Shown: one piece after another, positions 1 through 25,790 of the stretch | How the letters are laid out: every line of letters begins with the position of its first letter | Numbering within the stretch: the stretch's first letter is position 1 | Virus record (IMG/VR): IMGVR_UViG_3300034683_000273 | DNA from: an uncultured virus (IMG/VR IMGVR_UViG_3300034683_000273) | Taxonomy: Duplodnaviria; Heunggongvirae; Uroviricota; Caudoviricetes | Reading direction: 5' to 3' (one strand) | Length of the DNA: 25,790 bases | Translations under genes and position numbers: made by a program | Notes under the pieces: generated by a model | The model's database searches: none | Seen by the model: only the letters and a program-made list of their open reading frames with translations | What the model was told of the DNA's origin: nothing

Positions 1-268
1 CCGCCAGTTCCGATTTACCTTGTTTCTTCGGTATTTCGATATAGGCTGTGTTGAACTGCCTGTATCCGTTTGGTTTCAGAACACCGAAGATATCTCGGAT
101 AATCTGCTCCTGCCAGTCAATCAGTTCAAATGGCTTTCCATCCCATGTGCCTTTGGTATGACAGCAGAATTTTTCAATAAAACATACCGCATGGTCGGCG
201 GCATCTTTATCGTAATAGCTGCCCTCCGCCATAAAGCGGGTTGGTTTGTAGTTTTTCAACTTTCGCAA
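1..268 (-). CDS. terL: Phage terminase large subunit, N-terminal part (runs off the window)
   Basis: Not in the ORF track. Manual translation from TTG at 268 (RBS GAGGAGGTGA upstream) gives MRKLKNYKPTRFMAEGSYYDKDAADHAVCFIEKFCCHTKGTWDGKPFELIDWQEQIIRDIFGVLKPNGYRQFNTAYIEIPKKQGKSELA. This has the F-x-L-x-x-WQ adenine-binding motif and Walker A (PKKQGKS). Confidence 0.93.
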   Translation of the reverse strand, partial: MRKLKNYKPTRFMAEGSYYDKDAADHAVCFIEKFCCHTKGTWDGKPFELIDWQEQIIRDIFGVLKPNGYRQFNTAYIEIPKKQGKSELA

Positions 269-452
269 ATGCCGTCACCTCCTCAAAAATGGCATAAAAA
301 ATAAGAACCTCTACGGTTCCCAAAATCAAAGATTTTGACCGTAACGAGAACCTTGTTACTCGCTACGCTCGTAATATGCCGCCATATAATAATGCGACCT
401 TCGTATACGAGGAACAGAGCCTCACGGCTCCGTCCTGCCTTTACAGGATTTT

Positions 453-692
453 TTAGTTGTGTTCGTTCAGTAAAATGCAAAGGGCAAGGTTGGCTTCTTC
501 GGTTGCGGGTTCAACATCCCAACCTCTGTCATAGTTGGCAATAACCTCGCCATCGAGTTTCAGCATCAGCTTGCTGATTTTTCCGCCGTTGATACCGAAT
601 CGGCTGCCTTCCTCATAAACCTTAATCCAGTAGTGGACTGCCTTGTAACCGCCGTCCGGCTTTGGAATACCGATTGTTCCTTCTTTCCACAT
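453..692 (-). CDS. Conserved phage hypothetical protein, 79 aa (DUF7678-like)
   Basis: ATG with GGAGGA RBS. The motifs S-x-FGINGGKISKL and NYDRGWD are typical of small genes found before terL in Clostridial prophages. Confidence 0.75.
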   Translation of the reverse strand: MWKEGTIGIPKPDGGYKAVHYWIKVYEEGSRFGINGGKISKLMLKLDGEVIANYDRGWDVEPATEEANLALCILLNEHN

Positions 693-694
693 AG

Positions 695-874
695 TCAGTC
701 CTCCATTTCGCCTGTGAGTATAAAGTGGGTGTATTCCTTTCGGTGTTCCTCAAGGTACACCACCAATTCGTAAAAATGCATCTCGTTGGCAATGTACTGT
801 ACCATCGGCACATCAAACATATTGGTTCGTCCGGTTGCTCGGATGGCGAGTATCTGTTCCTTGATTTTATTCAT
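695..874 (-). CDS. DUF5049-like small phage protein, 59 aa
   Basis: Start re-assigned to ATG 874 (MNKIKEQILAIRATGRTNMFD...YTHFILTG), which overlaps the upstream gene end. Confidence 0.8.
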   Translation of the reverse strand: MNKIKEQILAIRATGRTNMFDVPMVQYIANEMHFYELVVYLEEHRKEYTHFILTGEMED

Positions 875-1253
875 CGGTGCAGACCTCCTTGCCCATAAGC
901 AACTCGGTGTAAATTTTGGTATAGCGTTCACACTCGCTGCCCTCGGAGTCCGCAATGGCTCTAAGGTAAAAATCTGCCGCTTCTTTTCTGCTGTCCCAGA
1001 CTTCCGTCTGACCGTAGCAGGTAATCTTCACAGCATCCAATTTTCGACAACTATCGACACCGTACACTACATTCAAGCCGGAGCCGTTATCCCAACGAAC
1101 CATAATGGAGGCAGTATCATCCACCCCTCGAACCGTACCCTTCGTGCCAATGGGTGGTGCCTGCATATCTTCCATCTGCACCAGTTCCACACGGCAGCCT
1201 ACAGGGTAGGCTTTGCGTACACGCTCCACTGTTTCTTTATTCGGAAATCTCAT
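867..1253 (-). CDS. DUF4314-like protein with C-terminal extension
   Basis: Start ATG 1253 after GGAGGTG. Signature YPVGCRVELVQMED...GTKGTV..VDD...V.WDNGSGL.V.YG.D. Confidence 0.8.
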   Translation of the reverse strand: MRFPNKETVERVRKAYPVGCRVELVQMEDMQAPPIGTKGTVRGVDDTASIMVRWDNGSGLNVVYGVDSCRKLDAVKITCYGQTEVWDSRKEAADFYLRAIADSEGSECERYTKIYTELLMGKEVCTDE

Positions 1254-1986
1254 GCTTGGCACCTCCTTTGAAAGCACTGCTGCCGGAAAGATTGCGGAGC
1301 AGGATTTTTCGCTCGGTCTTGTATTCGTTTCCGATAAAGCCGAGGCGGAGGAGAAAACAGCGGAATGCGTATTTCTCGTTGTCCACCGCTTTTTCCGTGG
1401 CGCTGATGCGTTTCTGATTTCGGCTCATTTCACAAAGGGCTGCAATGAAGTGTGTGTAAGTCTTGACCTCGTCAGCATCCAATCCATCCTCAAACCAAGG
1501 GAAGGAAATCCTATCCTCTCCGATTTCGATTGGGGTTGCCGTAATTCCGAGTGCCTTTTTTATAAGACTGCCCTTGGCATCCAGAAGGTTCGTAAGGTTT
1601 CCCACCACCACCTTATCAAGGGGAATCGCCACCGTAAGGCCAACGATTTCGTTCTGTGGCTCGGCAGGGTCTTCGGAAAGGTAAGCCGGAGGGCAATCCG
1701 CCAAGGGTTCTTCGCCCTCAATAACAGGCTCCTGCTGTTCGCTATCGTAAGCGGAGAAGTCGCTCTCAAAACCTTCATCGTAAAGATGTTCTAACAGTCT
1801 CTCAATGACCTCGCTGTCTGCCATATCATCAAACAGCAGGTTGCCTTCCTTGTCGATTGTGAAGTAGTCTACTTCGTAGGCGCAGGAAGGAACTCCCTTA
1901 TACCTGCAATCAACCTCAAGCCAGGTGGCTATGGTCTGTGCCAGTTCCTTGCGTTTTTTACCGGGTACATTGTAATGAATTCTCAT
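1237..1986 (-). CDS. Phage hypothetical protein (often annotated 'virulence-related protein'), 249 aa
   Basis: Strong RBS AAAGGAGG. C-terminal NEKYAFRCFLLRLGFIG.EYK..RKILL.NL.G.SAF motif; acidic central linker. Confidence 0.8.
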   Translation of the reverse strand: MRIHYNVPGKKRKELAQTIATWLEVDCRYKGVPSCAYEVDYFTIDKEGNLLFDDMADSEVIERLLEHLYDEGFESDFSAYDSEQQEPVIEGEEPLADCPPAYLSEDPAEPQNEIVGLTVAIPLDKVVVGNLTNLLDAKGSLIKKALGITATPIEIGEDRISFPWFEDGLDADEVKTYTHFIAALCEMSRNQKRISATEKAVDNEKYAFRCFLLRLGFIGNEYKTERKILLRNLSGSSAFKGGAKHEISE

Positions 1987-2010
1987 ATAGAAATCCTCCT
2001 TTAATTTTCG

Positions 2011-2050
2011 GTACTACATATATCACTCTAAAGCCGATAAATAGCAAGTC
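2011..2050 (-). promoter_or_regulatory. Putative promoter for the small-gene cassette
   Basis: Minus strand reads GACTTGCTATTTATCGGCTTTAGAGTGATATATGTAGTAC: TTGCTA (-35-like) and TGATATAT (extended -10-like) upstream of the RBS. Confidence 0.45.
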
Positions 2051-2084
2051 ATATGTGCAAATACCAGGGAGGATTTCTGTAGAT

Positions 2085-3902
2085 TTATTCCGCCCCGTTT
2101 TGTGTATAGTACACGATGCCCGTCAGCACATAAACCACATTTGGCAGTGCCACGCCGTTGCCCCACATCTTATACTCCGCCGAATCGGAATGAGGGTTCT
2201 GCAGCCACTTGAATATCTGCTTCCGTGTTTTCGGTTTACTTGATGTTCCCACAATCTTACGATGTGTTTCAAAGATTTCTGCCCACCGTGTGAGTTCCTC
2301 TTCAGAAGGAAGTTTCTCACCGAGGTCAGCACACCACCAATCCGGAAATCCCTGGAGCCTTGCACATTCCGTAGGGGTAAGCCTACGCACAATGTATTCC
2401 AGATCCGCATCGGTATCGTTGACAAGCGGAGGGTCTTTGTAATCCGTAGCTACTAAAGTGTTGGCGAGTTCCTCTTCCGCAGAAGTAAAGAACGATGCCT
2501 TGCTGCTTGAGTAGGTGGGAACGGCAACCGCATCGGGCCCTGTGGCTTTCAGTGTGGAATTGACACCCTCATCACTGATACCCATATTCCTTGCGAAGTT
2601 CTGACCGCAGTTATAACTTTCACGGTCGATTGCATAGACAACGGCGTGGCGGTCTACGGTGTTCAAAGTGTACATGACATCACTTTCGGTATAACCGTTA
2701 CCGTGGTGGGAAGGACGAGAACCGTTTCCTTCCACAATGGCAATGCCACCCTGATTGCAAGTAGGATTTCCTCCATTGCCATCGAGAGTGCGGGAAGTAT
2801 CCGCTTTATAAAATCCGCTGTTGGGATTTGCAGACTTCATTGCATTGCTATCTTTTGAGCAGACACCGAAAGCAGTGGGCTCTACTACAAACGGCTGATT
2901 GTTTCCGCCTGTGCCGTAGGTCGCAGCCACAGTCTGCGCCACATCCAAGGGACCCACATAACGGGTATCCTGGGAGTGGTTTTCATATACGGTTGCAGGA
3001 ACAACTCCCGCACGAAGTGTTGGAGATTTTTCTGCCTCATAGCCAATGCCACGGCTATCGGCAGAATGTTCCGTGCAAAATCCCGCAGACTCCATCACGC
3101 AAGGCGGATGATGTGCTTCGGCACGAAGGGTGCAGGTCACATCATCGGTGACATCTATACGATTGCCACCCTGGTCATTTAAGACGATGCCTGTCGCAGG
3201 AGTGCTTTCTTCAGAAGTTCCGGCAGTTCTTTTCCACGGGCATCGGCTCGTTTCAAGATTCCTAAACAAGCCTTCTGACTCAAATAATATTTTCCCGGCA
3301 CACCCACCATTAAAATCTGCGACAAGATAGATACGTCTTCTTCTTTGGGGAACTCCCCAAAACTGCGCGTCAACACATCTCCAGGCGATACTGAAACCAT
3401 TTCCCAACAGTTCTCCTGCTCCTGTCCATTTTCCTTTTGGAGGGCAAGGGACAGCATAGTCACCTTTGACGGACGCGACTGCTTCGAGGACTGCTTTGAA
3501 ATCTTCTCCTGCGTTTGAGGAGAAGGCGCCGGGGACATTTTCCCACACGATGTATCTTGGATACTCGCCATTGGTTTTACACCTCATTTCTTTTACGATT
3601 CGGATTGCTTCGTAAAACAGGCAGGAGCGTTCTCCATCAAGACCACTGCGTTTTCCCGCCACACTCATATCCTGGCAGGGACTGCCGAATGTGATGATGT
3701 CTACAGGTTCAACCTCTGCACCGTTGATAGTTGAAATATCTCCAAGGTGCTTCATCTTAGGGATACGCTTGCTTGTTACACGAATAGGAAAAGGCTCAAC
3801 TTCCGATGCCCACAAAGGGGTAATACCGGAAATCAAGCCTCCCAAAGGAAATCCCCCGGAGCCGTCAAAGAGGCTACCGAGGGTCATAGGTTTCTTATTC
3901 AT
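2085..3902 (-). CDS. DNA (cytosine-5)-methyltransferase with very long variable region
   Basis: Motif I SLFDGSGG, IV FGSPCQDMS, VI WENVPG, VIII PQRRRRIY, IX RRLTPTECARLQGFP, X YKMWGNGV. Start ATG 3902 overlaps the end of the upstream gene. Confidence 0.95.
   Translation of the reverse strand: MNKKPMTLGSLFDGSGGFPLGGLISGITPLWASEVEPFPIRVTSKRIPKMKHLGDISTINGAEVEPVDIITFGSPCQDMSVAGKRSGLDGERSCLFYEAIRIVKEMRCKTNGEYPRYIVWENVPGAFSSNAGEDFKAVLEAVASVKGDYAVPCPPKGKWTGAGELLGNGFSIAWRCVDAQFWGVPQRRRRIYLVADFNGGCAGKILFESEGLFRNLETSRCPWKRTAGTSEESTPATGIVLNDQGGNRIDVTDDVTCTLRAEAHHPPCVMESAGFCTEHSADSRGIGYEAEKSPTLRAGVVPATVYENHSQDTRYVGPLDVAQTVAATYGTGGNNQPFVVEPTAFGVCSKDSNAMKSANPNSGFYKADTSRTLDGNGGNPTCNQGGIAIVEGNGSRPSHHGNGYTESDVMYTLNTVDRHAVVYAIDRESYNCGQNFARNMGISDEGVNSTLKATGPDAVAVPTYSSSKASFFTSAEEELANTLVATDYKDPPLVNDTDADLEYIVRRLTPTECARLQGFPDWWCADLGEKLPSEEELTRWAEIFETHRKIVGTSSKPKTRKQIFKWLQNPHSDSAEYKMWGNGVALPNVVYVLTGIVYYTQNGAE
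3179..3571 (-). CDS. Nested +1-frame gene inside the C5 MTase; putative MTase beta-like subunit, 130 aa
   Basis: Same strand as the MTase, +1 frame. RBS GAGGTG (3580-3585) lies 8 nt before the ATG. C-terminus EFPKEEDVSILSQILMVGVPGKYYLSQKACLGILKRADARGKELPELLKKALLRQ matches the L-x-x-IL...KYYLS segment normally found in-frame after motif VIII. Confidence 0.7.
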   Translation of the reverse strand: MASIQDTSCGKMSPAPSPQTQEKISKQSSKQSRPSKVTMLSLALQKENGQEQENCWEMVSVSPGDVLTRSFGEFPKEEDVSILSQILMVGVPGKYYLSQKACLGILKRADARGKELPELLKKALLRQASS

Positions 3903-5160
3903 CTGCACCAACCTCCTTCACAAGGTCGGCATAAGGTATCTGCACACCGTTACGGATAACAAATACACCGTCTGCATCACCCGTATCTTCCACATATCTG
4001 CGGAGGATAACCGATGCGTACTTTTCATCCAGTTCCATCGTATGGCAGATGCGGTTGGTACGCTCACAAGCCATCAAGGTAGAACCGCTGCCACCGAATG
4101 TATCAACCACAATGGAATTCTCACGGCTGGAATTGCCGATGGGATATGCCAAAAGGTCGAGTGGCTTGGAAGTCGGATGGTTTTTATTTTTCTTCGGCTT
4201 ATCGAAGTTCCAGATGGTGGTCTGGCTTCTGCCTGCGTTCTTGCTCCAGTAGTGCTTGCCGTTCTGAAGGAAACCGTAAAGCACAGGTTCGTGCTGCCAC
4301 TGATAATCACTTCTGCCAAGCACTAAGGAATTTTTCACCCAAATGCAGCAGCCGGAAAGGTGAAAGCCTGCATCGATAAATGCCTTACGGAAATTCAAGC
4401 CTTCCGTGTCGGCATGAAAAATGTATGCTGCACCGCCTTTTTCCAGGTGGGCAGCCATATTCTGAAATGCCGAAAGCAAAAATTCATAAAACTTCTCGCT
4501 TGCCATCTTATCGTTTTTAATTGACAGACCATCGGAACTTTCAAAGGCAACGTTATACGGAGGGTCGGTCAGCACAAGGTTGGCTTTCTTGCCGTCCATA
4601 AGACTTGCAACATCATCGGGATTGGTGGCATCACCGCACATCAGTCTGTGTCTGCCCACCGTCCACACATCGCCACGCTCCACAAAGGCAGCCTTTTCCA
4701 AAGCATCGTTTAAATCAAAATCGTCCTCTTCCACATCGGATTTATCATCCCCGGCAAAGAGGTCTGCGATTTCATCATCGTCAAAGCCCGCAAGACCGAT
4801 ATCAAAATCCATGCCCTGCAGGGACTCGATTTCGATTTTCAGCATTTCCTCATCCCATCCTGCGTCAAGCGCCATACGGTTGTCGGCAAGGATGTATGCT
4901 TTCTTCTGTGCCTCGGTAAGGTAGTCCACAAAAACACAAGGCACCTCATCGATGCCTTCTTCCTTGGCTGCCATCACACGTCCGTGTCCGGCAATGATGC
5001 CGTAATCCTTATCAATAATGACAGGATTGATAAAGCCGAACTCACGGAGCGAAGAACGGAGCTTCAAAATCTGCTCCGGGGAGTGGGTGCGGGCATTATT
5101 TACATACGGCACCAATTTTGTAATGGCAACAAGTTCCATCTGCGTTGTTGTTCTTCCCAT
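3895..5160 (-). CDS. ParB/Srx-like N-terminal domain fused to N4/N6 DNA methyltransferase (beta class)
   Basis: Start ATG 5160 after AAGGAGG. N-terminal LVPYVNNARTHS...IIAGHGR...ILADNR; catalytic TDPPY precedes SAM-binding DTFGGSGST; HPTSKP. Confidence 0.93.
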   Translation of the reverse strand: MGRTTTQMELVAITKLVPYVNNARTHSPEQILKLRSSLREFGFINPVIIDKDYGIIAGHGRVMAAKEEGIDEVPCVFVDYLTEAQKKAYILADNRMALDAGWDEEMLKIEIESLQGMDFDIGLAGFDDDEIADLFAGDDKSDVEEDDFDLNDALEKAAFVERGDVWTVGRHRLMCGDATNPDDVASLMDGKKANLVLTDPPYNVAFESSDGLSIKNDKMASEKFYEFLLSAFQNMAAHLEKGGAAYIFHADTEGLNFRKAFIDAGFHLSGCCIWVKNSLVLGRSDYQWQHEPVLYGFLQNGKHYWSKNAGRSQTTIWNFDKPKKNKNHPTSKPLDLLAYPIGNSSRENSIVVDTFGGSGSTLMACERTNRICHTMELDEKYASVILRRYVEDTGDADGVFVIRNGVQIPYADLVKEVGADE

Positions 5161-5170
5161 AGCACCCTCC

Positions 5171-5953
5171 TTAATACAGACCCCATTCAGCGAACTTTTC
5201 AAAACCGCCGAGGTTCTGAATGTACTGACGGGCAATCTCTACGATTTCCGCATATGGCTTGCCATCAATGGTGTCATCTCCAATGGCACAGCAAAGCTGC
5301 ACAGGTTCTTGGGTTTTCTGTGCTTTTAAGAACGCATAGATATTTACAGACACATCTGCCTTGGATAAATCCTTACCGTGCAGACCACCGCCTGTAACGG
5401 AATCAGCCATATCACTGCCCAGCTTACGGTTGGTAGCACCCGTATCTACATCCGTGCCGCCTGTCCAGTCACCGAGGGGATTGATTTCCGCACCAGGATA
5501 GAGTCTCTTCAAATCTGCCGTTTCCACATTGCTCTGGCAGATGATCAGGCGAACACCGTCCATAATGTACTTTCCGTCATAAGGGCATCTGCCGTAAATG
5601 TCACGGGCAATGCGGGAAAGTTCCTGCTGCTCCTGTGTCAGAGGCATACCCTTGAAGATACCGTTATCTCCGCAACGCACACCATCCTTCTGATTATCCG
5701 ACAGGTGCTTATCCTGGGGAATGATAACGATGTCCGTATCCATCACACCTGCGATACGATGCACGGCATTTATAATTTCTGCTTTATCCAAATCTGCTGT
5801 GGTTTCAATAATGGTATGGCACACACCATGACCGATTAAAACCTCCACAGCAATTTTCGGATTTTCTTCTTTTGCATAAGCCAGATCCACAATGGCTCCT
5901 GCGATTCTGTCTGCCACCTTGTCCGGATGGCTCGGATTTACTTTTTCAATCAT
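5171..5953 (-). CDS. metK: Short S-adenosylmethionine synthetase (MetK-like), 260 aa
   Basis: EKVNPSHPDKVADRI (cf. GHPDK), CGDNG (cf. AGDQG), DTGATNRKL (cf. DxGLTGRK), GGGLHGKDLSKADVS (cf. GGGAFSGKDxxKVDRS). Confidence 0.88.
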   Translation of the reverse strand: MIEKVNPSHPDKVADRIAGAIVDLAYAKEENPKIAVEVLIGHGVCHTIIETTADLDKAEIINAVHRIAGVMDTDIVIIPQDKHLSDNQKDGVRCGDNGIFKGMPLTQEQQELSRIARDIYGRCPYDGKYIMDGVRLIICQSNVETADLKRLYPGAEINPLGDWTGGTDVDTGATNRKLGSDMADSVTGGGLHGKDLSKADVSVNIYAFLKAQKTQEPVQLCCAIGDDTIDGKPYAEIVEIARQYIQNLGGFEKFAEWGLY

Positions 5954-5955
5954 GA

Positions 5956-6504
5956 TTATAACCCCTTTCGTTGGTGCAATAGTCGTTCCAGGTCATCATT
6001 CGGATTGGTACCGGAGAAATCCACGGAACAGTTTTCTTTTACGATTTGCATGATGTTGTCCCACTGCCTTGAGGCCTGGTTCATATAGTTGATGCCGATA
6101 TTGATGAACGGGGAGGTGACAGGCTTTCCGGTTGTGGGATGCTTTGATAAAAATCCCAGCTCGTTTGTCATCTCCTCGCACTGCAGCCATCTCGCCACAC
6201 ACATGGCATAACGCTCAATGGTCTGTGGGGAAACATAACCCGCACAGCCGATGGAATTGAGCCAGTTCCATGTATCCTCATAAATCTGCTTTGCCCTCAG
6301 TTCCGTACCGTCACGCTGCTTTGCACTGAGCAGTTCATTTGGCTTCGGCATCTGGATACCCTCCACATCGGGAATATCCAGCATCGTTAGTTTGCGACCG
6401 CCGGGGTTGCCGCTTTGCGCCTTTTCCAGATTGGACTTCGGCTTACGACCTGCACCCGGACGTTTTCCGCCACGGCCGCCTGTGTTATTCGATTTTGTTG
6501 GCAC
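5956..6504 (-). CDS. terS: Phage terminase small subunit, P27 family
   Basis: Probable GTG start at 6504 after AAGGCGGTGA. RGGKRPGAGRKPK...GNPGGRKL N-terminus and GFLSKHPTTG.P..SPF motif; located after HNH. Confidence 0.88.
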   Translation of the reverse strand: MPTKSNNTGGRGGKRPGAGRKPKSNLEKAQSGNPGGRKLTMLDIPDVEGIQMPKPNELLSAKQRDGTELRAKQIYEDTWNWLNSIGCAGYVSPQTIERYAMCVARWLQCEEMTNELGFLSKHPTTGKPVTSPFINIGINYMNQASRQWDNIMQIVKENCSVDFSGTNPNDDLERLLHQRKGL

Positions 6505-6544
6505 GATTCTCACCGCCTTTCTGTCTGCGGGCCTTATTACCCTT

Positions 6545-6620
6545 TTGATTTCGCAATTTTTTCACACGAAACCCCACGCCCGTTGCACGGGATTTAGGTC
6601 CCGGAGATTTGACCCGCCCT
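6545..6620 (-). other. Putative cos/packaging region
   Basis: GC-rich spacer GGGCGGGTCAAATCTCC...CAACGGGCGTGGGGTTTCGTGTG followed by A-tracts, in the canonical position between HNH and terS. Confidence 0.5.
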
Positions 6621-6987
6621 ACCGAGGGCAGTGATTATGCCAACGGTCGCCGCTTTCTGCATGAATCTTCGCATGGCAGGACTTACAAAGAGCAATTAAA
6701 TTATCTCTTGCATGAGTTCCACCCTGTGACAACGGCAGCTTGTGATGTATCTCTTCCGTTGGTGTCAGCTTTCCTTCAGCCTGGCACATCTCACACAGCG
6801 GGTGGGTGGCAGCATACGAATCCCTTATCCTTTTCCACGCTCTGCCGTAACGTTTACGCACAGCGGGGTCACGGTCATAGGTTTCGTAGCGTTTATTTTC
6901 CTGCTTTTCATGTTCCTCACAGAACCTCCCGTCCGTTAGGTTGGGACAGCCGGGAAAAGAACACGGTCGCTTTGGTCTTCTTGGCAC
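6619..6987 (-). CDS. Packaging-associated HNH endonuclease
   Basis: Probable GTG start at 6987 after GGAGGTGA. PCSFPGCP...FCEEH, PLCEMC, EIHHKLPLSQGGTH..NLIALCKSCH. Confidence 0.92.
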   Translation of the reverse strand: MPRRPKRPCSFPGCPNLTDGRFCEEHEKQENKRYETYDRDPAVRKRYGRAWKRIRDSYAATHPLCEMCQAEGKLTPTEEIHHKLPLSQGGTHARDNLIALCKSCHAKIHAESGDRWHNHCPR

Positions 6988-7004
6988 TTGTTTCACCTCC
7001 CTTG

Positions 7005-7045
7005 GGCATAAGAAAAGCCCTGAAGGATTACTCCCTCAAGGCTTG
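7005..7045 (-). terminator. Stem-loop / possible intrinsic terminator between late promoter and HNH
   Basis: Minus strand: AAGCCTTGAGGGA-GTAA-TCCTTCAGGGCTT followed by TTCTTAT. Confidence 0.55.
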
Positions 7046-7066
7046 GTTTCATTCTGCTTTTCGCTG

Positions 7067-7128
7067 ATTATATCATATCATAATTGCCACTGTAGTATCT
7101 TGTTGCAAAGTGTTGCAAAGTGTGCAGG
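7067..7128 (-). promoter_or_regulatory. Putative late promoter with tandem 10-bp activator-binding repeats
   Basis: Extended -10 TGATATAAT (7067-7075) with no good -35. TGTTGCAAAG x2 (7101-7120) plus a partial third copy, directly after the activator gene stop. Confidence 0.65.
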
Positions 7129-7130
7129 CT

Positions 7131-7556
7131 TTATATTTTGATTGGATTTTCCGGCATGGTCACATGGTTGATGGCACTGTTATGCCAACGGTACACCGTG
7201 GTTCTGTCGGCATGGAGTTCATCTCCAATCTGCTCCCAGGTAAGGTTATGGATATAGCGGTAACGCAACACCATACGCTCATCGGTATTGGCAACCTCAT
7301 CAATAACCGTGCGTATTTGTTTTTTCAGTTCCACAAGGTTGTCGATTTCGGCGTTGATTTTATCCTCCAACTCCATAATCTTAAAAACGCTGCGTACAAA
7401 AGGGGCATCCGTATTTCTTGAGGTTTGTACACGCTCCTCCCAAGTGGGAGAAGAAATGCTGCTCGACATTTCCCTCAGTTTCCCAAGTTCCTCAATATCC
7501 GAGTTGATTCTTTGGTCTAATCGGTATGCCTGTCCTAAATATTCTTTAACTTTCAC
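7131..7556 (-). CDS. RinA/ArpU/DUF1492-like late transcriptional activator
   Basis: KEYLGQAYRLDQRI N-terminus, coiled coil, C-terminal sigma-4-like HTH (VLRYRYIHNLTWEQIGDELHADRTTVYRWHNSA); sits just before the packaging genes. Confidence 0.85.
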   Translation of the reverse strand: MKVKEYLGQAYRLDQRINSDIEELGKLREMSSSISSPTWEERVQTSRNTDAPFVRSVFKIMELEDKINAEIDNLVELKKQIRTVIDEVANTDERMVLRYRYIHNLTWEQIGDELHADRTTVYRWHNSAINHVTMPENPIKI

Positions 7557-7777
7557 GATTCTTCCACCTCCGCTTGTAATTTGGAGATTAAAAACTCTCC
7601 ATCCACTGAGGTAAGTTCCCTATACCACGCAGAGCGGAAGAACCTCTCCACCTCGTCCTTCATAATTTTTGCTGACTCATTTCTGGGCCATTTTTTCAGT
7701 TTCTTAAGTGCTGCCCTGTAGTCCTTCACGGCTAACAGGATGATGCTGTTTGCGAGATTTTCATAAGGGTCGGTCAA
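7553..7777 (-). CDS. Conserved phage hypothetical protein, 74 aa
   Basis: DPYENLANSIILLAVKDYR...ERFFRSAWY..LT.VDG; 4-bp overlaps with both neighbours. Confidence 0.75.
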   Translation of the reverse strand: MTDPYENLANSIILLAVKDYRAALKKLKKWPRNESAKIMKDEVERFFRSAWYRELTSVDGEFLISKLQAEVEES

Positions 7778-9129
7778 TGGGCAGCACCTCCAATTCTTGC
7801 CTTTACGGAATCGATAAGTGCCGATTGGATTTTTTCCTTCTTACGAAGTGCCTTCATAACATCCTCGTCAATGGTGTCCTTGGCAATAATATGATGGATG
7901 ACCACGGTACTCTCTTGACCCTGTCTCCACAAGCGGGCGTTGGTCTGCTGATAAAGTTCCAGTGACCAGGTCAACCCAAACCATATAATCGTAGAACCGC
8001 CGAACTGGATATTTAATCCGTGTCCCGCACTTGCAGGGTGAATAACGGCAACGGGAATATCTCCGTTATTCCAATCCTTGATGTCCTGGCTTGTTTTTAT
8101 TTCCCTTACCGAAAAACGCTCCTTGATTCTCTGCAAATCATGGTTGTACCAATATGCCACAAGCACAGGCTTTCCGTTTGCACCCTCAATCAAATCCTCA
8201 AGGGCATCCAATTTTCGGTCATGGATGTGAATGACCTCTTTTTCTTCGTTATAGACGGCACCGTTTGCCATCTGAAGAAGTTTTCCGGAAAGTGCTGCAG
8301 CGTTTACGGCATCAATCTCCTCATCCTTAAGGTCTACCACCATATCTTCCTTCAAGGATTGGTACACCGACCACTCTTTTTCCGAAAGGGCAACAGGGAC
8401 TTCGTTTATAATGCATTCCGGCATTTTCAGAAAATCCGCTGATTTCATGGATATCGTAATGTCCGAAATCAGTCTGTAAATGGCATCCTCCGCACCAGGT
8501 CTTGGCTTGTAGGAGAAAATCATCTGCTGATTTCTCTTATCCGGCACAAAGAAGTTATTTCGGTAATGGGTGATGTATCTGCCAAGCCTCTGACCCATAT
8601 CGAGGATGCGGAACTCCGCCCATAAATCCATCAAACCGTTACTGGAAGGAGTACCCGTAAGTCCTACCATCCTTTTTACCGTTGGTCTTACCTTCAGAAG
8701 GCTTTTGAACCTTTTCGCCGCATGAGACTTAAAGGAAGAAAGCTCATCAATCACCACCATGTCAAAATCAAAGGGGACACCGCTTTTTGTAATCAGCCAG
8801 TCCACATTTTCTCTGTTGATTAAGTACAGGTGGGCAGGACGCCTTAAGGCTGCAAGCCTTTCTGCCTCCGTTCCGATTGCCACCGAATAGGTAAGACCCG
8901 TCAGATGCTCCCACTTTTCAATCTCCGCAGGCCAGGTATCCCTTGCCACACGAAGGGGTGCAATCACCAAAACCTTCTGTACCTCAAAGCGGTTCAGCAT
9001 CAGTTCGTAAATGGCAGTCAGTGTGATGACGCTTTTACCAAGACCCATCTCAAGGAGAACTGCCGCCACTGGATGTTCCAATATGAAGTTTGTTGCATAG
9101 GTCTGATACTCATGAGGATTGTATCGCAT
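7774..9129 (-). CDS. SNF2-family helicase/ATPase
   Basis: EMGLGKS (I), DELS (II), LTGTP (III), AGHGLNIQ (V), QTNARLWRQGQ (VI). Start is ATG 9129 or TTG 9132. Confidence 0.93.
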   Translation of the reverse strand: MRYNPHEYQTYATNFILEHPVAAVLLEMGLGKSVITLTAIYELMLNRFEVQKVLVIAPLRVARDTWPAEIEKWEHLTGLTYSVAIGTEAERLAALRRPAHLYLINRENVDWLITKSGVPFDFDMVVIDELSSFKSHAAKRFKSLLKVRPTVKRMVGLTGTPSSNGLMDLWAEFRILDMGQRLGRYITHYRNNFFVPDKRNQQMIFSYKPRPGAEDAIYRLISDITISMKSADFLKMPECIINEVPVALSEKEWSVYQSLKEDMVVDLKDEEIDAVNAAALSGKLLQMANGAVYNEEKEVIHIHDRKLDALEDLIEGANGKPVLVAYWYNHDLQRIKERFSVREIKTSQDIKDWNNGDIPVAVIHPASAGHGLNIQFGGSTIIWFGLTWSLELYQQTNARLWRQGQESTVVIHHIIAKDTIDEDVMKALRKKEKIQSALIDSVKARIGGAAH

Positions 9130-9391
9130 CAATCACACCTCCAATCTGTTCTACACTGTCAACGCAGTAAACCTTAAAGCCGAGGCTCTCCAACTGCTTT
9201 TTTCGTCTTATCTGTAAAGGACGCATCTTTTTGCCGGGAGCCTTGAATTCTACAAAAGCCATTCTCCCCATCGGCAAAAGCACCAGGCGGTCCGGCACAC
9301 CATCTAAACCGGGACTTACAAACTTCGGTGCGATGCCTCCCATATTTTTAACTGCTGTCACCAGCTTTTGCTCTATCTGTTTTTCACGCAT
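9110..9391 (-). CDS. VRR-NUC domain nuclease
   Basis: MREKQIEQKL...KFVSPG..GVPDRLV...FVEFKAPG...RPLQ. Confidence 0.92.
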   Translation of the reverse strand: MREKQIEQKLVTAVKNMGGIAPKFVSPGLDGVPDRLVLLPMGRMAFVEFKAPGKKMRPLQIRRKKQLESLGFKVYCVDSVEQIGGVIDAIQSS

Positions 9392-9399
9392 TATTTACT

Positions 9400-9680
9400 C
9401 CTTTCGGACAACCGGATGGACAACACCCTAAAAATTCCTATACGCGCGTACACATACATACACGCACCCACTGAACTACTTTTCTTTTATTTTTATTTCA
9501 ATAGGTTAGAGGTTGTCCGGTTGTCCTTAAACCATTAAAAATCGTTATATTTATTGGGTTTCCTTAATGGACGAGTGAGAGGACACCTTACTGGACAACT
9601 CCCACCCGTCCGAGTAGCCTTACTTGGACAACTTCCTCTTGTATCCTCGCTGTCGTCCGTAAATAGCAAAGGTTGTCCTT
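9400..9680. repeat. GGACAAC iteron-like repeats around AT-rich DNA; putative replication origin
   Basis: GGACAAC at 9406, 9418, 9593 and 9626; GGACACC at 9581; inverted GGTTGTCC at 9511, 9519 and 9671; T-rich tract at ~9479-9500. Confidence 0.65.
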
Positions 9681-11953
9681 TCGGTTTTCTCCCAATTTTC
9701 GATTTTTCGCATAATGGCTGCTATCGCATAGGAGTCCGCAGGTTTCATGGATGCACCGTCACGCCCGAAGCATTCGCACCAGATTTCCATGTTGCAGACA
9801 TACTGGCGCTGTTCCGTGCCGTTTGGCTTACCCCCAAACTCGTTACCACTCAGGTAGTTTCTGCGTTCATAAATTCCCAGATCAGACCAGTTCTTCGGCA
9901 GAAGGGTATCAAGGTATTCTCGCACTAAGCCTTCACGCTCATCAGTTTCCATTGCATCTGCCTGCTCGTTTACGGCCAACTGTGCATCTTCGCCTTCAAG
10001 ATACAATTTTTCTCCCTTCTGATAGAGAACGAGGGTTTCCGCCCATATCTGGTCAACCTCTGCTTTTGACAACTGCCATGCTTTTTTCTTGCCATTTCCA
10101 TGAACACGGATAGGCCAAAAACGGCGGTTGCCTGTAATGTCACGAAGGAAACCGCTCTCTGCATTGGTGGAGCCTACAATGATGCACTGTCTTGGATGGC
10201 TTTCTACATTTACCCCGTAAGAGGCACGATACTTGTCATCCGTGCGAGAAATAAAAGACTTTACAGTTTCCACATCGGTCTTTCGCATTCCGGCAAGTTC
10301 GCCAAGTTCCAGAATCCAATATCCCTGCAATTTTTCAGGTCCCGACTTATCCTTCATATCCGTAAGGGTAAGGGAGTCCGAAAACCAGTCGCCCGCAAGT
10401 TTTGCATAGAAGGTGGACTTGCCAATACCCTGGGGACCGTTCAAAATCGGCACTGAATCAAACTTCGTTCCCGGCACATAGATTCGTGCGACCGCCGCCA
10501 CCATCGACTTACGGCTGACTGCTTTGGTGTAAGTGGTATCATCTGCACCGAAGTAATCAATAAAAAGGGTCTCGACACGGGGAACGCCATCCCACGCAGG
10601 GAGGTTTTTCAGATATTCTTTGATGGGATGATAGGCTCTTTCTGCAGCCACGGCGAGAAGGGCATCCTTCGTCTTGGTAGGTGCGTAAATCCCGTAGTGG
10701 TTGGAAAGATACACTTTCAACCCTGCATTGTCGGAGTCATTCCACCCGGCTTTAATCTGCTCCCAGGGAAGACCGCCCTTTGCATCGATTCCGTCCCTGT
10801 GACAGTTAAAGGCGATGTTGCCAAGTCCCTCGTCATGACGGAGAATCAAGACCAAGTTATCCAGGGTGTCTTTGACCTTTCCCTGGCGGTCAATTTCCAA
10901 AGCGGTCTGCCAATCGGAATCACCAAATTCCTCATCTGCCTGTGCCATTCGCTCCTTGGCGAGATACAGTTTTACTTCATCCAAGGTAACCGCATAATCA
11001 GCCATCAGCTTAAAACTCTTTTTCTCATCTTCATCCGGAAAACGATGTACTCGCACCAGGTCAAAGGCATTGAGTTCCTTCTGATACGCAGGGTCTGTGG
11101 CATGATGGCTGTAAGCAAAGGTGTCATTGTCATAAACAACAAGTCCCGCCGTGCTTTGTCCGTTGATAAAATCGTATCTGCCTGCCGTAGCCGAAGGTCG
11201 GTACACATCGGACAGACACTTATCGATAACACCGGAAATACCACCCATTGCTTCACAAAAGGCCCCTACAACACCTTTTTTCTCTGCCGGATTCTGCTGT
11301 TTCTTTTTTCTGTTCGGTTCTTTAATCATGCTCTCCTTGGAGGTCATGGGCAGTCTGGAACAGTCACGCCAATACGGATGCTTTGCAAAAATTTCATCCG
11401 GGTTCAGAAGTTCTCCTTCCAAATGGCGATAAACAAACTCGCCGTTACTCGGAGTGGTAGGCCAATACATCAACTGATTCGGCAGGAAAGAACAAGGGTC
11501 AAAACAATCAATGCCAAGTTCAGCCGCAATAAATCTTGAGAGTGCGGCATATTCCTCCGGCGATACATCCCTTGTAAGCGGAGTAATAACACGGTATCTT
11601 GGTGCCTCTTTCGTATGACCGTGGGTAGAATAAATGCAGGACTCATAAGGGAACAGCATCTCATAGCGTTCCAAAAAATCGGCATCCGCCTCATCCACAT
11701 CCTGTGTCAGCATAGATCTGGACTCGATGTCATCCTGCTTACGGCGGCCACCTTTTAAGATGCCCGCCACAAATCCGCCTTTGTCCTTGATATTGTCACG
11801 CTCCGTCTTCGGCATTTTTGCATACTCTTCAGCCGTTTCCGTTGTACGGACGGTATTGGAGAGGCGTTCGCATAAAGCCTCAAACGATGTGCTGCTGTTT
11901 TTATAATTTTTCGCCGAACGGCTTGTGCCGTAGGCAATAGGAAAATCACGCAT
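9620..11953 (-). CDS. VirE/VapE-family primase-helicase replication protein
   Basis: Start ATG 11953. N-terminal primase-like motifs (QDVD, YSTHGH, PRYRVITPL); C-terminal Walker A GPQGIGKST, ILELGEL, GSTN, TGNRRFWP. Confidence 0.9.
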   Translation of the reverse strand: MRDFPIAYGTSRSAKNYKNSSTSFEALCERLSNTVRTTETAEEYAKMPKTERDNIKDKGGFVAGILKGGRRKQDDIESRSMLTQDVDEADADFLERYEMLFPYESCIYSTHGHTKEAPRYRVITPLTRDVSPEEYAALSRFIAAELGIDCFDPCSFLPNQLMYWPTTPSNGEFVYRHLEGELLNPDEIFAKHPYWRDCSRLPMTSKESMIKEPNRKKKQQNPAEKKGVVGAFCEAMGGISGVIDKCLSDVYRPSATAGRYDFINGQSTAGLVVYDNDTFAYSHHATDPAYQKELNAFDLVRVHRFPDEDEKKSFKLMADYAVTLDEVKLYLAKERMAQADEEFGDSDWQTALEIDRQGKVKDTLDNLVLILRHDEGLGNIAFNCHRDGIDAKGGLPWEQIKAGWNDSDNAGLKVYLSNHYGIYAPTKTKDALLAVAAERAYHPIKEYLKNLPAWDGVPRVETLFIDYFGADDTTYTKAVSRKSMVAAVARIYVPGTKFDSVPILNGPQGIGKSTFYAKLAGDWFSDSLTLTDMKDKSGPEKLQGYWILELGELAGMRKTDVETVKSFISRTDDKYRASYGVNVESHPRQCIIVGSTNAESGFLRDITGNRRFWPIRVHGNGKKKAWQLSKAEVDQIWAETLVLYQKGEKLYLEGEDAQLAVNEQADAMETDEREGLVREYLDTLLPKNWSDLGIYERRNYLSGNEFGGKPNGTEQRQYVCNMEIWCECFGRDGASMKPADSYAIAAIMRKIENWEKTERTTFAIYGRQRGYKRKLSK

Positions 11954-12374
11954 TCTTGTTAACCTCCTCACATTTTTCGTTGAACCAGCGGATAGTCTGT
12001 TTTCTCTTTTTTGCTACACCGATTTCGTGAGCCATTCCCTTGGAAATCACATCACCGAATACCCACAATTCATTGCATTTTCCAAGCAGCACATAATTAA
12101 AATGCATGGCATCCTCACGCTCTGCAGGATTTTCATCATCCATGAACTGCGGATATAACAAATGTGGTGTGAGAGGGATTGTTTTCTGCTCATAAGCAAA
12201 ACGGCTGTATTTTCTTGCCTGTTCCGTGTTGTATTTCGTATCCCCGGAAAATGGCGAACAGATATACACCAAAGGGCGAAAAGCGGACTGTCTGTCCGCC
12301 TTTGCCACATTGGTAATAGCCTCATAACTGGTTGGGTCATAGTAACCCTCGGAATTAAATCTATCGATTCCCAT
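11946..12374 (-). CDS. DUF4406-like (nucleoside deoxyribosyltransferase-like fold) protein
   Basis: Start ATG 12374 after CAGGAGGTG. LVYICSPFSG, PHLLYPQF, CNELWVFG..ISKGM.HEI. Confidence 0.7.
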   Translation of the reverse strand: MGIDRFNSEGYYDPTSYEAITNVAKADRQSAFRPLVYICSPFSGDTKYNTEQARKYSRFAYEQKTIPLTPHLLYPQFMDDENPAEREDAMHFNYVLLGKCNELWVFGDVISKGMAHEIGVAKKRKQTIRWFNEKCEEVNKNA

Positions 12375-12378
12375 TGCA

Positions 12379-13128
12379 TTACACCTCCTGCTCAATCAGA
12401 GGCTTCATGCCGTCCGATTTCATAAGTTCGTAGATAAAAAGGCGACCTTTCTGTGTCCAATAGGTATGCACCTTTGTATGGGTTTCTCCATCAGCCCCCG
12501 GATAACTGTGTGTCTTGGTGCTTGTGTAACCCTTCTGTGCATATTTCTGATACAACAACCAAATATCGCCCTGCTTGAACTGCACTCCCTTTTCATGGAG
12601 ATAACGGTTCATCCAGATAGCCGACTTTCCATAGTCCTTTGCGATGGCGGATGTAGAGATAAGGTCTTTACAGTTAAGAACCACATCGTAATAGCTGACC
12701 TTTGGCTGCATCTCCAAAATCTGCTGATTCTGTACAGCAATCGTGTCTGTCAGTTCCATGTTTTGGTGTTTCAAAAGGGCAAGCTGCTGATTGGCAAACT
12801 GCAATGCTCTCGCCATGACTGCTTCTGGCGAATTCCATGCTTCTTCCACCTGGATGAAATACTGACGGAATTTTCTGCCGATATCAGTACGCTGAATCAT
12901 GCAGAGTTGCTTTGCCATGTCAATAGAAAGCTGGTGATTTACTGCTGGGCGACCACCGGAACTTTCGCTCAAAAATGAGCAGAAGTCTGTGCCTTCTGTA
13001 AATCCGTATTCGCACATTCTCGGAAACCAATCCTTATATGCGGTTTTTACCTGCAAGGCATCATGCAAATCACGTCCGTTCACAGTAGGGCGTTCACTGT
13101 CATAGTGGATTTTGATTAATTCGTCCAT
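12379..13128 (-). CDS. Phage antirepressor (AntA-like N-terminus plus ANT/KilAC C-terminus)
   Basis: PTVNGRDLH..L.VKT.YKDWFPRM.EYGF.EG.DF; YFIQVEEAWNSPE.VMARAL; IAKDYG; TYWTQKGRLFIY. Confidence 0.9.
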   Translation of the reverse strand: MDELIKIHYDSERPTVNGRDLHDALQVKTAYKDWFPRMCEYGFTEGTDFCSFLSESSGGRPAVNHQLSIDMAKQLCMIQRTDIGRKFRQYFIQVEEAWNSPEAVMARALQFANQQLALLKHQNMELTDTIAVQNQQILEMQPKVSYYDVVLNCKDLISTSAIAKDYGKSAIWMNRYLHEKGVQFKQGDIWLLYQKYAQKGYTSTKTHSYPGADGETHTKVHTYWTQKGRLFIYELMKSDGMKPLIEQEV

Positions 13129-13171
13129 ATCGAATCCTCCTTAAAAATTTAATAGGCAGAAGGACTTGTAT

Positions 13172-13214
13172 CCCTCTGCCTATAAGCGAAGAATCCGATG
13201 GAATCGAACCCCCT
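13172..13214 (-). promoter_or_regulatory. Conserved 43-bp motif copy 1 (putative phage-specific promoter)
   Basis: AGGGGGTTCGATTCC-N12-GCTTAT-AGGCAGAGGG upstream of the antirepressor; near-identical copy at 17798-17840. Confidence 0.65.
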
Positions 13215-13218
13215 AATT

Positions 13219-15207
13219 TTAATCTTTTTTATAAAAATCGCATTCGTACCCGTCTGCACGAAGAAGCAAGCCTTTCGCCCAAGGCGGAGTCCTGCCCATC
13301 TGCTCACAGACGGCATCCAGGTTAACCCTGCGGTCGCATTCGATGATGATTTCATCGTGGACGTGGGCAACGATGTCGCAGTGGCTCAAGGTCTGAATGG
13401 CAAACATCAGAATATCCCTTGCGATTGCCTGTACCACGTTCTCTGTGAATTTAGGACCGTAGCTTTCCAGACGCTCCCACTTCTTTGTTGCACCCACACC
13501 TTCATAGGTCACTGCCTCGCCACCGAACTGGTTCTCTCCCATGCGTGGTTTCACATAGGCAAGCTGTCTGCCTGACGGAAGGGTCAGAAACAGAAATCCG
13601 CTCTGATAGTGAAATACAATGCCGTGGGTTTCCGTTCTGCTTTTTTCTTTCACGCAGGTCTTTACGGCACGGTCGATATCCCACCACAGCCTGGTTATCA
13701 TCGGATTGGCATTTCTCCACGCAGATACAAGTGGCTGAAGTTCCTCCTCCGTAAGACCCATCTCAAGGGCACCCATTGCTTTCAAGGCACCGACCGAACC
13801 GCCGTAGCCAAGGGCGAGTTCTGCGATTTTGCCCTTTTGACGCAGATGTCCGTTCACACCGTGCTTTTCAACCGGAACACCGAACATCTGACTGGCACTG
13901 CTGCAATAAATATCTTTGCCTTCCTCAAATACACGAAGACGCCACTGTTCTCCCGCAAGCCACGCAAGAACCCTCGCCTCAATGGCAGAAAAGTCTGCTA
14001 CGATAAATTTCCTGTCCCTTTGTGGTACAAAGGCAGTACGGATAAGCTGTGACAGGGTGTCTGGGATATCTTCATACAGAATTTCCAGGGCATCATAATT
14101 TCCACTACGCACAAGACCACGAGCCTCTGCCAGATCTTCCATGTGGTTTTGAGGCAGGTTCTGCAACTGAATCAGCCTTCCCGCAAATCTTCCGGTTCGG
14201 TTGGCTCCGTAAAACTGAAACATACCCCTTGCACGGTTATCCCTGCATACGGCATTTTCCATTGCCGTATATTTTTTCACGCTGCTCTTGGCAAGCTGCT
14301 GACGTAAGGAAAGCACATCGGTAATATCCTGTGGTGCTGTTTTGATTGCCGCCGCCACTTCCTTTTTGCCGAGGCTCTCCATCTCCATACCGTTATCCGA
14401 CAGCCACATCTTCATCTGCTGCACGGAGTTGGGATTGTCGAGATTTGTCATATCCTGCATTTTGGAGGTCAGATGGTCACGGCTTATACTGTCGATTTCA
14501 ATAGCCTCTTTCACAAGCACCATATCCACGCCGATACCACGGTCATTGATTTCTTCGCTCATATGGTATTCATCCCAAATCCTATCCGGCACAGGAAAAC
14601 GGGACAGCTTTGCCTGGATACCCATTTCCGTTTCCACGTCACGGAGGTTGTACGCCTTAAACTGCTGCCATTTTTCCATATCATGCTGTGGCAGATTTCT
14701 TGTGCGACCACCGTTGGTTTTAGTCGGCGCACAGGGAACGCAGAAGTATTTGATTAAGGATTTACCCTCGGTCAGTTTCTGCTTTTCCAATCCAAGAACC
14801 GCACCAACACCTTCAAGGGATAACGGCAGACCCAGGGTTGCCGACCAAATCATAGTACAGTGCCAGCTTGCCGGATTTAAGTAACGGGCGCACTCCTGCG
14901 ACAGCGGTTGATTGTCATGGAACGGGTCAAGGCTTACACCTATATCAGATAAGTACCTGGACAAACACACCCTCTCAAATGTTGCGTTATACGCCGTTTT
15001 TATAACGGCATCATCGGTCAGTGCATCAATAATCTCTGCAGGGATGCTCTCCCCACAGGCAAGGTCAACCACCTGCACAGCACCGCCGTCCACGGCATAA
15101 CCGAACAGTAATATTTCAAAATCCTCGCTCTCTGCGTATTTGTAAACACCACATTTTTGCAGATTGACCGAGGAAAAAGTTTCAATATCAATACTTAATA
15201 CTTTCAT
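13219..15207 (-). CDS. Phage family A DNA polymerase with 3'-5' exonuclease domain
   Basis: Exo I SIDIET; motif A ADFSAIEARVLA; motif B RQKGKIAELALGYG; motif C HVHDE. Confidence 0.95.
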   Translation of the reverse strand: MKVLSIDIETFSSVNLQKCGVYKYAESEDFEILLFGYAVDGGAVQVVDLACGESIPAEIIDALTDDAVIKTAYNATFERVCLSRYLSDIGVSLDPFHDNQPLSQECARYLNPASWHCTMIWSATLGLPLSLEGVGAVLGLEKQKLTEGKSLIKYFCVPCAPTKTNGGRTRNLPQHDMEKWQQFKAYNLRDVETEMGIQAKLSRFPVPDRIWDEYHMSEEINDRGIGVDMVLVKEAIEIDSISRDHLTSKMQDMTNLDNPNSVQQMKMWLSDNGMEMESLGKKEVAAAIKTAPQDITDVLSLRQQLAKSSVKKYTAMENAVCRDNRARGMFQFYGANRTGRFAGRLIQLQNLPQNHMEDLAEARGLVRSGNYDALEILYEDIPDTLSQLIRTAFVPQRDRKFIVADFSAIEARVLAWLAGEQWRLRVFEEGKDIYCSSASQMFGVPVEKHGVNGHLRQKGKIAELALGYGGSVGALKAMGALEMGLTEEELQPLVSAWRNANPMITRLWWDIDRAVKTCVKEKSRTETHGIVFHYQSGFLFLTLPSGRQLAYVKPRMGENQFGGEAVTYEGVGATKKWERLESYGPKFTENVVQAIARDILMFAIQTLSHCDIVAHVHDEIIIECDRRVNLDAVCEQMGRTPPWAKGLLLRADGYECDFYKKD

Positions 15208-15264
15208 AGCACATTCCTTTCTATGACAAAGGCGGCAGAAGAATATCCTCCGCCGCCGTCATGT

Positions 15265-15456
15265 TTACTCAGTCACATCTTCATTCTGTGCAGCCTTTTT
15301 CTGCTTACGCTTTTCACGGAAGGCTTTGACCTTCTTGACAATAAAGCTGATAATTTCACATACCGTCCACACGATGCCGTTGATGGCAAGACCGTAGATC
15401 AGGCAGAAAAGCACAATCACATCGACCTGTTTCATAAATTCGTATAATTCGTTCAT
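15265..15456 (-). CDS. Small single-pass membrane protein, 63 aa
   Basis: RBS GAGGT; hydrophobic VIVLFCLIYGLAINGIVWTV followed by a Lys/Arg-rich tail. Confidence 0.7.
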   Translation of the reverse strand: MNELYEFMKQVDVIVLFCLIYGLAINGIVWTVCEIISFIVKKVKAFREKRKQKKAAQNEDVTE

Positions 15457-15531
15457 ATCGTTTTACCTCGTATTTCGTAATTTTCGTTTATGGCAGACGG
15501 TGGTATTTCACACCGCCTGCCGGGTTTGCCC

Positions 15532-16080
15532 TTATGCCAGGAAATCATCATCCTCAACAGTGGTAAAATCATCGGTTGCGGAAGTACGGACGCCGAGATA
15601 CTCACCGTCACGGATTTTCTGGATGTTGCCAAGACCACAGGCAACGCCACGATTGCCGTTACTGTTAAATGCGTAAAAGTTCAAAGACACTCTCGCATAA
15701 CAGCCGGAGTAGACCTCGTCACGGTCAAGGATAGGCTTCACAGCCTTGTCCACAATCTGAGGGGCAGTGGTGCTGTTGGCGTTCACGAAGTAATGACCCT
15801 TATAGGCGTCATCGTCACGCTCAACATCGCCGTCACGAAGAGGCAACTTGATAGCGCCCTTGTTAGGTTTCTTGCCGCCGAACTTGGCGATACCTTCCTC
15901 AATCGCAGCATCCACCGCAGCGTTGATAGCGTTGATGGTTTCGGTATCGTCCTTCGGAATCAGCACGGATACGGAATATTTCTCTGCACCGCCATTAATG
16001 CTGACAGGCTCCCAACCGTGGAAGTAAGAAAGACGAGTGTTCTTGCCAGTGATAACCTTAGTTCTGTTTACGTTTGCCAT
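15532..16080 (-). CDS. DUF2815 family ssDNA-binding protein (T7 gp2.5-like)
   Basis: Start ATG 16080 after GGAGGA. RLSY...KYSVSVLIPK, LPLRDGD, VYSGCYARVS, GVACGLGNIQKIRDGE; acidic tail EDDDFLA. Confidence 0.9.
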   Translation of the reverse strand: MANVNRTKVITGKNTRLSYFHGWEPVSINGGAEKYSVSVLIPKDDTETINAINAAVDAAIEEGIAKFGGKKPNKGAIKLPLRDGDVERDDDAYKGHYFVNANSTTAPQIVDKAVKPILDRDEVYSGCYARVSLNFYAFNSNGNRGVACGLGNIQKIRDGEYLGVRTSATDDFTTVEDDDFLA

Positions 16081-16084
16081 AATA

Positions 16085-17221
16085 TTAATCCTCCATAATT
16101 TCATTGAATTCGTTTTTTGCGTCTGATACATTCATTGCCTGCCTCTTATCCGAAAGAGGAACGAGGGTCGGCTTTCCGGGTGGTTTGATTACGAGGCCGC
16201 CCAGGATTTCCTCGAACTGCTTTTTGCCCATCAGCTTCTGCATTTCTGTCAGCGTGATAAGGCTCTGACGGTAAATATCCGTGTAACCGTGTTCCTTGGC
16301 TGCCGCCGCCACCGCATCCTCATCGGAAAACTTACGGTTAGAACGACCTTCCACAACCTTGAACCCGCTCCACTGCTTACCGTGGTTAAGTGCCGCCTCC
16401 AGGGCATAGGCACTGATTTCATTTGCCCACTTGGTGATATCCGGCAACATCGGGAGAATTTCTTCAATCTCCTCATCCGTAAGCAAAGGCGGAAGCTTGA
16501 ATTCTTCCTCTGCAATACGGAGTTTTTCTGCTGCCCTTGCACGGCACTTGACCGCTGCACGGCAGAACTGACACCATTCTCCGGGGCAATATTCGCCTTC
16601 GCCCTTGGCAGCTATCTGTGCCTTGGGTTTCAGTTCGTTTTCCGCCCAATCCTTCAACTCCTCCACGGATACCGTCCATGTCTGGACGTTTTCACGTCTT
16701 GGTTGAAATATTGAAAGTGAAACTTCCTTGATGTCATATAGGCTTTCATAGACACCAAGGGCTGCGATGCCGTAACACATGAGCTGCGTATTTCGTTCCG
16801 CATCTACAAGGACTCCGAGTCCGTACTTCGCATCAATAATGTGAAGGGTGTCATCTGAAACCATCAGACAGTCTGCCGTTCCGAAAGACCCCGGCACAAA
16901 ATCCGAGAGGTCAACCTTCTGCTCAATCAGCACCAGTGGATCAGGACAGGTCTGCTTTGCTTTTTCAAGCTGCTCCAACACAAACTCCACATAGCCGTCA
17001 GAGTGTTCTTCCATCTCATCGGTGTTGAATGCGGAAACAGGTCTTTTACTGCGTCTGCGGAGTGCCTTCTTCAGCTTGTGTTCGCATAATGCGTGAAAAG
17101 CGGTACCTTCCTCGGCAGCATTACTGCTCTTGTTTTCAAACTCCGTTTCCAGAACCGCACTTGGAGTGCAAGAAAGCCACCTGTGTGAACTGGAAGGAGA
17201 AAGAAGTGCGTGATTACCCAT
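16085..17221 (-). CDS. DUF2800 family PD-(D/E)XK (Cas4-like) nuclease
   Basis: Start ATG 17221 (MGNHALLSPSSSHRWLSC). EEGT..H, GTADC, IIDAKYG, C-terminal WCQFC...C cluster. Confidence 0.9.
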   Translation of the reverse strand: MGNHALLSPSSSHRWLSCTPSAVLETEFENKSSNAAEEGTAFHALCEHKLKKALRRRSKRPVSAFNTDEMEEHSDGYVEFVLEQLEKAKQTCPDPLVLIEQKVDLSDFVPGSFGTADCLMVSDDTLHIIDAKYGLGVLVDAERNTQLMCYGIAALGVYESLYDIKEVSLSIFQPRRENVQTWTVSVEELKDWAENELKPKAQIAAKGEGEYCPGEWCQFCRAAVKCRARAAEKLRIAEEEFKLPPLLTDEEIEEILPMLPDITKWANEISAYALEAALNHGKQWSGFKVVEGRSNRKFSDEDAVAAAAKEHGYTDIYRQSLITLTEMQKLMGKKQFEEILGGLVIKPPGKPTLVPLSDKRQAMNVSDAKNEFNEIMED

Positions 17222-17567
17222 TGCCAAGCACCTCCGCATCCTTAATAAGGTCTGCGTAATGCTTCGGGTCCACATCCGACAGCTTAGTGCCGCCGTACTT
17301 GGTAATCAGACCTTTGACCTCGGCCGTCATTCCGTTCTGCGTTTTTACCGCAAGTACGGCACGGACATCTGCCAATGAAGGTACTTTTTCTGCTGCTATC
17401 TGTTTTGCGGGTTGTCCTGTTTCGACAGGCTTCGACACTTCCTTGGCTTCTACGAAGATTTCCTGGCTATCTGCAAAAGCATAAGCCACAGCCTCCAGTC
17501 CGTCTGCCAACGAGTGCATCAGCTTCACCACATCAAGGAGCAGGTTAAACTTGTTTGCGTTTGTCAT
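17214..17567 (-). CDS. Conserved phage hypothetical protein, 117 aa
   Basis: SLADVRAVLA.K...G...EVK.LI.KYG..KLS.VDP.HY..L..DAE C-terminus, typical of the gene preceding DUF2800. Confidence 0.8.
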   Translation of the reverse strand: MTNANKFNLLLDVVKLMHSLADGLEAVAYAFADSQEIFVEAKEVSKPVETGQPAKQIAAEKVPSLADVRAVLAVKTQNGMTAEVKGLITKYGGTKLSDVDPKHYADLIKDAEVLGNG

Positions 17568-17763
17568 GGTTTTCGCCTCCTTTCAGTTCGTGAATCTCGA
17601 CAGTCTGCACCGAGTCGCCGGGGGACAGAACCAGGACGTTTACCTGCTGACCAAAGAGAAAATCAAGTATTCTCTTACGAATCTGCATCGTTTCACTTCG
17701 GACTACCGGAGAAGGTGTACCGCCGGGTTTTGCAATGTTGATAGAGATTTTGTGTTTTACCAT
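17545..17763 (-). CDS. Conserved phage hypothetical protein, 72 aa
   Basis: RBS AAAGGAG; C-terminal LSPGDSVQTVEIHE; first gene after motif copy 2. Confidence 0.75.
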   Translation of the reverse strand: MVKHKISINIAKPGGTPSPVVRSETMQIRKRILDFLFGQQVNVLVLSPGDSVQTVEIHELKGGENHDKRKQV

Positions 17764-17797
17764 TGCACTTGGCTCCTTTCCGAGGAGTTTTTCTCAC

Positions 17798-17840
17798 CCC
17801 TCTGTCCATAAGCAAAAAATGAAGGGGAATCGAACCCCCT
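17798..17840 (-). promoter_or_regulatory. Conserved 43-bp motif copy 2 (putative phage-specific promoter)
   Basis: AGGGGGTTCGATTCC-N12-GCTTAT-GGACAGAGGG directly after the sigma-like gene and before the replication operon. Confidence 0.65.
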
Positions 17841-17854
17841 CAAATCAACTTTTT

Positions 17855-18343
17855 TCAAATTTTCTTTTTGAGCGTTGCGTAAATCTTTGTGAGCCTGTTA
17901 CGGATGGCTGCCTCGGAGACACCTTCGTCTGCTGCAATTTGCACATTGGTCATGCCACGATAGAACTTCTTAACAATGGTGTCCTTCTGCTTGTCCGTTA
18001 GTTCCGAAAGAGCAACCTTCAGCTTTTCCATACGGGCGGAACGCTCTTCGTTTGCGATGGAAGTGAGAATCTGCTGCAAAGGATTGTAGGTATCGTCCTC
18101 AAGGTATGGGTTGCGGTCATCCGCATCGTCGCCGTCCCCATCGTGATAGCCGTCCAAGTGAACCGGGCAATGATATGCCTCTCTACGCTGTGCATCCAGT
18201 TCGTCATCATCCATGCCGTGAAGCTGTGAGATAATGGTTGCGTTCTCTCCGTTTTTGCCGGGAGTGATGGTGTAGCTTGTACCATCGTTGAAGTAGTAAA
18301 TGTAATTTGTACGGTTGTCTTCCGCTGTTTTGAACTTTCTCAT
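17855..18343 (-). CDS. Sigma70 region-4 HTH transcriptional regulator
   Basis: C-terminal ALSELTDKQKDTIVKKFYRGMTNVQIAADEGVSEAAIRNRL; no obvious sigma region 2. Confidence 0.85.
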   Translation of the reverse strand: MRKFKTAEDNRTNYIYYFNDGTSYTITPGKNGENATIISQLHGMDDDELDAQRREAYHCPVHLDGYHDGDGDDADDRNPYLEDDTYNPLQQILTSIANEERSARMEKLKVALSELTDKQKDTIVKKFYRGMTNVQIAADEGVSEAAIRNRLTKIYATLKKKI

Positions 18344-18585
18344 TTAAAGTCCCTGCCTTTCTTTTCCGCCCGATTGGGTGGCGGCAGGGACACAAAAAGA
18401 GCCGATGTTATGGTACACACCGACTCTGATACCGAAAATGGGCATGGCAAAGCACGGTGGGTACATCTTTGGTCAGTCCACGGCTATACCGTGAATTTGA
18501 CTCTTGATGTATCCCGCCGCCTTAAGGTCGACCACTTCGGGCATTGGAATATTTTTTATTTTTCGGGGCTGTTGCCTTTCGACAC
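18344..18585 (-). ncRNA. Putative structured cis-regulatory leader RNA
   Basis: Long nested hairpin (18455-18519), terminator (18392-18427) and RBS-sequestering hairpin (18349-18391), all downstream of TATAAT at 18590-18595. Confidence 0.55.
18392..18427 (-). terminator. Intrinsic terminator inside the leader of the sigma-like gene
   Basis: Minus strand: AGAGTCGGTGT-GTACCATA-ACATCGGCTCT followed by TTTTGT. Confidence 0.7.
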
Positions 18586-18617
18586 TTTAATTATATCTAC
18601 AAGACCCCCAAAACCTC

Positions 18618-18744
18618 GAATCTCGACGAGTTACAGGCATACACGCAAAAAATCCCTGTTTTCCATACATTTCTGTGCTTTGAGAAATGCAGAGAACAGG
18701 GATTTCACTTCTATTAGGGGTTAAATCGTAACTCGCCGAGTTAC
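18618..18744. promoter_or_regulatory. Pair of 17-bp palindromic operators flanking a long inverted repeat
   Basis: GTAACTCG-C-CGAGTTAC (18728-18744, perfect) and GAATCTCG-A-CGAGTTAC (18618-18634); inverted repeat 18650-18663/18692-18705. Confidence 0.65.
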
Positions 18745-18784
18745 TAAAATTTTTATTTTTTCTTAGTAATCTAAATTATACTTA

Positions 18785-18834
18785 CAAAAGTTCACACAAA
18801 AGTCATTTCAAAAGTAATTACATTGTGCTATAAT
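18785..18834 (+). promoter_or_regulatory. Promoter of the RM operon with three CAAAAGT direct repeats
   Basis: Extended -10 TGCTATAAT (18826-18834); CAAAAGT at 18785, 18797 and 18809 (12-bp period); RBS AAGGAGG before 18868. Confidence 0.7.
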
Positions 18835-18867
18835 GTAAAATAGCGATAAGTATAAGGAGGGCAAACA

Positions 18868-19077
18868 ATGTCTGAAACAAAGAAAAGCATTACTCCAATG
18901 GAGCATTACAATATGTCAGATTTCCTTCGTGGTCAGTCTTCACGAATTATTACCACCATATCAGAAGAGGACAAAGCAGGATTTGTCCTGAAAAACGGTA
19001 AGCCTATGGCAGTTATCATTTCAAATGAAAGATACAAACGACTGCTACAGGCTGGTATCGACATTAACGAATATTAA
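18868..19077 (+). CDS. Phd/YefM-family antitoxin-like DNA-binding protein, 69 aa (no adjacent toxin)
   Basis: YNMSDFLRGQSSRII......GFVLKNGKPMAVIISNERY matches the Phd/YefM pattern (i.d.....s.i.....p..I.knGkP.aVl.s.e.y). Confidence 0.8.
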   Translation: MSETKKSITPMEHYNMSDFLRGQSSRIITTISEEDKAGFVLKNGKPMAVIISNERYKRLLQAGIDINEY

Positions 19078-19096
19078 TCCGGAGGAATCAGATATT

Positions 19097-21259
19097 ATGG
19101 CTAAAGCTAAGATTACAGAAGTTATGATGGACGACAAGACCATTGATGCATCCAAAGAAATAGCAATGGTATTTTCTATTGCAAACACATTAAGAGGGCC
19201 TTACAAGCCGGACAAATATAAGGATGTTATCATTCCGATGACCATCCTCCGCCGTCTTGAATGTGCCTTGGCAGCAACGAAAACCGCAGTGGTAGACACA
19301 TACAAGAAGAATCCGAAAGCACCTGCCCAGCTATTGTGTAAGAAGTCAGGCTATCAGTTCTACAATACTTGCGAATATGATTTGAAAAAGTTACTTACAG
19401 AAGCTCCTGCTATTGTAGAGAATCTCACTTTTTATGTTGAATCATTTTCTCCTAATGTGCAGGCAATTTTTGAAGAACTGAAATTTAAAGAAGAAATCAA
19501 AAACCTTGATAAGAACAACCGCTTGCTTGGCGTTGTTAAGAAATTCTCTGAACTGGACTTAGATCCTGAAAAAGTCGATAACCTAAAGATGGGTTATATG
19601 TTCGAGGAAATCATCCGTAGATTCTCTGAAAATGCGTCTGCAGGTGACCACTACACTCCTCGTGAAGTTATCCGTCTTCTGACAAGCATTTTGCTTGCTG
19701 AAGGATGCAGTGACATTTTCAGCGAAGGTCGTGAAGTTACCGTATTGGATATGGCCTGTGGTACAGGTGGTATGCTTGCTACTGCTCACGATTTCATTGT
19801 GCGTATGAACCCGGATGCCAATGTTCGTCTGTTTGGACAGGAAAACAGTCCTGAGTCCCACGCTATCTGCCTTGCAGATATGTTGATTAAAAACCAGGCT
19901 GCAGAAAACATCCGCTTTGCTGACACTATGAAAGAGGACTGTTTTGAAGACACCGATATGCGTTTTGTCATCGTAAATCCGCCGTTTGGCGAATCCTGGG
20001 GTGGCAAAGATGCCGGAGATGGTGTTGAAAAAGCTGTCCGTAAAGAACACAAAAAAGGAAAAGACGGCAGATTCCCTGCAGGTCTTCCTGCGACCGGAGA
20101 TATGCAGTTGCTTTTCATGCAGCACGCCGTTGCAAAAATGCAGAAAAAAGTTGGTCGCGCTGCTATCATCACTAACGGTTCTCCTCTTTTCTCCGGAAAC
20201 ACAACCAGTGGTGAAAGCCAGATTAGAAGATATCTGCTTGAAAATGACTTGGTAGAAGCTATCATCGGACTGCCTTCTCAGTTGTTCTACAACACTGACA
20301 TTGCTATTTACGCCTTCATTCTTTCTAAGGGAAAAAGAGATGAACGCAAAGGCAAGGTTCAGTTTATTGATGCAACAGATATGTGGACTCCTTTGAAACG
20401 CTCTCTCGGTAAAAAGCGTAGAGAAATTTCCAAAAAGCAGATTACACTCATTACTGAAATGTATTCTGATTTCGCCCCTGGCAAGAAAACAATATGGGAT
20501 GAAAAACGCAAGCATGACTGTGTGATTGAAAGCAAAATATTTGACCGTGAGGAATTCCTTTATAAAGAATGGTCTGTGTACCAGCCTCTTCAGCGTAGTG
20601 GTGCTATCAATGCGGATACTATTGAGGCACTTCGCAACAGTGCTTATTTCACAGCGAACACAAACATTTTCAATGAAGCAAAATTTGAGGAATTAGAACA
20701 GACAAACCCTCGTAGTGATGCCGATGAAAAAGCATATCAGAAGCAGATTAAGGGACGTGAGTTCACTGCTGCCGTTATCGAAGCGTTGACCGCTCATATC
20801 TCCGACACCGTATATACCGATTTTTCAAAGTTTGAGATTGCTCTGAAAAAGGCACTTGCGGATGTGGATGGATTGTCTCCTTCTCGCTTGGGTGGAATTG
20901 CTATGGAAATGTCGGCTATCGATAAGACAGCCGTTGTTCAGAAGGACAAAAAAGGCCATATCATTATTGACTCTACTACTAAGGACACAGAAATCATCCG
21001 TTTGAACCAGGATGTTAAGGCTTATATGGAGGCTGAAGTATTCCCTCATATTCCAGATGCTATTTACTGCTACGAGTTTGACGAGAAAAAGGCTGAAAGT
21101 GCAACAAACAAGGAACGTTTAGGTGCTGAATTCCCGTTCACACGCTATTTCTACGAATACCGTGAACCGGAAAAAGCTGATGATTTGCTGGCTCAGTTTA
21201 TGGAATTAGAGGCTTCCCTGTCCGAGAAAATTGCTGCCTTGCAGAAAGGGGCAAAGTAA
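19097..21259 (+). CDS. hsdM: Type I restriction-modification methyltransferase subunit M
   Basis: Start ATG 19097 after GGAGGA. YKDVIIPMTILRRL, GDHYTPREV, LDMACGTGGML, VNPPF, NGSPLFSG, FTRYFYEY. Confidence 0.96.
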   Translation: MAKAKITEVMMDDKTIDASKEIAMVFSIANTLRGPYKPDKYKDVIIPMTILRRLECALAATKTAVVDTYKKNPKAPAQLLCKKSGYQFYNTCEYDLKKLLTEAPAIVENLTFYVESFSPNVQAIFEELKFKEEIKNLDKNNRLLGVVKKFSELDLDPEKVDNLKMGYMFEEIIRRFSENASAGDHYTPREVIRLLTSILLAEGCSDIFSEGREVTVLDMACGTGGMLATAHDFIVRMNPDANVRLFGQENSPESHAICLADMLIKNQAAENIRFADTMKEDCFEDTDMRFVIVNPPFGESWGGKDAGDGVEKAVRKEHKKGKDGRFPAGLPATGDMQLLFMQHAVAKMQKKVGRAAIITNGSPLFSGNTTSGESQIRRYLLENDLVEAIIGLPSQLFYNTDIAIYAFILSKGKRDERKGKVQFIDATDMWTPLKRSLGKKRREISKKQITLITEMYSDFAPGKKTIWDEKRKHDCVIESKIFDREEFLYKEWSVYQPLQRSGAINADTIEALRNSAYFTANTNIFNEAKFEELEQTNPRSDADEKAYQKQIKGREFTAAVIEALTAHISDTVYTDFSKFEIALKKALADVDGLSPSRLGGIAMEMSAIDKTAVVQKDKKGHIIIDSTTKDTEIIRLNQDVKAYMEAEVFPHIPDAIYCYEFDEKKAESATNKERLGAEFPFTRYFYEYREPEKADDLLAQFMELEASLSEKIAALQKGAK

Positions 21260-22593
21260 TGGAAACTATGAAACAAACGGGTATCCAGTGGATTGGCGAA
21301 ATACCATCTGACTGGAATACCAAAAGAATAAAATACATGGCTAATTTAAAAGGTCGTATAGGTTGGCAGGGACTCACATCCGATGAATACCAGGACGAGG
21401 GTGCATACCTTATCACAGGTGTTGACTTTGCCGATGGCGGCATTGATTGGGAAAACTGCGTTCATGTACCGATGAAACGTTGGGAAGAAGCAAAAGATAT
21501 CCAAATTCAAAATGGAGACCTTTTGATTACCAAGGACGGCACCATCGGAAAAGTAGCAATTGTATCCGATATGCCGGGCGAAACATCTCTTAATAGTGGT
21601 GTTCTTCGTATTATGCCAATCGAAGGCTATAGCCGTAGATTTCTTTACTGGGTAATCAAGTCCGATGAATTCTGGAATTGGTTTAATTTTAGAAATGCCG
21701 GCAACAGCACTATTATTCATCTGTATCAAGGTGATTTTGCCGAGTTCCTTTATGCTTTTCCAAGTTACGAGGAACAAGAAGCTATCGCCGATTTTCTTGA
21801 TGAGCATTGCAGTAAATTGGATAGCATTATTGCTGACCTCGAAAAGCAAATTGAAACACTCAAGGCTTATAAAAAGTCACTTATTACCGAAGCCGTAACA
21901 AAAGGACTTGATAACAATGTACCAATGAGGGATAGCGGAATTGCTTGGTTTGGACGTATTCCTATGGCTTGGAAAATCAAAAAAATAAAATATGTTGTAG
22001 ACTCAATACGAGATGTTGACCATTATATGCCCAATGATGCGTTAGACAACAGTAATAGTGTTCCATATATTATGACTGGTGATTTGAAGGAAACACTTTC
22101 TTCTATTGATTTTGAAATGTGTAAGCAGATTACCGAAAATGATTATGTAAGGCTATCACAAAAAGTTACCCCTAATGAAGGAGATGTCATTTTTGCAAGA
22201 TACGCTACTATCGGTACGGTTGCTTATGTTGATGTGGAAAGAAAATGTGTAATTTCGTATTCTTGCGTAACGATTAAACCTTCAAAAAGTACTTTATACG
22301 GAAAGTATTTGTTTTACTATCTCAAATCACTTGCATTCGGAGAAGAGGTCAAAAAATTTATTAACATAAACACGCAAGGAAATGTAGGAATCGAATCCTT
22401 AGGTCAAAGTTATATAACTATTCCTTCTCTTGATGAACAGATTGTTATATCAGAATGGCTCGACCAAAAGAGCAAAATTATTGATAGCACAATTTCAAAT
22501 AAAGAAGACCAGCTAAACAATATGCGTATGCATAAGGCTTCTCTCATTTTCGAATATGTCACAGGAAAAAAATGTGTAAAGGAGGTTCAGTAA
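21259..22593 (+). CDS. hsdS: Type I RM specificity subunit S (two TRDs)
   Basis: Repeated MKQTGIQWIGEIPSDW / MRDSGIAWFGRIPMAW and PSYEEQEAIADFLD / PSLDEQIVISEWLD; TAATG overlap with hsdM. Confidence 0.95.
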   Translation: METMKQTGIQWIGEIPSDWNTKRIKYMANLKGRIGWQGLTSDEYQDEGAYLITGVDFADGGIDWENCVHVPMKRWEEAKDIQIQNGDLLITKDGTIGKVAIVSDMPGETSLNSGVLRIMPIEGYSRRFLYWVIKSDEFWNWFNFRNAGNSTIIHLYQGDFAEFLYAFPSYEEQEAIADFLDEHCSKLDSIIADLEKQIETLKAYKKSLITEAVTKGLDNNVPMRDSGIAWFGRIPMAWKIKKIKYVVDSIRDVDHYMPNDALDNSNSVPYIMTGDLKETLSSIDFEMCKQITENDYVRLSQKVTPNEGDVIFARYATIGTVAYVDVERKCVISYSCVTIKPSKSTLYGKYLFYYLKSLAFGEEVKKFININTQGNVGIESLGQSYITIPSLDEQIVISEWLDQKSKIIDSTISNKEDQLNNMRMHKASLIFEYVTGKKCVKEVQ

Positions 22594-22594
22594 T

Positions 22595-25500
22595 ATGCCT
22601 ATTAAAGCAGACCAACTTCGAGAAAAAGAAGATTATCAAAAATTGATTATGGAACGCTTGCATGAAGACAACGATTTCCGTATTCGCCCAAACACGGCAT
22701 ATAAGCCGGGATTGGCTATGGACACAGAGATGCTTCTTGAGTTCCTGGAGGACACCCAGCACGATGAAATGGAACACCTCCGCCGTATGTATAAAGACCG
22801 TACAGAAGAAACGGTTATTAATTATATCAATGCTGAAATCAACAAGGAAAGCCGTGGCTTGATTGACGTTATCAAGCACGGTGTTGAATTCGACAATGGT
22901 GCCACACTGAAACTGATGTATCGCAAGCCGGACAGCACCATCAATACCCAGGCTGTTGCAAACTACAAAAAGAATATCTTCTCCGTCATGGAGGAGGTAT
23001 ACCACAAAGCCGATGAGCGTGTAGATTTAGTTCTTTTCCTCAACGGTCTGGCGATATTTGCTATTGAGTTGAAATGCAACACATCCGGTCAGACTTACAA
23101 AGATGCCATCAAACAGTATAAGGAAGAGCGCGATGCCACTACCCGTCTTTTCAAGACCAAGGTCGGTGTTTTCGCTGCTTTCGCTATGGATTTGAACGAA
23201 GCATATTTTACAACCGAACTCAAAGGTGCAGATACCTTCTTTAATCCATTCAATATTGGCGAGAATTTCGGCAAAGGAAATCCTCATAACGAAGATGGCT
23301 TGAATGTTTCCTATATGTGGGAAAACATCTGGACGAAGGATAAAATTCTGTTCTTGATTGAACGCTTTATTTACATCAAGAAGAAAGAAACTCGCAATGC
23401 CGACACCGGAAAAATCAAAAAATCCAAGGTGCTAATTTTCCCTCGTTTCCATCAGCTTCGTGCCGTGGAACGTGTTATGAACGATGTCATTATCAACCAC
23501 ACATCCTGCAACTATCTCATCGAGCACTCTGCAGGCAGTGGTAAAACTGAAACAATTTCCTGGTTGGCTCATATACTTGCAACCGTTCATGACGCGAACA
23601 ACGATAATGTATTTGATACGGTTCTAATTATCACCGACCGTATCATCGTTGACCGTCAGCTTCAAGAGGCTATCCTCGGCATCGAGCATAAAAGCGGCCA
23701 GGTAAAAGTTATGGATGACAAGTGCGATTCAGAAGATCTGGCTATCGCTCTTGGCGGAAACACGAAAATTGTTGTTACCACAATTCATAAGTTCTACTAT
23801 ATCCTCAATAACAATCTGCTCGGCGACCTTAAGAACAAGAAATTCGCAGTGCTGATTGATGAGGCTCACTCTTCCACCGAAGGCGTTTATATGCAGTCAG
23901 TTACCAATGTTCTGACCAATGAGGAAGATGAGGAAGAGAAAACCGAAGAAGATAAAATGCTTGAAGAAATCCAGAAAAGCGGTAAGCAGAAAAATGTTTC
24001 TATGATTGCTTTTACTGCTACTCCTAAACCAGATACCCTTCAGCTTTTCGGTACCCTTAACGCAGAGGGTAAGAAAGAATCCTTTGACCTGTATTCCATG
24101 AAACAGGCTATTGAAGAAGGATACATACTGAATGTTCTGGACAACTATGTTACCTGGAAAACCTACTGCCACATCAACAAGGCTATCGAAGGTGACCCTG
24201 AACTTCAATCCATTGCTGCAAAACGCAAAATGGCTCGATTCATTGATTTGCATGATACCAACATTGCTCAAAAGGTTGAAATCATCATCGAGCATTTCAG
24301 AGCCAATGTTGTGGGTTGTCTTGGTGGAAAAGCAAAAGCAATGGTAATTACATCCTCCCGCCCTGCTGCCGTTAAATACAGACAAGAGTTTGAAAATTAT
24401 ATCCAAGCAAAGGGTTATTCCGGAATCAAAGCACTTGTAGCCTTTTCCGGCAAAGTAAAACTGAACGATACAGAATACACCGAACCTGTTATGAACGGCT
24501 TTAAGGAAGAAGAACTGCGATACGAATTTGACCGTAGCTGCTACCAGGTACTTATTGTTGCAGATAAATATCAGACCGGGTTTGACCAGCCGAAATTGGT
24601 GGCAATGTATGTCGACAAGCGTCTGCGTGGTGTACAGGCAGTACAGACACTCTCTCGCTTGAATAGAATTTGCCCTCCTTATGATAAGACCACTTTTGTC
24701 CTGGACTTCAAAAACAGCTACGATGATATCAAGGCAGCTTTTGAACCTTACTACAAGGATACCGTTTTATTTGAGACTATTTCGCCGTCCGACATTCGTG
24801 ACCTCGACCGTGAGATTGATGCCTACGAATTCTTGGATGCAGACGATATTGATGAATTTAACACTTATCTGTATAAGGAAAACCGCACTTCCAAGGACAA
24901 GCAGCGTATGTGGGCATTGCTCGACAGTGCATTAAAGCTGATTACCAAGCGTCCTGAACTGGAGCAGATGGAAATCAAGATTACGATTCGCCGTTTCTTA
25001 AAGGGATATTGTTTCCTTATCCAGGCTACGGCTTATGAAAATCTTGAATTCCATAAGAGATATAACTTCCTCTCCTACTTGATTAAGGAACTCAATCCTG
25101 GTGGCGGCGGAAACAACTTTGATATTGCGGACAAAATTACCGTAAGCGATTTTAGACAAAAGCAGATGGAGAAACACGAAGGCGAAGAAATCGAAGCCAA
25201 GCCGGAAGTAAAAATCAAGAAGCCAAAGCCTGCAAGTATTGAAGAAGAACAGAAAAAACTGCTTTCCCAGATCATTGATGAGGTAAACGCTCTGTATGAT
25301 AAAGACTACGAGCCAGATTTCACTACGAAGGCAGCAATGCAAATCCGCGACCTGCTTTTGAAAAATCCTACACTCAAAGACCGTCTTGAAAAGAGCGCCA
25401 AGAATAACACCTTAAGTGAATTCAAATTCACATACGATGACTGCGTGCAGGACGCATTGGTAGAAGGCTATGACCATAATGTTGATTTCTATACTCTTCT

Positions 25501-25672
25501 TTTGAACAATGAAGAAATCAGAGCAAAATTCGCCAACGTATTTATGACCGAGGTGTATCGCATTTTGCGTGGTCCTGTAACTACTGTAAACTATACTGAT
25601 ATCATTAACAGCACGCCTCTTTCAAAGGTAGCTGAAGATTCTGCCCCTTACGGCAACGATAAAAAAGACTAA
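22595..25672 (+). CDS. hsdR: Type I restriction endonuclease subunit R
   Basis: Nuclease VDLVLFLNGL...IELK; HSAGSGKT; DEAH; FTATP; KYQTGFDQP; QTLSRLNR. Confidence 0.96.
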   Translation: MPIKADQLREKEDYQKLIMERLHEDNDFRIRPNTAYKPGLAMDTEMLLEFLEDTQHDEMEHLRRMYKDRTEETVINYINAEINKESRGLIDVIKHGVEFDNGATLKLMYRKPDSTINTQAVANYKKNIFSVMEEVYHKADERVDLVLFLNGLAIFAIELKCNTSGQTYKDAIKQYKEERDATTRLFKTKVGVFAAFAMDLNEAYFTTELKGADTFFNPFNIGENFGKGNPHNEDGLNVSYMWENIWTKDKILFLIERFIYIKKKETRNADTGKIKKSKVLIFPRFHQLRAVERVMNDVIINHTSCNYLIEHSAGSGKTETISWLAHILATVHDANNDNVFDTVLIITDRIIVDRQLQEAILGIEHKSGQVKVMDDKCDSEDLAIALGGNTKIVVTTIHKFYYILNNNLLGDLKNKKFAVLIDEAHSSTEGVYMQSVTNVLTNEEDEEEKTEEDKMLEEIQKSGKQKNVSMIAFTATPKPDTLQLFGTLNAEGKKESFDLYSMKQAIEEGYILNVLDNYVTWKTYCHINKAIEGDPELQSIAAKRKMARFIDLHDTNIAQKVEIIIEHFRANVVGCLGGKAKAMVITSSRPAAVKYRQEFENYIQAKGYSGIKALVAFSGKVKLNDTEYTEPVMNGFKEEELRYEFDRSCYQVLIVADKYQTGFDQPKLVAMYVDKRLRGVQAVQTLSRLNRICPPYDKTTFVLDFKNSYDDIKAAFEPYYKDTVLFETISPSDIRDLDREIDAYEFLDADDIDEFNTYLYKENRTSKDKQRMWALLDSALKLITKRPELEQMEIKITIRRFLKGYCFLIQATAYENLEFHKRYNFLSYLIKELNPGGGGNNFDIADKITVSDFRQKQMEKHEGEEIEAKPEVKIKKPKPASIEEEQKKLLSQIIDEVNALYDKDYEPDFTTKAAMQIRDLLLKNPTLKDRLEKSAKNNTLSEFKFTYDDCVQDALVEGYDHNVDFYTLLLNNEEIRAKFANVFMTEVYRILRGPVTTVNYTDIINSTPLSKVAEDSAPYGNDKKD

Positions 25673-25686
25673 CAGGAGGAATTCAT

Positions 25687-25790
25687 ATGGCCAAAAATCC
25701 ATTTATGCACTTTGTTCAAGATTTGGAAAAAGAGGCCGAAGACTTCCTGCGTAAGTACGAATGCGCCGATGCTATAGACACTCCGAGATG
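25687..25790 (+). CDS. Partial CDS; possible ImmA/IrrE-family metallopeptidase N-terminus
   Basis: RBS AGGAGG; MAKNPFMHFVQDLEKEAEDFLRKYECADAIDTPR... The CDS itself is well supported. The family guess rests only on the DLE..A..FL..Y....A...P pattern; HEXXH is not within the window. Confidence 0.55.
   Translation, partial: MAKNPFMHFVQDLEKEAEDFLRKYECADAIDTPR

Follow-up and report, generated by a model that had tools for sequence, protein, structure and literature searches.

A C5 cytosine methyltransferase (MTase) gene of phage origin contains, wholly within its coding sequence and in the +1 reading frame, a second open reading frame (ORF) of 130 codons that has its own Shine-Dalgarno (SD)-like sequence and ATG, is under purifying selection, and is homologous to a domain that other phage MTases encode without any overlap. 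We estimate a probability of about 0.68 that this ORF is a genuine overprinted gene, started from its own SD and ATG, whose product is a small chain binding or bridging the MTase; a separately translated small subunit of the enzyme is the most likely identity of that product.

Layout of the methyltransferase gene and of the frame nested within it

All coordinates given here are positions within the window, by which we mean the whole 25,790-nt stretch of DNA analysed, and all features lie on its minus strand. The main ORF occupies 2085..3911 (608 codons from TTG), and the MTase is likely to start at the ATG at 3902, giving a protein of 605 aa. It matches both PF00145 (E 1.1e-39, 137 bits against a cut-off of 22) and the TIGR00675 dcm model (E 1.8e-35, 123 bits against a cut-off of 100.65), and has the features of a C5 cytosine MTase, namely motifs I, IV (PCQ), VI (ENV), VIII (QRR), IX and X. 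Between motifs I-VIII and motifs IX and X lies a variable region of approximately 260 aa, which the initial annotation took to be an array of target-recognition domains (TRDs) in a possibly multispecific enzyme; homologues range from 509 to 766 aa and differ from one another by inserted or deleted blocks. In the main frame, motif VI (WENVPG) is located at 3528..3545, motif VIII (PQRRRRIYLV) at 3321..3350, the LNDQGG that opens the variable region at 3165..3182, and motif IX (RRLTPTECARLQGFPD) at 2340..2387, with motif X also retained. The upstream gene, a fusion of a ParB-N domain and an N6/N4 DNA MTase (3895..5235; PF01555, PF02195, phrog_498), overlaps the start of the C5 MTase ORF with its 3' end, and two related phages, Terrisporobacter phage TPDSL_ph1 and Streptococcus phage Javan105, have this gene pair in an identical arrangement.

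The nested ORF, the proposed small subunit, extends over 3179..3571 (130 codons and a TAA) and begins 340 nt into the main ORF, which places it in the +1 frame. Its ATG (3569..3571) is formed by a main-frame AAT or GAT codon followed by GGN (N/D-G). An SD-like GAGGTG (3580..3585), built from the main codons ATG AGG TGT, lies 8 nt before it, separated by the spacer TAAAACCA (3579-3572), and is embedded in the main-frame stretch GAA ATG AGG TGT AAA ACC (E-M-R-C-K-T). The open frame is limited at its 5' end by a +1-frame TGA four codons before the ATG (3584..3586). From a start upstream of motif VI, the ORF reads the motif VI bases as GKMSP, spans motif VIII, whose bases it reads as PKEEDVSILSQIL, and stops at 3179-3181, within LNDQGG. 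The N-terminal half of its product (residues 1-68; 3368..3571) overlaps motif VI and the variable loop after it, and the conserved C-terminal domain (residues 69-128; 3188..3367) overlaps motif VIII, GKILFESEG and the linker. The C-terminal domain carries the motif FGEFPKEE..S.LSQIL...VPxKYYLS.KAC.GILRRA..RGKELP..L..AL.RQA; opposite this half the main frame is translated as GKILFESEGLFRNLETSRCPWKRTAG... and lacks the SILSQIL...KYYLS...RGKELP segment. On all of these points the sequence agrees with the initial annotation, which had described a 130-codon +1 ORF inside the MTase gene, its SD within the EMRCKT codons, its course from before motif VI to the opening of the variable region, the lack of the SILSQIL...RGKELP segment in the main frame, and the retention of motif IX there.

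Conservation of and selection on the nested frame

The +1 frame is open, for 133-145 codons, in all 77 related viral loci that cover the nested start, whose main-frame identity ranges from 47 to 100%; three further related loci end at contig edges and fall outside this count. The MTase family as a whole numbers at least 617 viral loci. Elsewhere in 69 homologous genes the same frame contains 0.041 stops per codon (1383 in 33,840). Consequently about five stops would be expected in 131 codons, yet the nested stretch is always open, which is more than chance would produce. With the protein sequence and codon usage of each gene taken as fixed, an open frame has a probability of approximately 0.09 per gene (geometric mean over 69 unique genes), a figure that is not simply multipliable from gene to gene because homologues share phylogeny; the 63 genes that were clustered fall into 28 clusters at 90% and 15 clusters at 80% amino-acid identity.

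The start signals show the same conservation. An ATG is present at the aligned place in 75 of the 77 loci, the exceptions being L042, where it is slightly shifted in the same open frame, and L052, which has GTG codons only, and the open frame starts four codons before the ATG in all 75 loci whose match begins at the nested ATG. The codon that makes the ATG is AAT or GAT in every one of the 69 unique genes (against gene-wide figures of 48.5% for AAT and 55% for GAT), and the Arg codon that makes the SD is AGG in 69 of 69, AGG being 17% of Arg codons gene-wide.

Synonymous variation in the main frame follows the extent of the nested ORF. Across 63 genes, the ratio of observed to expected synonymous heterozygosity is 0.78 upstream of the nested ORF, 0.56 over its N-terminal half, 0.31 over its C-terminal half (with a minimum of 0.08), 0.67 in the interval straddling the nested stop and 0.80-0.86 downstream, such that variation is back up just beyond the stop. 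Any third-position change in the main frame is a change at the second codon position of the nested frame. Furthermore, codon periodicity switches to the nested frame over main residues 223-244. Nucleotide diversity at the three main codon positions is 0.46/0.21/0.20 in this stretch and 0.19-0.26/0.12-0.21/0.53-0.59 elsewhere in the gene. Within the stretch, amino-acid identity reaches 0.75 for the nested frame against 0.47 for the main one. W56, G49 and L44 of the nested protein are conserved in at least 90% of sequences, and W56 is near-invariant while the main-frame residues encoded by the same bases vary. The nested frame is under purifying selection, and the homologues bear out each of the signs of coding to which the initial annotation had pointed, an open +1 frame (77/77), a conserved SD (69/69) and suppressed synonymous variation (0.31 over the C-terminal half).

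One potential explanation for this constraint is non-coding, with an RNA structure or DNA site suppressing synonymous change and the open frame being incidental. Suppressed synonymous variation alone cannot separate coding from non-coding elements; however, the three-base periodicity follows the nested frame, conservation extends to the start codon and SD, and two split relatives (L105 and L106) encode the same amino-acid sequence in unrelated DNA that is free of overlap, where the DNA of the domain has no detectable similarity to the alpha gene and its MTase-equivalent (-1) frame is broken by stops. We therefore regard the non-coding explanation as close to refuted.

The conserved initiation signals also bear on a programmed +1 frameshift out of the MTase frame, for example at GGG AAA ATA, which the initial annotation had offered as an alternative. 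Such a shift would dispense with independent initiation and would yield a truncated motif I-VIII protein with a KYYLS...RGKELP tail; a run of A (GGGAAAATA) is present where GK meets YYLS, and database proteins P0195, P0196 and P0197 (21, 35 and 17 members, the sequence of P0196 having been inspected) have exactly this junction. However, the conserved GEFP..S.LSQIL part, for which the motif VIII bases code, would be missing from this product, and the ATA codon is already accounted for by a near-invariant nested Tyr95. Moreover, the ATG, the SD and the 65 open codons upstream, across the N-terminal half, are all conserved, W56 is kept in the nested frame at a place where main-frame residues are variable, and in seven other fused forms of approximately 240 aa the change of frame falls at seven different places, the pattern expected of random indels. 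The frameshift alternative is therefore disfavoured, and we consider it improbable.

Relatives of the nested protein and comparison with two-chain enzymes

In two relatives (L105 and L106) the MTase is encoded by two adjacent, non-overlapping genes, of which alpha carries motifs I-VIII and beta carries a nested-like N-terminal domain followed by TRDs, motif IX and motif X. The beta N-terminus there aligns with the nested peptide at 49% identity over 75 aa (E 2e-17). Overlapping split forms are also found (L107-L109), and beta-type proteins occur in multi-member clusters (P0186 with 13 members and P0187 with 41). No similarity was detected by blastn between the L105 and L106 alpha genes and the DNA of their own beta N-terminal domains, and stops interrupt both remaining forward frames of that DNA, in which no MTase motifs were seen. 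Evolution may have proceeded in either direction, from overlap to separate genes or from separate genes to overlap.

The initial annotation had taken the C-terminal half for the segment that ordinary C5 MTases carry in frame after motif VIII. Sequence comparison gave this identification no support: none of 70 nested peptides matches PF00145 at E values up to 10, and neither phmmer nor a profile search of PDB sequences (profile E up to 10) matched a solved C5 MTase. The nested-type segment is carried in frame, ahead of the TRDs, by the beta chains of the split relatives.

The architecture of the beta chains raises a further alternative, in which initiation at the nested ATG would be followed by a shift back to the MTase frame near the nested stop, producing a beta-like chain (N-terminal domain, TRDs and motifs IX and X) beside the full-length enzyme. 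Natural beta chains have exactly this arrangement, and the database proteins P0162 and P0165 join the nested to the main frame within the linker. However, both of these are single-member clusters, the position of the nested stop and the tail before it differ among homologues (133-145 codons), and synonymous variation recovers just after the stop, and we judge a shift of this kind to be very improbable.

Fusions of approximately 240-260 aa that join PF00145 to the nested segment (P0009-type proteins being considered alike) were entertained as genuine in-frame versions and rejected, because all eight forms seen switch frame at different places and because most such clusters among those listed have one member. 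Separately, the loci L081 and L084 show simple indels.

The nested family is broad, with 2784 cluster representatives matching the nested peptide at E<=1e-3. Among Dmt-like phage C5 MTases the family is recognised by a +1 ORF running from before motif VI to after motif VIII and by the C-terminal motif S.LS.IL...(K/R)(Y/F)(Y/F)LS..AC.GILRRA..RGK.LP, both of which are present in the window. The dmt gene of coliphage P1 contains an ORF of 164 codons in the same frame and position, with the C-terminal motif CLLSQVLEQTSIPQRYFLSSKACAGILRRAEARGRKLP, and +1 ORFs of the same layout and C-terminal motif (degenerate in ZF40) lie inside Sinorhizobium phage NV1.1.1 dmt, Bcep22 gp25, ZF40 gp27 and mycobacteriophage Omega gp127. 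These ORFs are unannotated in the records of all five phages, in line with the expectation of the initial annotation that standard annotation would miss the small subunit, and a search of main-text literature found no description of a nested gene in Dmt-like phage C5 MTases. Some small ORFs of this kind do appear to be called already in phage annotations, as suggested by a weak match between nested residues 25-100 and positions 59-130 of the 139-position PHROG profile phrog_16143 (E 8.6e-5, 23.1 bits), whose label, 'DNA methyltransferase', is an annotation and not a tested function. Contigs from RNA libraries (four runs, two studies) are 90-99% similar across a large part of the gene, nested region included, and no indels are listed for them; these runs contain 0.18-0.24 of the sampled words, and we take the contigs to indicate the presence of relatives in such libraries only and do not count them as evidence of expression.

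An annotated precedent for the nested layout is found in phage MM1 of Streptococcus pneumoniae (AJ302074.2), where the C5 MTase ORF13 contains, in its +1 frame, the whole of ORF14, a 141-aa 'putative methyltransferase' that ends with SLSDILEEEVDERYFLS, the same core motif. Its similarity to the nested peptide is weak (BLASTP E 0.02), and the GenBank entry lists no experimental evidence. MM1 differs in that ORF13 is a short MTase of 385 aa and ORF14 lacks the KAC.GILRRA..RGKELP helices.

The initial annotation had named the nested product after the beta subunit of M.EcoHK31I. M.EcoHK31I (E. coli HK31, YGGCCR) is a heterodimeric C5 MTase in which motif IX is supplied by the small chain and absent from the large one, in which both chains are needed for activity, and in which the N-terminal part of the small chain mediates association (PMC2836561, PMC3404938). 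As in that enzyme, the small chain here would be encoded wholly inside the gene of the large chain, in another reading frame. In contrast to M.EcoHK31I, motifs IX and X are here in the main frame and the nested protein has no numbered motif, and the family is carried by phages, with a long variable region and a far wider distribution. The enzyme is not of the M.EcoHK31I kind, because its motif IX is encoded in the main frame, and the label 'EcoHK31I beta-like' may be kept as an analogy only, for something that would work like M.EcoHK31I and is not a member of that kind.

In enzymes of the M.AquI type, alpha comprises motifs I-VIII along with a portion of the variable region, and beta the rest together with motifs IX-X (PMC3404938). 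On that description, L105, L106, L107-L109 and Omega gp127/gp128 resemble the M.AquI type in being split between motif VIII and the TRDs, and the nested peptide is homologous to the beta-chain N-terminus of these split relatives. Unlike the M.AquI type so described, the enzyme here is unsplit, its main frame running through all ten motifs, and only the N-terminal domain is separate and overprinted.

Predicted structure, predicted binding to the methyltransferase and proposed biological role

Searches of the nested protein alone returned little. Pfam gave sub-threshold chance matches only, NCBIfam gave no match, and the matches from the ESM Atlas were all small hypothetical proteins of viruses, none with a Pfam family. 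The N-terminal half is rich in Ser, Thr and Lys and is predicted to be disordered (pLDDT <50 for most of residues 1-76), and three helices are predicted in the C-terminal domain (residues 82-86, 99-112 and 118-129; pLDDT 74-88). The monomer model is poor overall (mean pLDDT 57.8, with the N-terminal half below 50), and in a Foldseek search against the PDB it matched nothing at E<=0.001. An AF2 model of the L106 beta chain, from a 13-sequence alignment, was too poor for a fold search (mean pLDDT 37.9, pTM 0.22).

Modelling of both chains together was more informative. The predicted complex of the nested protein with the main MTase scores 0.71, against 0.00 for the best of three controls, a score that is the model's own confidence, computed from alignments built in this analysis; the 0.71 mark is reached by 116 of 157 solved complexes and by 2 of 215 mismatched pairs. 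The runs share at least 63% of contacts, and the pLDDT of the partner is at least 58. The most confident predicted contacts connect nested residues 82-97 with main residues 504-516 (motif IX) and with main residue 185 (motif VIII). Motif IX is the main-chain surface contacted most confidently, main residues 501-516 there facing nested residues 86-97. Contacts with main residues 143-226 are possibly inflated by shared substitutions, because the same DNA encodes both chains there, and the strongest contacts, those with motif IX, are free of this inflation. The model thus supports binding of the nested protein to the motif VIII and IX region of the MTase, and the nested ORF probably encodes a second polypeptide of the enzyme, to judge from sequence comparison and modelling taken together. 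The dual-coded, two-polypeptide MTase proposed in the initial annotation is upheld, as far as computation reaches, by selection on the nested frame, homology to beta chains and the predicted complex, and the comparison with EcoHK31I stands as an analogy.

Alternatively, the nested ORF may encode a real protein that is not a subunit of the MTase, for instance one that regulates MTase expression or its timing, or one directed at a target in host or phage, with the MTase gene being merely where overprinting happened. Selection demonstrates coding and not function, the helix-turn-helix-like C-terminal hairpin could bind other partners, and in Omega the nested ORF is separate although the MTase is already split into gp127 and gp128. 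However, the homologous domain is covalently joined to the half bearing the TRDs and motifs IX and X in L105, L106 and P0186/P0187-type proteins, the complex model passes its controls, and even in very distant phages the ORF is found together with this MTase subfamily. We consider a non-subunit role unlikely.

Under the subunit reading that we prefer, the nested gene would be overprinted on the motif VI-VIII region and linker of the phage C5 MTase gene, and its translation would start within the MTase mRNA at an SD and ATG of its own. Its product, a putatively disordered N-terminal half with a small, predicted three-helix C-terminal domain, would bind the MTase and bridge the catalytic half (the motif VI-VIII region) to the motif IX/hinge region, and in the naturally split relatives the homologous domain at the beta-chain N-terminus may do the same bridging in cis. 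The small protein may also be required for methylation; as a counterpoint, the main chain already carries all ten motifs, and the need for an extra chain is not obvious.

A broader version of this reading, which we advance tentatively and at somewhat less than even odds, is that a very large and ancient clade of 'single-chain' phage C5 MTases are in fact obligate hetero-oligomers, with a third, unannotated component of ~130-165 aa that is overprinted in the +1 frame on motifs VI-VIII and required for methylation. The clade might include P1 Dmt, Bcep22 gp25, Omega gp127/128, streptococcal Javan prophages and many phages of gut Clostridia. With similar reservation, this component may act as a clamp that holds the catalytic half against the motif IX hinge, and over its history the module may repeatedly have joined the beta half, come away from it, or lost its overlap with the catalytic half.

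Should activity depend on the small protein, the description of thousands of cytosine MTases from phages and prophages, P1 dmt among them, as one-gene enzymes would be wrong, and cloning the annotated ORF with recoded codons would silently destroy a subunit, with a bearing on methylome work, on specificity assignment of the REBASE type and on the engineering of phages that evade restriction in laboratory hosts. The case is easily testable, P1 and E. coli being a ready genetic system. If genuine, the nested gene would rank among the long same-strand overlaps with the widest distribution in DNA phages, and the existence of natural non-overlapping and fused versions allows direct study of how overprinted genes arise and resolve. 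Should the obligate hetero-oligomer reading also be true, the family would provide a rare case from bacterial viruses in which both the birth and the 'escape' of an overprinted gene can be traced.

The methyltransferase gene and the frame nested within it

The C5 cytosine DNA methyltransferase (MTase) ORF (608 codons; 2085..3911, minus strand) matches PF00145 (E 1.1e-39) and TIGR00675 (E 1.8e-35), and encodes motifs I, IV, VI and VIII within its first 200 residues; a variable region of some 260 residues separates these from motifs IX and X. An identical copy is present in the viral contig L001. The gene is surrounded by a phage replication and packaging module (exonuclease, Gp2.5-like SSB, DNA polymerase, primase-helicase, small terminase subunit and amidoligase), and is preceded, with slight overlap, by a ParB-N/N6-N4 MTase gene (3895..5235, minus strand). 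The C5 MTase start (TTG at 3911 or ATG at 3902) lies over the 3' end of the latter gene (3895..3911), an overlap that suggests translational coupling of both MTases. Just 5' of the two genes, a 260-aa ORF (5171..5953, minus strand) matches phrog_1569, of unknown function, and has an N-terminus (..NPSHPDKVADRIAG..) that we take to resemble S-adenosylmethionine synthetase; a methyl-donor supply borne by the phage is plausible. Prophage Phi1207.3 is described as carrying, upstream of its ParB-methylase (orf32) and C5 methylase (orf33), the gene orf29 for a SAM synthetase (PMC4260502). On the strand opposite the replication genes, three large co-directional ORFs of 744, 444 and 1025 aa (19025..25672, plus strand) match PHROGs of unknown function, the first also weakly matching the DNA-MTase family phrog_6380; these could be a restriction or defence-type module.

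The nested ORF (130 codons; 3179..3571, minus strand) begins with an ATG (3571-3569) 340 nt into the MTase ORF, and hence lies in the +1 frame. It starts before motif VI, spans motif VIII, and stops within main-frame LNDQGG at the opening of the variable region. A Shine-Dalgarno-like GAGGTG (3585-3580, minus strand), 8 nt ahead of the ATG, is embedded in the main-frame codons for E-M-R-C-K-T. All of these features had been described in the initial annotation, which read them as a hidden gene, and all are present in the window.

Openness and selection in the nested frame

If the gene were genuine, homologues might be expected to retain an open +1 frame, the Shine-Dalgarno element and suppressed synonymous variation, as the initial annotation had proposed, and each of these was found. 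Of at least 617 related viral loci, the best 80 were examined (MTase identity 47-100%; 69 unique genes). Every one of the 77 that include the start keeps the +1 frame free of stops for 133-145 codons, and the 3 truncated at contig ends are open across the portion they retain. Elsewhere in the 69 unique genes, 1383 of the 33,840 codons in this frame are stops (0.041 per codon). Under a null model in which each gene's protein sequence and codon usage were fixed and synonymous codons drawn randomly, the geometric mean probability of an open frame was 0.09 (0.22 across the first 65 codons and 0.41 thereafter), although these per-gene values cannot simply be multiplied, because the genes are related (63 of them group into 28 clusters at 90% amino-acid identity and 15 at 80%). 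Openness beyond chance is nonetheless clear in direction, kinship among the genes notwithstanding.

The start signals are similarly conserved. An ATG occurs at the aligned position in 75 of 77 loci, the exceptions being L042, where it is slightly displaced in the same open frame, and L052, which has GTG codons only. Since the nested ATG requires a third-position T in a main-frame Asn or Asp codon, we examined that codon, and found that all 69 unique genes use AAT or GAT (gene-wide, AAT makes up 48.5% of Asn codons and GAT 55% of Asp codons). The Arg codon forming GAGG is likewise AGG in all 69, compared with 17% gene-wide, while adjacent synonymous sites in Lys, Cys and Thr codons are not fixed and vary among loci.

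Main-frame synonymous heterozygosity, expressed as observed over codon-usage expectation in a codon alignment of 63 genes, falls from 0.78 upstream of the nested ORF to 0.59 over the Shine-Dalgarno/ATG stretch, 0.56 in the nested N-half and 0.31 in the C-half (minimum 0.08). It is 0.67 in the sliding segment straddling the nested stop, at least 0.82 from the next segment onward, and 0.80-0.86 downstream of the stop. The main-frame third position is the nested second position, and a substitution there would consequently never be silent in the nested protein. A non-coding constraint could in principle suppress synonymous change, yet is scarcely credible here, given that codon periodicity switches to the nested frame across its last 44 codons (main residues 201-244), and that homologues exist in which the two sequences do not overlap. 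Outside the nested ORF, diversity by main codon position is 0.19-0.26/0.12-0.21/0.53-0.59, with identity of 0.35-0.41 in the nested and 0.74-0.81 in the main frame; these become 0.31/0.13/0.23, 0.74 and 0.67 at main residues 201-222, and 0.46/0.21/0.20, 0.75 and 0.47 at residues 223-244. Moreover, nested W56 is nearly invariant where the main frame varies (L/V/M then G/A). Judged from these sequence comparisons, the nested ORF is a true gene, overlapping the MTase and under strong selection. That ribosomes instead shift back to the main frame at the nested stop seems very improbable, as the position of this stop varies among homologues and no conserved shift site is apparent at first sight.

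Phage distribution and split, permuted and fused relatives

A tblastn search with the nested peptide recovered 78 phage records, including Clostridia gut phages, streptococcal Javan prophages, Vibrio phages and the P1/P7/SJ46 group. In P1 (OP279344.1), dmt is annotated alone but encloses a 164-codon +1 ORF that shares the C-terminal motif. The dmt of this isolate (898..3939 of locus L112; 1013 aa) is interrupted exactly at the catalytic Pro-Cys by an intein-like insertion (...GGTP / CFTAGHMVL...VVHN / CQAFS), and its C5 domain is followed by an adenine-MTase-like C-terminal part. Direct inspection of four MTases matching only in the main frame revealed the +1 ORF in all four: Sinorhizobium phage NV1.1.1 dmt (open for 135 codons), Bcep22 gp25 (156 codons), ZF40 gp27 (112 codons, degenerate) and mycobacteriophage Omega gp127 (159 codons, with the nested-domain motif). 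Omega (NC_004688.1) encodes a split C5 MTase in adjacent annotated genes, gp127 (883..1626 of locus L117; motifs I-VIII) and gp128 (1633..2187; TRD and motifs IX-X). The nested ORF stands apart from both as a third unit, potentially making this a three-polypeptide enzyme. The nested ORF is unannotated in the records of P1, NV1.1.1, Bcep22, ZF40, Omega, TPDSL_ph1 and Javan105. The record of phage MM1 does annotate ORF14 (141 aa, 'putative methyltransferase'), +1-nested in ORF13 and weakly similar to the window's nested peptide (E 0.02). Our literature search found no published description of the nested gene, a brief mention in the MM1 or P1 genome papers being possible.

Among 1.84 billion cluster representatives, 2784 matched the nested peptide at E<=1e-3, many of them stand-alone proteins of about 130 aa and many others longer proteins with nested-like sequence at the N-terminus. 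In loci L105 and L106, the MTase comprises two adjacent, non-overlapping genes: an alpha chain (243 and 233 aa, motifs I-VIII) and a beta chain (465 and 468 aa) with a nested-like N-terminus, then TRDs and motifs IX and X. Over 75 residues, the N-terminus of the L105 beta chain and the window's nested peptide share 49% identity (E 2e-17). In neither locus is the DNA encoding this domain similar to the alpha gene; its two remaining forward frames are stop-broken and lack MTase motifs. These observations rule out the nested peptide as a by-product of MTase coding. L107-L109 represent an overlapping version of the same split, and beta-type proteins occur in multi-member clusters, such as P0187 (41 members) and P0186 (13). 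Seven circularly permuted MTases (L082, L083, L085, L086, L087, L091, L102), with motif order IV-VI-VIII-TRDs-IX-X-I-II in one frame, begin at MKHLGD, right behind motif II, and retain a +1 nested ORF of about 160 codons.

Forms of about 240 aa with an MTase start and a nested-frame end were rejected as genuine in-frame fusions and read as indels or errors, since the 8 examined have 8 different frame-switch points; most such clusters are listed with a single member. The recurrent database proteins P0195, P0196 and P0197 (21, 35 and 17 member sequences; 240-258 aa) may reflect sequencing errors in a homopolymer, slippage products or naturally occurring off-switch variants. In P0196, motifs I-VIII pass into the nested frame precisely at the A-run (..AGK|YYLS..), and P0195 and P0197 are assumed, from length and match, to be alike. 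A +1 ribosomal frameshift at this A-run (GK|YYLS) would yield the nested-frame tail, but we consider it unlikely as an explanation of the nested frame: its product would lack the conserved LSQIL part, whose bases are common to motif VIII, and it gives no account of the conserved ATG, Shine-Dalgarno element and open N-half.

A putative small subunit

Across 70 nested peptides, the N-half is variable and Ser/Thr/Lys-rich, and the C-terminal domain is conserved (GE.P.EE..S.LSQIL...VPEKYYLS.KAC.GILRRA..RGKELP..L..ALERQA). An AlphaFold2 monomer built on this alignment has a mean pLDDT of 57.8, with most of residues 1-76 below 50 and predicted helices at 82-86, 99-112 and 118-129 (pLDDT 74-88). Searches of Pfam, NCBIfam, solved structures and PDB sequences returned no explanatory family or fold, and phrog_16143 matched weakly (E 8.6e-5).

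The initial annotation had likened the arrangement to the M.EcoHK31I beta chain. The likeness holds in that the large chain's gene contains, in a different frame, the coding sequence of a small chain; however, the defining feature is lacking, as motif IX stays in the main frame (which that annotation had itself stated), and the system therefore falls outside the M.EcoHK31I kind. M.AquI-type split enzymes are related to it through its relatives, whereas the window MTase itself is unsplit.

Two-chain modelling, also suggested at the outset, used the 605-aa MTase (40-sequence alignment) and the nested protein (70-sequence alignment). The predicted complex scored 0.71 and the best of 3 controls 0.00. 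The mark attained by the complex was also seen in 116 of 157 solved complexes and in 2 of 215 mismatched pairs; runs agreed on at least 63% of contacts, with a partner pLDDT of at least 58. As a prediction, the model supports binding of the nested protein to the MTase. Confidence is highest for contacts of nested residues 82-97 (LSQIL...KYYL) with main 504-516 (IVRRLTPTECARL, motif IX) and main 185 (motif VIII). Further modelled contacts, of nested 37-45 and 53-58 with main 143-168, belong to a region (main 143-226) where contacts are possibly inflated because both chains share DNA, an effect to which those with motif IX are immune. A function unrelated to the MTase has a small but appreciable probability; the putative nested product is probably a small MTase subunit.

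In published fragment complementation of M.SssI, the best split point lay between motif VIII and the TRD (PMC3404938), which is the same junction. Given that beta chains carry the domain directly before the TRDs, and given the modelled contacts, we suggest that the small nested protein may link the catalytic half to the motif IX hinge; it would act in trans in window-type enzymes and, in split enzymes, in cis to the motif IX half.
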